Assembly (NCBI GenBank): GCA_030706735.1
Contig: JAUZNZ010000014.1
Span: 54,629 to 118,628, forward strand
DNA from: Bacteroidota bacterium
GTDB taxonomy: Bacteria; Bacteroidota; Bacteroidia; Chitinophagales; Chitinophagaceae
DNA length: 64,000 nt
Direction of reading: 5' to 3'
Shown: piece after piece, positions 1 through 64,000 of the stretch
How positions within the stretch are numbered: position 1 is the first letter of the stretch
Layout: every line of letters starts with the position of its first letter
Translations under genes and position numbers: made by a program
Notes under the pieces: model-generated
Told to the model about the DNA's origin: nothing
Seen by the model: only the letters and a program-made list of their open reading frames with translations
Database searches by the model: none

Positions 1-13
1 CGATGCAGCCATC

Positions 14-1036
14 ATGGCCATGAAAGGCGGATGGAAGAAGGTCCCCGACGCCAACATGCACTACGACAAGAACCAGGTGCGCATCAATCGTTGCGTGGAC
101 AGCATCGGCAAGCTCTTTCAATCTTCCCTTGCCGATCTGAAAGGGATCGATGCGGGCTGGTATCGGACCATGAGTGATCCCATGGTCGCGGGCGCGCCAC
201 CCGGATTCAACTTTAATTCGCTCTATAAACCCTGGTACTGCAATATCCATTTGCATAAAATGCTGCTCAGCGATGAGACGGGTACCTGGATTTGGGTCTA
301 TGTCAACACTGTGGGCAGTCTCTTTCAAAACCAGCATGTCGAAACCGGCTTGCAGGTGAATGGGATGACGATCTGCACCCAGCCGCTGCGAAAGGGATCC
401 TGGAAGGGTTACGACCTGTACTTCCCCGAGGGCCCTGGCGGAAGGGCTAAATTTGTCCTGCTCACGCACCGCAACCGGTTGCCCTGGAGACCCGTCACCC
501 AGCGGGAATACCTGATGGCCTGGCGGTCTTACGTTCAAAAAATGAAAGAGGGCTCCACGATAAATTTGGCCGCCATGCAGGCCGATGACCAAAAAGAGAT
601 CGAACACATCCAAAACAATCCGAACCTGAAGCCGGAGGTCAAGGAGATCCAGTTGAAAGCCATACAAAAGCGCGAAGCCATGTTTGCCGGGAACGCCAGC
701 GGGAATGCCAAGCTCGGCCAGGCCTTCGACGACAAGATCAGACTGATCGACGATTATCTTGCCCATCACTCCGAATCGACCCTGGCCCAGCCGGCCTGGG
801 TCTCTCCCAGCGCACATTCCGGCTTCGACGGCAGTTTTTCGAGCGAGGAGCTTGGAGGGATGTTGCAGGTGGTGCCGGATCCGGATTATTTTTCAAAAGA
901 TGTTCCCAGCTATGTGCCCCAGCTTATCATGATGGAATGGACCTGGGATAAAAATACCCCGAGCCTGCAGTTCACCCGCCAGCTCGAAGAGAATTTCCCG
1001 ATCGGCAGGCTCGCTGCGATGGTAGACAATCATTAA
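14..1036 (+). CDS. hypothetical protein, probably 5'-truncated by the window edge
   Basis: 340-aa ORF whose frame is open back to position 2. No family recognised. Same strand as, and 22 nt before, the next gene. Confidence 0.6.
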   Translation: MAMKGGWKKVPDANMHYDKNQVRINRCVDSIGKLFQSSLADLKGIDAGWYRTMSDPMVAGAPPGFNFNSLYKPWYCNIHLHKMLLSDETGTWIWVYVNTVGSLFQNQHVETGLQVNGMTICTQPLRKGSWKGYDLYFPEGPGGRAKFVLLTHRNRLPWRPVTQREYLMAWRSYVQKMKEGSTINLAAMQADDQKEIEHIQNNPNLKPEVKEIQLKAIQKREAMFAGNASGNAKLGQAFDDKIRLIDDYLAHHSESTLAQPAWVSPSAHSGFDGSFSSEELGGMLQVVPDPDYFSKDVPSYVPQLIMMEWTWDKNTPSLQFTRQLEENFPIGRLAAMVDNH

Positions 1037-1058
1037 CACAAGCCCTAAAATTCCTGTT

Positions 1059-2468
1059 GTGAAAAAGAATCTTATTTTCCTGTTGATCCTCTTGCTGGCC
1101 GTAACGGCAAACGGGCAGAAAGAACATTTTGACATCGCCACCTTCATTGCTCCCAAAGGCTGGCAACGAGCCGATACCAATGGCGTGTTGCAGTTCTTCA
1201 AATTCCGGGATCCCCACAGCGTGGCCAGCTTTTGCCAGATCTTTCTCTACCCCAGCCGGGAAAGCGGAACAGACCCCATGGAGAACTTCAATGCGGAATG
1301 GAATACCCATGTGGTGGCGTGGGCGGGGATGAATGGCGATCCCAGACCTCAGGCCGGCAAGCCCGACAAGGGATGGACGCCCGTGACCGGTCATGTAAGC
1401 ACGCAGAACAACGGAGTCATCTATAATTGTATCCTCATCTCGGCGACGGGATACGGACGCGTGATGAGCATCGTGATCAATATGGCAGGCCAGGACTACG
1501 CGGCCGATGCGGAGAAATTCCTGAATCAACTCGACCTGGACGTCCATGGGGCCCGCGGCAACCAGTTCGCGGGACCGGGCAGCCGGACGACAGCGGGCCC
1601 GGCCTCCGGCGGCCAGACCTCCAGCGGCGCGGCCTCCCTTGACGATTATATATATACGGCTCCGCCCGGATGGGTGTCGCAGCGATTTGCCGACGGCATT
1701 GTACTGAGCCCGGCTCCCCCGAACCCGGAGCGATGCAATCTCACCATACACCTGTTACGGCCCGCAGGCCCCAACCTGGTGACGGACGCCGGCCAGATCT
1801 TCAATGAAGTTTTTACGGGCTTTGTCGGCAAGGAAGGAATGACGTCGAATTCCGTGATCAGGGGAACCTCCGTGCAAGGATGGGACTATTACATCATCAA
1901 GGCGGCAATCGGGCGGCCCGGCGGGAATTACCAAACCCTGTTCGGCTTCGTCTGTGTGATCAGGCTGGGGAATCAGCTGGCTTCCATTTCCGGCATTTCC
2001 AAGGACCCCCTCGTGAGTTCCTGCTTCGGGCTGGCCCTGACGGATGTATGGCCGAAATTCTTTTATAGCCTGCAATTCAGGAGCTGGGATAAAAGGCTCC
2101 CCGAAGGAGAAATGATGAAAAGAATGGCGGGTACCTGGATGATGGCCACGGCCACAGCGGGCGACCAAATCACCTTTGCACCTAATGGTCGTTATGCCAA
2201 TGCGGCGGCCTCCCAGCAATATGGCTTTACCTCCACCTCGGCGGTGACCATCACGGACGCCTATTTCGGGAATGGCGCCTATTCCGTCAAAGGGAACAAT
2301 ATCCTGCTCACCCAGGATAATGATAAGGCCCATCCCACCCCCGGCTGGTTCCGGCTCGAGGAGGAGAGCAAGGACAATGGAAATACCTGGAAGAAGAAAT
2401 TATACCTCACGCGCACCAGCACGGTGGACGGCACGGAATACGAGGTCGGCTTCACCAAACAACAGTGA
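1059..2468 (+). CDS. secreted hypothetical protein with two similar ~140-aa domains and a C-terminal beta-rich domain
   Basis: GTG start; signal peptide MKKNLIFLLILLLAVTANG-Q; repeated motif (F/Y)xAPxGW...C...GW...KFxxxL. Confidence 0.7.
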   Translation: MKKNLIFLLILLLAVTANGQKEHFDIATFIAPKGWQRADTNGVLQFFKFRDPHSVASFCQIFLYPSRESGTDPMENFNAEWNTHVVAWAGMNGDPRPQAGKPDKGWTPVTGHVSTQNNGVIYNCILISATGYGRVMSIVINMAGQDYAADAEKFLNQLDLDVHGARGNQFAGPGSRTTAGPASGGQTSSGAASLDDYIYTAPPGWVSQRFADGIVLSPAPPNPERCNLTIHLLRPAGPNLVTDAGQIFNEVFTGFVGKEGMTSNSVIRGTSVQGWDYYIIKAAIGRPGGNYQTLFGFVCVIRLGNQLASISGISKDPLVSSCFGLALTDVWPKFFYSLQFRSWDKRLPEGEMMKRMAGTWMMATATAGDQITFAPNGRYANAAASQQYGFTSTSAVTITDAYFGNGAYSVKGNNILLTQDNDKAHPTPGWFRLEEESKDNGNTWKKKLYLTRTSTVDGTEYEVGFTKQQ

Positions 2469-2504
2469 GCCAAACAACAGGTAGGCTCCCGGCCCGCGTG
2501 GGAT

Positions 2505-3827
2505 CTATCCCAGCAGGAAATCCTTCAGCTGTGAATAATCGGCCTCTACCCGGGTACTTTGCTTTTTCCGGCCGATCAGGGATTGTACGCTCTCCGGCAA
2601 GGGGATCTTTTCTCCCGTGATCGGTTCGACGACATCATAGAATTTGACCGGGTGGGCCGTCTCCAGGCAGATCCCTTTCAACTGCTCTCCCCCGGCAGAC
2701 CCCTGCTCGTCCAGGTAGCGCGCCAGGGCGAGATAACCAACGGCTCCATGCGGGTCGGCCAGATAATGATGGTTGGCTAGCAATTCACGGATCGTTGCCC
2801 TGGTCTCCTCATCGGAAATGCTATAGCTGGTCAACACGTTGGTCAGCGCATCGAATTCCTTGTGGAACAACTCGAGGATGCGCACAAAGTTGCTCGGATC
2901 ACCCACATCCATCGCGTTCGACAAGGTGGGGATGGCGGTCCGGGCCTGGTAGCGCCCGGTCTGCAGATACGAAGGCACGACGTTATTGGCATTGCAGGCA
3001 GCGATGAAATGGCGGACCGGCAGACCGGAGCGATGCGCCAGCAGGCCGGCGCAGATATTGCCGAAGTTCCCGCTGGGTACGCTGATCACCGGAGGGCGAT
3101 CCTTTTCAGGCCACTGCTGGTAGGCGAACAGGTAATAGAATTGCTGAGGCAGCCACCTGGCGACATTGATGGAGTTGGCCGACGTGAGGAAAAGCCGGCG
3201 GTTGAGCTCGGGATCGGCAAAGGCTTGTTTGACCATGCGCTGGCAGTCGTCGAAACTGCCGCTCACTTCCAGGGCGGAGATATTCTTTCCCAGGGTCGTC
3301 AACTGCAACTCCTGCACGGAGCTGACCTTCCCCGAGGGGTAGAGGATCACCACATTGACCCCGTCCACGTCATAAAAGCCATTCGCAACCGCACCGCCGG
3401 TATCCCCCGACGTGGCGACCAGTACCGTCACGCCACGACCTGCGGCGACCACGCCGTCCCGGACAAAATGACCGAGGCAACGGCTCATGAACCGGGCGCC
3501 CACGTCCTTAAAGGCCAGAGTGGGGCCATGAAAGAGTTCCAGGACGCTGATGGTATCCGTCACGGGGACCAACGGAAAGTCGAAGTGGATCGTTTCCCCG
3601 ATGATCCGTTGCAATTCAGTTTCCGGGATATCCTCCCCCACATAGGGACGGATAACCGAAAAGGCGATCTCCTCACGCGAATAACGGTCGATATGCCTGA
3701 TCAGATCATCCGGGAAGGCGGGGATGGATTCAGGAAAATACAATCCCTTGTCCGGGGCCTGTCCCTGTATGGTCGCCGTTCTGAAGCTGGCTGTCACGGA
3801 TGCATTATGGAGGCTGTAGTATTGCAT
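2505..3827 (-). CDS. thrC: threonine synthase
   Basis: PLP lysine motif LELFHGPTLAFKDVG, ATSGDTG, SVPSGNFGN; operon with thrA and thrB. Confidence 0.97.
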   Translation of the reverse strand: MQYYSLHNASVTASFRTATIQGQAPDKGLYFPESIPAFPDDLIRHIDRYSREEIAFSVIRPYVGEDIPETELQRIIGETIHFDFPLVPVTDTISVLELFHGPTLAFKDVGARFMSRCLGHFVRDGVVAAGRGVTVLVATSGDTGGAVANGFYDVDGVNVVILYPSGKVSSVQELQLTTLGKNISALEVSGSFDDCQRMVKQAFADPELNRRLFLTSANSINVARWLPQQFYYLFAYQQWPEKDRPPVISVPSGNFGNICAGLLAHRSGLPVRHFIAACNANNVVPSYLQTGRYQARTAIPTLSNAMDVGDPSNFVRILELFHKEFDALTNVLTSYSISDEETRATIRELLANHHYLADPHGAVGYLALARYLDEQGSAGGEQLKGICLETAHPVKFYDVVEPITGEKIPLPESVQSLIGRKKQSTRVEADYSQLKDFLLG

Positions 3828-3831
3828 GTTA

Positions 3832-4761
3832 TCAGGAATAGACCTTTACGCCTTCGCGATTGATGGTGGTGATATAGGTGTGATAGGACAACCCTATCTT
3901 TTCATAAATGCCCTTCATGCAGCCCTCTACGGCGCCGGCGATCGCGGCATCCCGGCTGAGCATGAAAATGGAAGGCCCGGAACCGGAGATCCCTCCGCCG
4001 AGGGCGCCGGCCTCCTTACATTGACGCTTGACCTCGTCGAAGCCCGGGATCAGGATGCTGCGTACCGGCTCGATGATGACGTCTTCCAGCGAACGTCCGA
4101 TCAGTTCATGATCGTCCCTCATCAGGCCGGCTACGAGACCTGCGATATTGCCCCACTGCCGGATGGCATCCTTCAACAGGACATTCTTGCGAAGGATCTG
4201 CCTGGCATCGGCGGTGCGCACCTCGATTTGCGGATGTACCACGGTTACATACAAGGACGGCGCAGGGATCGAAACGATATCGAGTGGGAAAATGGAGCGG
4301 ATGAGGGTAATTCCGCCGAAAATGCAGGGGGCGACATTGTCGGCGTGCTTGACGCCGGAGGCCACCTTTTCGCCGAACATGGCGAAGCGAACCAGATCCT
4401 GTTTGGAAAAAATATTCCCGAGCAGATGATTGGCGGCCACGACGGCTCCCGCGGCGCTGGCCGCACTGCTGCCGATGCCGCTGCCCGGCTTGATCTTCTT
4501 GTCGATGAGGACTTCGAAACCAAGGCCGGGACGGCTCGCTCCAAGTTCCTCCATTATCGCGAGCAATGGCGCTCCCGCCGTATTCTGTGCGGGATCCGAG
4601 GGCAGTGGGAAGCCATCCCGGCTACTAACGGTCACGAATGGCTCGTCAAGCAGGCCTACCTGCATGATGTCGCAGGGCTCTTCGAGGGCCATGCCCAGGA
4701 CATCGAATCCACAGACCAGGTTGGCGACCGTCGCCGGGGCTTTTATGGTTATTTGTTGCAT
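3832..4761 (-). CDS. thrB: homoserine kinase
   Basis: PATVANLVCGFD, GHMP motif IKPGSGIGSSAASA, HADNVAP. Confidence 0.97.
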   Translation of the reverse strand: MQQITIKAPATVANLVCGFDVLGMALEEPCDIMQVGLLDEPFVTVSSRDGFPLPSDPAQNTAGAPLLAIMEELGASRPGLGFEVLIDKKIKPGSGIGSSAASAAGAVVAANHLLGNIFSKQDLVRFAMFGEKVASGVKHADNVAPCIFGGITLIRSIFPLDIVSIPAPSLYVTVVHPQIEVRTADARQILRKNVLLKDAIRQWGNIAGLVAGLMRDDHELIGRSLEDVIIEPVRSILIPGFDEVKRQCKEAGALGGGISGSGPSIFMLSRDAAIAGAVEGCMKGIYEKIGLSYHTYITTINREGVKVYS

Positions 4762-4790
4762 GGCATGGGTTTGTTCACACTCTTGCTGTC

Positions 4791-7235
4791 TTACACTCTT
4801 GCCGTCCGGACGATATCGGCGAATACGCCGGAGGCCGTCACTTCCGCTCCCGCCCCGGCGCCCTTGATCACGAGCGGTTGCTGGGGATATCTGTCGGTGT
4901 AGAAGAGCACTACATTGTCTTTCCCGTACAAATGATACAGATCATGTTGGGGGTCGATATGCTGGAGCCCTACGGAAGCCTTGCCTGCCTCATAGCGCGC
5001 TACGAATTTCAGCTTTTTACCCGCACGCTCCGCGGCCTGGTACAGCTGCCGGAAATGATCCTCCTCCTTCGCCATGGCGGCATAAAAATCTTCCACGGAT
5101 CCCTGCATGCAGGACGCCGGCATGAAGGACTCGTTCCGGATCTCTTCCATCTCCATCTTCTCTCCCGCCTCCCGGGCCAGGATCATGATCTTTCGCATGA
5201 CGTCGGTGCCGCTGAGATCGAGGCGGGGATCGGGCTCCGTATATCCTTCGTCCTGGGCCTGCCGGACGACCTCGGCAAAAGGCCGTTCGGCATGGTAGTT
5301 ATTGAATACGAAGTTCAGCGTCCCGCTGAGCACGGCTTCGATGCGGGTCACCTTGTCGCCGCTACGGAGCAGGTCATTGAGCGTGCCGATAACGGGCAAC
5401 CCCGCGCCGACATTCGTCTCGAAGAGGAAAAGCGAATTGAACTCCCTGGACAGGTCCTTCAGTTCCTTGTAATACCCATACGGTGACGAACAGGCGATCT
5501 TGTTGCAGGCTACTATGGAAATGCTCTTTTGCAGGAGGCGATCATAGCAACCCGCGACCTCCGCATTGGCCGTGACGTCGCAAAAGACGGCATTGCGCAG
5601 GTTCTTCGACATAATGCCACTGAGCCAACTCTCGAGGTTCATCGGACTTCCTGCGGCCAGTGCCGTTTTCCAGCTATTCAGGTCGATACCTTCGTCGCTC
5701 AGCAACATCTTCTTGCTGTTCGCAATGCCGATGACACGAACCTGCAGGCGGAGCATTTTTTGGAGATAGGCCTGCTGCTGCCGCAGCTGATCCAGCAGGC
5801 GGCTGCCCACATTGCCGGTTCCGGTGATAAACAAGTTCAGCTGTTTATACGTCGTTTCGAAGAACTCCTCATGCAGGATGTTGATCCCTTTCTTGACGTC
5901 CCGGGTGGCGATGACCGCAGAAATATTCCGTTCCGAAGAACCCTGCGCGATGGCGCGCACATTCACCCCATTCCTACCCAATGCGCCGAACATTTTCCCG
6001 CTGATGCCGGGATGACTCTTCATGTGATCGCCTACCAGCGCGATGATCGACAGCTCCTTTTCGATGATCAGTGGCTCTACCTTGCCGGTTTGGATCTCAT
6101 GATCGAATGCCGCATCGACGCAATCTTTGGCAAGCGACGCATTTGGCTGGTCGATGCCCACGCAAATGGAGTGCTCCGAAGATCCCTGGGTGATGAGAAT
6201 GACATTGATCTTCTCACTGGACAGCGCTTCGAACAGTCGCTTGGAAAAGCCGGGTATGCCGACCATCCCGCTGCCCTCGAGGCTCAGCAGGGCGATCCCG
6301 CCGATGCTGGAGATGCCGCGGATCGTATTTCCGTTTCGGAAAGAGTCGGATTCAATGACGGTCCCCTGGTCTGCGGGCGCGAAGGTATTCTTGATCCAGA
6401 CGGGAATGTTCTTGCTCATGACCGGCTGGATCGTCGGCGGATAAATGACCTTGGCGCCGAAATGGGACAACTCCATCGCCTCCTGATAGGAAATGCGCGG
6501 GATAAGTCGGGTATTGGCAACGAGGCGCGGATCGGCGGTCATCATGCCGGAGACATCGGTCCAGATCTCCACCACGGTCGCGTCGAGGGCCGCCGCCAGG
6601 ATGGCTGCGCTGTAGTCGGAACCCCCTCTGCCAAGTGTGGTGGTGATCCCTTTGCCGTCTGCCGCGACGAATCCCGGCATGATGAAGAGATCATCCTTTG
6701 CACCGTCAAAATAATGGCGGATCCGCGCGTCCGTTGCCGGGAAATCGACCGCGGCATATCCGAAATGGGAGTCCGTTACGATGACCTCGCGGGAATCCTT
6801 CCAGGCGTTCGCGTGGCCGCTCGCCGAAAAGCGGGCGGCAATGATCTGTGATGACAGCAGTTCGCCATAGCTGACGATCTTGTCCTGGGTCCTGGCGGAC
6901 AATTCATTCAGGAGGAATACGCCGTTGCAGATATCCTCTATCTCATTGCATCGCGTCTTGACCAAACTGAGCAGCTGACTTTGCCGGGTGAGGGGCAGAA
7001 GGCATTTGACGGTATCGAGGTGACGCTGTTCGACCAATTGTAATTTCTCTTTGTAGGACTCGTCGCCCGCCGCGGCCAGTGCGCCGGCCTGAAGCAGGGT
7101 GTCCGTTATTCCTCCGAGCGCTGAGACGACCACGACGGTGGGGCCTTTCCGAAGTGCCATCCTGACGATATCGACCACTTTATTGATGTTCTCTGCATTG
7201 GCTACGGAGGTTCCACCGAATTTTAATACCTGCAT
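4791..7235 (-). CDS. thrA: bifunctional aspartate kinase / homoserine dehydrogenase I
   Basis: VLKFGGTSV, TTLGRGGSDYSA, two ACT domains, GTGNVGS, ETNVGAGLP, GAGAGAEVTA. Confidence 0.97.
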   Translation of the reverse strand: MQVLKFGGTSVANAENINKVVDIVRMALRKGPTVVVVSALGGITDTLLQAGALAAAGDESYKEKLQLVEQRHLDTVKCLLPLTRQSQLLSLVKTRCNEIEDICNGVFLLNELSARTQDKIVSYGELLSSQIIAARFSASGHANAWKDSREVIVTDSHFGYAAVDFPATDARIRHYFDGAKDDLFIMPGFVAADGKGITTTLGRGGSDYSAAILAAALDATVVEIWTDVSGMMTADPRLVANTRLIPRISYQEAMELSHFGAKVIYPPTIQPVMSKNIPVWIKNTFAPADQGTVIESDSFRNGNTIRGISSIGGIALLSLEGSGMVGIPGFSKRLFEALSSEKINVILITQGSSEHSICVGIDQPNASLAKDCVDAAFDHEIQTGKVEPLIIEKELSIIALVGDHMKSHPGISGKMFGALGRNGVNVRAIAQGSSERNISAVIATRDVKKGINILHEEFFETTYKQLNLFITGTGNVGSRLLDQLRQQQAYLQKMLRLQVRVIGIANSKKMLLSDEGIDLNSWKTALAAGSPMNLESWLSGIMSKNLRNAVFCDVTANAEVAGCYDRLLQKSISIVACNKIACSSPYGYYKELKDLSREFNSLFLFETNVGAGLPVIGTLNDLLRSGDKVTRIEAVLSGTLNFVFNNYHAERPFAEVVRQAQDEGYTEPDPRLDLSGTDVMRKIMILAREAGEKMEMEEIRNESFMPASCMQGSVEDFYAAMAKEEDHFRQLYQAAERAGKKLKFVARYEAGKASVGLQHIDPQHDLYHLYGKDNVVLFYTDRYPQQPLVIKGAGAGAEVTASGVFADIVRTARV

Positions 7236-7313
7236 AAAAGGAATGATTTGACGAAAATGGGTGATTTTTGATTTCTGTCAGCTTCAGGAGAAGCCCATTG
7301 GTTAATATGGAGA

Positions 7314-7336
7314 AACACAACCCTTAACGGGTTGTT
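7314..7336 (-). terminator. hairpin ACAACCC-GTTAA-GGGTTGT followed by a weak U tract (GTTTCT); attenuator candidate
   Basis: 7-bp perfect stem read directly (plus 7316-7334); it overlaps the last codons of the Thr-rich leader ORF. Confidence 0.55.
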
Positions 7337-7425
7337 CCGGTGGTAATGGTCGTAGTGAATGCAGCCGCCGACGAAGACGTCAGGACGGAAAAGGAGGAGA
7401 CAATATCGTGTGTTTTATAGACCAC
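7324..7425 (-). CDS. thr operon leader peptide, MVYKTHDIVSSFSVLTSSSAAAFTTTITTGTTR (33 aa)
   Basis: Hand-translated GTG..TAA ORF absent from the ORF track; 7 of the last 10 codons are Thr; lies between a promoter-like motif and thrA. Confidence 0.8.
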   Translation of the reverse strand: MVYKTHDIVSSFSVLTSSSAAAFTTTITTGTTR

Positions 7426-7440
7426 TGTGAAAAAGGAGTT

Positions 7441-7472
7441 GCTAAGGTAGGCAAATTCGATGAAAAAACAAT
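7441..7472 (-). promoter_or_regulatory. putative Bacteroidota housekeeping promoter for the thr leader (ATTG-N19-TACCTTAGC)
   Basis: Near match to the -33 TTTG / -7 TAnnTTTG consensus with 19-nt spacing. Confidence 0.5.
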
Positions 7473-7571
7473 ATGTAAGGGTTTTTTTAAAGGAAATGGA
7501 CTAATTTAGCCCTTAGGTTTGATTTACTACTGCTTGTCAGCCAAATTCCTCGAAATTTTTAAATTGTCAGT

Positions 7572-10166
7572 ATGAGCTACCAGTCTTCCCAGGGGTTGCA
7601 GCAGTTCAAGAACCTGGTTGGGATAAAATTCCAGCTTTACAATAGTTTATTTACCTCCCTGCCCTTTCACCGGATCGAGAAGACGGGCATCCTGCTATCC
7701 CTGCTGCTGACGGTCTGTGAAGACGGTTATAAGAAAAAATTAAGTCCCCAGCAGATCCTGGACGAATTCTTTCAAAAGCACACGACCTATACCAGCGAGC
7801 GGGACCGTGCCGACATCATGTTCCGATTCGTACAGTACGTCGAGCGGCAGATCGTGCTCTTCGATGCGCTGGAAGATGCCGCTTTTCGCCATGTGAACGA
7901 TATGGGCGGGACGGGAACCGTGAAGCATCTCATCTCCGAGATCCTGCAGACCAACAAGGAGGAGGAACTGACTGAAAAGCTGAAAGACTATTCTGTGCGG
8001 ATGGTCCTGACTGCTCATCCCACGCAATTTTATCCCGGCGCCGTCCTGGGGATCATCAATGACCTCTCGCGGGCCGTCGTCGAGAATAATGCGGGGGAGA
8101 TCAACCTGTACATGCAACAGTTAGGCAAGACGCCTTTTTTGAAGAAGCAAAAGCCGACACCCTACGATGAAGCGGTCAGCCTGATCTGGTATTTGGAGAA
8201 TGTTTTTTATGCGGCCTGCGGGAAGATCATCAGCAGCCTCCAAAATCAATTCCCGCATGCGCTCGACAAAAAGAATGCCGTGATCAAGATGGGCTTTTGG
8301 CCGGGCGGCGACCGTGACGGCAACCCCTTCGTAAATACCGAGACCACGCTGCGCGTGGCGGATGCCTTGCGGGGGGCGATCATCAAATGTTATTACCTCG
8401 ACGTGCGCAGGCTGAAACGCCGGCTCACGTTCAAGGGCGTCGACACGGTGCTGACCGAACTGGAGCAGAAGCTGTTCAATAACCTGTTCATCCCCGATCA
8501 TAAGAGCGACCTGTCGCCGCAGGATCTCCTCAAGCCCCTGGTCGAGATCAGGGAAACGATCATCTACCAGCACAATAGCCTCTTCGTGAACCTCGTAGAC
8601 AGCCTGATCGGAAAGGTCATGATCTTCGGGCTCCACTTTGCCACCCTGGATCTCAGGCAGGACAGCGTGGTGCATGGCGCCGTACTGGCGGCCATTGCGG
8701 CCGCGGAAAAGCTGGTGCCGGCAGACTACGCATCCATGAGCGAGGCGGAGAAATCTTCCGTCCTCACGGGGCTGACCGGTACGGCGAAACCCGAGCTGTA
8801 TGAAGATCCCCTGGTCAGCGACACGCTGCGCTCCCTGGCGGCGGTGAAAACGATCCAGACCCTGAACGGCGAAGAGGGTTGTAACCGGTACATCATCAGT
8901 CAATGCAATAGCGCGTTGAACGTGCTCGAAGTATTCGGGCTGTTCCTGCTGAGCGGATGGAAAAAAGATAAGCTGGCCGTGGATATCGTTCCCTTGTTCG
9001 AAACGGTGGACGACCTTCAGCGGGCCTCGGCGATCATGAAGGAATTATATGAGAACAAGACCTATAAGCGTCATCTGCAGCAACGTAACAATATGCAGAC
9101 GATCATGCTGGGCTTTTCCGATGGGACGAAGGACGGAGGATATCTGATGGCGAACTGGGGCATTTATAAGGCGAAGGAAGAACTGTCGCATATCTCCAAA
9201 GAATATGGCATCAAGGTGGTATTCTTCGATGGCCGCGGAGGCCCGCCGGCACGGGGTGGGGGCAAGACCCATAAATTCTATGCCTCGATGGGAAAGAATA
9301 TTGCCAATCGCCAGATCCAGCTTACCATCCAGGGCCAGACGGTCAGCTCCAATTTCGGGACCATCGACACGGCGCAATATAATATCGAGCAGCTCCTGCA
9401 TGCGGGTATCTCCAATGACCTGTTCTCATCCAAGGAGGTGACCTTGAAAGACGACGAGGAGGAACTGTTGCAGGAGTTGGCGGAAGAGAGCTACAAGGCC
9501 TACTCCACACTAAAAGAACATCCTTCTTTCCTGCAGTATTTAAATGAGGTCAGCCCCTTGCGATTCTACAATGAAACGAATATTGCCAGCCGGCCCACCC
9601 GGCGGAAGAATTCCGGCAAGCTGGAATTGAAAGATCTGCGCGCCATTCCCTATGTGGGATCCTGGAGCCAGATCAAGCAGAACGTGACCGGCTACTACGG
9701 CGTGGGGAAGGCCCTTCAGGTCCTGGACAAAAAGGGGAAATGGAAAGCGATCAAGCAATTATATGCCGATTCGATGTTCTTCAAGACCCTTCTCGATAAT
9801 TGCGAAATGGCGATGAAGAAATGCTTCTTCCCGCTTACGGAGCACTATTCCAGGGACCCGGTCTACGGCGAGATCTGGATGATGATCTATAACGAATTCG
9901 AACTGACGCAGAAATACATCTTTTCGCTTTCGGGCAAGAATGAACTGATGGCCGACTATCCCGTGGAACAACTGTCCATCCAGATGCGGGAGCGGATCGT
10001 CCTGCCGCTGAGTACCATCCAGCAATATGCGTTATGCAAATTCCAGCAATTCGAAAAGAGCGACAAACCCCAGAAGGGCGAAGAGAAGGCGTTGAAAGAG
10101 GCCTACGAGAAACTCATCATTCGCAGTTCCTTCGGGATCATCAACGCCGCGCGGAATTCCGCCTGA
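7572..10166 (+). CDS. ppc: phosphoenolpyruvate carboxylase
   Basis: VLTAHPTQ, WPGGDRDGNPFV, MLGFSDGTKDGG, FFDGRGGPPARGGG, LRAIP, C-terminal GIINAARNSA. Confidence 0.96.
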   Translation: MSYQSSQGLQQFKNLVGIKFQLYNSLFTSLPFHRIEKTGILLSLLLTVCEDGYKKKLSPQQILDEFFQKHTTYTSERDRADIMFRFVQYVERQIVLFDALEDAAFRHVNDMGGTGTVKHLISEILQTNKEEELTEKLKDYSVRMVLTAHPTQFYPGAVLGIINDLSRAVVENNAGEINLYMQQLGKTPFLKKQKPTPYDEAVSLIWYLENVFYAACGKIISSLQNQFPHALDKKNAVIKMGFWPGGDRDGNPFVNTETTLRVADALRGAIIKCYYLDVRRLKRRLTFKGVDTVLTELEQKLFNNLFIPDHKSDLSPQDLLKPLVEIRETIIYQHNSLFVNLVDSLIGKVMIFGLHFATLDLRQDSVVHGAVLAAIAAAEKLVPADYASMSEAEKSSVLTGLTGTAKPELYEDPLVSDTLRSLAAVKTIQTLNGEEGCNRYIISQCNSALNVLEVFGLFLLSGWKKDKLAVDIVPLFETVDDLQRASAIMKELYENKTYKRHLQQRNNMQTIMLGFSDGTKDGGYLMANWGIYKAKEELSHISKEYGIKVVFFDGRGGPPARGGGKTHKFYASMGKNIANRQIQLTIQGQTVSSNFGTIDTAQYNIEQLLHAGISNDLFSSKEVTLKDDEEELLQELAEESYKAYSTLKEHPSFLQYLNEVSPLRFYNETNIASRPTRRKNSGKLELKDLRAIPYVGSWSQIKQNVTGYYGVGKALQVLDKKGKWKAIKQLYADSMFFKTLLDNCEMAMKKCFFPLTEHYSRDPVYGEIWMMIYNEFELTQKYIFSLSGKNELMADYPVEQLSIQMRERIVLPLSTIQQYALCKFQQFEKSDKPQKGEEKALKEAYEKLIIRSSFGIINAARNSA

Positions 10167-10325
10167 GGATCTCCTCCGGCCTGTCCTTTTCAAAATGAAA
10201 AACTTTTTTCCCGATTTAACAAGGGTGCGGCAGATTGCCTGTTGCCGTCCCGGCTCCCCTTTTTTGTCTGAAACCCCCGGCAATCCTGAGCCCGGAGCCG
10301 GTTTTCCCGCGATCCCCGGCTGCAT

Positions 10326-10340
10326 TGGCATGCATTTGGC
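10326..10340 (+). promoter_or_regulatory. possible sigma54 (-24/-12) promoter TGGCATG-CATT-TGGC
   Basis: GG-N10-GC spacing, 2 differences from TGGCACG-N4-TTGC, 23 nt upstream of the porin ATG. Confidence 0.35.
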
Positions 10341-10363
10341 CATCCATTGCGACAAAACAGTTT

Positions 10364-11419
10364 ATGTGTAAAAGAATGTCGGCCTTATTCGGGCTCTTCC
10401 TCGTCGTTTATCAGGGATATGGACAAGATGCGGCTCCGGCCAAAAAAGACACGGCCCCTGCCTTGTCGATCACCGGCTCGGCAGATTTTTATTATCGTTA
10501 TGCCTTTAACAGGGCGGCAAGCGGCATGACCAGCTTTACCAGGACCCATGACCAGTTCACGCTGGGCATGGCCACCGTCAAATTGGAGCACAAGACGGCC
10601 AAATTGGACATGGTCGCCGACCTCGGCTTCGGCCCCAGGGCGCTGGAATTTGCTTATAACGATCAGGGGATCGTCCAGGCCATTAAACAATTATACATAA
10701 GCTACTCGCCCAACGCCTGGGTGAAATTCACCGGCGGTACCTGGGCCACGCATATCGGTTACGAGGTTCTCGATGCCTATGCCAACCGGAACTATAGCAT
10801 GTCCTATATGTTCACCAACGGCCCGTTCTCGCACACCGGCGTACGCGCTGATTTTACGGTAGGCAAGAGTGGGTTCATGATCGGGATCGCAAACCCCACG
10901 GATTTCAGAAGCGTACCCGCTCCGGGGAAGGAAAACAAGAACATGATCGCCCAGTATAGCTACGCGCCCAGCGATCATTTCCATCTCTATCTGAACTACG
11001 TAGGCGGCCAGGACCCGGCAGACAATAAGATCCATCAATACGATCTCGTCGCCACCATGAAAGCCAACTCGCTATTCAGCGTCGGCCTGAATGGCACATA
11101 CAACCATTCCGGCTTTTCTTCCGACAATTATGCTGCCGGGCACAACTGGTATGGAGCGGCCGCCTACTTCAATCTGGATCCGGCGCCCTGGTTCGGCCTG
11201 ACCCTGCGTGAAGAATATTTTAGCGATAAGGACGCGGTCAAAACGCCGGGAGGATCTGTTATCGCCAGCACGCTTTCCGCGAATTTCAAGGTCGATGGCT
11301 TTATTTTCATTCCGGAGTTCCGGCTCGACGCCGCCAACAATCCCTGGTACCCGAAAAGGGATGGGACGAACAGCAAGTCGGACGCGAGCCTCCTGCTGGC
11401 AGCGATCTATTCATTCTGA
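10364..11419 (+). CDS. outer-membrane beta-barrel porin (amt-associated type), copy A
   Basis: Signal peptide from ATG 10364 (the track start at 10235 is likely too long); alternating beta-strands; terminal AIYSF. Confidence 0.85.
   Translation: MCKRMSALFGLFLVVYQGYGQDAAPAKKDTAPALSITGSADFYYRYAFNRAASGMTSFTRTHDQFTLGMATVKLEHKTAKLDMVADLGFGPRALEFAYNDQGIVQAIKQLYISYSPNAWVKFTGGTWATHIGYEVLDAYANRNYSMSYMFTNGPFSHTGVRADFTVGKSGFMIGIANPTDFRSVPAPGKENKNMIAQYSYAPSDHFHLYLNYVGGQDPADNKIHQYDLVATMKANSLFSVGLNGTYNHSGFSSDNYAAGHNWYGAAAYFNLDPAPWFGLTLREEYFSDKDAVKTPGGSVIASTLSANFKVDGFIFIPEFRLDAANNPWYPKRDGTNSKSDASLLLAAIYSF
10586..10869 (+). repeat. 284-bp inverted repeat, arm 1 (inside porin A)
   Basis: Hand alignment to the reverse complement of 13754-14037 gives 8 mismatches in 284 nt. 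Confidence 0.9.
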
Positions 11420-11437
11420 ATCGGCTTGTTAAGCGAC

Positions 11438-11480
11438 AAAAAAAGGGAGCCGTCTCAGGGTAACCTGAGACAGCCCCCCC
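11438..11480. terminator. intrinsic terminator between the convergent porin A and amt genes
   Basis: GCCGTCTCAGG-GTAA-CCTGAGACAGC stem; the preceding A7 tract gives a U tract on the minus strand. Confidence 0.75.
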
Positions 11481-11503
11481 CAAAGTATGGAGAGAATCCG
11501 AAA

Positions 11504-13102
11504 TTAAGCTTGCGACGGATAAGCCTCCACGCCGTGCTCGTACACGTCGAGACCGCCTGGGCCCGTTTCGCCTTCTGCCGGCACGCGCAGCTTCCAGGGA
11601 TGGGGCAGCGCATTGACCACGGACATCAGTACCCAGGCCACCGCGAAGGTCGCCAGGGCCATCGTGATATTACCGATAAGCTGAGCCTTCAGTACGGCTG
11701 TGCCGCCACCATAGAACAGACCCGCCACGGGAGAGGAGTTGTCCGCGCCGGTTGGTCCGGTGGCGCCATAGACTCCACAGGCGAACAATCCGAGCGACCA
11801 GGTTCCCCACATGCCGCATGCGCCATGCACCGCAACCGCGCCGATGGGATCATCGATACGCAGATATTCCAGGAGGTTGACGGCGAGCCATACTACGACG
11901 CCGGCAACGAGCCCAAGCATGATCGCGCCGAATGGAGACACCCAGTAACAGGGGCAGGTGATGGCGACCAGGCCGCCGAGGAAGCCGTTGGTCGTATAGC
12001 CGAGATCGAACTTTCCTTTCGTTTCACCGAACCAGAGCGCCATGTACATGGCCCCGATGCCGCCACCGCAGGCCGCGAGGGTGGTATTGGTCGCTACGCG
12101 GCCGATACCCTGCATGTCCACCGCCGAGAGCGTGCTTCCCGGGTTGAACCCATACCATCCGAACCAGAGGATGAAACCGCCCACGGCCGCCACCGTGAGG
12201 TTATGCGGAGCGGGCATGCCGCCTCCGTCCCGTTTGAATATGCGGCCGATACGCGGTCCGAGAACGATCGCACCCGCGAGGGAGACGACGCCTCCGATCG
12301 TATGAACGACGGTTGATCCGGCGAAGTCACGGAACCCTTGTCCCAGTCCGGGTAAGAAATGATCCTTCGAACCCATGAGCGCCAACCAGCCGTCGGGTCC
12401 CCAGGCCCAATGGCCGATTATGGGATAGATGAAACCGGTAACACCGATACTATAGAGAATGTCGCCACGGAAACCGGTGCGGCCGATCATGGCGCCTGAC
12501 GTAACCGTAGACGTCGTATCCGCAAAAGCAAATTGGAAGATCCAATGCGCCAATATGGGAACTCCTGTCGAGCCGTACGTATCCGGAATATTTTGCAGGA
12601 AGAACCAGGGTTTGGGATCTCCGCCGGCGAGCGCTCCTCCGCCCCAACCGATCAGGCCGTTCCCTTGTCCGAACATGAAGGCGTATCCGATGCCCCAGAA
12701 CAGGATGCCGCAAATGCAGGTATCGAATATACATTCCATCAATACGTTGACGGTTTCTCTTTTGCGGGCAAATCCTGCTTCCAGGAATACGAAGCCCGGT
12801 TGCATGCCGAATACCAGGAAGGCGGCAACGAGAGTCCAGATCGTATTGGCCGTATTCATCAAGGTTGTCTCATGCGCCGTATAGGCCGGCGCGCCCTGGG
12901 CGTGCGCAGGCGTACCCATGAGGATGGCCGGTAAAAAGCCAATTGCGACCAGGACCAGGAACAGTCCGATCATCTTACCGGCGAACATGCCGCCGGCTAT
13001 GCGCCATTTCTCGGCTTTTGTTAATTTGACCATGGGGGCCAGGGGTTCTGCTTGTCCGCTGCCCTTGAACAACTTGCTAGTGATGAAATTGGATACTCCC
13101 AT
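11504..13102 (-). CDS. amt: ammonium transporter (Amt family) with N-terminal extension
   Basis: GFVFLEAG, FQFAFA, DFAGSTVVHTIGG, LWFGWYGFN, AVHGACG, GLDVYEHGVEAY. Confidence 0.95.
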   Translation of the reverse strand: MGVSNFITSKLFKGSGQAEPLAPMVKLTKAEKWRIAGGMFAGKMIGLFLVLVAIGFLPAILMGTPAHAQGAPAYTAHETTLMNTANTIWTLVAAFLVFGMQPGFVFLEAGFARKRETVNVLMECIFDTCICGILFWGIGYAFMFGQGNGLIGWGGGALAGGDPKPWFFLQNIPDTYGSTGVPILAHWIFQFAFADTTSTVTSGAMIGRTGFRGDILYSIGVTGFIYPIIGHWAWGPDGWLALMGSKDHFLPGLGQGFRDFAGSTVVHTIGGVVSLAGAIVLGPRIGRIFKRDGGGMPAPHNLTVAAVGGFILWFGWYGFNPGSTLSAVDMQGIGRVATNTTLAACGGGIGAMYMALWFGETKGKFDLGYTTNGFLGGLVAITCPCYWVSPFGAIMLGLVAGVVVWLAVNLLEYLRIDDPIGAVAVHGACGMWGTWSLGLFACGVYGATGPTGADNSSPVAGLFYGGGTAVLKAQLIGNITMALATFAVAWVLMSVVNALPHPWKLRVPAEGETGPGGLDVYEHGVEAYPSQA

Positions 13103-13185
13103 TGCGTTTAGTTTTTGTGAATAAAAGTTGATTTGTTGATTGGGATCTCAGATTAGGATGCGGTTAACTCAAGCAGGAAAAAAAA

Positions 13186-14298
13186 TCAGAATGAATAGAT
13201 CGCTGCCAACAAAAAGCTCGGGTCCGTCTTGGTCGCGGTTCCATCGTTCTTGGTGAATAATGTTTCACTGGCATTATCGATCCTGAATTCCGGTATGAAG
13301 ATGAAGCCGTCGACCTTGAACATGGCCGAAAGCGTGCTGGCGATCACATTTGCCCCGGTCGCTCCACCGACCGGATGTAATTTGATCCCGTCCTTGTCGC
13401 TGAAGTACTCCTCGCGCAGCGTCAGGCCGAACCAGGAGGTGGGGTCCAGGTTGAGGTACGCGGCGCCGCCGTACCAATTATGTCCCGTCGCGTAGTTGTC
13501 GGCCACATAACTGGAATGATTATACGTGCCGTTCAGGCCCACGCTGAACTGGGAACTGGCCTTGATGGTCGCCACGAGATCGTATTGATGGATCTTATTG
13601 TCGTTCACGTCCCGCCCGCCGACGTAGTTCAGATAGAGATGGAAATTATCGCTGGGCGCGTAGCTATACTGGGCGATCATGTTCTTATTGCTCTGCTGGG
13701 AGGAGGGCGGCGTTCTCCAGTCCGTGGGATTGGACACGCCGATCATGATGCCGCTCTTGCCTACCGTGAAATCAGCGCGTACGCCGGTGTGCGAGAAGGG
13801 GCCGTTGGTGAACATATAGGACATGCTATAGTTCCGGTTGGCATAGGCATCGAGGACCTCGTAACCGATATGCGTGGCCCAGGTGCCGCCGGTGAATTTC
13901 ACCCAGGCGTTGGGCGAGTAGCTTATATATAATTGTTTAATGGCCTGGACGATCCCCTGATCGTTATAAGCAAATTCCTGCGCCCTGGGTCCGAAGCCGA
14001 GGTCGGCGACCATGTCCATTTTGGCCGTCTTGTGCTCGAGCTTTACGGTAGCCATTCCCAATTTGAATTCATCATGCGAACTGGTGAAGCTGGTCAGGCC
14101 GTTATTGGCTTTCGTAAAATCGTAGCGATAATAGAAATCTGCCGAGCCGGTGATCGATACCGGGGCGGCGGGGGCCGGTTTGCTGCTGTCGGCGGCTTTC
14201 CTGCTGCTGTCCGTTCCCTGGGCCGATGCTGCCAGTGCGCCGGCGGAGATCAATACGGATAATGCGGTTTTCCTAAACATGGGGATGTTCCTTAGCAT
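13186..14298 (-). CDS. outer-membrane beta-barrel porin (amt-associated type), copy B
   Basis: Signal peptide (alternative start 14280); close paralog of 10364-11419; terminal AIYSF; co-oriented with amt with no terminator between them. Confidence 0.87.
   Translation of the reverse strand: MLRNIPMFRKTALSVLISAGALAASAQGTDSSRKAADSSKPAPAAPVSITGSADFYYRYDFTKANNGLTSFTSSHDEFKLGMATVKLEHKTAKMDMVADLGFGPRAQEFAYNDQGIVQAIKQLYISYSPNAWVKFTGGTWATHIGYEVLDAYANRNYSMSYMFTNGPFSHTGVRADFTVGKSGIMIGVSNPTDWRTPPSSQQSNKNMIAQYSYAPSDNFHLYLNYVGGRDVNDNKIHQYDLVATIKASSQFSVGLNGTYNHSSYVADNYATGHNWYGGAAYLNLDPTSWFGLTLREEYFSDKDGIKLHPVGGATGANVIASTLSAMFKVDGFIFIPEFRIDNASETLFTKNDGTATKTDPSFLLAAIYSF
13754..14037 (-). repeat. 284-bp inverted repeat, arm 2 (inside porin B)
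   Basis: Same alignment as arm 1, about 97% identity. Confidence 0.9.
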
Positions 14299-14674
14299 TG
14301 CTGGTGGTTTTGGTTAAAAAAATGGTTGTGGACAAGTACGGCTGGCAAAGCGCATCGTTCGCTGGGGTAAGCTGGTGGAGGCCCTTCACAATTTGACCAG
14401 GACGGTGAAGCAGGCATTCCAGGTTGTGGGAGTTTTCGACGACGGATTATATTATAATTATTAATAATTAATTATTATTAAGCTAATATAGTATATTGAT
14501 GTAGTTTTTTGTTTTAATAATTTATATTTTATAATTAATAATATGATCTAATTGAGGGAGTTTTTGTTGGTTAAATAAATGATAATCAATTATTTTAATA
14601 CTGTTCGACCAGTAATTCGGGGAAATAAAATATTGAAGACATTTAAAAAAATAGTTAAAAACTGAGCATTATTC

Positions 14675-14706
14675 AAAATAGAAAGGCCGGGAGACTACCC
14701 CCGGCC
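14675..14706 (-). terminator. intrinsic terminator of gltBD
   Basis: GGCCGGG/CCCGGCC stem followed on the minus strand by TTTCTATTTT, 35 nt after the gltD stop. Confidence 0.75.
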
Positions 14707-14740
14707 GATGATGTACGCGATGGCAAGCTTAATTATATAA

Positions 14741-16210
14741 TTATATCGTGATCAGACTTTGATCCCTCCTCTCCAACAGCGAGCTCCCGACCAGGTATTC
14801 ATCCACTTTCCGCGCGCATTCGCGGCCCTCGCTAATGGCCCAGACGACCAGGGATTGGCCCCTCCGCATATCGCCCGCCGTAAAGATCTTGGCAATATTA
14901 GTTTGGTACTCCTTTTCCGTGGCGGCGACATTCCCGCGCCCGTCCAGCTCGATGCCCAGCTCGCCCAGCATGCCTTCATGCTGGGGGTGGACGAAGCCCA
15001 TGGCGAGCAGAGCCAGTTCGCAGGGGATCTCACGTTCGCTGCCCGGCACTTCCACAAAATGGGCGGCCCGTTCCTCTTCCGTGAACTTCCACTCCAGGTC
15101 AATGATCTTCAACGCTCTCAGATTACCCTTTCCGTCGCCGACGAACTCCTTGGTCGCGATCGCCCAGTGCCTCTCCGCCCCTTCTTCATGAGAAGAAGAA
15201 GTTTTCAGGATCATCGGATAGGTCGGCCAGGGCATGAACGGGGTCCGGGAAGAGGGGGGCTTCGGCAGCAGTTCGAACTGCGTGACCGAACGCGCCTTAT
15301 GCCGGTTCGACGTGCCTACGCAATCGCTCCCGGTATCGCCTCCTCCAATGACGACCACATGCTTATCGGTGGCCCAGATCTCGTCCCCCTCTACAGCCGT
15401 ATCGCTGACTCGTTTATTCTGTTGTTTCAGGAAATCCATCGCGAAATGGACGCCCTTGAGTTCGCGTCCCGGAATAGGGAGGTCGCGCGGGATCGTCGAG
15501 CCGCCGGCGAGCACCAGGGCATGGAATTCACGCAGCAGGTCATTGACGCTGACGGTCGTGCCCACTTCGGCGTTGCACCTGAACACGACGCCCTCTTCTT
15601 CCATCAGGCTGATCCGTCTGTCGATCACCCATTTCTCAAGCTTGAAATCAGGTATGCCATAACGCAGCAATCCTCCGGGCCGGTCGTCCCGTTCGAATAC
15701 GGTCACCTGATGCCCGGCGATATTCAATTGATCGGCGGCAGCCAATCCGGCCGGGCCGGAACCGACCACGGCAATTTTTTTCCCCGTCCGCAAGCTGGGC
15801 TTGCGCGCCTTTACCAGCCCTTTATCGAAGGCGATTTCAATGATGTGCTTCTCAATTTCTTCGATGGCGACGGCGGGCTGGTTGATGCCGAGCACACAGC
15901 TGCTTTCGCAGGGAGCGGGACAAATGCGCCCGGTGAACTCCGGAAAATTATTCGTGGAGCTCAGGATCTCGTAGGCCTCTTCCCAGCGCTGGCGGTAAAC
16001 GGCGTCATTGAATTCAGGAATGACGTTCCCAAGCGGGCAGCCGTGATGGCAAAACGGAATGCCGCAATTCATGCAACGCGCCGCCTGGTGGTTCAGCTGC
16101 TGGCCGGAATACCGGGACACGAACTCCTTATAGTCATTTCTCCTTTCCTGCACCGGCCGTTTGCCGGGCAACTCCCGCGTAAATTCCAGGAATCCCGTTG
16201 GTTTACCCAT
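14741..16210 (-). CDS. gltD: glutamate synthase small subunit
   Basis: Starts MGKPTGFLEF (ATG 16210); CMNCGIPFCHHGCP, VVGSGPAGL, GGGDTGSDC, GDMRRGQSLVVWAI. Confidence 0.97.
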   Translation of the reverse strand: MGKPTGFLEFTRELPGKRPVQERRNDYKEFVSRYSGQQLNHQAARCMNCGIPFCHHGCPLGNVIPEFNDAVYRQRWEEAYEILSSTNNFPEFTGRICPAPCESSCVLGINQPAVAIEEIEKHIIEIAFDKGLVKARKPSLRTGKKIAVVGSGPAGLAAADQLNIAGHQVTVFERDDRPGGLLRYGIPDFKLEKWVIDRRISLMEEEGVVFRCNAEVGTTVSVNDLLREFHALVLAGGSTIPRDLPIPGRELKGVHFAMDFLKQQNKRVSDTAVEGDEIWATDKHVVVIGGGDTGSDCVGTSNRHKARSVTQFELLPKPPSSRTPFMPWPTYPMILKTSSSHEEGAERHWAIATKEFVGDGKGNLRALKIIDLEWKFTEEERAAHFVEVPGSEREIPCELALLAMGFVHPQHEGMLGELGIELDGRGNVAATEKEYQTNIAKIFTAGDMRRGQSLVVWAISEGRECARKVDEYLVGSSLLERRDQSLITI

Positions 16211-16364
16211 GTTCGTTCTTGTTGATTCAGTTAAAAACCACAGAGAACAACGGAGTGGCTGAGTCACACATGAGAGCCGACTCCGCGTTCTCAGAAAGTT
16301 GAGGCTGTCCTCTGTGGTCCGTTCCGGCCATAGGCCGGCGACCTGCGCGATCTTCGGGGAAGCC

Positions 16365-19300
16365 CTAAGAACGCACGGTCTGTTTATGACTTTTCTCCAT
16401 CAGGACCTTTTTATAATCCTTCGGGAATACTTTTACAAAATTCTTCACCTGATTTTCGAGATCGTCCAACACAAATTTGGCCACCGTGCTGCCGGTATAG
16501 GCATAATGACGATGGATCAACTCCCTGATCTCCGCAATATCTTCTTCGCCGACCGGATCGAGGTCGACCATCTCGGGGTTACAGAGGGAGGGGAACTGTC
16601 CCTTTACATCGTACACATAGGCGATCCCTCCGCTCATGCCCGCGGCAAAATTCCTGCCGGTATTGCCGAGAATGACGATCCGCCCGCCGGTCATATATTC
16701 ACATCCATGGTCGCCAACGCCTTCGACCACTGCCCTGACCCCCGAATTCCTGACGGCGAAACGTTCGCCGGCTTTGCCGCGGATAAAGGCTTCACCGGAG
16801 GTGGCGCCGTAAAAGGCGACATTCCCGATGATGATATTCTCTTCCGGAACGAACCCGGCCCATGGGGAAGGATAAACGATCAGCCTGGCCCCGGACAACC
16901 CTTTTCCGAAATAGTCATTGGCATCCCCCTCCAGTTCCAGCGTGACCCCCCTGGTATTGAACGCTCCGAAGCTCTGCCCGGCCGTCCCGGTAAACTTGAA
17001 GTGGATACAATCTTCCGGCAGACCGGCGCTCTTGTATTGTTTGGAGATCTCATTGGACAGGATCGTTCCGGCTGTCCGGTCCGTATTCCTGATCGGGAAG
17101 GCCGCATACACTTTCTGCTGCCGCTCGAGCGCGGGTCTTGCCGCCTCCAACAAGCGCCAATCGAGTACATCGGCCAGCCCATGATCCTGTTCCTCCATTT
17201 TGTGCAATCCGGTATACATCGACTCCGGCTCTTTGTAAAGGATGGGAGATAGGTCGAGTTTGCTGTATTTCCAGTGATGGATATTTTCCCTGACGCCCAG
17301 GCAGTCCACCTGTCCGACCATTTCATTGACGGTGCGGAAACCCAGTTCGGCCATGATCTCACGTAATTCCTGGACAATGAACGTAAAGAAATTGACGACA
17401 TGATCGGCATTGCCCGTAAATCGTTTCCTCAATTCGGGGTCCTGCGTCGCTACGCCCACCGGACAGGTATTGAGATGGCACTTGCGCATGAGGATGCAGC
17501 CTTCGACGACGAGCGCCGTCGTGGCGAGTCCCCATTCCTCGGCCCCCAATAACGTGGCGATGGCAATGTCGCGGCCCGTTTTAAGCTGTCCGTCCGTTTG
17601 CAACACCACCCGGCTGCGCAATTTATTCTTTACAAGCGTCTGATGTGATTCCGCCAGCCCCAATTCCCATGGGAGCCCCGCATGCTTGATCGAACTGATC
17701 GGCGAGGCGCCTGTGCCGCCGTCGTGCCCCGAGATCAGGATCACATCCGACTTTGCCTTGGCCACGCCCGCCGCGATCGTGCCGACGCCGGCCTTGGATA
17801 CGAGCTTGACGCTGATACGGGCGGCGCGGTTGGAGTTTTTCAGATCGAAGATCAGCTGCGCCAGGTCTTCAATCGAATAAATGTCGTGATGCGGCGGGGG
17901 CGATATGAGGCCCACACCGGGCGTGGAGTGACGGACGCGACCGATCCATTCATCCACTTTATGGCCGGGCAGCTGCCCGCCCTCGCCGGGCTTTGCGCCC
18001 TGCGCCATCTTGATCTGCAATTCGTCGGCCATACTGAGATAATAGCTCGTTACGCCAAAACGCGCCGAGGCGACCTGTTTGATGGCCGAACGCATGGAGT
18101 CTCCGTTAGGCAGCGGCTCATAGCGCATTTCATCCTCTCCGCCTTCGCCGGTATTGCTCTTCCCTCCCAGCCGGTTCATCGCGATAGCCAGGGTGGAATG
18201 CGCCTCGTGGGATATGGAACCGAAGGACATGGCGCCGGTAGCGAGCCGCCTGTAGATGCTTTCCGCCGGTTCGACCTCGTCGATGGGAATGGAAGGACGG
18301 TTACGCTTCAACGTAAGCAGGCTGCGGAGCGTGGCGGCCTTTTCGCTTTGCTCATTGACCAGCTTGGAATATTTTTTGAATACATTGTAGTCGTTCATCC
18401 GCGTGGAATACTGAAGGAGATGCACCGTCTGCGGATTGAAAAGGTGGAATTCCCCTTTCCGCTTCCACTGGTAAATGCCGCCCGGCAACAGCCTTTCTAC
18501 GGGCACGTCCTTCCGGCTGAATGCGAAATAGTGCTTGGCAAGGGTCTCCCTGGCCAGTTCGTCCAGTCCCATGCCTTCGATCCGCGAGGTGGCGCCGGTA
18601 AAGTACTTATCGACCACCGAACGGTTGAGCCCGATGATCTCGAATATCTGCGCACCCTGGTAGGACTGCAGCGTGGAAATGCCCATTTTGGAGAATACCT
18701 TGAGCAACCCGTCATTGACCGCCTTGATATAGTTCTTCTTGAGCTGTTCGGCGTCCAGGTCGGTTTGAAGGCGCTCCATCAGCTTCATATCCCGGATGGT
18801 CGACAGGGCCAGGTAGGGATTGATGGCCGTGGCGCCGAAGCCGATCAGGCAAGCGAAGTGGTGCACTTCCCAGACATCGCCCGCTTCCACGATAATGCCC
18901 ACCTGCCCGCGAAACCCTTTCCGGATCAGGTGATGATGTACCGCCGCCGTGGCCAGCAGGGAAGGGATGGGCGCGTGGTCCGAATCGATGGCCCGGTCGG
19001 ACAGGATCAGCACTTCAAACCCGTCATTGACGGCGTCCACGGCATAACGGCAAAGGCGCTCCACGCCGGCCTGCAGCGATCCCGGCTTGCCGTCGGCGCG
19101 AAAATACGTTTGCAAGGTCTTGGCCTGGAAGATACCGGTATCGATGCTGCGGATCTTTTCGAGCTCGTGATTGCTCAGTACAGGATGTTTCAGCGCGACG
19201 CTATGGCATGCGAGCGGATCCTCCTCCAGCATATTGGAATTGCCCCCCGCGAAGGTCGCCAGCGACATGACCAGCCGCTCGCGGATGGGATCGATGGGCG

Positions 19301-20879
19301 GATTGGTCACCTGGGCGAAGAGCTGTTTGAAATAGCTGCTGAGGTGCTGTGGCTGGTCGCTGAGCACGGCCAGGGGCACGTCCGTGCCCATGGAGCCGAC
19401 AGGCTCCTTGCCGTCCAGGCACATGGCCGCGATGATCGTATCGAGGTCCTCGGTCGAATAGCCGAAGGCCTTCTGGTATTTGAAGATCTGATCGTGTTCG
19501 AGATGGGTGAAGAGCACGCGCGGTTCCGGCAGCTCCTCCAGGCGGATCTTGTATTTATTGAGCCACTCCGCGTACGGTTTCTGCGAGCAGATCGTGCTCT
19601 TCAGTTCGTCGTCGCTGATGATCCGCTCCTGTTCGAGATCCACCACGAACATCTTGCCCGGCTGCAGCCTGCCTTTCTCCTTGATCATGGCCGGATCGAC
19701 AGGCAGCACGCCCGTTTCGGAAGCCATGATGACCCGGTCGTCGGTGGTGACGCAGTAACGGGAAGGACGGAGCCCATTGCGATCCAGCGTTGCGCCGATG
19801 ATCTTGCCGTCGGTAAATGAAATGGAGGCGGGGCCGTCCCAGGGCTCCATGATGGAGGCATGGAATTCATAAAACGCCTTCTTGACAGGATCCATCTGCT
19901 CGTTCCCGTCCCAGGCCTCCGGGATCAGCATCATCATGACATGCGGCAGCGAACGGCCGCAGAGCGTAAGCAGCTCGATGACGTTGTCCAGACAGGCGGA
20001 GTCGGATTGCCCCTCGGTGACGATGGGCAGCAGCATCTCCATCTCCTCCTTGGTGAAGTAGGGCGTGGTCAGGCTCTTCTCGCTCGTCTTGAGCCAGTTC
20101 AAATTGCCTTGCAGCGTATTGATCTCCCCGTTATGGGCGATGTACCGAAAGGGTTGGGCCAGCTTCCAGGAAGGGAAGGTATTGGTGGCAAAACGGCTGT
20201 GAATGAGGCCGAATGCCGATACGACGCGCTTGTTGCCGAGGTCGGGGAAGTAGCCCCTGACCTGCAGGCTGGTGAGCTGTCCTTTGTATACGACGGTTTT
20301 GTAAGAGAGGGAGGCGACATAGAATCCGATGGGGTCCTTCTTGACCGTGCTATTGATGGTATGACTGGCATAATTGCGCAGAAGGAACAGCTTCCTCTCA
20401 AAGTCATCCGCCTTTTTGATATGGTCGGGACAGGCGATGAACACCTGTTCCATTTCAGGTTCGACGGAAAGGGCTGTCGGGCCGATGCCCTCGGGATTGA
20501 CGGGCACCTTGCGGTAACCCAGTACTTCCAGCCCGAGCTTTTCGGCCGAACGGGAAAAAATATCCCGGCATTCTTCTTTAAGGCGGATATCGCGCGGGAA
20601 ATAGAGCATACCCACCCCATACTTGCCATACGGCGGAAGATGGATGCCCAGTTTAACGCATTCGTCGAAGAAAAATTCGTGGGGGGTCTGGATCATGATG
20701 CCGGCGCCGTCGCCGGTATTGTTCTCACAACCACATGCGCCCCGGTGCTCCATATTCTCCAGGATGGTTAGGGCATCCGAAACAATCTGGTGCGATTTGT
20801 TGCTTTTGATATTGGCAACAAACCCAATGCCGCACGCATCACGTTCAAATTCAGGCGCATATAAACCTTTTATTGCCAT
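16365..20879 (-). CDS. gltB: glutamate synthase large subunit
   Basis: N-terminal CGIGF amidotransferase, [51 protein letters not shown] domain. Confidence 0.98.
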
Positions 20880-21097
20880 ACTTATCTTGTAGATTAGACT
20901 TTTTTCAATTTTTTACATATAACCTTAGACAATGATCTAAGAACAATAGCAGGCAACCTTATAAAATTACGTAAAAAACCTTAATTATTCGAAATTTATG
21001 AACCTCCTTTTTCCACGTTTAATGCCCGTTTTCCCCATTTTCCGGCCCCGCACCATCCCGCCGACCGCCCGTTACGCATACGCGCTTCGGCCCGGCT

Positions 21098-22396
21098 TCA
21101 AACCAAATACCCGAATAAATTGTCGTCCTTATTCAGTTCGGTATAGTTGACCTGGTATTTACCGAGGTTCTGCAACAGGAAGTCATAACTTTCCCGGGTC
21201 TTCAGCTCGACGCCGACGAGGGCCGGGCCCGTCTCCTTATTATGCTTCTGAATGTATTCGAACCGGGTGATATCGTCATCCGGCCCCAGCACGTCATTGA
21301 CGAATTGCCTGAGCGCGCCGGGCCGCTGCGCGAAGCGTATCAGGAAATAGTGTTTCAATCCTTCATATTGAAGGGAACGTTCCTTGATCTCCTGCATGCG
21401 ATCGATGTCGTTATTGCTGCCGCTCACGACGCAGACCACGATCTTGCCTTTGATCTCCGTGGCATAGTGGTCCAACGCGGCAATGGAGAGGGCGCCGGCG
21501 GGTTCCACCACGATGGCGTTTTCATTGTACAACTGCAGGATCGTGGAGCAGACCTTGCCCTCGGGCACCAGGTGCATGTCGTCCAACGCCTCGCGGCAGA
21601 GCCGAAAGGTGAGGTCGCCCACCCGTTTGACGGCAGCCCCGTCGACAAAGCGTTCTATGTTGTCGAGGGTCACCGGTTTGCCGGCCTTCAGTGCGGCGGT
21701 CATGGATGGCGCGCCTTCGGGTTCGACGCCGATGATGCGCGTGGCCGAAGAATAGGTCTTGAAATAGGTGCCTACCCCTGACGCCAGCCCGCCGCCTCCC
21801 ACCGGGACGAACAGATAGTCGATTAGCGGTTGATCGGCGAGGATCTCGACGCCGACGGTGCCTTGCCCTTCGATGATCCGGTAATCATCGAACGGAGGGA
21901 TGAACGTCATTCCCCGTTCTTCGGTAAACTTCCTGGCCGCTACGGCGCAGTCGTCGAACGTATCGCCGGTGAGTACGATCTCGATATTCTCTTCGCCGAA
22001 CATCTTCGTCTGGTTCACCTTTTGATTGGGCGTGATGATCGGCATGAAAACGACGCCCCGGACGCCGAGCTTGCGGCAGGAGTAGGCGAAACCCTGGGCA
22101 TGATTGCCGGCGCTTGCGCAGACGACTCCCTTGCGGAGCTGTTCCTCCGTCAGGCTGACCAGCATATTGTAGGCCCCGCGCAGCTTATACGAGCGAACGA
22201 CCTGCAGGTCCTCTCGCTTCAGGAAGACCTCGCATTGGTATTTCCGCGAGAGGCTCGCATTGTACGTAAGAGGCGTCCGGTTGACGATCTTTTTCAATCG
22301 CATGGCCGCTTTGTGGAAATCCAGTTCCTGAACCCTTCTCTCGACGGGTCGCTGCGAAGCGGTCGCCTCCTGGGCCAATGGGGTGCTATCAGACAT
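21098..22396 (-). CDS. ilvA: biosynthetic threonine dehydratase (short, single-ACT form)
   Basis: LKREDLQVVRSYKLRGA, ASAGNHAQG, VPVGGGGL, C-terminal FAQRPGAL. Confidence 0.96.
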   Translation of the reverse strand: MSDSTPLAQEATASQRPVERRVQELDFHKAAMRLKKIVNRTPLTYNASLSRKYQCEVFLKREDLQVVRSYKLRGAYNMLVSLTEEQLRKGVVCASAGNHAQGFAYSCRKLGVRGVVFMPIITPNQKVNQTKMFGEENIEIVLTGDTFDDCAVAARKFTEERGMTFIPPFDDYRIIEGQGTVGVEILADQPLIDYLFVPVGGGGLASGVGTYFKTYSSATRIIGVEPEGAPSMTAALKAGKPVTLDNIERFVDGAAVKRVGDLTFRLCREALDDMHLVPEGKVCSTILQLYNENAIVVEPAGALSIAALDHYATEIKGKIVVCVVSGSNNDIDRMQEIKERSLQYEGLKHYFLIRFAQRPGALRQFVNDVLGPDDDITRFEYIQKHNKETGPALVGVELKTRESYDFLLQNLGKYQVNYTELNKDDNLFGYLV

Positions 22397-23483
22397 GGGC
22401 TTCTTCTTTGGATGCTTTAGGTTCGGCCTTGAGGGCGCCTTGGTTTTCGGGTCGAAGGCTGCGGACGGTCTTGCCGGCCTGCCACATTTCGCTCTCGCGC
22501 AGCTCCTTCAGTTCGGCTTCCAGCTTCGAACGGTAATCGGGCTGGCTGTTTGAATCGATGGAGCGCTGCGATTCCTTGCCGGAGGCGACGCTTTCATACA
22601 GTTCATTGAATACCGGCAGGGTGGCGTCCCGGAATTTCTTCCACCAGTCGAGGGCTCCCCGCTGTGCCGTAGTGGAACAGTTCGCATACATCCAGTCCAT
22701 CCCGTTCTCGGCGACAAGAGGCATGAGGGATTGCGTGAGTTCTTCGACGGTCTCGTTGAAGGCTTCAGAAGGAGAGTGGCCCTTTTTGCGGAGCACCTCA
22801 TATTGAGCGGCGAAGATGCCTTGAATGGCGCCCATGAGCGTTCCCCTTTCGCCGGTGAGGTCGCTGAATACCTCCTTACGAAAATCCGTCTCGAACAAAT
22901 ATCCGCTGCCGACGGCAATGCCCAGGGCGATGACGCGATCGCGCGCTTTGCCCGTCGCATCCTGGTAAATGGCATAGCTGCTATTCAGGCCGCGACCCTG
23001 CAGGAACATTCTCCGCAGCGAAGTGCCCGAGCCTTTCGGGGCGACGAGAAATACATCCACGTCCTTGGGCGGAAGGATATGGGTCTGCTCATTGAACGTG
23101 ATGCCGAATCCATGGGAAAAATAGAGGGCCTTTCCGGCGGTAAGGTGCTTTTTGACCGTTGGCCAGAGCTGGATCTGCGCGGCGTCGCTGAGCAGATAAC
23201 AGATGATGGTGCCCTTTTGCAGGGCTTCCTCGATATCGAAGAGGGTAGTCCCGGGTACGAAGCCGTCGCGGACCGCCTTGTCCCATGATTTAGAGTTCTT
23301 GCGCTGACCGACGATCACGTTAATCCCGTTGTCCTTCTGGTTCAATGCCTGCCCGGGGCCCTGAACGCCATAGCCGATGACGGCTACGGTCTCATTCTTC
23401 AACACCTGTTGTGCTTTGGCGAGCGGAAATTCTTCCCTGGTAACTACATTTTCTTCCACTCCACCGAAATTTAATTTTGCCAT
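22389..23483 (-). CDS. ilvC: ketol-acid reductoisomerase
   Basis: VAVIGYGVQGPGQALN, FSHGF, SDLTGERGTLMG. Confidence 0.96.
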   Translation of the reverse strand: MAKLNFGGVEENVVTREEFPLAKAQQVLKNETVAVIGYGVQGPGQALNQKDNGINVIVGQRKNSKSWDKAVRDGFVPGTTLFDIEEALQKGTIICYLLSDAAQIQLWPTVKKHLTAGKALYFSHGFGITFNEQTHILPPKDVDVFLVAPKGSGTSLRRMFLQGRGLNSSYAIYQDATGKARDRVIALGIAVGSGYLFETDFRKEVFSDLTGERGTLMGAIQGIFAAQYEVLRKKGHSPSEAFNETVEELTQSLMPLVAENGMDWMYANCSTTAQRGALDWWKKFRDATLPVFNELYESVASGKESQRSIDSNSQPDYRSKLEAELKELRESEMWQAGKTVRSLRPENQGALKAEPKASKEEAHV

Positions 23484-23550
23484 GATCGACTTTTTTTGAT
23501 TTTATTTTTTTGTTTGGTTTATTATCGGAGGGCCGCAGCACGGCCCGGAT

Positions 23551-24147
23551 TCACATGGTAAAAACTTCCTGTTGCTTGTCGAGGTATTCATTCTCCACCA
23601 CCTCCTCGCCGGGCTCGGCGAGCTCGAATTCCTTCAGCTTTTCATGGAAGCCGTGGCTGTCCTTGATGATGGCCACCCGGGCGCTCCGCACGAATTCGAT
23701 AAGGCCATGCGGCTCCAGGACCTCCACGAGCCGGTCCGTCTCTTCGCGTTGTCCGGTCGTTTCAAATACCGTATAGTCCTTGCGGATCACGACGGCGCGG
23801 GCCCCATATTCGCGCAACAGCCTTTCGACCTTTACCTTTTCGGCGATCTCGTCGGTGGGTACCTTGTACAGGGCCATCTCCTGCCAGATGATCTCGTCAT
23901 TGGTATTGTAATAGGCCTTCAGGATATCGACCTGCTTTTCGATCTGGCGGCACAATTTGCGAACCACTTCTTCGGTCTCGTTGATGACGATGGTGAAGCG
24001 ATGGATCCCTTCGGCCTCCGATGGCGAGGTATTGAGGCTCTCGATATTGATCTTCCGCCGGGAAAACAGGATCGCGATCCGGTTGATCAGGCCGATCTGG
24101 TTTTCGGTATACACGGTGATGGTGTATTCTTGCTTATTCGGGTTCAT
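23551..24147 (-). CDS. ilvN: acetolactate synthase small (regulatory) subunit
   Basis: ACT domain TVYTENQIGLINRIAILFSRRKINIESL; true start is MNPNKQ at 24147. Confidence 0.92.
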   Translation of the reverse strand: MNPNKQEYTITVYTENQIGLINRIAILFSRRKINIESLNTSPSEAEGIHRFTIVINETEEVVRKLCRQIEKQVDILKAYYNTNDEIIWQEMALYKVPTDEIAEKVKVERLLREYGARAVVIRKDYTVFETTGQREETDRLVEVLEPHGLIEFVRSARVAIIKDSHGFHEKLKEFELAEPGEEVVENEYLDKQQEVFTM

Positions 24148-24173
24148 AATGTCTTTTTTTTGTTGTTTCGTCT

Positions 24174-24947
24174 TTACTGTTTCGTCGCCGCGACACGCAA
24201 TCTTTTGTAGTCCGCCCACCAGGCCTGATACCGGTAATGCGTGGGTCGCAACATATCCTGCACTTCTTCCAGCAATCCGTTCAGGATATCCTCCGGGATA
24301 TTCGAAAAAAAGTCGCTGCAAAACATCCTGATCCAGTCGGTAATGCCCTGTTCACTATCCTGGAGACGGGTCTCGCGGTCATAATGCGATGCATAGCCGA
24401 TGAGAAATCCCCGCTTCTCCAGCAGGCTCGTATATTCACCAAGCGAGGGGAAGTACCAACGCTGCGTCGCCGCGTTCGTATAATAACCATGCCGGGTCAG
24501 GACCTTCCGGATCGCCAGCAGGACCTGATCGTTATTGCCCTTGCCCCCCATTTCCAGGACGAAACGGCCGCCCGGCCGCAGGCTGCGGTAGACACCGTCG
24601 ATCGCCAATTCCTTGTCCAGCACCCAGTGCAGGACGGCATTGGAAAAGACGGCGTCAAAGGCCTGGTTGTAGGGCAGGTCGGTTGCCGAAGCCACCCGGA
24701 AATGCAACCCGGGGTAGGCCGCCCTGGCCTTTTCGATCATCTCGTTCGAACTGTCCACCCCCGTCACGTCGGCGCCGGCCTCGGCGATGAGCTGTGTCAG
24801 ATGGCCGGTACCGCAGCCCAGGTCCAGGATCTCCTCCCCGATGGAGGGAGCGAGCAGCTTGACGAGGTCCTCACCGTATTTGAAGACGAACGCATGCTTG
24901 TCGTCATACAGGTGAGCGTTCCATTTGGTGTCGGTCGTTGCAGGCAT
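24174..24947 (-). CDS. class I SAM-dependent methyltransferase, trans-aconitate methyltransferase-like
   Basis: WNAHLY, ILDLGCGTG, GVDSSNEMI, FDAVFSNAVLHWV, LRPGGRF. Confidence 0.88.
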   Translation of the reverse strand: MPATTDTKWNAHLYDDKHAFVFKYGEDLVKLLAPSIGEEILDLGCGTGHLTQLIAEAGADVTGVDSSNEMIEKARAAYPGLHFRVASATDLPYNQAFDAVFSNAVLHWVLDKELAIDGVYRSLRPGGRFVLEMGGKGNNDQVLLAIRKVLTRHGYYTNAATQRWYFPSLGEYTSLLEKRGFLIGYASHYDRETRLQDSEQGITDWIRMFCSDFFSNIPEDILNGLLEEVQDMLRPTHYRYQAWWADYKRLRVAATKQ

Positions 24948-24952
24948 AGCAT

Positions 24953-26752
24953 TTATTTTAACCGTATTTCACTGACGCTGCATCCCTGCGGCACCATGGG
25001 AAACACATTGTTTTCCTTCCCCACGAAGACCTCCAGGAGATAAGATCCCGGGTGATCCAGCATGGCCTTGAGGGCGCCTTTCAGGTGCTCTCTTTCGGAC
25101 ACGCTCCGGCCTTCGATGCCATAGCTCTTCGCGAGCATGACAAAGTCGGGACTGGTGATATCCACGAAGGAATAGCGTTTGTCGTGGAAGAGTTGCTGCC
25201 ATTGGCGCACCATGCCCAGGAACCGGTTGTTCAGGATCAGTATCTTCACCTCCACTTCACATTGCATGATCGTACCCAGCTCCTGGAGGGTCATCTGGAA
25301 CCCGCCGTCGCCGATAATGGCCACCACGGTGCGATCCGGAGCGCCGAATTTGGCGCCGATCGCCGCAGGCAGCCCAAAGCCCATCGTACCGAGGCCTCCG
25401 GAGGTCACATTGCTTTGAGAGCGTTTGAACCGGGCATAACGGCAGGCCACCATTTGGTGCTGTCCCACGTCGGTTACGATAACCGCATCGCCCCCGGTGA
25501 GTTCGTTGAGCAGGTTGATGACCTCGCCCATCGTCAATTCGCCGGCCGCCGGATTCAATTCCGAAAGAATGACGGCCTCTTCTTCTTCTTTATAATGGTC
25601 CTTGAATTTTTGCAACCATTGAGGATAGACCCTTGGTTCGACCAGTTCGGTAAGCAGGGGGAGCGTCTCCTTGCAATCTCCCCAAACCGGTACGGTGGCC
25701 TTCACGTTCTTGTCTATCTCCGCCGGATCGATATCGAGATGGATGACCCTGGCCTGCTTCGCATACTTGTCGAGGCGGCCCGTAACGCGGTCGTCGAAGC
25801 GCATACCCACGGCGATGAGCACATCGCATTCATTGGTCAGTACGTTGGGCCCGTAATTTCCATGCATGCCGAGCATACCCATATTCAGCGGATGATCTGT
25901 AGGCAGGGCGCTCAGGCCGAGTATCGTCCAGGCAGCCGGGATGCCGCTCTTTTCGATGAATGCGCGGAATTCATTTTCGGCATGGCCCAGGATGACGCCT
26001 TGCCCGAACACGACGAAGGGACGTTTGGCCTCGTTGATCAATTGCGCGGCCTTCTCGACATATTCCTTGCGGACGATGGGCTTGGGACGATAGCTTCGTA
26101 TATGCGCGCACTTCGTATACCCTGCATAGCTGAACTTTTGCAGTTGCGCATTCTTGGTGATATCGATCAATACGGGGCCGGGCCGCCCGCTGGCGGCGAT
26201 ATAAAAGGCCTTTGCCAGTACGGAGGGGATCTCCGTGGCGTCCGTCACCTGGTAATTCCATTTGGTGACGGGCGTGGTGATATTGATGACGTCCGTCTCC
26301 TGGAAAGCGTCTGTTCCGAGCAGGTGCGCGAAGACCTGCCCCGTAATGCAGACCACGGGGCTGCTGTCGATCATGGCGTCGGCCAGACCGGTGACCAGGT
26401 TGGTGGCGCCGGGGCCGCTGGTGGCGAATACCACGCCTACCTTTCCGGATGTGCGGGCATAGCCCTGGGCGGCGTGTATGCCTCCCTGCTCATGACGGAC
26501 AAGGATATGTCTCAACTTCTCCTGGTAATCGTAGAGCGCGTCATAGATCGGCATGATGGCCCCGCCCGGATAACCGAAGATCGTGTCCACGCCTTCCGCC
26601 AGAAAGGCTTCGAGCACGGCGGCTGATCCGCTGATCTCTTTGGTGACGGCCGTCTTCAGCCCGTTGGCGCCCGCTGCCGGAGAATCCGCCGGAGCCGTGG
26701 CTGTCCTGGCCTTTGACCTCGAAATGTCCGGAGTACCTGTTTCATTGTGCAT
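24953..26752 (-). CDS. ilvB: acetolactate synthase large subunit
   Basis: FGYPGGAIMP, RHEQGG, ATSGPGATN, ThDP motif GDGGFQM...NN. Confidence 0.97.
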   Translation of the reverse strand: MHNETGTPDISRSKARTATAPADSPAAGANGLKTAVTKEISGSAAVLEAFLAEGVDTIFGYPGGAIMPIYDALYDYQEKLRHILVRHEQGGIHAAQGYARTSGKVGVVFATSGPGATNLVTGLADAMIDSSPVVCITGQVFAHLLGTDAFQETDVINITTPVTKWNYQVTDATEIPSVLAKAFYIAASGRPGPVLIDITKNAQLQKFSYAGYTKCAHIRSYRPKPIVRKEYVEKAAQLINEAKRPFVVFGQGVILGHAENEFRAFIEKSGIPAAWTILGLSALPTDHPLNMGMLGMHGNYGPNVLTNECDVLIAVGMRFDDRVTGRLDKYAKQARVIHLDIDPAEIDKNVKATVPVWGDCKETLPLLTELVEPRVYPQWLQKFKDHYKEEEEAVILSELNPAAGELTMGEVINLLNELTGGDAVIVTDVGQHQMVACRYARFKRSQSNVTSGGLGTMGFGLPAAIGAKFGAPDRTVVAIIGDGGFQMTLQELGTIMQCEVEVKILILNNRFLGMVRQWQQLFHDKRYSFVDITSPDFVMLAKSYGIEGRSVSEREHLKGALKAMLDHPGSYLLEVFVGKENNVFPMVPQGCSVSEIRLK

Positions 26753-26771
26753 AAAATATGTTTAATCTTTT

Positions 26772-28478
26772 TTAGTTTTCGTCTGTAACGCATCCCTCCG
26801 CTGCCGTTTTTACCTGGCGCGCATATTTGAAGAGGATGCCCTTTGTCGCTTTCAATGCGGGCTGTTTCCAGGCCGCGCGGCGGGCAGCGATCTCTTTCTC
26901 GCCGACCTTGAGCACGATGGTATTTTTCGTTGCATCCAGCTCGATCACGTCTTCGTCCCGGACGAGGGCGATAAGTCCTCCTTCAAACGCCTCGGGGGTG
27001 ATATGACCGACCACGAAACCATGGGTGCCGCCACTGAAACGGCCGTCTGTGATCAGGGCGACGCTCTTGCCCAATCCCGCGCCGATAAGCGCCGAGGTCG
27101 GCTTGAGCATTTCCGGCATGCCGGGCGCGCCCTTTGGCCCGACATGCCGTATCACTACGACATCGCCCGGCCGGATCTTCCCGGAATGAATACCATCCAG
27201 GAGATCGTGCTCCCCGTCGAATACCCGGGCAGGCCCCTCGAAACGCTCGCCTTCCTTCCCGCTGATCTTGGCCACGCTGCCTCCTTCGGCCAGATTGCCA
27301 TAGAGGATCTGCAAATGCCCCGTCGCCTTGATGGGTTTTTCGAGTGGCCGGATAATGTCCTGTCTGGTAAAATCGAGGCCGGGCAGGGATGCGAGGTTCT
27401 CCGCCAGGGTCCGGCCGGTAACCGTCAGACAGTCGCCATGCAATAATTTCCTTTCCAGTAGATATTTCATCACGGCCGGTATCCCTCCGTGCGCATGCAG
27501 GTCCTGCATCAGGTATTTTCCGCTGGGCTTGAAATCGGCGAGCACGGGGATCTTGTCGCTGATCGCCTGGAAATCGTCCTGCGTCAGCCGTATGTCCACG
27601 CTGCGTGCCATGGCGATAAGGTGCAGGACCGCATTGGTGCTGCCTCCCAGGATCATGATCACCGTGATGGCATTGTCAAAAGCACGCCGGGTCATGATGT
27701 CCCGGGGCTTGATGTCTTTTTCCAGCAGGATGCGTATCGCAGCCCCGGCATCCCGGCATTCCTTCTTTTTTTCTTCGCTGAGGGCGGGATTGGACGAGGA
27801 GTAGGGAAGGCTCATGCCCAACGCTTCGATCGCGGCAGCCATCGTATTGGCGGTGTACATCCCTCCGCAAGCTCCCGCGCCCGGGCAGGAGTTCATGACG
27901 ATGGCCTTGAATTCCGCGTCGTCCAGCTTGCCGGCCATATTTTGACCGAGCGCTTCAAACGCAGAAATGATATTGAGGTCTTGTCCCTTATAATGTCCGG
28001 CGGCGATCGTTCCTCCGTAGACCATGATCGACGGGCGATTGAGCCGTCCCATGGCCATGACCGAACCGGGCATGTTCTTATCGCAGCCCGGCAGGGCAAT
28101 GATCCCATCATAATATTGTGCGCCGCAAACCGCTTCGATCGAGTCGGCGATGAGGTCCCGGCTGACGAGCGAGAACCGCATCCCGTCGGTGCCGTTGCTC
28201 ATGCCGTCGCTTACTCCGATGGTATTGAAAATAAGGCCGACCAGGTCATTGTCCCATACCCCCTCTTTGACCAGACGCGCGAGATCGTTAAGGTGCATAT
28301 TGCAGGTATTGCCGTCGTAGCCCATGCTGACGATCCCAACCTGCGCCTTCTTCAAATCCTCGTCCGAGAGCCCGATGCCGTATAACATGGCCTGGGCCGC
28401 CGGCTGTGTCCGGTCCTGCGTGAGTGTCTTGCTATATTTGTTAAGTTCCATTTGCGATTTTCGTTCCATTTGATTCAT
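26772..28478 (-). CDS. ilvD: dihydroxy-acid dehydratase
   Basis: [47 protein letters not shown]; the start may be ATG 28451 (MELNKY). Confidence 0.97.
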
Positions 28479-28530
28479 GCTGTCTTAATTCATGCCGTCT
28501 TGATTCGGACCGTCTTGATTCAGACCGTCG
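28471..28530. repeat. four degenerate tandem 15-bp repeats across the ilvE stop / ilvD start
   Basis: tgattcatgctgtct / taattcatgccgtct / tgattcggaccgtct / tgattcagaccgtcg. Confidence 0.85.
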
Positions 28531-29413
28531 CCAGTTGATGGTCTTTTTCTATCACCCTGTCCTTGTAAGCCTCCTGCACGAGCCTGCCGATCGTCGATTC
28601 CCAGGGCTTGCGATAAACAGAATCGTCGAGGGACTGCCAGCCAATGACCTCTGCCGCGGTACCGCAGAAAAAGGCGGCATCAGCCCGCCTGGCCTCTTCC
28701 ACGGTAAAACAGCCTTCTTCCACGGGGATGCCCCGCTCCCGGCAGATCTCGATCACCGTGGCCCGGGTAATGCCGGTGAGGATATGTCCCGCCGCAGGCG
28801 TAAACAGCCTGCCCTCCGCTTCGAAAAAGACATTGGCGCCGGGTCCTTCGGCTACGAAGCCATGCATGTCGGTGAGCAGCGCTTCGTCATATCCTTTCGC
28901 CTTCGCCTCTTGGCTGGCCAGGATGGAGTTGACGTAATGGCCGGAAGCCTTCGCCTCGATCCTGAATGCCCTGGGATTCGGACGTTGAAAGCTGGAGGTC
29001 ATGACCCGCAATAACTTTTCACCCAGAAAGGGAGCCATCTCCCAAACTTCGATGGCGATATGCGATCGCGTATTCAAATTGAACGTCATGTTCGCCGGCG
29101 CATATACGATCGGACGGATATAGGCGTCCTGCAGGTTATTCCTTTCCAGAAGCTCATAGGTGGTCGCGATCAGGTCCTCGGTACGATGCTCATAGGGCAG
29201 GTTGAGGGCGCGGGCGGAATGCCGGAGCCGCTCAAAATGGGCAACGGGTTTGAATATGCGCGTCTCGCCGCCCGCCGTGCGGTAGGAGCGGATGCCTTCG
29301 AATACGGCATAGCCATAGTGCAGGGACTGACTATAGAGGTCCGTCACGGTATCCGCCGCTTTGACGAATTGGCCGTCCCGCCAGATGAGGGTATGTTCGT
29401 TATAGTAGGTCAT
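28520..29413 (-). CDS. ilvE: branched-chain amino acid aminotransferase
   Basis: LHYGYAVFEGIRSY, AYIRP, AKASGHYVNS, EGPGANVF, ILTGITR, GTAAEV. Confidence 0.95.
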   Translation of the reverse strand: MTYYNEHTLIWRDGQFVKAADTVTDLYSQSLHYGYAVFEGIRSYRTAGGETRIFKPVAHFERLRHSARALNLPYEHRTEDLIATTYELLERNNLQDAYIRPIVYAPANMTFNLNTRSHIAIEVWEMAPFLGEKLLRVMTSSFQRPNPRAFRIEAKASGHYVNSILASQEAKAKGYDEALLTDMHGFVAEGPGANVFFEAEGRLFTPAAGHILTGITRATVIEICRERGIPVEEGCFTVEEARRADAAFFCGTAAEVIGWQSLDDSVYRKPWESTIGRLVQEAYKDRVIEKDHQLATV

Positions 29414-29428
29414 GGTTGGTCTTTAGTT

Positions 29429-29463
29429 AAAAAAAAGTGACCCGCCTCTGGGAGGCGGGTCAC
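29429..29463 (-). terminator. ilv attenuator terminator
   Basis: Perfect 12-bp stem GTGACCCGCCTC-CCA-GAGGCGGGTCAC followed by U8 on the minus strand, upstream of ilvE. Confidence 0.92.
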
Positions 29464-29489
29464 GGTATTTTGAATTTGAATATTTTACT

Positions 29490-29594
29490 TTACCACCCTC
29501 CTCCCGGAAATGCAGGAATAATAATCACCACCACAATAATGACGGCTATTGCGGAAACCTTAGTGATGATAGTATATAAGCTGCTTTTCGACAT
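29490..29594 (-). CDS. ilv operon leader peptide, MSKSSLYTIITKVSAIAVIIVVVIIIPAFPGGGW (34 aa)
   Basis: Hand-translated ATG..TAA; nine consecutive Ile/Val codons; its 3' end can pair with the terminator 5' arm. Confidence 0.9.
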   Translation of the reverse strand: MSKSSLYTIITKVSAIAVIIVVVIIIPAFPGGGW

Positions 29595-29610
29595 GAGGAC
29601 GTCTGATGCT

Positions 29611-29642
29611 GCAATATACTCCGGTCATTTGAAAAAAACAAA
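29611..29642 (-). promoter_or_regulatory. putative promoter for the ilv leader (TTTG-N20-TATATTGC)
   Basis: Matches Bacteroidota -33/-7 architecture; 16 nt upstream of the leader ATG. Confidence 0.65.
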
Positions 29643-29649
29643 GAACTTC

Positions 29650-30765
29650 TTAAATTATCGTCGACTTCCTCAATTCGATATTCTCCTTCTTGACGCCGCC
29701 CGGTATCTTCCCGCCCACATAATCGGCGATCAGTTCCCCGATCGTCGAAGTGAAATAGAAGTTGATGGGGTCGATATCCTTCGTTACAAAGCCGTTCTGA
29801 AGCGTCCAGTTGGCCGCCTCGCGGATCTTGCCTGCTTCCTTGTTCAGCCCGAAATGGTCCAGCAGCATGGCTGCAGACAGAATGCTGCCGAGCGGGTTCG
29901 CAATATCCTTCCCTGCAGCCTGGGGGTAGGAGCCATGTATCGGTTCGAACAGGGCCGCACCTTTCCCGATGGAGGCGGAAGGCAATAAGCCCAGCGAGCC
30001 GCTGATCACGCTGGCCTCGTCGCTGAGAATATCCCCGAACATGTTTTCGGTCAGCATGACATCGAATTGCCTGGGGTTGAGGATGATCTGCATGGCCGCA
30101 TTATCGACGAACAGGAAATCGACCTTGACGTCGGCATATTGCGGCGCGATCTGCTGAACGGTCTTGCGCCAGAGCCGCGAGGTCTCGAGCACATTGGCCT
30201 TGTCCACCAGCGTAAGCCTCTTTCGCCGCAGCTGGGCTTGTTTAAAGGCAAGGTGGGCGATGCGCTCGATCTCTTCGGTCGTGTACACGCAATCGTCGGA
30301 AGCGCGCTGGCCGTCTTCGCTCAACTCCTTCTTTCCGAAATAAATGCCTCCGGTCAGCTCCCGGAATATGATGAAGTCCACTCCTTCAAGGTTCTTGGCC
30401 TTGAGCGGGGACAGGTGTTGCAGGGCCGGGTAGGTTGCCACCGGCCGTATGTTGGCAAACAATTGTAACGACTTTCTGAGCTTCAGCAGGCCCTGTTCAG
30501 GCCGCACCTTGGCGGACGGGTCGTTGTCGTATTTGGGATGGCCGATGGCCCCGAACAGGATGGCGTCACTGTTAAGGGCGGCCTCGATGGTCTGGTCGGG
30601 AAGAGGATTGCCTGTTTTGTCGATGGCGTCTGCGCCCATCAGACAGTACTTGTAGGTAAAGTGGTGGCCGTTCGGTTCTATCACCGCATTGATCACCTTA
30701 ATGGCCTGCCGCGTGACCTCGGGACCGATGCCGTCTCCTTCAATGACTACGATGTTCTTTTGCAT
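29650..30765 (-). CDS. leuB: 3-isopropylmalate dehydrogenase
   Basis: GDGIGPEV, RPEQGLL, LVDKANVL, NMFGDILSDEAS, EPIHGSYP. Confidence 0.97.
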   Translation of the reverse strand: MQKNIVVIEGDGIGPEVTRQAIKVINAVIEPNGHHFTYKYCLMGADAIDKTGNPLPDQTIEAALNSDAILFGAIGHPKYDNDPSAKVRPEQGLLKLRKSLQLFANIRPVATYPALQHLSPLKAKNLEGVDFIIFRELTGGIYFGKKELSEDGQRASDDCVYTTEEIERIAHLAFKQAQLRRKRLTLVDKANVLETSRLWRKTVQQIAPQYADVKVDFLFVDNAAMQIILNPRQFDVMLTENMFGDILSDEASVISGSLGLLPSASIGKGAALFEPIHGSYPQAAGKDIANPLGSILSAAMLLDHFGLNKEAGKIREAANWTLQNGFVTKDIDPINFYFTSTIGELIADYVGGKIPGGVKKENIELRKSTII

Positions 30766-30766
30766 G

Positions 30767-31354
30767 TTATGCTTGTTGCTGTTCGAATTTTTCTATTTCT
30801 CCCCGGATGCTGAGCAGGTAATCGATGTCGTCATAGCCATTCAGCAGGCAGGTCTTTTTATAATTGTTGATATCGAAGTGCTCCCGTTGGCCGGCGGCGG
30901 AGATCGTTTGCTCTGCCAGGTTCACGTCGATCCGCGTGGAGGGGTCCATTTGGATCGCTTTGAAAAGGCCTTGCAGGAAATCCTCGCTCACCGTTACCGG
31001 CAACAGGAAATTGTTCAGGGCATTGTTCTTAAAGATGTCGGCAAAGAAGCTGCTCACCACCACGTCGAAGCCCGCATCCTTGATGGCCCAGGCGGCATGC
31101 TCCCGGCTGGAACCGCAACCGAAATTCTTGGCGGCTACGAGGATCTTCCCCTTATAGGTCGCGTCATTGAGCACGAAATCCTTTTTCGCTGAGCCGTCGG
31201 CGTTATACCTCCAGTCCCGGAATAGATTCTCTCCAAACCCATCGCGGCTCGTCGCCTTTAGGAAGCGGGCCGGGATGATCTGGTCGGTGTCGACATTCTC
31301 CTGGTTCAGCGGTACCGCGGTCGAAACGATCTTATTTATTGCCTGGTCATTCAT
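30767..31354 (-). CDS. leuD: 3-isopropylmalate dehydratase small subunit
   Basis: [32 protein letters not shown]. Confidence 0.97.
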
Positions 31355-31373
31355 TTTTTTCGCTTGAAGCTCC

Positions 31374-32771
31374 TCACAAATATTCCCTCACGTCGGTAAT
31401 TTCTCCCGTAATGGCCGCTGCCGCAGCCGTAAGGGGGCTGGCCAGCAGAGTGCGGGCATTCGGCCCCTGCCGGCCTTCGAAATTCCGGTTGGAGGTCGAA
31501 ATGCAATATTTCCCCGCGGGGATCTTGTCTTCGTTCATGCCCAGGCACGCCGAGCAGCCGGGTTGCCGCAGCCGGAATCCGGCCGCTTCGAATACCTTGT
31601 CGATGCCCTCCTCGATCGCCTGCTTTTCGACCTGTTTGCTCCCGGGTACGATCCATACTTCCACGTGATCCGCTTTTTTCCGGCCCTTCACGAAGGAGGC
31701 GACCATGCGCAGGTCCTCGATCCGGGAATTGGTGCAGCTGCCGATGAATACATAGTCGACTTTCTTCCCTTTGATGGCCGATCCGGCCTGCAGACCCATA
31801 TAGGCCAATGATTTGATGTAGGACGGTTTCTCCTTTTCGCCGATCTCCGATTCCGCCGGGATATGGCCGCTGATGCCCACTCCCATGCCGGGATTGGTGC
31901 CGTACGTGATCATCGGTTCAATGGCCGCGGCGTCGATCAGGATCTCCTTGTCGAAACGCGCCCCTTCATCGGAATAGAGCGTGGACCATTTGCTGACCGC
32001 TGCGTCCCATGCCGCGCCGGTTGGCGCAAATTGCCGCCCTTTCAGATAGTCGAATGTAGTCTGGTCGGGAGCGATCATGCCGCCGCGCGCGCCCATCTCG
32101 ATGCTCATGTTGCAGATGGTCATGCGGGCCTCCATGGAGAGCCCCCGGATCGCCGAGCCCGCATATTCCACGAAATAACCCGTCGCGCCGCTGGCGGAGA
32201 TGGCGGAAATGATATAAAGGATGATGTCCTTGGATACCACGCCTTTATTGAGGCGGCCTTCGACATTGATGCGCATGAGCCTGGGCTTGCTTTGCAGCAA
32301 ACATTGCGTCGCCATGACCATTTCGACCTCGCTGGTCCCGATGCCGAAAGCAATCGCGCCGAAGGCCCCGTGGGTGGAGGTATGGCTGTCTCCGCAAACG
32401 ATCGTCATGCCCGGCTGCGTTATGCCCAGCTCCGGCCCGATGACATGGACGATGCCCTGGTAAGGGTGGCCCAGGCCGAACAGTTCGATATCGTGCCGTT
32501 GGCAATTTTCGATAAGCTGCTGAACCTGAATGCGGGATAATTCGTCTTTGATCGGCAGGTGCTGATCGACGGTAGGAACGTTGTGATCCGCGGTGGCCAC
32601 GATCTGCCTGGGACGGAAGACGGGGAGCCCGCGTTTCTCCAGACCCTTGAAAGCCTGCGGGCTCGTGACCTCATGGATGAAATGCTTATCGATGTACAGC
32701 ACGGACGGCCCGCCGTCGATGGTGCGGATGATGTGATCGTTCCAGATCTTTTCGAATAGTGTCTTTGCCAA
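31374..32771 (-). CDS. leuC: 3-isopropylmalate dehydratase large subunit
   Basis: [47 protein letters not shown]. Confidence 0.97.
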
Positions 32772-32808
32772 TGGTCTGCTGTTTTTGAATTTCGGTTTCC
32801 CTCGCCTG

Positions 32809-33978
32809 CTATGCGTTTACGGTCGATCCGGAATAGGCCTTGGCCATTTGATGGAGATCTTCCTCCACGACCTCTTTCTTGTTATCGGCTATTTGTAAAA
32901 AGCGTTCGTACAACACGTCTATGTCGTTCCGGCTGTAGGGATAGCCGAGCCGGTGCAGACGGAAGGCCAGCGCGCTGCGCCCGCTCCTCGCGGTGAGCAC
33001 GATCTTGGAACCGTCGGCCCCCACCTCGTCGGGATTGATGATCTCATAGGTCGATGCATCTTTGAGAAAGCCATCCTGGTGGATGCCGGACGAATGCGAA
33101 AAGGCATTTGCGCCCACGATCGCTTTATTGGGCTGCACAGGCACGCGCATGGTATCCGATACGAGCCTGCTCATCGGGTTCAGCTCCTGTGTCCGTATGC
33201 CGGTATAGAACCCGAGGTGCTTGTGCTGGCGGATGACCATGACCACTTCTTCCAGGGAAGTATTCCCGGCCCGTTCGCCGAGCCCGTTGATGGTGCATTC
33301 GATCTGCCGGGCCCCATTCATGATGCCGGCGATGGAGTTAGCCGTCGCCAGACCCAGGTCGTTATGGCAATGACAGGAAATGACCGCCTTATCAATATTC
33401 TTTACATTGTTCATGAGGTAGGCGATCTTGTCGCCGTATTGATTCGGGAGACAATAACCGGTCGTATCCGGGATATTGACAACCGTGGCGCCGGCGGCGA
33501 TGACCCCTTCGATGACCCGCGCGAGGTAATCATTGTCGGTGCGGCCGGCATCCTCCGCGTAGAATTCGACATCGTCGACATAACTCTTGGCCCATTTCAC
33601 GGCCTGTATGGCGCGTTGGAGGATCTCCTCCCGGGTAGCGTTGAACTTACTTTTGATATGAAAATCCGACGTGCCGATGCCGGTATGGATGCGAGGGTGT
33701 TTTGCGTGCTTGAGGGCCCTTGCGGCCGTTTCAATGTCTTTTTCCACTGCGCGGCTCAAACCGCACACGGTGGCATTCCGGAGAATGCGCGAGATTTCGT
33801 CGACCGATTGGAAATCGCCCGGGCTGGATATAGGAAAGCCTGCTTCCAGGACGTCCACCCCGAGCGCCTCGAGTTGCAGAGCGATTTCGATCTTTTCCCT
33901 GCTATTGAGCTTACAACCGGGGACCTGTTCGCCATCCCGGAGCGTCGTGTCGAAAATGAAGATTTTTTTTTCAGGCAT
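32809..33978 (-). CDS. leuA: 2-isopropylmalate synthase, short form without the C-terminal regulatory domain
   Basis: [32 protein letters not shown]; about 389 aa from MPEKK; ends just after the accessory domain. Confidence 0.93.
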
Positions 33979-34150
33979 AGTGATAGGCGTAGTAATTTTG
34001 AAAAACAAGGATACCTTTAGGCCATACGTTCGAAATTACCCTTGTTCCAGTTCGTTATGAAATCATTATGAGGATGGTTTTACGCTGCGTAAGGGGGGCT
34101 AATTCGCCCGAAATCCTTTCCTGTCGCCACTTTTAAACCTAAAAATTACG

Positions 34151-35701
34151 ATGCCCAACCGATCGTCAGACGCCTTGTTCCAGTTGGTTAAATCCCTCGA
34201 AAAGTCGGAAAAACGCAACTTCAAGCTTTACGTCAAGCGGAACTCAACCAGTGAGGACCTGAAGATCATACAGTTATTCGATGCCCTGGATAAGATGGAG
34301 GGATACGACGAGGAGCAGTTGTTGAAACGGAACAAGTCGATAAAAAAGCAGCAGTTGTCGAACGCCAAAGCGCACCTTTATCGCCAGATCCTGTCCAGCC
34401 TGCGGCTGATCCATAATGAGGAAAATATTGATATTCAACTGCATGAGCAGCTGGACCATGCCCGCATCCTGTATAACAAAGGACTGTACCTGCAAAGCCT
34501 TAAGGTACTCGACCGGATAAAGGAGAACGCGAAGGCCAATAACCAGGTCACCTTTCTGCTGCAGGTGCTTTTCTTTGAAAAAAAGATCGAGGCGCTGCAC
34601 ATCACGCGAAGCATGCAGGATCGGGCGGACCGCCTGGCTGCCGAAGTCGACCAGGTGAATGAGGAACTCGGGTTGATGAGCAAACTCTCCAACCTGGCGC
34701 TGCAGCTATACAGCTGGTATATCCGTAACGGCCTGGCGCGTAATGAAAAGGATGAGATGGCGGTTCAGGAATTTTTCGAGACCCATATTCCTCCGGACCT
34801 GAGTCGCTGCGAAGGATTTTATGAGCGACTGTACCAGTATCAGAGCTTTTGCTGGTATGCGTTCATCCGCCAGGACTACCTCATGTACTACCGGTATACG
34901 CAGAAATGGGTCGATCTTTTCGACAAAGAACCCTTCATGATCGGCGTGGAAACGGCGCACTATATCAAGGGACTGCATAACCTGCTCAGTGCGCATTTCG
35001 ACCTGCAGAACTTTCAGAAGTTCGTGGAGATGCTGAATAAATTCGAGGAATTTTCCCACTCGGCGATCGTGATGCATAACCACAATAACCTGATCCAGAC
35101 CTTCATCTACTTGCATATCTCGAAACTGAACCGGCATTTCCTGGATGGCACGTTCACGGAGGGTTTGGCGCTGGTGCCGTATATCGAGGACAAACTGAAA
35201 GAGTTCGAGATCTACCTCGATCGTCACCGGATACTGGTCTTCTACTACAAGATCGCCTGTCTCTATTTTGGCAGCGGGGACTATGGCCGGACGATCGACT
35301 ATCTGAATAAGATCATCAACTGGCGGGTCGACCTGCGAACGGATCTCCAGTGTTATTCCCGGCTGCTGCACCTGATCGCCCACTATGAACTGGGTAATTT
35401 CCAGCTGCTCGAGTACCTCACAAAATCGGTCTATCGCTTCATGGCAAAAATGGGTAATCTCAGCCTGGTGGAGGAGGAGATATTCGCCTTCATACGCAAG
35501 TCTTTTTCCCTTTCGGCGGCCCAGATCCGGCCGGAATTCGAAAAGTTACTGGAAAAGTTGAGGACCTATGAGAAGAACCGCTTCGAGACCAGGGCCTTTG
35601 CCTACCTGGATATCATCTCCTGGCTGGAAAGCAAGATCCGGAACATCCCGGTGCAGGACGTGATCCGGGAGAAATACCTGACCGGGAACCGTCGCGCCTG
35701 A
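34151..35701 (+). CDS. uncharacterised 516-aa all-helical protein (basic N-terminal domain plus TPR-like repeats); candidate regulator
   Basis: Long ORF with genome-typical codon use; no signal peptide or TM segment; TPR-like segments such as YYKIACLYFGSGDYGRTIDYLNKII; divergent from leuA. Confidence 0.85.
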   Translation: MPNRSSDALFQLVKSLEKSEKRNFKLYVKRNSTSEDLKIIQLFDALDKMEGYDEEQLLKRNKSIKKQQLSNAKAHLYRQILSSLRLIHNEENIDIQLHEQLDHARILYNKGLYLQSLKVLDRIKENAKANNQVTFLLQVLFFEKKIEALHITRSMQDRADRLAAEVDQVNEELGLMSKLSNLALQLYSWYIRNGLARNEKDEMAVQEFFETHIPPDLSRCEGFYERLYQYQSFCWYAFIRQDYLMYYRYTQKWVDLFDKEPFMIGVETAHYIKGLHNLLSAHFDLQNFQKFVEMLNKFEEFSHSAIVMHNHNNLIQTFIYLHISKLNRHFLDGTFTEGLALVPYIEDKLKEFEIYLDRHRILVFYYKIACLYFGSGDYGRTIDYLNKIINWRVDLRTDLQCYSRLLHLIAHYELGNFQLLEYLTKSVYRFMAKMGNLSLVEEEIFAFIRKSFSLSAAQIRPEFEKLLEKLRTYEKNRFETRAFAYLDIISWLESKIRNIPVQDVIREKYLTGNRRA

Positions 35702-35924
35702 GCAATAGGTTCGCCCGTAAACGGGCGTGCAGGAAACCGAACCTTATGTAACGTATTATAAATCAGGAAGTTGAAAAAAGTTCATTTCTTTGACCGGGGG
35801 CCCTCAGAGATGAATTTCACGGTGCCCCGGCCACCCGGGGCACGCCGCGTATTGCTGGGGATAATCAGGCCTTAACCGGGGAATATTAGCGGGAACCAAA
35901 ACACATTTTTTGTTGTTAATTCCG

Positions 35925-35933
35925 TACCTTTGC
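35925..35933 (+). promoter_or_regulatory. -7 promoter element TACCTTTGC upstream of rpoC
   Basis: Exact TAnnTTTG match about 100 nt before the ATG; no clear -33 element. Confidence 0.6.
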
Positions 35934-36034
35934 CCTCCTTAATTTGGGTACATTGACCTTCCGGCAATCGTGCTCATAAGCTAGGTCGCTGATATTCAGT
36001 AGAATAGCATAGAGTAAAAACCTCAAGTTGTAAT

Positions 36035-40330
<4,296 letters not shown>

Positions 40331-40352
40331 CACGTAACCATCACATAATCAG

Positions 40353-40395
40353 GAGGTCGTCCCGGGAAAAAAGCAGGGGCGACCTCTTCATTTTT
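40353..40395 (+). terminator. intrinsic terminator after rpoC
   Basis: 11-bp stem GAGGTCGTCCC/GGGGCGACCTC followed by TTCATTTTT. Confidence 0.8.
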
Positions 40396-40442
40396 AACAA
40401 TTTCCTTTACGCCAAAGCCATTAATTTGCAATAAATCCCTTG

Positions 40443-41033
40443 ATGAAGAGTATTTCTACCATTCTAAGCATTCTTTCCCTGCTATTGATCGGTGTGCTGT
40501 TCTATTTGCTGTTTAAACACACGGACGAGTTGAAGCAGATCTCCGCGCGCGAGAAGAAGACCTCGGCCAACGATTTCCGGATCGCTTATTTTGATATGGA
40601 CACGCTTTACGCCCACTACGCCTACTATAAGGACGCCCAGGCCGAAGCCAAGACGAAGGAAAATGAAATGAATGCGGAGTTGAGCGATATGGAAAAGAAG
40701 TACCAGAAAAAGATCGTGGAATGGCAGAAAAAAGGGAATACCATGACCCCGGCGGAGAACGAACAGGCGCAGCAGGAATATTCATTGATGCAGCAAACCT
40801 TTCAGAACCGCAAGGAGGCCTTGCAACAGGAGTTGTTTAAGAGTACGGAGGAGAAGCGCAACAGCCTTCGCAAACTCATCGAAGACTACGTGAAAGAGTA
40901 TAATAAACAGCGGAACTACTCCTTTATTTTCGCCTATGACCCAAGCTCCTTCATCTATTACCGGGATACCGTCTATAACATTACCTCGGACCTGCTTGAT
41001 GGGCTGAACCAGGCCTATAAAAGCAAGCATTAG
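40443..41033 (+). CDS. OmpH/Skp family outer-membrane chaperone
   Basis: N-terminal hydrophobic anchor, RIAYFDMDTL, long coiled coil, YSFIF...YNITSDLLDGLN. Confidence 0.85.
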   Translation: MKSISTILSILSLLLIGVLFYLLFKHTDELKQISAREKKTSANDFRIAYFDMDTLYAHYAYYKDAQAEAKTKENEMNAELSDMEKKYQKKIVEWQKKGNTMTPAENEQAQQEYSLMQQTFQNRKEALQQELFKSTEEKRNSLRKLIEDYVKEYNKQRNYSFIFAYDPSSFIYYRDTVYNITSDLLDGLNQAYKSKH

Positions 41034-41101
41034 GTTTTCACGGATGCTGCGGAATGCATTGATTTTCTTATCTTCCCCTTTCAATAATCCAATGCATCGC
41101 T

Positions 41102-42556
41102 ATGGCAGAAACGGCCTCCCAATCGACCCCGCATTTTAAGCCTTCGCTCGGGCTGCTCGACGGCACGATGATCGTCGCAGGCTCCATGATCGGTTCCGGT
41201 ATTTTCATCGTCAGCGCAGACATCACGAGGAATGTAGGCAGCGCAGGCTGGCTGATCTTCGTATGGGCGATCACCGGGTTCATGACCATCACCGCGGCGG
41301 TGAGCTATGGCGAGTTGAGCGGCATGTTTCCAAGGGCCGGCGGCCAGTATGTCTACCTGAAGGAGGCCTACAACCCCCTTACCGGATTTCTCTATGGCTG
41401 GAGTTTTTTTGCCGTGATCCAGACGGGCACCATCGCCGCCGTGGGAGTAGCCTTTTCGAAATTTGCCGGTTATTTCTGGCATCGGCTGGACCTGTTGCCG
41501 GAGAACGTCTTGCTGCAGGTCGGCACATTCAAACTCTATCCGGCCCAGTTGGTCTCGATCTTACTGATCATTTTCCTGACCTGGGTGAACACGCGGGGGA
41601 TCAGGTCGGGCAAGATCATTCAAACGTCATTCACCGTGGTCAAGCTGCTGTCGCTGTTCGGGCTGATCATCTTCGGCTTCCTGCTTGGGGCAAACCATCA
41701 TGTCTGGGAGTCCAACTGGACAAATGCCTGGGACATGCAGAAGCTAAGCCAGGCGGGTACCAGGGGGGGCCTCGACCTCATCGGCACGCCCGTCATCGGG
41801 CTCGCGGTGCTGGGCGCCATTGCCGCCTCCATGGTCGGCTCCATCTTCTCCAGCGATGCCTGGAATAATGTCACGTTCATAGCCGGCGAGATGAAGAACC
41901 CCAAACGAAATATCGGGATGAGCCTGTTTCTCGGCACCCTGATCGTTACGGTCATCTACGTGTCGGCCAATCTCATGTACCTGAGCGTTATGCCCCTCGA
42001 CGGGATCGCCTATGCCCCGCAGGAACGCGTGGCGGTCGCGGCATCAAGACTGATCTTCGGACACGTTGGCACCTATGTGATCGCGATCATGATCATGGTC
42101 TCCACGTTCGGTTGCAATAATGGACTTATCCTCGCCGGCGCCAGGGTCTATTATACCATGGCCCGGGACGGACTCTTCTTCAGACAGGCAGGCGCCTTGA
42201 ACAGGAATGCGGTGCCCGGATGGGCCCTCTGGGCACAATGCGTGGTCGCAGGCATCCTTTGCCTCAGCGGCAAATATGGCGACCTCCTCGACATGATCGC
42301 ATTCGTGGCCGTTCTCTTCTATGCGCTGACCGTCCTGGGCATCTTTGTCCTTCGCAAGCGGCGTCCCGACCTGGAGCGGCCCTACAAGGCTTTTGGCTAC
42401 CCGGTATTGCCTGCGATCTATATCCTGCTGGCGACGGTATTTTGCGTGGCGCTGATCATCCAAAAACCGGGTTACGCGGGTTGGGGCCTGGCGATCGTGC
42501 TGGCGGGCATACCTTTGTATTATATTGCAGGCAAAAAGTCGGGCCAATCGATATGA
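41102..42556 (+). CDS. APC-family amino acid permease
   Basis: GSMIGSGIF, GELSGMFPRAGGQYVYL, AGEMKNPKRN, RPYKAFGYP; about 12 TM segments. Confidence 0.92.
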   Translation: MAETASQSTPHFKPSLGLLDGTMIVAGSMIGSGIFIVSADITRNVGSAGWLIFVWAITGFMTITAAVSYGELSGMFPRAGGQYVYLKEAYNPLTGFLYGWSFFAVIQTGTIAAVGVAFSKFAGYFWHRLDLLPENVLLQVGTFKLYPAQLVSILLIIFLTWVNTRGIRSGKIIQTSFTVVKLLSLFGLIIFGFLLGANHHVWESNWTNAWDMQKLSQAGTRGGLDLIGTPVIGLAVLGAIAASMVGSIFSSDAWNNVTFIAGEMKNPKRNIGMSLFLGTLIVTVIYVSANLMYLSVMPLDGIAYAPQERVAVAASRLIFGHVGTYVIAIMIMVSTFGCNNGLILAGARVYYTMARDGLFFRQAGALNRNAVPGWALWAQCVVAGILCLSGKYGDLLDMIAFVAVLFYALTVLGIFVLRKRRPDLERPYKAFGYPVLPAIYILLATVFCVALIIQKPGYAGWGLAIVLAGIPLYYIAGKKSGQSI

Positions 42557-43542
42557 CGGATTTTAACAAGCTATTCGAATCGTTTGCGAAGATCAAGGCG
42601 GGGGTCATCGGGGACATCATGCTGGATACCTATTGGTGGGGACATGTCGAACGGATCTCGCCGGAGGCGCCGGTTCCCGTGGTCAGCCTGGACAAGAGAG
42701 AGCACCGGATCGGTGGGGCAGGTAATGTGGCATTGAATCTCGCCGGACTGGGCGCGCAGGTCGCCACCTTTTCAGTCATCGGTCCGGACGAAGAGGGCAA
42801 GATCCTCGAAGAACTCCTGCAACGGAATGGGATCGACACCCGTTGGCTGGAAAAGAGCGGCGTCCGCATCACGACCAATAAGGCCCGGATCATTAGCCGC
42901 AACCAGCAGATGATGCGTCTGGATTCCGAGACCACAGCGGATCTGTTGGAGAAGGAGGAGGACCTGCTGATCTCGCAGGTTTCGAAGTACCTCGCCCTCG
43001 AGAACCCCCAGGTCATCTTATTTGAGGATTATAATAAAGGCGTCCTTACGCCGCGCGTGATCCGCGAAGTGATCCGAATGTGCAAGGACCGCAACATCAT
43101 TACGGCCGTCGATCCCAAACGCAAGAATTTTTTTTCTTATCAGGGCGTCTCCATTTTCAAGCCCAACCTGAAAGAAGTGAAAGAAGGACTGAACCTGCTG
43201 CTTGACGATATTCAACTATCCAGCCTGCAGGACATTCACAGGCAATTGGGGGAAAAGCTGATGCATCGGATCTCCTTTATCACCTTGTCTGAAAAAGGGG
43301 TTTTTTACCAGACTCCGGACGAATCGGCGATCATCCCTTCCCATTTAAGGCATATCGCCGATGTATCTGGCGCCGGAGATACGGTCATTGCCGTGGCGGC
43401 GCTGGTCTACGCGGCGACCAGGGATCCGCGCCTGATGGCGGAGATCGCTAATATCGCAGGCGGCCTGGTCTGCGAGGAGGTTGGCACGGTCGCCGTGGAC
43501 CCCCTGAAACTGTTGAAGGAATGCGAACAACTGCTTAACTGA
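42553..43542 (+). CDS. PfkB-family heptose-7-phosphate kinase-like protein (RfaE1/HldE kinase domain)
   Basis: GDIMLDTY, RISPEAPVPV, GGAGNVA, DVSGAGDT; ATGA overlap with the permease stop. Confidence 0.88.
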   Translation: MTDFNKLFESFAKIKAGVIGDIMLDTYWWGHVERISPEAPVPVVSLDKREHRIGGAGNVALNLAGLGAQVATFSVIGPDEEGKILEELLQRNGIDTRWLEKSGVRITTNKARIISRNQQMMRLDSETTADLLEKEEDLLISQVSKYLALENPQVILFEDYNKGVLTPRVIREVIRMCKDRNIITAVDPKRKNFFSYQGVSIFKPNLKEVKEGLNLLLDDIQLSSLQDIHRQLGEKLMHRISFITLSEKGVFYQTPDESAIIPSHLRHIADVSGAGDTVIAVAALVYAATRDPRLMAEIANIAGGLVCEEVGTVAVDPLKLLKECEQLLN

Positions 43543-43561
43543 CCTCAAACAAACCTTATAT

Positions 43562-44509
43562 ATGTCACGCTTTACACTGGCCATACATGGCGGCGCCGGC
43601 ACGATCCTGAAGGAAGACATGACCCCCGAACTGGAGCAGGCCTACCTGCTGGCGTTGCAGGAGGCGCTGCATGCAGGATACGCCGTGCTCGAGGAGGGCG
43701 GATCGGCCATCAATGCGATCAAGGCGACCATCGTCATCATGGAAGACAATATATTGTTTAATGCAGGTCGCGGCTCGGTCTTTACCAAAAAGGGAGTGCA
43801 GGAAATGGATGCCGCCATCATGGACGGCAGAACGCTCGACGCCGGCGCCGTAACAGGCATCCGAAATATCCGGAATCCCATCGAACTGGCTACGGAAGTC
43901 ATGACCCATAGCAACCATGTTTTTCTCAGCGGGAAGGGCGCGAGCGACTTCGCGATCAAGCAGGGGGTAAAAATGGAACCTGATGAATATTTCTTCTCCC
44001 AGTTCCGCTATGATCAATGGAGAGCGATCCGCGATTCGGATGCCTATTCACTTGACCACACGCACCAGAAACTGGAAGAACTCATGAAGGATAAAAAGTT
44101 CGGCACGGTAGGAGCGGTCGCCTGCGACCGCCAGGGAAATATCGCCGCGGCTACGAGCACGGGCGGCATGACGAACAAAAAATACGGGCGGATCGGGGAC
44201 AGCCCCATGATCGGCTCCGGCACCTATGCCAACAACAACACCTGCGGGATATCATGCACGGGGCATGGGGAAATGTTTATCCGGACCGTCGCCGCGCATG
44301 ATGTCAGTTGCCTGATGGAATATAAGGGACTGAGCCTGGAAGAGGCGATGCGCATCGTCGTCGACGAAAAGCTCGTGGCGATCGGCGGAGAAGGGGGTAT
44401 GATCGGCGTGGACTCGAAGGGCAATGCGGCGCTGGTGTTCAACAGCCTCGGCATGTACCGCGGCGTCCGGAGCAGCGATGGTACGGATACCGTGGCGATC
44501 TATAAATAG
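43562..44509 (+). CDS. iaaA: isoaspartyl peptidase / L-asparaginase (Ntn hydrolase)
   Basis: AIHGGAG, FNAGRGS, autocleavage G-TVGAVA, TSTGG, RIGDSP, TGHGE. Confidence 0.93.
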   Translation: MSRFTLAIHGGAGTILKEDMTPELEQAYLLALQEALHAGYAVLEEGGSAINAIKATIVIMEDNILFNAGRGSVFTKKGVQEMDAAIMDGRTLDAGAVTGIRNIRNPIELATEVMTHSNHVFLSGKGASDFAIKQGVKMEPDEYFFSQFRYDQWRAIRDSDAYSLDHTHQKLEELMKDKKFGTVGAVACDRQGNIAAATSTGGMTNKKYGRIGDSPMIGSGTYANNNTCGISCTGHGEMFIRTVAAHDVSCLMEYKGLSLEEAMRIVVDEKLVAIGGEGGMIGVDSKGNAALVFNSLGMYRGVRSSDGTDTVAIYK

Positions 44510-45229
44510 ATGGGGATGAAAAAATATGCCGTTATAGTGGCAGGCGGTTCCGGCACGCGAATGGGCGCGGCTTCCCCGAAGCAGTTCCTCTTACTGCGGG
44601 GCAAGCCGGTGATCTGGCATACGCTCAGGGTCTTCCTGGATGCATTCGAAGACCTGGAGATCATTTTGGTATTACCTGAAGAATACAGGGAAGAGGGGCG
44701 GACGATCGCCGCTTCGACCGGCTCCGCGGAGCGCATCCGCATCACGGGCGGCGGGGCAACGCGGTGGCATTCCGTCCGGAACGGCCTGGGGGCTATCCCG
44801 GGACCGGTTGAAGAGCCTTCGGTGATCTTCGTACACGATGGGGTGCGCTGCCTGGTCCGAACAGCGCTTATCCGTTTATGTTATGATGAGGCGGTCCGAT
44901 GCGGTTCGGCGATCCCGGTAGTGGATTGCCCGGACAGCGTACGATTGATGGCGGCCGGCGGCGGTCTCAGCGAACCCGTCGATCGCCGCCGCGTGAAATT
45001 GGTGCAGACCCCCCAGACCTTTCTAAGCACCATGATCCGGCCGGCTTATGGCATGGATTACCAGGAGCGCTTTACCGACGAGGCTACGGTGGTCGAAGCG
45101 ATGGGTGGAAAGCTGCACCTCGTGGAAGGGGAGAGGGGCAATATCAAGATCACGACCCCTTTCGATATGATCCTGGCCGAAGGGGTCCTGGCAGCCAGGC
45201 CCGATCCAACCCGCCGCCCCTTGCCCTGA
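44510..45229 (+). CDS. ispD: 2-C-methyl-D-erythritol 4-phosphate cytidylyltransferase
   Basis: IVAGGSGTRM, PKQFL, VHDGVR, VQTPQ, TDEA, NIKITTP. Confidence 0.92.
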   Translation: MGMKKYAVIVAGGSGTRMGAASPKQFLLLRGKPVIWHTLRVFLDAFEDLEIILVLPEEYREEGRTIAASTGSAERIRITGGGATRWHSVRNGLGAIPGPVEEPSVIFVHDGVRCLVRTALIRLCYDEAVRCGSAIPVVDCPDSVRLMAAGGGLSEPVDRRRVKLVQTPQTFLSTMIRPAYGMDYQERFTDEATVVEAMGGKLHLVEGERGNIKITTPFDMILAEGVLAARPDPTRRPLP

Positions 45230-45383
45230 AGGGGCTACATTGACGGCTCGGGGGGTCAATCGGCGGTGGCGTCGCCGGCTTCCAATGGTAGTATTTTATC
45301 CCGTTTGCCCGAAAAAAGGGGCCGGTCATACTAGGGATTAGGCTTATTCGTTGTGATAAGGATCTAGTCAATCCAATATTGCT

Positions 45384-48300
45384 ATGAACGCCTCCCGGAG
45401 CGTATGTCTCCTTATTTTCCTTACTGTCAGCCTGGCTGCTGCTGCCCAAAAGGGCCATATCAGCTTTGAGCACCTGGGGAAGGACGCCGGTCTTTCCAAT
45501 AACCAGGTTAATTGCATTTTCAGGGATCAAAAGGGCTTCATGTGGTTCGGTACATTTTCCGGCCTGGATCGGTATGACGGCTCCGACTTCAAGATCTTCC
45601 GGAACGACCCCGGAAATCCTTCCACCATCGGAGAAAATTCCATTAGCAGTATTTTTGAGTTGCCCGAAGGCAAAATGGGCGTCAATACCACGAATCGTGG
45701 CCTCAATATTTATGACCCCGCTACCGAACGTTTTGACCGCAATGCCGCTGCTTATTTTTCGCACTGGAATATGCCGGACGGAGAGATCAGCCTGGTGTTG
45801 AAGGATACCTGGGGCTGCTATTGGTTCCTCTATAAGCAGTACGGTCTTTACAAATATTCGCCGGCCAACCATGCCTCGGAAAAGGTCCCCGCCGCATCGC
45901 GCTGGAAGACAGATACGACCGATGCCACCCCGAACGCGGGGCACAGCATTGCGACCTTTTGCCCGGATTCGAAGGGCGACGTGTGGGTCGTGTACAGCAA
46001 TGGTACGATCGAGAAACTCAATGGCCAGAAATACAATGTCCTGTTCCACTCCGAGACCGTCAAAAAGGCTAATAATGGAGAGAACCTGCTCTATTCGGTA
46101 TTTGTCGACAAGCAGGACGAACTCTGGATAACCACCCATAATTTTGCCAACGGCGTATTTTATTATAAGCCCTTCAACGATTCCCTGATCCATTTCTACG
46201 AGAATGATCCGCGACACCGGCTGAATTCGAATATCGTGGTCGGCGGAGAACAGGGTATCACCCAGGATAATAACGGCACGATCTGGATCGGAGCCGACCA
46301 CGGCGGCATCAACCTCGTAAATAAGAAAGACCTTTCGGTGCAATACCTGATGAATGATCCGGATGATAACAAGAGCCTGAGAGAGAATGCCATCTACTCC
46401 GTGTACAAGGACAATACGGGCATCGTGTGGGTGGGCACCCACAAGCATGGCGTCAGCTACTATGACGACGAGAATTCCAAATTCGCGCTTTTCCGGCACC
46501 GCGCCGCCGACCCCGGCAGCCTTCCCTATGAGGATGTCAATTGTTTTGCCGAAGACGCGCAGGGCAATCTCTGGATCGGCAGCAACGGGGGAGGACTCAT
46601 CTATTTCGACCGCTCCAGGAACGTCTTCACCCAATACCGCCATAGTGCCGCAGACCCCCAAAGCCTCAGCAGCGATGTGGTCGTAAGCCTCTGCATCGAC
46701 CACGAACAACACCTGTGGATCGGCACCTATTTCGGTTGCCTGGACAGGTTTGATAAAGGGAAATTCCAGCATTTCCGGCACGACCCGGCCAACCCGGCCA
46801 GCATTTCGGATGACAATGTCTGGCATATCATGGAGGACTCGCACCAGAATCTTTGGATCGGCACCCTTTCCCATGGCCTTGATCGCATGGACAGGAAGAA
46901 GAACGTTTTCTATCATTATCGCAACGGGGATTCCACCCTGCCGTCAGGCAAGATCCCTTCGCTGTATGTGGCATCCATTCTGGAGGATCGGAACGGCAAT
47001 ATCTGGGCCGGAACCTCCTACGGTATAGAGATGCTGAATATCAGGACGGGACGGTTTACCTACTATTTCCACGACGACAAGGACCCGCAGAGCATCAGCA
47101 GCGACGGCGCCACCAATATGATCCAGGATAGCCGGGGCCTGATCTGGATCGCCACGATCGATGGTCTCAATCTGTTCGATCCGAAAAAGAACATTTTCCG
47201 CGTCTTCCGAAAAGCCGACGGCCTGCCCGACAATGCCATCATCAGCATCGTGGAGGACAACGATCACAACCTCTGGCTGAGCCTGCCGGACGGCCTTTCC
47301 AATGTGACCGTGGTCACCAACAGCGATGGCACGTATGGATTTCGTTTTTCGAACTATAGCAAGGCGGATGGATTGCAGGAAGGCGAGTTCAATGCCTATC
47401 CTGGCCTGAAAACGGCCAAAGGCGAACTGGTCTTCGGCGGAGCCGAAGGCTTCAATCTCTTTCAGCCCGATAAGATACGCAATGGGAGAACGGTACCCAA
47501 TGTCGTGCTCACGGATCTGCAGGTATTCAATCAATCGGTGACACCCGGCGTGGCGATCAACAACCATGTCATCCTTGAACGGGACATCTCGGAGACCCGA
47601 TCGATCACCCTGAACTATGACGAGGACGTTTTTTCAATACAATTCGCGGCCCTGGATTTCGCGCATTCGGAACGGGACCAATATGAATACATGATGCAGG
47701 GGTTCGATAAGGAATGGCTGCGCAGCGGTAGCAACCAACGCCGGGTCACGTACACGAACCTTGACCCGGGAGATTATGTCTTCAAGGTAAAGGCGATGGA
47801 TAATGACGGCGCCTGGACCTCCACCATCCTTTCACTGCCCGTGACGATCCGACCCCCTTTCTGGATGACCTGGTGGTTCAGGACCTTGATGTGGGCGGCC
47901 CTGGTCGGCCTGGCCTTTGTCGCATACCGGATTCGGACAAAGAGCCTGCACGTAGCTAAGGACCTGGCGGAAAAAACGGCCTTCGTGAAGTCCAAGTTCC
48001 TCAGCAACATGAGCCATGAACTGAGAACACCCCTGAATGGCATCATCGGTACGATCAACCTGATGCTCCAGGACAGATATCTCGAGGAACAGAAAGAGCA
48101 CCTCAATGTCCTCAAATATTCCAGCGAACTGATGCTGGGCCTCATCAATGATGTGCTGGACTTTTCGAAGATCGAGGCAGGCAAACTGCAGCTCGACATG
48201 ACCTGCTTTAACCTCAAAGTGCTGCTGGAGAAGACCAGGACCCTCTTCCAGCAACAATTTATTGCCAAAGGGGTGGGTTTGAAGCTGGATGTCGACGAGC

Positions 48301-49106
48301 ACCTGGATGTATTTGTGATGAGCGACGAGATCCGCATCAACCAGATCCTGCACAATTTGTTGTCCAATGCCCTGAAGTTCACGGAGCGAGGTAAGGTGAT
48401 ACTGTCTGCCAAGGTCAACACGGCCAGCAGCGAAGAAATTTCTGTGACCTTTTCCGTATTGGATTCGGGGATCGGAATCAGCGAAGATAAGCTCTCGGAT
48501 ATCTTCGACAGCTTCTCACAGGCCGATATCAACACCACCCGCAAGTACGGCGGAACGGGACTCGGGCTCGCGATCAGTAAAAAACTGGTGCAGATCTTCG
48601 GAAGCGAACTGGAGGTCGAGAGCAAGGTGGGTTCCGGAAGCCGCTTTTTCTTCACGGTCGGTCTGCGCCTGGTGACGGGACGGAGACCGTATGTAAACGA
48701 GCAGGGAACCAAAGACCTCTCCAGCCTGGCAGGTATGCGCGTGCTGGTGGCGGAGGATAACAATATCAGCATGAAGGTGACGAAAAGATTCCTGCAGAAA
48801 TGGGGCGTCGAGGCCGCGGAGGCGAAGAACGGGCACGAGGTGCTGAATCAGTTCCGAAAAGGAGCCTTCGATCTGCTGCTGCTGGACCTGGAAATGCCTG
48901 AAATGGACGGTTATGCCGCCATCAAAGAGATACGCAAAACGGATAGCGAGGTTCCGGCGATCGCCTTCACGGCAAGTATATTCGAAAATATGAAAGAAGA
49001 GCTGCAAAAGCACGGATTCCAGGACTTCATCAGAAAGCCGTTCCGTCCTGCAGACCTGCATAAGAAGCTGCTGCAATTTGCCGGAGCCGCATTGCGCGAG
49101 CGGTAA
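45384..49106 (+). CDS. hybrid sensor histidine kinase (beta-propeller/Y_Y_Y sensor, TM, HisKA, HATPase, receiver)
   Basis: Signal peptide, Reg_prop repeats, TYTNLDPGDY, SHELRTPLNG, NLLSNALKFT, GGTGLGL, LLLLDLEMPEMDG; no DNA-binding output domain. Confidence 0.93.
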   Translation: MNASRSVCLLIFLTVSLAAAAQKGHISFEHLGKDAGLSNNQVNCIFRDQKGFMWFGTFSGLDRYDGSDFKIFRNDPGNPSTIGENSISSIFELPEGKMGVNTTNRGLNIYDPATERFDRNAAAYFSHWNMPDGEISLVLKDTWGCYWFLYKQYGLYKYSPANHASEKVPAASRWKTDTTDATPNAGHSIATFCPDSKGDVWVVYSNGTIEKLNGQKYNVLFHSETVKKANNGENLLYSVFVDKQDELWITTHNFANGVFYYKPFNDSLIHFYENDPRHRLNSNIVVGGEQGITQDNNGTIWIGADHGGINLVNKKDLSVQYLMNDPDDNKSLRENAIYSVYKDNTGIVWVGTHKHGVSYYDDENSKFALFRHRAADPGSLPYEDVNCFAEDAQGNLWIGSNGGGLIYFDRSRNVFTQYRHSAADPQSLSSDVVVSLCIDHEQHLWIGTYFGCLDRFDKGKFQHFRHDPANPASISDDNVWHIMEDSHQNLWIGTLSHGLDRMDRKKNVFYHYRNGDSTLPSGKIPSLYVASILEDRNGNIWAGTSYGIEMLNIRTGRFTYYFHDDKDPQSISSDGATNMIQDSRGLIWIATIDGLNLFDPKKNIFRVFRKADGLPDNAIISIVEDNDHNLWLSLPDGLSNVTVVTNSDGTYGFRFSNYSKADGLQEGEFNAYPGLKTAKGELVFGGAEGFNLFQPDKIRNGRTVPNVVLTDLQVFNQSVTPGVAINNHVILERDISETRSITLNYDEDVFSIQFAALDFAHSERDQYEYMMQGFDKEWLRSGSNQRRVTYTNLDPGDYVFKVKAMDNDGAWTSTILSLPVTIRPPFWMTWWFRTLMWAALVGLAFVAYRIRTKSLHVAKDLAEKTAFVKSKFLSNMSHELRTPLNGIIGTINLMLQDRYLEEQKEHLNVLKYSSELMLGLINDVLDFSKIEAGKLQLDMTCFNLKVLLEKTRTLFQQQFIAKGVGLKLDVDEHLDVFVMSDEIRINQILHNLLSNALKFTERGKVILSAKVNTASSEEISVTFSVLDSGIGISEDKLSDIFDSFSQADINTTRKYGGTGLGLAISKKLVQIFGSELEVESKVGSGSRFFFTVGLRLVTGRRPYVNEQGTKDLSSLAGMRVLVAEDNNISMKVTKRFLQKWGVEAAEAKNGHEVLNQFRKGAFDLLLLDLEMPEMDGYAAIKEIRKTDSEVPAIAFTASIFENMKEELQKHGFQDFIRKPFRPADLHKKLLQFAGAALRER

Positions 49107-50024
49107 TCATTTCAACCGCCTGAGCGGCAGGGGCAGTCGATTGAGGCGATAGAAGAAATAGGGCTCATCACGGCTGCCGAAATTGGCATAAAAATGCGCA
49201 ATCCCCGGCAGGTCGGATCCTTCGAAATCAAGCAACAAGGGCTGCCCTGCAAATTCCGCAATGACCCGGTCCAGGAGAAAATGGTTGGCGCCCGTATGCC
49301 GGCCCTCCGGCAGATTGGTCGATTGCAGCAAGTGCATGCGCCCTTCCCCCACGAGGAACAGGGCGGTTGCCAAAACCTTCCCCTTACGATCCCGTACCGC
49401 TCTCAGGATACATTGCCCCCGCTCCCGGAGAAAGGAACAAAGTGTTGAAAATCGTCGCCAGGACTCCTCCTTCACATGTGGCGTACGGGGACCGTAGCGT
49501 TCCCTGTACATGGACAAAGCCGTGGAGAGCTCGAAGTCCCGGATATAGGCAAAGGAGGAACTCGCTGCCTCTTTCAGGTTGCGGACGAGATCTTTTTTAT
49601 AGCCGCCCGCGAGCTGAGCATAGGGCATGTTCAGATCCAGGATATAATTGGTATGGGAAGGCAGTGAAGGATAAGGGTTCAGGTAGTTCAGGAATAATTC
49701 GGCAAATCGAAAATGCTCCGCCAGACGGGACAGGCAGGCCCCGACCAGCGAAGGCGCGATCTCTCCCGCAGCGAATATCCCCAGCTGTTGGGTAAAGGGT
49801 GGCTGACAGGCATAGCGGATCCCCCATTTGCGGTTCCAGGGAATGGGCATGACGACGCGGTAATCGTCAAGCACCAGGGCGTCCCATTTTTCCGGCGCCA
49901 TATGATCGAGATAAAAGGAGCGGGCGTAGATAAGCGCATTGGCGGCCTGCCCGATGCAACGATCCCATTTGTCTGCATCGATCTCCTGCCGCCGCAGATA
50001 ATGGATATCCTGTTCAGAGATCAT
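49107..50024 (-). CDS. GNAT/FemAB-like acyltransferase-fold protein
   Basis: IDADKWD, QPPFTQQLG, LLDFEGSDLPGIAHFYANFG; likely start MISEQ at 50024. Confidence 0.7.
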   Translation of the reverse strand: MISEQDIHYLRRQEIDADKWDRCIGQAANALIYARSFYLDHMAPEKWDALVLDDYRVVMPIPWNRKWGIRYACQPPFTQQLGIFAAGEIAPSLVGACLSRLAEHFRFAELFLNYLNPYPSLPSHTNYILDLNMPYAQLAGGYKKDLVRNLKEAASSSFAYIRDFELSTALSMYRERYGPRTPHVKEESWRRFSTLCSFLRERGQCILRAVRDRKGKVLATALFLVGEGRMHLLQSTNLPEGRHTGANHFLLDRVIAEFAGQPLLLDFEGSDLPGIAHFYANFGSRDEPYFFYRLNRLPLPLRRLK

Positions 50025-52764
50025 GATAGGGGAAAATTTGATGGAGATCCGGTTTTTGCAGGTCGATGCTGAACGAGACTTTTTTCCAAAAGCCATTCTC
50101 GCCCGGCACCGTCTTCAGGTTATCGCTGAAAACGTGACTGTAGAAGAGCGGCGCATAAATATGGACCACATCCTTTAACAGCGATAATTGTAGTCCGCCG
50201 GTATACAGGAATTTATCCGTCGGTGGATTTGGCTTCCAGCTTTCTGCATAGGTGCCCACGTCGAAAAAGACCCGGAGGGGCAGCCAGGCAGGCACAAGAC
50301 CCTGCGGCAGGGTGCTGTTGAAATTGATGGCCGCTACCCAGTTGTCCGACCTGCCCTGAAGGCCCTGAAAAAGGTCGGTACGGATCTTTAACCCACCGTC
50401 CCGCATCATGATCTGCTGACTCGCAAAGCCGGTAAATTCATTCCTGCCTATGAAATAATTGCTGTAGGTATAATCCTCATTGCCCCTGACGGCGGTCAGC
50501 TTCGGTTCATAACCGGACAGGTCCAGTGAGCTGTTCCCTCCGCCTACAAAACCGAATTTTGCCGCAAACAGCCGGACCGCCATGCCCCCGCCTTTCGAAT
50601 AGTTGAAGAAATAATTGCCCTCGAAATTGATCCGGTACCATTCAGGGGCCTGTTGGAATTGCAGCAAACCACGGTAAGGGTAAAGTACCCGGTTATCGCC
50701 GGCGTGGATACTCAACTGATTGAGATAGCGGAAGGCATAGTTTCCTTTCGTGGGATAAAACAGGGAGTCGGCAGACTTGCGCACATAATGGTCCAGCGCG
50801 CGCTCGCCGATCAGGTAGGTCTTCCATTCGATCCACTTGTCCGCCGTACTGCGCACGGACGCATTGTTCAAGGTGAGGCGCAGGGATGGAACCACCTTAT
50901 AGAATCCGCCATAGAGCTGCCTGCCATTGCTGTCCGTGCCGGAGAAGGTGGAAAACTTCGCGGCGGCGACCGCGAGATGGATCCGGTGAATGGCTCCGCT
51001 TTCCCCGGGGCCTGAAGGAAACCAGCTATAACTGAACCGGGCAAGTCCATTCAATTGCTTGCTTTCATGTGCATACAAGGGGCAGAACAGGAATTGGAAA
51101 GGGGACGCGGGCAGGTCATAGTTATGGACTACCAGTCCGGCCATGAAGTCGTCATACTTGTTGTAGCCGATGGCGGGAAAGATATTGATATAGGAAATGC
51201 TGTCGGCCTTGATGATGGCCGTTTCAAAAGCGGCCTGTATCCTGCGGTGGGGAACTGGTGGCGGCATGGCGCCCCGCTGATCGAGCATGGCGAAGGATCG
51301 GCCCAGTTCCCGATGGCTGGTTGCTTCCATTACGGCTCGAAAATCCTCCGGATAAGGATGCCTGAACTGCCAGTCACGGAAATACGCCTGCATACCGCTG
51401 TCGAATAGCGCTTTCCCGAGCGCTCGCTCCAACCCTTCCAGCCAGAGCCGGGTCTTTTGGGCGGCGATCAGGCTATAGTTGCCCTGGCTGAATGTTTCCG
51501 CCGCCGTCGAAATGGGCTGGTCAAGTTTTTGTGCGGCGGCGGCCGAAAGGGTGATCCTCGCCATGTCATCCGGCCAAAATGGCCAGGGACCTGCGTCTCC
51601 GTGCAGATAGGTCCTCCCCGGATACTTCTGTTCCCTGTATCGCCGGTCATAGAATGCGTTCATGCCTTCATCCATCCAGGGCCAACGCTGCCCGTCCGTA
51701 CCCAGGTCGAAGCCGAACCAGTTGCAGCCCATCGCGTGTTCGATGGACAGGTCCAGGTCCAAGACGCCTTTATCCCCATTGATCGCCGCCAGGGTCGGAT
51801 AGCCTGCGCTGCCGGGCGGTCCCATTCTCGTTTCGGCCACGGCGGCGACGTCAAAGGGATATTCGCCGATCGCCGAAGATCGAAACCGGATGGCGTCTTT
51901 CAGGTATTGCATGCAGCTCTTCCATTGGATGTTCGCGGCAGGCCGGTAATAGGCATACAGGTCGATGACCCTGCCCGAGGGAAGGGAGAGCGTATCGTGG
52001 TCGGTATGGTATTGTTTATCCGCGAACCAGGCAAAGTCCTGGAGATGATCCTGAATACAACGCCAGGTGCGGGTCGCCGGCGTGGCAGGGGAGATTTCCT
52101 CGGCCCGCCCGGTCGCGGCCACTACATAGCCGCCGGGAACAGTGATGGTGACGTCATAATGGCCGAACTCTCCGTATAGACCGCCCTGGTCGGGATAGGG
52201 CATGGGATGCCAGCCGCTATGGTCGTAGACCGCGGGCCTGGGGTACCATTGCGCAATATGAAAGGTCCCATGTGCGTACCCGCTGCGGGCGAACGCATAA
52301 GGCAACTTCTCGTGAAAAGGGGTAGTTATGCTGCTGCGGCCGCCCGGCGCAAGAGGATGCGGCAGAATAACCCGCACCACGTCGATGTATTGCGGGTGGT
52401 CCTCTGTAACGGCGATCGCTCCGTCGACACGAAAATCAAGACGGTTGATATACCCTTTTTGCGTTTTGTCGGAAAAGTAAAAGTCCGTTCTGCCATTGCC
52501 GAGCGATTGCTCGCTGAAGGCCGTTTCATCATTGCGGAAGGCATTGGGCCAGAGATGGATCCAGATATACCGGAGGGTGTCCGGAGAATGATTGACGTAC
52601 CGCATCGTCACGAAACCGTCGAGGGTCTTTTCCCGGTCGTCGAGAACGACGTTGATCTTGTAATCTACCTCCTGCTGCCAGTAGGTCTGAGCCTCAAGTC
52701 TCAAGCTGCATCCGACAAGCCCGAAGAAAAGAAGGTAGAAGAAAGATCCCTTTCGTGATTTCAA
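50014..52764 (-). CDS. M1 aminopeptidase homolog with a degenerate active site and a ~400-aa C-terminal beta-rich domain
   Basis: YWQQEV, HLWPNA, QWYP and DFAWFAD retained; GGMEYP changed to GSAGYP and HEXXH to HAMGC; WMDEG retained. Confidence 0.85.
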   Translation of the reverse strand: MKSRKGSFFYLLFFGLVGCSLRLEAQTYWQQEVDYKINVVLDDREKTLDGFVTMRYVNHSPDTLRYIWIHLWPNAFRNDETAFSEQSLGNGRTDFYFSDKTQKGYINRLDFRVDGAIAVTEDHPQYIDVVRVILPHPLAPGGRSSITTPFHEKLPYAFARSGYAHGTFHIAQWYPRPAVYDHSGWHPMPYPDQGGLYGEFGHYDVTITVPGGYVVAATGRAEEISPATPATRTWRCIQDHLQDFAWFADKQYHTDHDTLSLPSGRVIDLYAYYRPAANIQWKSCMQYLKDAIRFRSSAIGEYPFDVAAVAETRMGPPGSAGYPTLAAINGDKGVLDLDLSIEHAMGCNWFGFDLGTDGQRWPWMDEGMNAFYDRRYREQKYPGRTYLHGDAGPWPFWPDDMARITLSAAAAQKLDQPISTAAETFSQGNYSLIAAQKTRLWLEGLERALGKALFDSGMQAYFRDWQFRHPYPEDFRAVMEATSHRELGRSFAMLDQRGAMPPPVPHRRIQAAFETAIIKADSISYINIFPAIGYNKYDDFMAGLVVHNYDLPASPFQFLFCPLYAHESKQLNGLARFSYSWFPSGPGESGAIHRIHLAVAAAKFSTFSGTDSNGRQLYGGFYKVVPSLRLTLNNASVRSTADKWIEWKTYLIGERALDHYVRKSADSLFYPTKGNYAFRYLNQLSIHAGDNRVLYPYRGLLQFQQAPEWYRINFEGNYFFNYSKGGGMAVRLFAAKFGFVGGGNSSLDLSGYEPKLTAVRGNEDYTYSNYFIGRNEFTGFASQQIMMRDGGLKIRTDLFQGLQGRSDNWVAAINFNSTLPQGLVPAWLPLRVFFDVGTYAESWKPNPPTDKFLYTGGLQLSLLKDVVHIYAPLFYSHVFSDNLKTVPGENGFWKKVSFSIDLQKPDLHQIFPYHDL

Positions 52765-52815
52765 TCGCTGGTTATTTTGTCAAAAATAAGATATTCACCC
52801 GTTGATCGGCAGCCG

Positions 52816-54447
52816 TCAGAATGACCCCGACTTGTTCAGCAGTGCGAACACGTTGTCCAATGGCTCATGAGTCACCTCTTCCAGGCTGGCTTTCAGGTCT
52901 TCCGGATAAGGATGCCTGAATTTCCATTCGGTAAAATAGTTCCGCATGCCTTTTTTGAAGTCTTCCTGCCCCATGGCCTTCTGAAGGATGTACATCCAAA
53001 CGGCGGTGCGCGCATATTCCACCAGGCCGTACTCGCTCTCTGAACGAAAGCCTGTGGCCGGGGTTTCGATCGGCTCGTCCGTTCGGACCTGGTTGAATAC
53101 AGCATAGACCGCGTCAAGGAAGTCATCAAGCCCTTTTTTGCGGATGTCCCGCGGTATGAGGTTTCCGAGCGCGGAATTCGTCCGGTATTTCTCCGCCTCA
53201 TACAGGAATTCATAATAGCTATTGATCCCCTCGTCCATCCAGGGGTGCTCGCGTTCGTTGCTGCCGAGCATACCATAGAACCAATTATGTCCTACCTCAT
53301 GCGCGATGACGCCGTCCAGTTCATCCTTCGACGCGCCCGGGCTGGTGATCAGGGTGATCATCGGATATTCCATGCCGCCGGACGAAACATTACCGGGACC
53401 TTCCACGGCGCTTACTACCGGGTAGCCGTATTCCCCCACCCAATCCGAATAGTGCAGAACGGCATCCTTGATAAATGAAATGCTATGCAGCCATTGCCTT
53501 CCGGCGCCGGAGCGATAGTAGGAAAAGACGTCGATGACCCGGCCCGAAGGAAGCCGCAAGGTGTCATAGTTGATAAACAGTGATTTGTCGGCGAACCACG
53601 CGAAGTCGTGGATATTCTCGCCGTGATAGTCGAGCGTCTTCATGGCTGCCGGGTCCGTTGCGCGATAAGCCGTAAAGCCTGCAGGGTTGGCGGAATCGGC
53701 CAGGTTGGCCTTCCCGATCGTCCGGTACCTGGCAAGCTCATCTCCGGTTTGCAGTTCTCCGGTGGCGCCGACGACATAAGCGGACGGAAGGGTAATATGT
53801 ACGTCGAAACTGCCGAACTCGCTGTAGAATTCACCCTGATCCAGATAGGGAAATTCATGCCAGCCCTGGCGATCATAGACGGCCGGTTTTGGGTACCACT
53901 GGGTGATCATGTACGAATGGCCCTCATGACCAAGGCGCGAGAAATAAGAAGGGATCTTTACAAAGAAAGGGGTGGCGATCCGGATCCGGGCGCCCGGCGC
54001 GAGCATGGCCGGCAGCAACAGCTTGACGACATCGTTGTATTTCGGGTGGGCCTGCGTGGCGGCAGGCTGCCCGTCGACGGTAAAAGCCAGTCCGTTGATA
54101 TATCCATTCTCCCTGACCTTTTTCAGTTTTTCCTTCCGATCCTCGAGCGTGGCCAGCTGCCTGAACAATGCGGTGGAATTATCTTTATACGCATTCGGCC
54201 AGAGATGGAACCAAATGAAGGACAGGGTGTCCGGCGAATGATTGACATAGTCGAGCGATTCGACCCCCTGCAGGGAATGGGCCCGGTCATCGAGCGTTAC
54301 CTGAAGGGAATAATGCAGTTCCTGTTGCCAGTAGGCTGGCGAAGGCGCCGGCCCGGTTGCGTCACCGGCGTGCGGACCCGACCAGGCTGTGAAGCAGAAG
54401 CCGCAGCCGGCAAGGATCAACAGGAACCTTTCTTTTTGTTTATTCAT
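52816..54447 (-). CDS. M1 family metallo-aminopeptidase (intact)
   Basis: GGMEYP, HEVGH, WMDEG; signal peptide. Confidence 0.92.
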   Translation of the reverse strand: MNKQKERFLLILAGCGFCFTAWSGPHAGDATGPAPSPAYWQQELHYSLQVTLDDRAHSLQGVESLDYVNHSPDTLSFIWFHLWPNAYKDNSTALFRQLATLEDRKEKLKKVRENGYINGLAFTVDGQPAATQAHPKYNDVVKLLLPAMLAPGARIRIATPFFVKIPSYFSRLGHEGHSYMITQWYPKPAVYDRQGWHEFPYLDQGEFYSEFGSFDVHITLPSAYVVGATGELQTGDELARYRTIGKANLADSANPAGFTAYRATDPAAMKTLDYHGENIHDFAWFADKSLFINYDTLRLPSGRVIDVFSYYRSGAGRQWLHSISFIKDAVLHYSDWVGEYGYPVVSAVEGPGNVSSGGMEYPMITLITSPGASKDELDGVIAHEVGHNWFYGMLGSNEREHPWMDEGINSYYEFLYEAEKYRTNSALGNLIPRDIRKKGLDDFLDAVYAVFNQVRTDEPIETPATGFRSESEYGLVEYARTAVWMYILQKAMGQEDFKKGMRNYFTEWKFRHPYPEDLKASLEEVTHEPLDNVFALLNKSGSF

Positions 54448-54517
54448 AAATTGAGCTCTTCCAATTTGCGTTCGCGTGCTGATCCACCTGATCCCGTCGA
54501 TCCCCCCGTCATCGAAC

Positions 54518-55471
54518 CTATCGCGCCGTCCCTTTCGTCAGCAAGCCCTTGGCCCGCAGGTCCGTACAGAGCTGCCGCGTGAACAGGACGGCGCCCGCAT
54601 GATCCAGATGCTGCTCGTCGCTGAACAGGGCGGGGTGGCCGCTAAAACCGGCGGATCCCGCGCCTGAATAGTCCAGGAAAGGCACCCCATGATCGCGGCA
54701 AATCATGCCGGCGAGCCGGGTCGTCGAACTGCCTTCGGGCAATGAGAAATAAACAGGCGAAACCACGACGACGAGCTTGCAATGATTGCTTGCAGACAAC
54801 GAAATGATCTCCGAGAATGCCCCGACGATGGCGCTGTCCGGCGGATCGGTCAACTCCCGTTCGGTGAATGCAGTGGCCGGGGTGCGGGCCATCGGCTGAT
54901 CTTTTGGAATATATCCATTGATGACCCCGGAATCCCCCGTTCCATACAAGTTGTTGAAAACGATCTGCAGGGGCAGGGAATTGTAGCAATATAACGAAGA
55001 ATGCGTCTTTAACCATTCCCAGCGGCTCCTTTTGTTAAGGACGGCGCGTATCTCGGGGTGCCGGCGGTAATAGGGCAGCAGGATGGACAATTCGTCGAGG
55101 CCGGCCTGGTCTGGTTGAAAGGCGATCGGGGTAAGGTCAAGGATCAGCCATTCTGGCCGGTACCGGCCCAGGATCGACCGCAATATCGCCAGGGAATAGA
55201 AAATGCCCTGCTGGTCCTTTCCGGCATTATAGCACGCAAGCCCCGTACTGTCGGTAATGATGGAAGGAATATAATGATGTGCAGCCCTCGACGAGCCGAG
55301 TACCACGATCGGAGCCCTGATGGAATCCATGACCAGCGTCGTCCGGGCCTGCTCTCCGTGACGGAGCCGGAAATAAAAATGCGACATGAGCCCGCCGATC
55401 CCCAGGTCGGCAACGAAGAGGATAAGCCCGATCAGCAGCAGCCGCATGTAAAATGATCTTCTTTTTTGCAT
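54518..55471 (-). CDS. SGNH-like membrane-anchored partner of MBOAT (AlgJ/PatB/DltD-like)
   Basis: N-terminal TM, VLGSSRA, C-terminal DEQHL (DxxH); directly downstream of the MBOAT gene. Confidence 0.72.
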   Translation of the reverse strand: MQKRRSFYMRLLLIGLILFVADLGIGGLMSHFYFRLRHGEQARTTLVMDSIRAPIVVLGSSRAAHHYIPSIITDSTGLACYNAGKDQQGIFYSLAILRSILGRYRPEWLILDLTPIAFQPDQAGLDELSILLPYYRRHPEIRAVLNKRSRWEWLKTHSSLYCYNSLPLQIVFNNLYGTGDSGVINGYIPKDQPMARTPATAFTERELTDPPDSAIVGAFSEIISLSASNHCKLVVVVSPVYFSLPEGSSTTRLAGMICRDHGVPFLDYSGAGSAGFSGHPALFSDEQHLDHAGAVLFTRQLCTDLRAKGLLTKGTAR

Positions 55472-55480
55472 AACGATTGC

Positions 55481-56911
55481 CTAGAATTGAAAATAAATGA
55501 ACTGGCCGCCGTCAAATACTCCCAGCAATAGGATCATGACCACCAGGGTAACATAAGCGGAAATCCGGACCGTTGCTTTTCGATGGTACATGAACAGCGC
55601 GCTTCCTTTTCCAAATTCCTTTCCGATATCCGCCGCCAGCACGCAGACGATGCCAAAGACCGAATAGATCAGCGTCGTTCGCACGTCGAAGTCGCCGGGA
55701 ATGATCCAGGGCGTCCCGGGAGCGAATAGTCTTTCGATGAAGGTCCCTGCCTTTTGCACGCTGCTGGCCCTGAACAGGATCAGGCTGAAGGTCCAGACGG
55801 AAAAGGTATACAGGATGCCGGGGATGCGCCACCGGCGGCGCCGACGCGCGGGATTCCCTCCTTCCAAACGGCGGATCAGCGTTTCGACGACCAGGATCAG
55901 GGCATGGAATAATCCCCAGGCTACGAAGGTCCAGTTGGCTCCGTGCCAGAGCCCGCTGAGTAGAAAGACGACGGAGATATTCAGGCAGGTACGCCCTGTG
56001 CCATATCGGCTGCCGCCGAGTGGGAAGTAAAGATAATCCCTGAACCAGCTCGAAAGGCTGATATGCCAGCGCGTCCAGAATTCCCTCAGCGAGGCGGAAA
56101 AAAATGGCCGGCGGAAATTCTCCATGAGCGAGAACCCCATCGTCCTGGCCGCTCCGATGGCGATCAGGGAATATCCCGCAAAATCGCAATACAGCTGGAA
56201 GGAATAGAACAGGGCCGCGGTGATCAGGGCGATCCGGCTGTGCAATTCAGGGCGGAAATGAATATAATTGACATAGATCGCCAGCCGGTCAGCCACGACC
56301 ACTTTGAGAAAGAGTCCCCACAGCATCTTCTTTAGCCCGAGGGCGAGGCCATCGAAATCAAGCGGATGTCGCTGGTAGAATTGAGGGATCAGACGGGCCG
56401 GCCTCTCGATCGGGCCGGCTACGAGTTGAGGGTAGAACATGACATACAGCGCATAAATGCCGGGATGCTTTTCGGGCCGCCACCTCCCTTTATAAACCTC
56501 CAGGGTATAGCTCATGGCCTGAAAAGTATGAAAGGAGAGACCGATCGGCAGAATAATATGCCAAAACGGGATGGCGCGGGTATGAAGGCCCATGCCGGCA
56601 AGCAGCTGATCGACATTGTCCACGAAAAAATTATAGTATTTAAAGATCACGAGTATGCCGAGATTGCCGGCAATACTCATAGCCAGGAGCGCTTTTCTCC
56701 TGCGGCCCGAGGCAAATTCCATGAGCCTCCCCGCCGTATAGTCGATGAGGATGATGGCAAATAGAACCAGCAGATAGGCGGGGATGAAGGCGGCGTAGAA
56801 CCAGCAACTGGCCAGGAGCAGGAGGAGCCAGCGCCATGCCTGCGGGGTAAGATAGTAGCATGGGGTGACGATGAGGAAGAAAAGGAGGAATTGAAATGAG
56901 TTAAACAACAT
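55481..56911 (-). CDS. MBOAT family O-acyltransferase (AlgI/PatA-like)
   Basis: MLFNSFQF, LPIGLSFHTFQ, PQLVAGPIER, WHISLSSWFRDY, SGLWHGANWTF, FIYFQF. Confidence 0.95.
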   Translation of the reverse strand: MLFNSFQFLLFFLIVTPCYYLTPQAWRWLLLLLASCWFYAAFIPAYLLVLFAIILIDYTAGRLMEFASGRRRKALLAMSIAGNLGILVIFKYYNFFVDNVDQLLAGMGLHTRAIPFWHIILPIGLSFHTFQAMSYTLEVYKGRWRPEKHPGIYALYVMFYPQLVAGPIERPARLIPQFYQRHPLDFDGLALGLKKMLWGLFLKVVVADRLAIYVNYIHFRPELHSRIALITAALFYSFQLYCDFAGYSLIAIGAARTMGFSLMENFRRPFFSASLREFWTRWHISLSSWFRDYLYFPLGGSRYGTGRTCLNISVVFLLSGLWHGANWTFVAWGLFHALILVVETLIRRLEGGNPARRRRRWRIPGILYTFSVWTFSLILFRASSVQKAGTFIERLFAPGTPWIIPGDFDVRTTLIYSVFGIVCVLAADIGKEFGKGSALFMYHRKATVRISAYVTLVVMILLLGVFDGGQFIYFQF

Positions 56912-56932
56912 AAGCGGTCCTTGATAATTCCC

Positions 56933-58357
56933 TCATCGTCCCTGCCCCGTGATAATGATCCGCAGGGTATGCAGCATGATCTTCAGGTCGAGTCCCAGGG
57001 ATATGTTCTCGATATAGATCAGGTCATATTTCATCCGTTCGATCATCTCTTCGACGTTCTCCGCATACCCGAACTGGATCATCCCCCAGGAGGTAAGGCC
57101 CGGCTTGATCTTCAGCAGGTACCGGAAATAAGGCGTACTGCGGTAGATCTGATCTACATAGTACTGGCGCTCCGGTCGCGGGCCGACCAGGCTCATTTCC
57201 CCCTTGAGCACATTCCAGAGCTGAGGCAGTTCGTCGATCCGCCATTTCCGCATGGTCTTGCCCCAGGGCGTAATGCGCGGGTCGTTCAGGGAGGATAGGG
57301 CGATGCCGTTCTTTTCCGCGTCGACGACCATGGATCGGAATTTGTAGATCGTGAACGGCTTGCCTTTATACCCGATACGTTCCTGCACATAGATCACCGG
57401 GCCCGGTGAAGACAGCCGGACGCGGATGGCTGCATAAAGCATCAGCGGCGAAAGGAATAGCAGCCCGAGCAGGGAGACGCCCACGTCGATCAGTCTCTTG
57501 ATATTCTGCTGCCAGTCGGGGATCAGATCGGTATAGATATCGGAGAGTACCGCGCCGAATACATTATTTGTTCTGACCGAGCCCGAGAGGATGTCGAGCG
57601 TATTGGGTATGATCTTGATCTCGACATCCTTGTCGCTGAGCTTTTCAATGACCTTCTCGACCTCGGCGCGGTCCGATCGTTCGAGAGCCACAACGACCAG
57701 CTCGATATTGTTCCTGTCGATCGTTTTTTCGATCTCGTCGGTATTCCCCAGTTCAGGCAGATAGGCGGAGATGCCGTTTTGCTGCTGCTGAGCGCTGCCG
57801 ATGCCGACATAGCCCGTATATAAGTAGCCCGAAGAACGCAGGCCTTCCCGCGAGTCCTTGTAAATCTTTGTGGCGGCGGCATTCCAGCCGACAAGGAGTG
57901 TATTGAATACGATCTGTCCCCTCTGCACCTGCCTTCGCACGATGCCCAGGATGATCATCCGGCCAAGCAGGGTCAGGATAAACTGGGAGGAGAGAAAGAT
58001 GAAGTAGGTTTTGTAAAAATAGTGGTAATCCTTTACGGGGTCGTTGATGACAATGGCGAAAAAGACGATCGTGCACCCGATGATGCTGCAGGTAAACGTA
58101 CTGGTGATCTCGTCGAGACGCGATTTCTTGTAGAGGGAAGTATAGGCTCCTACCATCCCGTTCAGCAGGAGCCATCCCACGGGGATGGTCGAAGTGCCCA
58201 ACCAGAAGCGGTTGGTCAGCAAGAGGTGCCCATCCACAAAAATAGGTTCGGACAACAGGATGCGCCGGCTGAAATGAAAGATGATCGCCGTCAGCAGGGC
58301 CGCGAAATAGTCGCTGAGAATATACCAGATGATATGTATCTTTTTGGGCGACGGCAT
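56933..58357 (-). CDS. polyprenyl glycosylphosphotransferase (WcaJ/WbaP-like initiating sugar transferase)
   Basis: N-terminal TMs, KRLIDV, KFRSM, IDELPQLWNVLKGEMSLVGPRPER, KPGLT. Confidence 0.93.
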   Translation of the reverse strand: MPSPKKIHIIWYILSDYFAALLTAIIFHFSRRILLSEPIFVDGHLLLTNRFWLGTSTIPVGWLLLNGMVGAYTSLYKKSRLDEITSTFTCSIIGCTIVFFAIVINDPVKDYHYFYKTYFIFLSSQFILTLLGRMIILGIVRRQVQRGQIVFNTLLVGWNAAATKIYKDSREGLRSSGYLYTGYVGIGSAQQQQNGISAYLPELGNTDEIEKTIDRNNIELVVVALERSDRAEVEKVIEKLSDKDVEIKIIPNTLDILSGSVRTNNVFGAVLSDIYTDLIPDWQQNIKRLIDVGVSLLGLLFLSPLMLYAAIRVRLSSPGPVIYVQERIGYKGKPFTIYKFRSMVVDAEKNGIALSSLNDPRITPWGKTMRKWRIDELPQLWNVLKGEMSLVGPRPERQYYVDQIYRSTPYFRYLLKIKPGLTSWGMIQFGYAENVEEMIERMKYDLIYIENISLGLDLKIMLHTLRIIITGQGR

Positions 58358-58365
58358 GACGCGGG

Positions 58366-59340
58366 TCAGGAGTTGATGGTGTTGTGTTTGATTTTTTGCA
58401 GGATCTGGTGCGCTATGTCCATGGCCCGCAACCCATCGACCTCGGAAACCAGGGTCGGCGTATTGTGGAGGATCGCTTCCGTGAATCTTTCCAGTTCCAG
58501 GCGGATGGCATTGACTTCCGGAACCTGCGGATTGGACAGCGCGATCGTCTTCTTTCCGTTGGGCGTTTCGATATCGAACGTGAAGACATCGACGTCGCGT
58601 GGCGTCTTCAGCTTGATGACCTCCGACTTCTTATTCAGGAAATCGATGCCGATGTAGGCGTCCTTCTGGAAGAGGCGCATCTTGCGCATCTTTTTCATCG
58701 AAATGCGGCTCGAGGTAAGGTTGGCCACGCAGCCGTTGTTGAATTCGATGCGGACGCTGGCTATATCCGGCGTGTCGGTCATTACGGCGACGCCGCTGGC
58801 CGATATGTTCTTGACCTCGCTCTTGACCAGGGTCAGGATGATATCGATGTCATGGATCATCAGATCCAGGATCACGCTGACTTCGGCGCCCCGTGGATTG
58901 AACTGCGCCAGACGATGCACCTCGATGAAGAGCGGATTCAAAGGCAGGGACTGTACCGCGAGAAAGGCGGGATTGAATCGTTCCACATGACCTACCTGCA
59001 GCTTGACATTGGATTCCCGAACAAGTTGCACCAATTCGCGGGCTTCTTCCATCGTGTGCGCCAGCGGCTTTTCGACGAATACATGCTTACCCTTACGGAC
59101 GGCTTTTTCGCAGAGTTCAAAATGCGCAGGAGTGGGAGCGATGATATCCACGATATCACAGGCATCCATCAGGAGTTCCGGATCCAGGAAGCGGGCGATC
59201 TGGTATTTTTCAAGAACTTCGCCGGCGGTAACTTCATCGGGGTCATAGAATCCGGCCAGCTCGACGGTCTTGATCTCTTTCCAATTGTTCAAATGAAACT
59301 TCCCCAGGTGACCGACGCCAAATACGCCAACTTTCAGCAT
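58366..59340 (-). CDS. Gfo/Idh/MocA oxidoreductase (GnnA-like, possibly UDP-sugar 3-dehydrogenase)
   Basis: GVGHLG, VFVEKP, VGHVERFNP, LDLMIHDID; likely start MLKVG. Confidence 0.88.
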   Translation of the reverse strand: MLKVGVFGVGHLGKFHLNNWKEIKTVELAGFYDPDEVTAGEVLEKYQIARFLDPELLMDACDIVDIIAPTPAHFELCEKAVRKGKHVFVEKPLAHTMEEARELVQLVRESNVKLQVGHVERFNPAFLAVQSLPLNPLFIEVHRLAQFNPRGAEVSVILDLMIHDIDIILTLVKSEVKNISASGVAVMTDTPDIASVRIEFNNGCVANLTSSRISMKKMRKMRLFQKDAYIGIDFLNKKSEVIKLKTPRDVDVFTFDIETPNGKKTIALSNPQVPEVNAIRLELERFTEAILHNTPTLVSEVDGLRAMDIAHQILQKIKHNTINS

Positions 59341-59405
59341 TTGGTAAATTTTATGTGCCAAACCTACATTAAAATGCCCATACTGCCATAGGGGGGAGCG
59401 GGTGG

Positions 59406-60311
59406 TCAGGAACTTTGCATCCGATTGAAGGGCATGTTATTAAAACGGGGCTTCAGGTATTTGATGACATTGCCGACCGTAAGGGGGATGTCCTTATCCG
59501 GAAAGAGCTTCGTTTTTACAAAGCTTCCGAAAGTGATGAAGAATAAGGGCAGATAAATAAGCAAGGTGATGTAAAAGTAGATCGCATAAATGTCCAGGAA
59601 AAGGCTTCGGATAGAAATAGTATCCGCTTTTTGCGCGCCCATGAAAAAATTCAGCGCCTTCTTGATGGCAGGCATCACGACCGGCACCTTTGTCCAATTG
59701 GTATAACGGACGTCTTCGAAACGGTAGGTGAGATCATAGCCCGGCGGCACCTGCTTGGCATAATAAGCCCAGTCATTCTGCACATCGGCAAAGCTGGCGA
59801 GGTGCGAATCCGGCCGGACAAAATAAGCGTTGAAGGTGGCGTCGAGGACGGCCCAGCCATGGTTCGTCTTTACCTCCACGATATTGTGGGCGGCCCAGGT
59901 TCCATTGGCCTTCATTTGTGCAATGCGGATCGGCAGATCATAGGTCGCCAGGACACGGGCCAGTACTTCCGCATAAGATCCGCAGGCGCCCCTCGTGGTC
60001 ATGAGATCGACAGAGGCCGGACCAAAGAAATCGGCTTTGACCCCTTTTACGGTTCCGTCATTGAACATCGAGGCCCTGTTGCCCATCAGATAGTGACAGG
60101 TCTCCATCGTCTTGATGACGAGTGAGTCCTGGTTATCGTCGGCATCCATCTTGAGGTTGATATCGTCCTTTATGGAAAGAAAGAGAGACTTTTCGTAAGC
60201 GGTCTCCATGTGGAAATAAAACAGGGAGGCAAGCAGGAAACCATTGAAAAACATGAGCACGTACAGGTTCCTGAAGCTCTTCTTAAGAAATCGGACAGGT
60301 ATCTTCAACAT
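59406..60311 (-). CDS. membrane-anchored transglutaminase-like (Cys-His-Asp) protein
   Basis: TM segments at both ends; RGACGS...AHNIVEV...WAVLDAT. Confidence 0.7.
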   Translation of the reverse strand: MLKIPVRFLKKSFRNLYVLMFFNGFLLASLFYFHMETAYEKSLFLSIKDDINLKMDADDNQDSLVIKTMETCHYLMGNRASMFNDGTVKGVKADFFGPASVDLMTTRGACGSYAEVLARVLATYDLPIRIAQMKANGTWAAHNIVEVKTNHGWAVLDATFNAYFVRPDSHLASFADVQNDWAYYAKQVPPGYDLTYRFEDVRYTNWTKVPVVMPAIKKALNFFMGAQKADTISIRSLFLDIYAIYFYITLLIYLPLFFITFGSFVKTKLFPDKDIPLTVGNVIKYLKPRFNNMPFNRMQSS

Positions 60312-60531
60312 AGTCTTTTAGATTTTAAAGATCGGGTTAGGAGCTTTAAGTGTTCATAAAAGATGACTGTAGGCTCAAAAGACCTTCGGGATATTGAATT
60401 CCTGATGTTTTAATCGGGTCAAACTAAGCTACTATCGTCAAATAGTCACTGGGAGATAAGACGTTAAAATGGGTCTTCTTAGTATGTTAAGAAACAAGTA
60501 GTTTGGGAAAATTTGTTTCCGATCCCGCCGG

Positions 60532-62625
60532 TCATTTTACGGAATAATCCAGCCGATTTGGACCTATTCCGGTGATTTTCAATGACTTCCAACGGGGCGG
60601 GAGAGTGGTTCGCCCCTGGATGATCCCGGAAGGGGTGATTTCCAGTCCGCCAAAGCCATTTAGCATGGCCTGAAGCATGCCGCCCGCGCCCGTGGCGAAG
60701 TAAGGGTTATCGCCGGTGGCCGTTTCAGCCATGACGCCGAAGGGCGGACGGAGGTTCGGCAGGTATCCCGCCTTGAAGTCCTCATAGGCCCTCGCCGGGC
60801 GGCCAAGGCGTTCGTAAAGTATGGCGAAGATGGCATGGGTCATGGCCGGACCTTCCCCGACCCTTGGCTCATAATATTCCAGGTCCCGGCGGATGGCCTC
60901 CGGGCTCGTTACCTCCTTCAGCGGATAAGCCAGCAGATTCACGTCGGCCTGCTTGATCTTTTCTCCCTGATAGGCGGCATGTTCCCGGGTGGTGCCGTCA
61001 TCAAAGTGAAGGATCGGAATGTTGGCGCGCACGGTCATCCAGTCCGGATCCGCCTTAAGCCCGAGCAGATGGGCGGCATCCGTGGCATATTGCAGATTGG
61101 CGCGAGCCGCCGCATTCGTGAATGCATTATTGTCCACGTTCTCGGCCCACTCGTCGGCCGCCACCACATTTTTAATGTCGTAATGCCCGGGTCCGTTCCG
61201 CTCCACCCGGCTCGTCCAGAAGTCCGCAGTGGCCTTCAGGATGGGATATCCTTTATCCCTCAACCAATCCTTGTCCTGCGTCACGCAGAAGTAATTCCAC
61301 GCAGCGATCGCGATATCCGCGGTGATATGATGCTCGAAAGGTCCGCTGAGCGCCCATACCGGCGTCTCTTCATTGCCGCTAGCCGCGCTTTCCCAGGGGA
61401 ACATGGCGCCTTTGTATCCGTGAGAGAACGCATTCTCGCGGGCCTCAGGCAACCGCTCAAAGCGATACTCGAGCAGGGAGGCTGCGATCCGCGGCTGCAA
61501 GAGGAGCAAGGCAGGGTACATCCATAGCTCGGTGTCCCAGAATGTGTGACCATTATAGCCCAGGCCGCTGAGCCCCATCGGCGAAAGACTATAGGCGGTG
61601 CCTTCCCGGGCAAAGGAATAAAGATGATAGATCATGCTGTGCACATCGCGCTGGGTGCTGTCATCGCCTTCGATGACGATATCGCTTTTCCATAACTCGT
61701 CCCAGGCGCGATCGTGGAACGCGACGAGGCGATCTCTGCCTTCGAGAGCGGCAAAGATGGTGAGGCGCTCGGCTTCATTGAGCGGATCCGTATTGTGCGC
61801 CGACGTGACGGCCGAGCCGACGACGGCGAAATGATAGGTCTCGCCCGCCCTGAGCCTCTTCGTAAATTTGACAAGGTGCATGTTATTGTCCCACATCTCA
61901 TGGATCAGCGCGGGCTCGGCGCCGTGAGGCTCGTCGAACAGGATGCTGTTGCTGGCAGCCATCAGGAGTTTGCCCGTGGGACTCCTGGCCGTGGAGGTGA
62001 GCAGGGCGATCCGGGCATGCGGGCGGTCGATCTCGTTATAATAATTTTCGACGTCCTTGAGCATGTCGGGCGCTTCCATCACGCTGGCCGGCGTGATCGT
62101 AATGTCTTTTTTTGCGGTGATGCTGACGTCCGTCAGCGCCGTATACGGCAGATGACGGAGAGCGTACCAGGAATAGGTTACGGAAGCCGCATCCCTGAAA
62201 TCGAAGCTCGTCGTGAGCCTGGCATGGCGCATGTCCAGTACCTGCTGCAGGTTGGACACCTGGCTGAAACCGGAGATCCGCGTACCATCGATGTCGAGGT
62301 ACATATTCACAAAATTGAAGGTCTTCAGGATATTGCTTACACGGCCGCGGCCATAAAGATCGAAGGCGCCATTGAGCACGATATCCTTTGCCGTAAAAGG
62401 CTGCGGGGAAGACACGATGCCAATCATGCCATTGGCCACCGTCACGCCGTAATAGTGAGCCGGATCAATGGAGGTGGCGCGGATATTCCAGGTATCTGAT
62501 GAAATAGGGGACGAAGCGACGGAGGATGCCGACTGCGCGTGCGTCTTGCCCGGCAGACCAGCGAACAACAAAATGCCGATAAAATAGAGGGAGAAAGGAA
62601 GTAGTTGTAGTTTGTTCCTGCGCAT
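60532..62625 (-). CDS. secreted glycoside hydrolase family 65 protein
   Basis: Signal peptide; GLSGLGYNGHTFWDTELW, GAMFPWES, VVAADEW, IKQADVNLL, YFATGAGG. Confidence 0.92.
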   Translation of the reverse strand: MRRNKLQLLPFSLYFIGILLFAGLPGKTHAQSASSVASSPISSDTWNIRATSIDPAHYYGVTVANGMIGIVSSPQPFTAKDIVLNGAFDLYGRGRVSNILKTFNFVNMYLDIDGTRISGFSQVSNLQQVLDMRHARLTTSFDFRDAASVTYSWYALRHLPYTALTDVSITAKKDITITPASVMEAPDMLKDVENYYNEIDRPHARIALLTSTARSPTGKLLMAASNSILFDEPHGAEPALIHEMWDNNMHLVKFTKRLRAGETYHFAVVGSAVTSAHNTDPLNEAERLTIFAALEGRDRLVAFHDRAWDELWKSDIVIEGDDSTQRDVHSMIYHLYSFAREGTAYSLSPMGLSGLGYNGHTFWDTELWMYPALLLLQPRIAASLLEYRFERLPEARENAFSHGYKGAMFPWESAASGNEETPVWALSGPFEHHITADIAIAAWNYFCVTQDKDWLRDKGYPILKATADFWTSRVERNGPGHYDIKNVVAADEWAENVDNNAFTNAAARANLQYATDAAHLLGLKADPDWMTVRANIPILHFDDGTTREHAAYQGEKIKQADVNLLAYPLKEVTSPEAIRRDLEYYEPRVGEGPAMTHAIFAILYERLGRPARAYEDFKAGYLPNLRPPFGVMAETATGDNPYFATGAGGMLQAMLNGFGGLEITPSGIIQGRTTLPPRWKSLKITGIGPNRLDYSVK

Positions 62626-62665
62626 GATCGGAGTATATAGGAGTATATAAATTTACAATCGTAAG

Positions 62666-62680
62666 TGTGTAATTTACACA
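62666..62680. promoter_or_regulatory. operator-like palindrome TGTGTAA-T-TTACACA
   Basis: Perfect 7-bp inverted repeat in the divergent GH65 / GyrI-like intergenic region. Confidence 0.5.
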
Positions 62681-62704
62681 TTATTGTTTATTTTCATTGC
62701 TGCT

Positions 62705-63673
62705 ATGAAAAAATGGTTGACAGGCTTTTGTATCCTACTTTTTTTGTCGATCGCCGCCGTGTATATTTTTTTTCCTTCGGATCTGACGGTGGCGAATGTG
62801 GAAGGGATCCAGTGCAACGTGAATTCTGCCAATAAATTTATCGGAGATGAGCGGCAATGGGGAAACTGGTGGCCCGGCGATAGCGGCAGGGGTCAGCCTG
62901 CCGGCGCACTGGCCGACGGCCGGAGTCCCGGATTCGAATACGGCGGCATGCGGTACCGGATGCCCGGCAGGTACCGCCATCTGATGGAGGTCCAGATCGT
63001 GACGCCGGATTCGACGATCCATAGCCGCATCACCATCGTCGGATCTGCGGATACCCGCGATTCCACGTCCCTGGAATGGGCATTTCATCTCAATGCCGGC
63101 TGGGATCCGATCGGACGTATCCACCAATACCGGGCGGCCAGGAAATTGAAAGCGGATTTGGCGGAAATCCTGTCTGCATTACGCGCCTTCCTCGATGATA
63201 AAGAAAAAGTGTATGGTATCCGGATCCGGGAGGTCTCTACCACGGACAGCTTCCTGATCGCGATCCGCTCCATCTATCCATCGCGTCCCGGCACCGGCGA
63301 CCTGTCTGCACTCATTCACAAGTTGAAGTCGATCATTGCCGCCGGCAGCGTCCGGGAGACAGGTAATCCGATGGTGAATATAACGCCCGCCGGACAGGGA
63401 AAATTCGAGGCGATGGTAGCGATCCCTACCAACCGGGAGTTGAAGGGCGATAAGAACGTAATCTCGAGCAAATTGGTGCGCGGCAAATACCTGATGACGG
63501 AAGTGCGGGGCGGCGATTATACCGTGAACAAGGCCCTGGAACAGTTGCAGGAATATATGTATGACTACCAGCGGACCACGATGGCGATCCCTTTCCAGTC
63601 CTGGGTGACAGATCGCAGCGTCGAACACGATACGGCGAAATGGGTGACGAAGGTCTATTGCCCGGTGTATTGA
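62705..63673 (+). CDS. membrane-anchored SRPBCC-like plus GyrI-like small-molecule-binding protein
   Basis: N-terminal TM; C-terminal YLMTEVRGG...IPFQSWVTDRSVEHDTAKWVTKVYCPV. Confidence 0.78.
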   Translation: MKKWLTGFCILLFLSIAAVYIFFPSDLTVANVEGIQCNVNSANKFIGDERQWGNWWPGDSGRGQPAGALADGRSPGFEYGGMRYRMPGRYRHLMEVQIVTPDSTIHSRITIVGSADTRDSTSLEWAFHLNAGWDPIGRIHQYRAARKLKADLAEILSALRAFLDDKEKVYGIRIREVSTTDSFLIAIRSIYPSRPGTGDLSALIHKLKSIIAAGSVRETGNPMVNITPAGQGKFEAMVAIPTNRELKGDKNVISSKLVRGKYLMTEVRGGDYTVNKALEQLQEYMYDYQRTTMAIPFQSWVTDRSVEHDTAKWVTKVYCPVY

Positions 63674-64000
63674 TCACTCCTTCGCCCCGGCCCCTGCAAA
63701 CCGGATCACCATCGTACTGTCATTATTCCTGACCAGCACATAGGAGGGAGTCGGCTGTCCGGCGATATCGAGGCGGCGGATATGACGGGTCTGGCCCTTG
63801 ATCACCACGCCATTCAGCGTGCTGGCGACAAGGGAATCATGTCCTTTGTTGATCAGGACGGTTCCATAATCCGCATCGTAGCGTCCCATCTGGATATTGT
63901 TGTCATAATAATTGCCGACGAGCAGGATGTCCGGCAGGGCATCCCCGTTGGCGTCGATAACGACCGCATCCCGATAGGGCGCCAGCTGGGCCTGCCAGGG
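63674..64000 (-). CDS. C-terminal part of an FG-GAP/VCBS-repeat protein (begins beyond the window)
   Basis: Frame open from 64000: IDANGDALPDILLVGNYYDNNIQMGRYDADYG...VRNND. Confidence 0.75.
   Translation of the reverse strand, partial: PWQAQLAPYRDAVVIDANGDALPDILLVGNYYDNNIQMGRYDADYGTVLINKGHDSLVASTLNGVVIKGQTRHIRRLDIAGQPTPSYVLVRNNDSTMVIRFAGAGAKE

Follow-up and report, generated by a model that had tools for sequence, protein, structure and literature searches.

Mosaic structure and probable interlocus gene conversion in two inverted porin genes flanking an ammonium transporter gene of a soil Chitinophagaceae bacterium

The window, which is the whole 64-kb stretch of DNA analyzed here, comes from a soil Chitinophagaceae bacterium and contains an ammonium transporter gene, amt, flanked by two outer membrane porin genes of opposite orientation, porA (+) and porB (-) (Table 1). 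The neighboring genes are thrABC, ppc, gltBD, and ilvA. The amt product matches PF00909 over the full length of the profile (343.4 bits, E 1.9e-102, profile positions 2–399 of 399), and a look-up of the exact protein returned no record. In the annotation of the conspecific metagenome-assembled genome L123, amt is called shorter, with 494 residues and a start near 12988. Both porins cover positions 2–339 of 339 of the BBP2 profile PF07642 (gathering cut-off 26.2), with scores of 195.5 bits for porA (E 1.9e-57) and 215.1 bits for porB (E 2.1e-63). Hydrophobic leaders can be read directly from the sequence at both N termini, and porA carries its own signal peptide (MCKRMSALFGLFLVVYQGYG/QD).

Table 1. 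Features of the porin-amt locus, with positions counted from the first nucleotide of the window
Feature	Position	Strand	Description
Putative porA promoter (ppc-porA intergenic region)	10167–10363	+	GC-rich
porA	10364–11419	+	351 aa; additional BBP2/OmpL-like porin with 16 strands, specific to this lineage; lies between the amt 3' end and ppc
Predicted conversion tract 1, porA arm	10586–10869	+	residues 75–169, strand 2 to strand 7, invariant loop L3 included
Predicted conversion tract 2, porA arm	10937–11049	+	exact runs of 39, 25, and 29 nt
amt intrinsic terminator	11442–11481	-	18-bp stem + T7; between convergent porA and amt
amt, ammonium transporter	11504–13102	-	ORF of 532 aa
porB	13186–14298	-	370 aa; porin belonging to the gltB-gltD-porin-amt cluster, on the amt strand and 83 nt upstream of that gene
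Predicted conversion tract 2, porB arm	13574–13686	-	mirror of 10937–11049
Predicted conversion tract 1, porB arm	13754–14037	-	8 mismatches to the porA arm
Putative porB promoter/regulatory region	14299–14740	-	AT-rich, upstream of porB
gltD terminator	14685–14706		within the porB upstream region

The initial annotation of this DNA described two porins facing each other around amt. The porin genes are indeed convergent, but only porA converges on amt, whereas porB is co-oriented with it. Because porB and amt share a strand and are separated by the 83-nt gap with no terminator between them, they probably form one operon. A terminator shared by porA and amt had also been proposed. The hairpin does lie between the two genes, but its T-run is found on the amt strand alone and is absent from the porA strand. 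An Rfam search of positions 9900–14900 gave just one sub-threshold match, which falls on this hairpin. The ppc-porA intergenic region is kept in a sister population (described below) and is unrelated to the porB upstream region. An 18-nt inverted repeat around porA (10251–10268/11435–11452) was considered as a pair of element ends and discarded, as it reads as the G-rich stem and T-run of two terminators.

The AlphaFold2 model of porA (pLDDT 85.2, pTM 0.79) has 16 strands, and its loop 3 is long. The best PDB matches found with Foldseek are the 16-strand porins DcaP, VhChiP, Omp32, and OmpF, with a probability of 1.0 and TM scores of 0.6–0.66. As initially described, porA and porB diverge at their N termini, at two short blocks (SVPAPGKE/TPPSSQQS and GQDPAD/GRDVND), and at their C-terminal ends. 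The residue differences are enriched in the predicted extracellular loops, at 36 of 113 positions versus 25 of 204 in strands and turns. We infer a functional meaning for these loop differences.

All sequences in the analysis are metagenome assemblies. A single porin is present at each of the 80 related Chitinophagaceae genome loci, within the fetched flanks. A metagenome scan with amt, in which the relatives retrieved were all at most 84% identical, provided a further 80 loci, 16 with one detectable porin, 64 with none, and 0 with two. The closest single-copy relative, L119, has no porin between amt and ppc, and in an empty-site reconstruction its amt-ppc spacer did not align to the spacers of the window. 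porB and its single-copy orthologue in L119 share 88% identity, and the position and N terminus (MLRNI...) of porB agree with those of the orthologues. Judged by these comparisons, porB-amt is the ancestral unit, and porA is an additional copy, inverted and specific to this lineage, located between ppc and amt. Acquisition of porA by horizontal transfer from a distant lineage is not supported, as the trees place A-type segments within the clade of porB and L119 or beside it.

The porin-amt-gltBD-ppc cluster is conserved across Chitinophagaceae, which supports a dedicated outer membrane entry route for the nitrogen assimilation module. A strongly co-induced porin-ammonium transporter-glutamate synthase cluster has been reported in Formosa sp. 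(Flavobacteriia) (PMC6246565). There too the porin is operonic with the ammonium transporter and lies beside gltB/gltD, but it is a single porin. By analogy, the Formosa cluster likely gives the physiological role of the porB-amt unit. The Formosa paper proposes peptide uptake (PMC6246565); for either cluster the substrate is putative.

Homology between porA and porB runs in a single codon register from 10441/14182 through to the stop codons and includes two tracts of high identity. Tract 1 is an inverted repeat of 284 nt with exactly 8 mismatches (97.2% identity) and a longest exact run of 56 nt, precisely as first counted. The second conserved tract noted at that time is also present. In a wider comparison (10935–11065 versus 13558–13688) it has 14 mismatches in 131 nt (89% identity), and a core at 10937–11001 has 1 mismatch in 65 nt. 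Third-position identity in tract 2 is 0.85–0.90, compared with 0.3–0.6 in its flanks. The sequences suggest that tract 2 is older than tract 1, or patchy.

The silent sites reveal a sharp contrast in age along the two genes. dS between porA and porB is 0.125 within tract 1 versus 1.81 elsewhere, a 14-fold drop, and the silent-site differences number 6 of 87 inside the tract versus 60 of 158 outside (Fisher p = 3e-8). In a permutation test, the best low-divergence segment was reached in 0 of 20,000 permutations. The segment trees are incongruent: in tract 1 porA and porB are sisters separated by a path of 0.04, whereas the path for the rest of the gene is 0.54. In the same tract 1 columns, orthologue pairs from other species are saturated (dS 1.3–3.1), so nucleotide-level constraint is not behind the identity; their third-position identity is 0.4–0.7, compared with 0.93–0.96 between porA and porB. 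The initial annotation had offered gene conversion or recent duplication as the source of the identity. A recent duplication without conversion is rejected, because dS outside tract 1 is as high as that between species, and gene conversion is borne out by the dS drop, the incongruent trees, and the permutation test. On this sequence evidence, tract 1 is a recent gene conversion patch. A polymorphism within the species also speaks for exchange: in L123, the paralog-discriminating site 14019 in the porB arm has the base of porA, which changes ATG to TTG. Both genes are intact, with a dN/dS of about 0.1, and recA is present in the genome. Gene conversion between inverted tuf genes and between kan cassettes is RecAB-dependent (PMC8262849).

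A sister population at about 88% nucleotide identity, recovered from two JGI metagenomes, has both porin loci in the standard orientation. Its ppc-side copy opens with an A-type N-terminal end (identity of 65% with A and 15% with B), continues with a B-type body (97% with B and 82% with A), and closes with an A-type C-terminal end (93% with A versus 62% with B). The gltD-side copy has a B-type N-terminal end, an A-type body (89% to A versus 86% to B), and an A-type C-terminal end (92% to A versus 66% to B). When the sister population is added to the segment trees, its ppc-side copy falls with the B-type genes over the 5' and middle segments but with A over the 3' segment, the latter with a support of 100/100. 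The flanks beside the mosaic tracts are unchanged (L122, L128, L129, and L130). Because the sister population carries other mosaics at both loci, the comparison indicates that segments move both ways between the loci and that chimeric porins exist in nature, in line with the porin shuffling first proposed. The direction and number of the exchange events are only partly resolvable from the sequences. A metagenome scan with a degenerate DNA pattern for DAANNPWYPK, the A-type C-terminal end, gave 0 matches; locally the pattern fits all known copies.

It is highly probable that the two porins exchange segments by interlocus gene conversion through RecA-type recombination, with most or all fixed events being non-crossover patches. 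Both genes would be functional paralogs of an ammonium-cluster porin. porA would have arisen as an inverted extra copy in the ancestor shared by this species and one sister population, after which porA and porB would have diverged, mainly in predicted surface loops. Recombination between them would follow the general homologous route, for which both RecA dependence and non-crossover resolution are presumed. The 284-nt, 97% identical tract would be the newest patch in this lineage, spanning the pore core and the invariant constriction loop, and other lineages would have fixed different, larger patches in both directions, resulting in chimeric porins.

The arms lie in one codon register within convergent genes and, by geometry alone, are placed so that an inversion would alter the linkage of coding regions and promoters. 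Since the reading frame is kept across the arms, the porins encoded by either isomer would be intact. The geometry envisaged by the initial annotation is thus correct: a crossover would create two intact chimeric porins and would put amt behind the porA upstream region. The promoter switch and actual inversion that it derived from this geometry are not borne out. No flipped-orientation contig was found, as the window, the conspecific contigs L123 and L124, and four sister-population contigs all have one orientation. L123 and L124 span both arms and are colinear with the window at 99.8–99.9% identity, and the conspecific contigs L125 and L127 cover one side of the locus only. The strain comparison that had been suggested for finding both orientations therefore returned a single one. 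Among 5.8 billion protein clusters, there was no junction protein with an A-type N-terminal end and a B-type C-terminal end. Rare RecA-mediated flips could still occur.

Alternatively, RecA-mediated crossovers between the arms might have inverted the segment of about 2.9 kb, followed by re-inversion elsewhere. Such a process would be unprogrammed, rare, and maybe ongoing; it would shuffle porin modules reciprocally and place amt transiently behind the porA upstream region. The sister bodies do look swapped (ppc side B-type, gltD side A-type), which non-reciprocal conversion in one lineage cannot achieve. If both sister contigs belong to a single genome, crossovers or DNA import would be required as well. 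Both contig types co-occur in each of two samples, and their flanks are similarly diverged (ppc 88.9%, gltD 89.2%), consistent with one genome. In Salmonella, 8–25% of inverted-repeat recombination events were accompanied by inversion (PMC8262849), and the in-frame arms would leave intact porins in either isomer. Yet the gltD-side chimera has an A-type C-terminal end where a simple double crossover predicts a B-type one, so an extra event is needed anyway, and two co-occurring strains with one large conversion each explain the swap equally well. A plausible donor type is seen in a third sample (P0122), where an all-B-type gltD-side copy has a body 98% identical to the ppc-side mosaic. With no flipped contig in any assembly and no flipped-junction protein in the protein collection, we consider such crossovers between the arms unlikely.

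A more speculative form of this idea, and a decidedly improbable one, is a "slow shufflon", in which RecA would drive crossovers at various points of the graded homology without a recombinase, so that the 2.9-kb amt segment would turn over repeatedly in both directions. Surface-loop modules would be reassorted reciprocally between a nitrogen-regulated and a second promoter, with amt coupled to each alternately, and the sister body swap would be the trace left by two successive flips. Were flipped molecules to occur at a measurable frequency in natural populations, an environmental member of the Bacteroidota would provide a natural case in which inversion alters genes with no dedicated invertase.

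A further reading is a programmed, enzyme-catalyzed invertible element that would phase-vary porin and amt expression. The locus matches a geometry enriched among gene-altering programmed inversions, in which the genes stand tail to tail and each carries an inverted repeat in its 5' half, and certain known invertible regions lack a nearby recombinase (PMC9881135). Against this, no tyrosine or serine recombinase gene is present near the locus, as already noted initially: the nearest PF00589 match (tyrosine recombinase), at C7:35614, is about 29 kb from the arms, and the sole PF00239 match (serine recombinase) is on another contig, C57. The C7:35614 match is an ORF of 303 residues, a size typical of XerC/D, and is a candidate for such a gene. 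The arms are long, diverged coding homology of graded identity and not short, sharply bounded sites, a single orientation is shared by the sister population and by the conspecific assemblies that span the locus, and every exchange seen is an internal patch with unchanged flanks. A programmed element is thus very improbable. It is just as hard to believe that tract 1 is an assembly chimera of the paralogs or the product of nucleotide-level selection after a single duplication: all genomes are metagenome-assembled and the protein is most conserved in the part that the tract encodes, invariant loop L3 included, but the longest exact run is 56 nt, the 8 mismatches recur in independently deposited assemblies, the two-porin layout is also seen in JGI contigs from other samples, and orthologues with the same protein sequence in the tract columns are silent-site saturated.

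Gene conversion between porA and porB fits a known kind of process, like the concerted evolution of tufA and tufB in Salmonella and E. coli (Abdulkarim & Hughes 1996; Hughes 2000, as described in PMC8262849), and reveals no new mechanism. In both cases, inversely oriented paralogs are partly identical through gene conversion by homologous recombination, and their interaction could in principle invert the intervening DNA with no dedicated recombinase. The tuf genes lie hundreds of kb from each other and have been homogenized almost completely, whereas 2.9 kb separates porA from porB, which share short patches but are diverged over most of their length (dS 1.8). Their products are surface porins with differing loops, and no inversion is observed at the porin locus.

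In Helicobacter pylori, babA/babB and other Hop outer membrane protein paralogs form chimeras through gene conversion. As in porA/porB, outer membrane paralogs swap internal segments to give chimeric surface proteins, with locus swaps between strains. The bab loci are dispersed and, in that pathogen, linked with phase variation and adaptation to the host. The present pair, by contrast, brackets an ammonium transporter gene in a soil bacterium, and the core that it exchanges is the conserved pore, which takes the loops along as passengers. Gene-altering programmed inversions and shufflons, such as those of SusC/SusD in Bacteroides fragilis (Nakayama-Imaohji 2009, as covered in the survey PMC9881135), likewise involve inverted repeats in tail-to-tail genes, and a flip exchanges the 3' gene portions that follow an unchanging promoter and 5' end. 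Those systems have a site-specific invertase, usually adjacent, short defined sites, and both orientations within strains, none of which was found at the porin locus in the assemblies.

With conspecific strains, a sister population, and a dated outgroup available for comparison, the locus provides a clean case from nature. Here an inverted porin duplicate stays compatible in its pore core while the exposed loops diverge and reassort between loci. Its value is that of a well-resolved example, with the caution that long inverted coding repeats are not necessarily switches.

Small differences are also seen between the conspecific assemblies. Seven changes cluster at 14550–14602, upstream of porB; this cluster was checked as a possible small inversion and is not one.

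The genome that carries the locus is a Chitinophagaceae MAG of 100 contigs, whose relatives carry the names Puia or Flavitalea. It contains two porin copies only, porA on the ppc side of amt and porB on the gltD side. The gap of 83 nt between porB and the downstream amt on the same strand contains no terminator, and both amt and gltD have terminators of their own. The porB and amt genes therefore look like a single operon, with porA converging on its end.

Features of the porin locus, in window positions
Feature	Position	Strand	Description
ppc	7572-10166	+	
porA	10364-11419	+	full-length BBP2/OmpL-like protein
tract 1, porA arm	10586-10869		
tract 2 core, porA	10937-11001		
amt terminator	11442-11481	-	strong hairpin and T-run
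amt	11504-13102	-	Amt transporter
porB	13186-14298	-	full-length BBP2/OmpL-like protein
tract 1, porB arm	13754-14037		
gltD	14741-16267	-	
gltB		-	after gltD in window order

The amt ORF encodes 532 aa from an upstream ATG, and the annotations of conspecific MAGs give 494 aa. Because the 38 extra N-terminal residues are kept in the closest single-copy relative (L119, a JGI contig) and in a sister population (tblastn from residue 1), the 532-aa form may be genuine. In the stem of the amt terminator, the window has a C-run (11474-11475) that exceeds that of three conspecific MAGs by 2 nt, through either a homopolymer length polymorphism or an assembly difference. An 18-nt inverted repeat with 1 mismatch (10251-10268 and 11435-11452) brackets the entire porA gene. 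It overlaps the GC stem and T-run of the amt terminator and terminator-like sequence after ppc, and probably represents two terminators, although it could be a remnant of the insertion of the porA copy.

The homology between porA and porB runs in one register from 10441/14182 through to the stop codons. The arms of tract 1 differ at exactly 8 of 284 nt, with a longest exact run of 56 nt, and the tract 2 core contains 1 mismatch in 65 nt. At third codon positions the copies are 0.90-0.95 identical in tract 1 and mostly 0.3-0.65 identical elsewhere; dS is 0.125 in tract 1 versus 1.81 in the rest, with a dN/dS of ~0.1. In the tract 1 columns, orthologues from other species encode nearly the same protein, with a third-position identity of only 0.4-0.7 and a dS of 1.3-3.1. 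Silent sites gave 0/20,000 in a permutation test and p = 3e-8 in Fisher's test. Together, the silent divergence of the orthologues, the dS contrast and these tests indicate that tract 1 was recently homogenised, and is not the product of selection at the nucleotide level.

One porin is present in 80 of 80 loci from related genomes, in the cluster gltB-gltD-(amt)-porin-(amt)-ppc. A single porin could be detected in 16 of the 80 metagenome loci fetched with amt and no porin in the other 64; two porins occurred in none of them. The order in L119 (ppc 88% identical in amino acids, ~78% in nucleotides) is gltD-porin-amt with ppc convergent, and its amt-ppc interval contains no porin. The position of porB and its MLRNI... 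leader are common to the orthologues, and the leader and upstream region of porA are unrelated to those of porB. Given the single-porin relatives, the empty interval in L119 and the orthologous position and leader of porB, porA is an inverted additional copy inserted between amt and ppc.

The sister population is represented by two contigs from each of two JGI soil metagenomes, with ~11-16% nucleotide divergence from the window (identity 88.9% for ppc, 89.2% for gltD and 84% for amt). The ppc-side contigs (L122/L130) have the porA context, ppc -> porin <- amt. Their porin has an A-type N-end (65% to A, 15% to B), a B-type body (97% to B, 82% to A) and an A-type C-end (93% to A, 62% to B). The gltD-side contigs (L128/L129) have the porB context, gltD -> porin -> amt start, with a B-type upstream region and leader (71% to B, 26% to A), an A-type body (89% to A, 86% to B) and an A-type C-end (92% to A, 66% to B); the porin stop codon is followed by a spacer of the porB type and then the start of amt. 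Segment trees agree with these mosaics. The sister ppc-side copy falls within the B/L119 clade in the 5' and middle segments and groups with A in the 3' segment (support 100/100), and A groups with B in tract 1. A gltD-side copy from a third sample (P0122) is B-type throughout, and its body is 98% identical to that of the ppc-side mosaic, making it a plausible donor type. Taken together, these sequences show that blocks of ~0.3-0.95 kb moved in both directions between the two loci, leaving flanks and orientation unchanged. If both contigs come from a single genome, two crossovers would be the simplest source of the reciprocal-looking body swap; two co-occurring strains with one conversion each explain it equally well. 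The exchanges themselves are patches, not fixed inversions.

The inverted near-identical tracts around amt described in the initial annotation are thus confirmed, and its proposal of gene conversion or porin segment shuffling is supported by the dS contrast, the segment trees and the mosaics. The proposed geometry of an inversion was also right, as a crossover between the arms would yield two in-frame chimeras and place amt behind the porA upstream region. The suggestion that this acts as a recombinational promoter switch is unsupported. The flipped order is absent from every assembly examined (window, conspecific and sister-population contigs). A search of 5.8 billion protein clusters finds A-type features in porA and the two sister-population mosaics only, and no protein joins an A-type N-end to a B-type C-end, the junction expected of a flip. 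The nearest tyrosine-recombinase match, a 303-aa ORF of typical XerC/D size, is ~29 kb away; no serine recombinase lies near the arms, and the sole one in the genome is on another contig. Instead of short sites, the repeats consist of extended coding homology with graded identity. This evidence counts against a switch. Programmed inversions show frequent flips at inverted repeats, usually a nearby recombinase, and orientation variants within species (PMC9881135); at the porA/porB locus, two of the three were looked for, and neither was found. In Salmonella, inversion accompanies 8-25% of recombination events between inverted repeats (PMC8262849), and rare RecA-mediated flips would be expected here in principle.

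Four further MAGs deposited for this species have contigs with 99.8-99.9% identity to the window. Both arms lie on two of these contigs (L123, 17 kb; L124, 12.5 kb), which are colinear with the window and in its orientation, and the others (L125 and L127) cover one side of the locus only. One of the 8 sites that tell the paralogs apart in tract 1, position 14019, has the porA base in the porB of L123 (ATG to TTG), which reads as a polymorphic conversion boundary signature resting on a single site. Upstream of porB, 7 changes cluster within 52 nt (14550-14602) between the window and three conspecific MAGs, in a putative promoter region that is rich in AT; identity across the surrounding 17 kb is ~99.85%. 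The cluster is not an inversion; a small regulatory patch, imported or hypervariable, is one possibility.

The AlphaFold2 model of porA (pLDDT 85) is a 16-strand barrel that resembles the classical porins DcaP, VhChiP, Omp32 and OmpF. Tract 1 covers residues 75-169, from strand 2 to strand 7, and includes the long, family-invariant loop 3. Differences between A and B fall at 36/113 residues in the predicted extracellular loops L1 and L4-L8 versus 25/204 in strands and turns (p = 4e-5), and at only 1/44 in L2 and L3. On this model, the two copies would have one pore in common and differ at the cell surface, and recombination would reassort surface modules, which may benefit function, help to evade phages or predators, or have no effect.

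The locus belongs to a known type, the concerted evolution of inverted paralogs, as in tufA/tufB. The mosaics also resemble the chimeric outer-membrane protein paralogs of H. pylori bab.

The gene order with a BBP2 porin (7572-20879 in the window) is the one kept in all 80 Chitinophagaceae loci (L039-L118), and the porin seems to belong permanently to the nitrogen-assimilation cluster. In many of these, an amt of only ~30% identity lies upstream of the porin, replacing or adding to the downstream amt. In a same-genus genome (L033, G005:C1:1228500-1241500), gltB, ppc and the porin are split into several frames or contain an in-frame TGA. The pattern points to numerous frameshifts in the locus of this single-contig assembly, possibly consensus errors instead of true gene decay. 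In Formosa, a porin gene that shares an operon with an ammonium transporter and adjoins glutamate synthase genes is very strongly co-induced (PMC6246565).

Follow-up and report, generated by a model that had tools for sequence, protein, structure and literature searches.

The gene at positions 34151 to 35701 of the window (the whole 64,000-nucleotide stretch of Bacteroidota DNA analysed here) encodes a 516-aa protein, which most probably fills the vacant place of a local leucine-synthesis regulator in these bacteria. The protein is distantly related to the ribose regulator RusR, its gene is divergent from leuA-leuC-leuD-leuB, and it would act as a local regulator of this unit, probably as an activator, with control over its own expression. 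The features that bear on this assignment are as follows (coordinates, strand, description, basis):

29437..29594, minus: Ile/Val-rich 34-aa leader ORF (29490-29594) and 12-bp hairpin with T8 (29437-29463), before ilvE; leader/terminator search
29650..33978, minus: leuA-leuC-leuD-leuB, proposed target transcription unit; Pfam, NCBIfam
33979..34150, no strand: 172-bp divergent control region, from leuA (ATG 33978) to the regulator gene; spacer comparison
33993..34000, plus: exact TAnnTTTG element TAATTTTG, possible promoter of the regulator gene; consensus match, position varying between lineages
34031..34038, minus: leuA-strand -7-like element TAATTTCG, one mismatch to TAnnTTTG; consensus match
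34080..34092, plus: box 1, TTACGCTGCGTAA, motif TTAC-RATG-nYYAA; conserved spacer motif
34146..34158, plus: box 2, TTACGATGCCCAA, over the regulator start codon (ATG 34151), putative autoregulatory site; conserved motif
34151..35701, plus: RusR-family protein P0001, candidate leu-operon regulator; ORF, NF058569 match, homologs, AlphaFold2 model
34151..34426, plus: basic N-terminal five-helix module, residues 1-92; family-wide motifs
34427..35698, plus: TPR-like alpha-solenoid, residues 93-516, putative sensor or interaction domain; Pfam, AlphaFold2, Foldseek, motifs

Relationship to RusR

The open reading frame, which begins with ATG and was confirmed as real, matches the NCBIfam model for BT2802/RusR (NF058569) from end to end (residues 6-504 against model positions 4-501 of 502; E 3.4e-41). 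The score is 141-142 bits against a curated cut-off of 550, which is passed by the Bacteroides thetaiotaomicron control alone; a search of the organism's own genome found two copies, each at 141 bits. Because ~142 bits lies so far under the cut-off, the protein is not a RusR equivalent; judged by sequence comparison, it is a distant member of the RusR superfamily and not a ribose regulator. Neither a ribokinase gene nor SusC/D ribose genes lie beside it, the neighbours being leuA-leuC-leuD-leuB and rpoC. The preliminary description had presented the protein as undescribed, having missed this full-length, distant relationship to BT2802/RusR; at the level of the family, that label has to be withdrawn.

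RusR, the only studied relative, is the genetically defined activator of the ribose locus in B. thetaiotaomicron: a strain without it fails to grow on ribose and retains ~10% of rus induction (bioRxiv 10.1101/574913). These genetics do not separate direct from indirect action. In this and related papers, a DNA site, a ligand and a structure are not reported for RusR, and a literature search on the leu-linked orthogroup returned the RusR papers alone. The two proteins are homologous over their whole ~500 residues, with the same N-terminal motifs and a helical body, and each gene adjoins the operon to which it is linked, RusR being required for the induction of its own. They differ in that their identity is only ~25%, that RusR serves a ribose-utilization PUL rather than an amino-acid biosynthetic operon, and that its gene lies upstream of and co-directional with its target, whereas the leu-linked gene is divergent. 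Other branches of the family also tend to be divergent (13 of the 18 paralogs in genome G040, with spacers of 65-305 bp, and further members in L036, L037, L038 and L056), and family members adjoin targets as unrelated as T9SS cargo genes, a carboxyltransferase cluster, an M1 peptidase gene and the rus PUL. The RusR-like family runs to ~7,000 clusters at 50% identity, with up to 37 copies per genome, and constitutes a large, almost unstudied group of ~510-aa cytoplasmic helical proteins of the Bacteroidota, which probably regulate the genes beside them.

Protein architecture and the search for a DNA-binding fold

The protein comprises a small basic module followed by a helical solenoid, much as the preliminary description had it: the coordinates, the N-terminal sequence and the basic character of the first ~90 residues all agree (residues 1-92 have a pI of 9.56 and a net charge of +4.7; the family median pI is 9.8). 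Ten Lys/Arg residues are conserved within this module, which carries the family-wide motifs LFxLxKSLxKSEKRxFK and FDxxDKMEGYDE; within the solenoid, residues 396-416 form the invariant motif RxDLxCYxRLLxLxxHYELGN. An alignment of 71 sequences supplied to AlphaFold2 gave a confident all-alpha model (pLDDT 88.2, pTM 0.83, 28 helices). The description of the repeats as TPR-like also holds, since a Foldseek search with the whole-chain model returns TPR solenoids and the sole Pfam match of the protein is a sub-threshold TPR_8.

As had been proposed, the protein carries no LysR, Lrp, AraC, TetR or CodY signature, and no IclR DNA-binding domain: Pfam and NCBIfam scans of both the whole protein and the N-domain found none. 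The expectation of an HTH-like N-domain was not borne out. A profile search with 39 N-domains found no HTH family at E values up to 10, the N-domain has neither a Pfam match nor a PDB sequence match, and a Foldseek search with its model (pLDDT 81) gave a best E value of 0.83 and no HTH domain. A likeness of residues 8-28 and 66-85 to sigma-70 region 4 or LuxR, spotted by eye, was rejected by hhalign: against 14 Sigma70_r4_2 segments from the same genome, only residues 8-28 align (probability 1%, E 0.054), and the module shows no profile-level likeness to sigma-70 region 4 or to the LuxR-type HTH found in MalT-like TPR regulators. With no HTH detected by sequence or by fold, the suggestion that a DNA-binding domain and a TPR sensor together form the RRNPP layout is not supported either. 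The RRNPP proteins of the Firmicutes (NprR, PlcR, PrgX and Rap) do resemble the 516-aa protein in placing a TPR-like solenoid behind a small N-terminal helical module, and they are among its best matches by TM-score (Rap 8rsv_A, TMq 0.43 and TMt 0.57; NprR 5dbk_B, 0.39 and 0.54; Rap 6t46_C, 0.51), although this structural likeness is weak: the Rap and NprR matches have E values of 3.6e-3 to 8.4e-3, and generic eukaryotic TPR proteins do better by this measure. They come, moreover, from another phylum, show no sequence similarity to the 516-aa protein, and carry an XRE-type HTH or a Rap three-helix bundle of which no counterpart was found here; nor was a conserved small ORF that might encode a cognate secreted peptide noticed beside the gene.

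Rap proteins regulate through protein contacts rather than through DNA, and the most serious competing explanation, albeit an unlikely one, is that the 516-aa protein does the same: its N-terminal bundle and TPR groove would modulate another protein (a DNA-binding factor, a sigma factor or RNA polymerase), and the partner would bind the TTAC boxes. Such a role would suit an N-module with no DNA-binding relative by fold, the prominence of Rap and NprR among the bacterial TM-scores and the RusR genetics, which fit direct and indirect action alike. Nevertheless, the Foldseek matches are of the weak kind that any TPR solenoid would give, there is no conserved partner gene adjacent (the neighbours other than leu and ilv genes vary), the N-module, in which Lys/Arg residues are conserved, is strongly basic, and DNA binders that regulate themselves typically have such a box across the start codon of their gene. 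We infer that the factor that binds the boxes is the 516-aa protein rather than another.

Linkage to leucine biosynthesis

The head-to-head placement with leuA was correctly described from the window, and the arrangement is conserved across the phylum. Orthologs at 35-100% identity, from at least nine sampled families, face the gene that opens the leu operon in divergent orientation, however that operon is ordered. Among 130 non-redundant homologs, divergence from leuA was seen in 69 of the 70 with 66-100% identity (the flank of the remaining one is too short), in all 10 with 47-55% and in 17 of the 23 with 31-46%; many of these loci are close relatives and not independent, and the raw counts overstate the support. 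Close relatives dominated the homolog and metagenome searches, and wider genome searches together with a Flavicella query reached further. The gene tracks the head of the operon, standing next to leuC where leuC comes first (L168 and L078) and next to ilvE in L080, and in one large family (f44) it is co-directional with a downstream ilvD. A link to rpoC was rejected, as that neighbour is confined to the Puia-like lineage and is not conserved. The gene is also lost with leuA: all seven complete genomes of families f1, f18 and f19 that lack it lack leuA too, while one genome (G400) retains a homolog without a close leuA. The anticipated association with branched-chain amino acid genes is supported, but it concerns biosynthesis; the catabolic genes (bkd, ivd) named in the preliminary description were not seen in these neighbourhoods.

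Two further absences had been noted at this locus, and both stand. LeuA is of the short form (389-399 aa), without the C-terminal regulatory domain PF08502, for which the whole genome yields no match. The interval 33979-34150 contains no Leu-rich leader ORF or terminator and no Rfam match, and RNAalifold applied to 92 spacers found no conserved RNA structure on either strand; a structured leader or riboswitch was, thus, rejected. Leader-peptide attenuation performs the same regulatory job in leu and ilv operons elsewhere, and this genome uses it for its ilv unit, where the leader and terminator before ilvE set this unit, under attenuator control, apart from the leu unit. The proposal that a sensor fills the gap left by the feedback domain was rejected as a rule: it holds only as a trend at the level of the family, and in genomes G106 and G046 the gene heads operons that include a full-length LeuA with PF08502.

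These same genomes bear on a second alternative, which we regard as quite improbable: that the protein is a co-regulated but non-regulatory component, serving the leucine enzymes as scaffold, chaperone or allosteric partner, with an unrelated transcription factor acting on both promoters through the shared boxes. It might, for example, provide feedback control for the short-form LeuA, or assist LeuCD or IlvD. Linkage, co-loss and shared boxes are equally expected of a co-regulated member of the pathway, TPR proteins are commonly scaffolds, and both the missing LeuA domain and the co-directional ilvD of family f44 would sit well with such a role. It is harder to reconcile with the coexistence of the protein and a PF08502-bearing LeuA in G106 and G046, with a gene kept divergent at the head of the operon rather than within it, with the drop in transcription on loss of RusR, or with the diverse targets beside other family members, which fit regulators and not a partner of leucine enzymes.

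Boxes and promoter geometry of the divergent spacer

The start of leuA is more likely ATG 33978 than TTG 34008, which sets the spacer at 172 bp. The palindromes reported between the two genes are present (GTAATTTTGAA/TTCGAAATTAC at 33992-34002 and 34029-34039, and TTACGC-T-GCGTAA at 34080-34092). An unbiased k-mer search of 24 lineage representatives recovered TAC[GA]ATG in 20 (z ~12) and TTACGA in 11, and a single 13-mer fits both boxes. From the start of box 1 it is 71 nt to the regulator ATG and 49 nt to the -7 box of the leuA strand; the centre of the box falls at about -60 from a leuA transcription start that, like the others here, was placed from consensus elements only; box 2 fixes the codons Met-Pro-Asn. 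The common layout comprises the leuA-strand -7 box, ~42 nt, box 1 and a second copy 66 nt further on. The start-codon box occurs in 114 of 126 non-redundant linked upstream regions against 6 of 32 unlinked relatives, and a TTAC 68-76 nt upstream in 97 of 126 against 6 of 32; the unlinked paralog B has lost its boxes. In the genome of the window, TAC[GA]ATG is found at the start of only 0.42% of genes, and this spacer is the only intergenic region with a same-strand pair of such sites (the only other pair in the PWM scan, in C54, lies inside an ORF). The scan was rejected as a means of inferring a regulon, the information content of the motif being too low (127 sites above 13 bits).

On the side of leuA, 80 of 100 spacers have the -7-like box at 48-49 nt from box 1; among them are 7 of the 9 lineages below 55% identity. 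In genome G110, where a different contig carries the gene, leuA still has its -7 box, with box 1 at a distance of 49-50 nt. This module is missing from two clean control genomes that have leuA but not the gene; four of the six negative-control promoters were uninformative, as leuA probably follows other genes of its operon at those loci.

Because RNAalifold and Rfam are both negative, the conserved blocks of the spacer are best read as DNA elements. Regulation at the level of RNA, in which the helical-repeat protein would govern translation or mRNA stability by binding two TTACRAUG sites in its own long 5' UTR and/or in the leuA leader, is very unlikely. It would account for the coverage of the start codon by box 2 and for a box 1 that mimics a start region (TTACGATG in L177-L179), many lineages have an exact plus-strand TAnnTTTG ahead of box 1, from which a transcript of the gene would include both boxes, and IFIT-type TPR RNA binders are among the weak Foldseek matches. 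Against this, the spacing between box 1 and the leuA-strand -7 box is fixed, and in G110 box 1 is retained at the leuA promoter, where it would precede the transcription start and fall outside the leuA mRNA; no conserved RNA structure was found, and the IFIT matches are generic TPR matches. A uORF or leader peptide at box 1 (e.g. MFNVVIVVLIT in L177-L179) was also considered and rejected: it is on the strand of the regulator, unconserved and missing from the window. Finally, although shared ancestry among many close relatives inflates the counts, the idea that adjacency is inherited synteny and the boxes ordinary promoter features is scarcely credible, given that the arrangement is still found at 35% protein identity, in operons that have been rearranged and among other neighbours that change, that the gene is lost with leuA in seven of seven cases, that so few genes carry the start-codon box and that paralog B has lost its boxes.

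Proposed mechanism

The linkage, the co-loss with leuA, the shared boxes and the RusR precedent support a functional link between the gene and leucine biosynthesis. The explanation that we favour, with somewhat better than even confidence, is that the 516-aa protein is a leucine-operon-specific local regulator of the RusR family, activating leuACDB from box 1, autoregulating through box 2 and sensing a metabolite of the pathway. It would recognize the 13-nt box TTAC-RATG-nYYAA; from box 1, centred at about -60 and just upstream of the -33 region, it would activate a leuA promoter whose -7 element is slightly off consensus, and from box 2, over its own start codon, it would exert negative autoregulation, as IlvY and other divergent LysR-type regulators do. 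The TPR-like solenoid may sense leucine, 2-ketoisocaproate or an isopropylmalate, and so set the activity of the protein; both the sign of regulation and the ligand are putative.

In Escherichia coli, IlvY is a divergent LysR-type regulator that lies head-to-head with the branched-chain amino acid biosynthetic gene ilvC, with operators in the common spacer; regulators of this type activate the target, repress their own gene and respond to a pathway intermediate. This is a working analogy, each step of which is inferential for the leu-linked gene: the LysR HTH and substrate-binding domain of IlvY have no counterpart in the 516-aa protein, which is unrelated. A second parallel is provided by NdgR/LtbR, the IclR-type regulators of leuCD in Actinobacteria, which are dedicated leucine-biosynthesis transcription factors in a phylum without a leu leader-peptide attenuator (PMC4340878). 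They belong to another fold and family, and no homology to the 516-aa protein was detected. Our literature search found no description of the control of branched-chain amino acid synthesis in Bacteroidota, and the usual players (LysR, Lrp or CodY regulators, or a leu attenuator) were not detected at the leu locus.

Implications

These observations tie one conserved protein to the control of leucine synthesis in Bacteroidota, and supply a concrete operator motif and promoter geometry that can be tested. They also widen the RusR family, in which one ribose regulator had been defined by genetics, to a phylum-wide group whose targets include biosynthetic operons, PULs and T9SS cargo genes; the module by which its members would bind DNA or a partner is structurally without precedent in the PDB. 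More tentatively, the five-helix N-module may represent a DNA-binding fold not seen before, and the RusR-like family a major unrecognized class of Bacteroidota one-component transcription factors. Were this so, the leu-linked orthogroup would be the phylum's dedicated activator of leucine biosynthesis, its operator (TTAC-RATG-nYYAA) would be predictable and its TPR domain would sense a metabolite; DNA binding by the module would define a new transcription-factor fold, and hundreds of Bacteroidota 'hypothetical TPR proteins' would become interpretable as local regulators.

Organization of the leu and ilv units

The putative regulator gene and the N-terminus quoted for it in the preliminary description are present as described. 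The gene's upstream neighbours, on the opposite strand, are leuA, leuC, leuD and leuB and then, in order, ilvE, ilvD, ilvB, a Tam-like methyltransferase gene, ilvN, ilvC and ilvA; downstream, the regulator strand carries rpoC, skp and a gene for an amino-acid permease.

Features of the locus (window coordinates)
34151-35701, + strand: putative regulator gene, open reading frame with ATG start, 516 aa
29437-29594, - strand: Ile/Val-rich leader and hairpin directly before ilvE, between leuB and ilvE
24174-24947, - strand: trans-aconitate-methyltransferase-like gene between ilvB and ilvN (NCBIfam NF002463, E 6e-23, under the cut-off)
36035-40330: rpoC

As listed, leuA begins at TTG 34008, but an ATG is also present at 33978, and the residues that follow it agree with homolog start points; with this start, the spacer between leuA and the regulator gene is 172 bp (33979-34150), the usual length being ~175 bp. 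The leader encodes 34 residues, is rich in Ile and Val (it contains AIAVIIVVVIIIP), and stands ahead of a GC-rich hairpin (12 bp) and T8; from its sequence, this looks like a classical attenuator of the ilv unit that would also terminate the leu unit. Given its position between leuB and ilvE, leuACDB is a unit of its own that starts from the spacer, and the ilv genes have their own Ile/Val attenuator. No Leu-rich leader, terminator or Rfam match was found in the spacer, in keeping with the earlier claim that a leu attenuator is missing. LeuA comprises HMGL-like and HCS_D2 domains and nothing further; since PF08502 (LeuA_dimer) has no match anywhere in the genome (99.98% complete), the sole LeuA is a short form lacking the leucine-feedback domain, as had also been proposed. 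For the methyltransferase-like gene, a relative is yeast Tmt1, which methylates 3-isopropylmalate.

The rpoB gene lies outside the window on the same contig (G000:C7:42971-46747), some 44 kb ahead of where rpoC starts; the ilv-leu cluster and regulator gene stand between the two. Only in the Puia-like lineage is rpoC a neighbour of the regulator gene.

Linkage to the leu operon

The leuA-divergent arrangement occurs in every locus examined from the same genus, and is kept in other Chitinophagales and in a Flavicella MAG (46% identity). Of 401 high-quality genomes drawn evenly across the phylum, 94 gave a hit with E ≤ 1e-60; the best 29 loci are divergent from leuA in 24 cases, and from leuC and ilvE in one each. 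Family f44, a large one, has the gene between leuA and ilvD. Of 20 loci from further families (32-46% identity), 15 diverge from the head of a leu cluster; among these is an operon with the order leuC-leuD-leuB-leuA, so what the gene follows is the head of the operon and not leuA as such. The leu-divergent pattern recurs in 80 metagenomic loci picked on sequence alone.

Homologs divergent from a leu/ilv gene, by identity to the query (non-redundant set, 130 homologs)
66-100%: 69/70 (flank too short in the remaining one)
47-55%: 10/10
31-46%: 17/23
20-30%: 0/7

In the tree, the linked state runs throughout the ingroup, and the unlinked members are of three kinds: paralog B, another, small clade of additional copies and a few single genes. 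Paralog B is a well-supported Chitinophagaceae-specific duplicate, nested among leu-linked clades and without conserved neighbours; the copy in this genome (L028; G000:C79:34934-36478, - strand) is 61% identical to the regulator. It has lost both of the TTAC boxes described below and kept an upstream block, GAAACCCTT..CTGG. A single metagenome contig, Ga0193726_1000051, carries a leu-linked copy (L154) without rpoC nearby and a paralog-B-like copy (L158) ~5.5 kb upstream of rpoC.

Complete genomes without the gene in families f1, f18 and f19 also lack leuA (7/7 tested). The reverse exception is G400, which has a homolog (L187; G400:C11:660549-662081; 38% identity) with an intact start-codon box, TTACGATGTCTAA, and no close leuA (E ≤ 1e-60). 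We regard the evidence for a functional tie of the protein to the leu operon as strong.

The preliminary description further proposed that the regulator fills the place of the missing LeuA feedback domain. At family level there is a tendency towards anticorrelation, but no rule, and in two genomes (G106 and G046) the gene heads operons that include a full-length LeuA; replacement is therefore not established.

Regulator gene and PF08502 per family (same 401-genome draw)
f37: gene 0/86, PF08502 86/86
f1: gene 17/21, PF08502 6/21
f21: gene 3/3, PF08502 0/3
f44: gene 38/61, PF08502 58/61
f19: gene 23/28, PF08502 17/28

Conserved elements in the divergent control region

The palindromes reported in the spacer are real, and 98 Chitinophagaceae spacers share several conserved blocks. 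An unbiased k-mer search found TAC[GA]ATG enriched in 20 of 24 lineage representatives (z ~12) and TTACGA in 11 (z ~7), both being parts of one 13-mer, TTAC-RATG-nYYAA, which occurs twice at this locus.

34080-34092: box 1
34146-34158: box 2

Box 2 covers the start codon of the regulator gene itself and fixes Met-Pro/Ala-Asn, an N-terminus that is disordered in the predicted model; only 0.42% of genes in this genome have such a start context. Box 1 begins 71-73 nt before the ATG across lineages at 35% to 100% identity (84-95 nt in f44). Among 126 non-redundant leu-linked upstream regions, box 2 is at the start codon in 114 and TTAC lies 68-76 nt upstream in 97; each occurs in six of 32 upstream regions of unlinked relatives. 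No other intergenic region of this genome has two same-strand sites within 120 nt of each other. In L177-L179, box 1 (~70 nt before the ATG) has the sequence TTACGATG, which begins short open reading frames on the regulator strand (e.g. MFNVVIVVLIT); these have no conserved counterpart in other lineages and are probably incidental.

On the leuA strand, with spacers anchored on box 1, a -7-like element (TAnnTT[T/C]G) lies 48-49 nt from the box in 80 of 100, including 7 of the 9 lineages below 55% identity, so that box 1 falls around position -60 relative to the inferred transcription start of leuA. G110 carries the gene on a separate contig, yet its leuA promoter still has box 1 49-50 nt from the -7 box; the module is absent from 6/6 leuA-bearing genomes without the gene, of which only G027 and G189 are clean controls. 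Conserved RNA structure was found on neither strand of the spacers, an observation that counts against a rival reading of the protein as an RNA binder.

Protein family and predicted structure

Pfam returns TPR_8 alone, below threshold. In NCBIfam, residues 6-504 align to positions 4-501 of 502 in NF058569, 'BT2802 family ribose utilization protein' (E 3.4e-41), with 142 bits against a cut-off of 550, which only the Bacteroides thetaiotaomicron control genome reaches. Deletion of rusR (BT2802) abolishes growth on ribose and reduces rus induction to ~10%, and its authors consider RusR a candidate regulator resembling no known PUL regulator (10.1101/574913; see also PMC8121099, PMC12596196). An exhaustive search gave 7,024 family representatives (clustered at 50%) at E ≤ 1e-3, of which 1,333 reach E ≤ 1e-30; almost all of them measure 500-530 aa and align over their full length, and the family has, judged by sequence, a single fixed architecture. 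Conservation is highest in the N-terminal ~90 residues (LFxLxKSLxKSEKRxFK … FDxxDKMEGYDE), whose motifs are invariant down to 28% overall identity.

The AlphaFold2 model (71-sequence alignment; pLDDT 88.2, pTM 0.83) is all helical, and the whole chain matches TPR solenoids in the PDB. The best bacterial matches by TM-score are Rap (8rsv_A, 0.43/0.57; 6t46_C), NprR (5dbk_B, 0.39/0.54) and MalT domain III, all with Foldseek E-values of 3e-3 to 8e-3; a TPR-like sensor role for the helical body is reasonable, if weakly indicated by the model. The N-terminal module (residues 1-92), folded alone, forms five helices (pLDDT 81). It matches no Pfam or PDB sequence, and Foldseek against the PDB gave nothing significant (best E 0.83) and no HTH, the DNA-binding half of the RRNPP layout put forward earlier. 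A resemblance to sigma-70 region 4, noticed by eye, was rejected by profile comparison (probability 1%). With a pI of 9.6 and a net charge of +4.7 (median pI across the family, 9.8), the module is basic, and ten of its Lys/Arg residues are conserved; DNA binding is plausible, though supported by no known fold.

Proposed mechanism and wider family

Most economically, the protein is explained as a local regulator of transcription with autoregulation, probably an activator: it would act from box 1 to activate the leu operon, and would regulate itself through box 2 at its own start codon. Direct DNA binding is what we infer; the Rap matches would also suit an indirect, Rap-like regulator of leu expression, and the linkage a co-regulated scaffold. 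The proposal of a new local leu regulator is thus partly supported: the tie to the operon stands, whereas the RRNPP layout, a Leu or keto-acid ligand and the feedback replacement are not established.

Distant family members are also mostly head-to-head with a neighbour, as L036, L037, L038 and L056 are. A genome of the same order (G040) has 37 family copies, 13 of the 18 sampled being so placed (L188-L205; L037, L038), and 7 of 10 such neighbours tested encode T9SS cargo, with sorting domains of the CHU_C or Por_Secre_tail type and frequently PKD, which suggests an expanded regulator-cargo pairing. Other divergent partners are an M1 peptidase gene accompanied by a transporter gene, and a cluster of carboxyltransferase, MatE and thioesterase genes. 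Such placement with varied partners suits a family of local regulators, and the 516-residue protein represents a branch of its own, new and distinct in function, within this known, barely characterized family.
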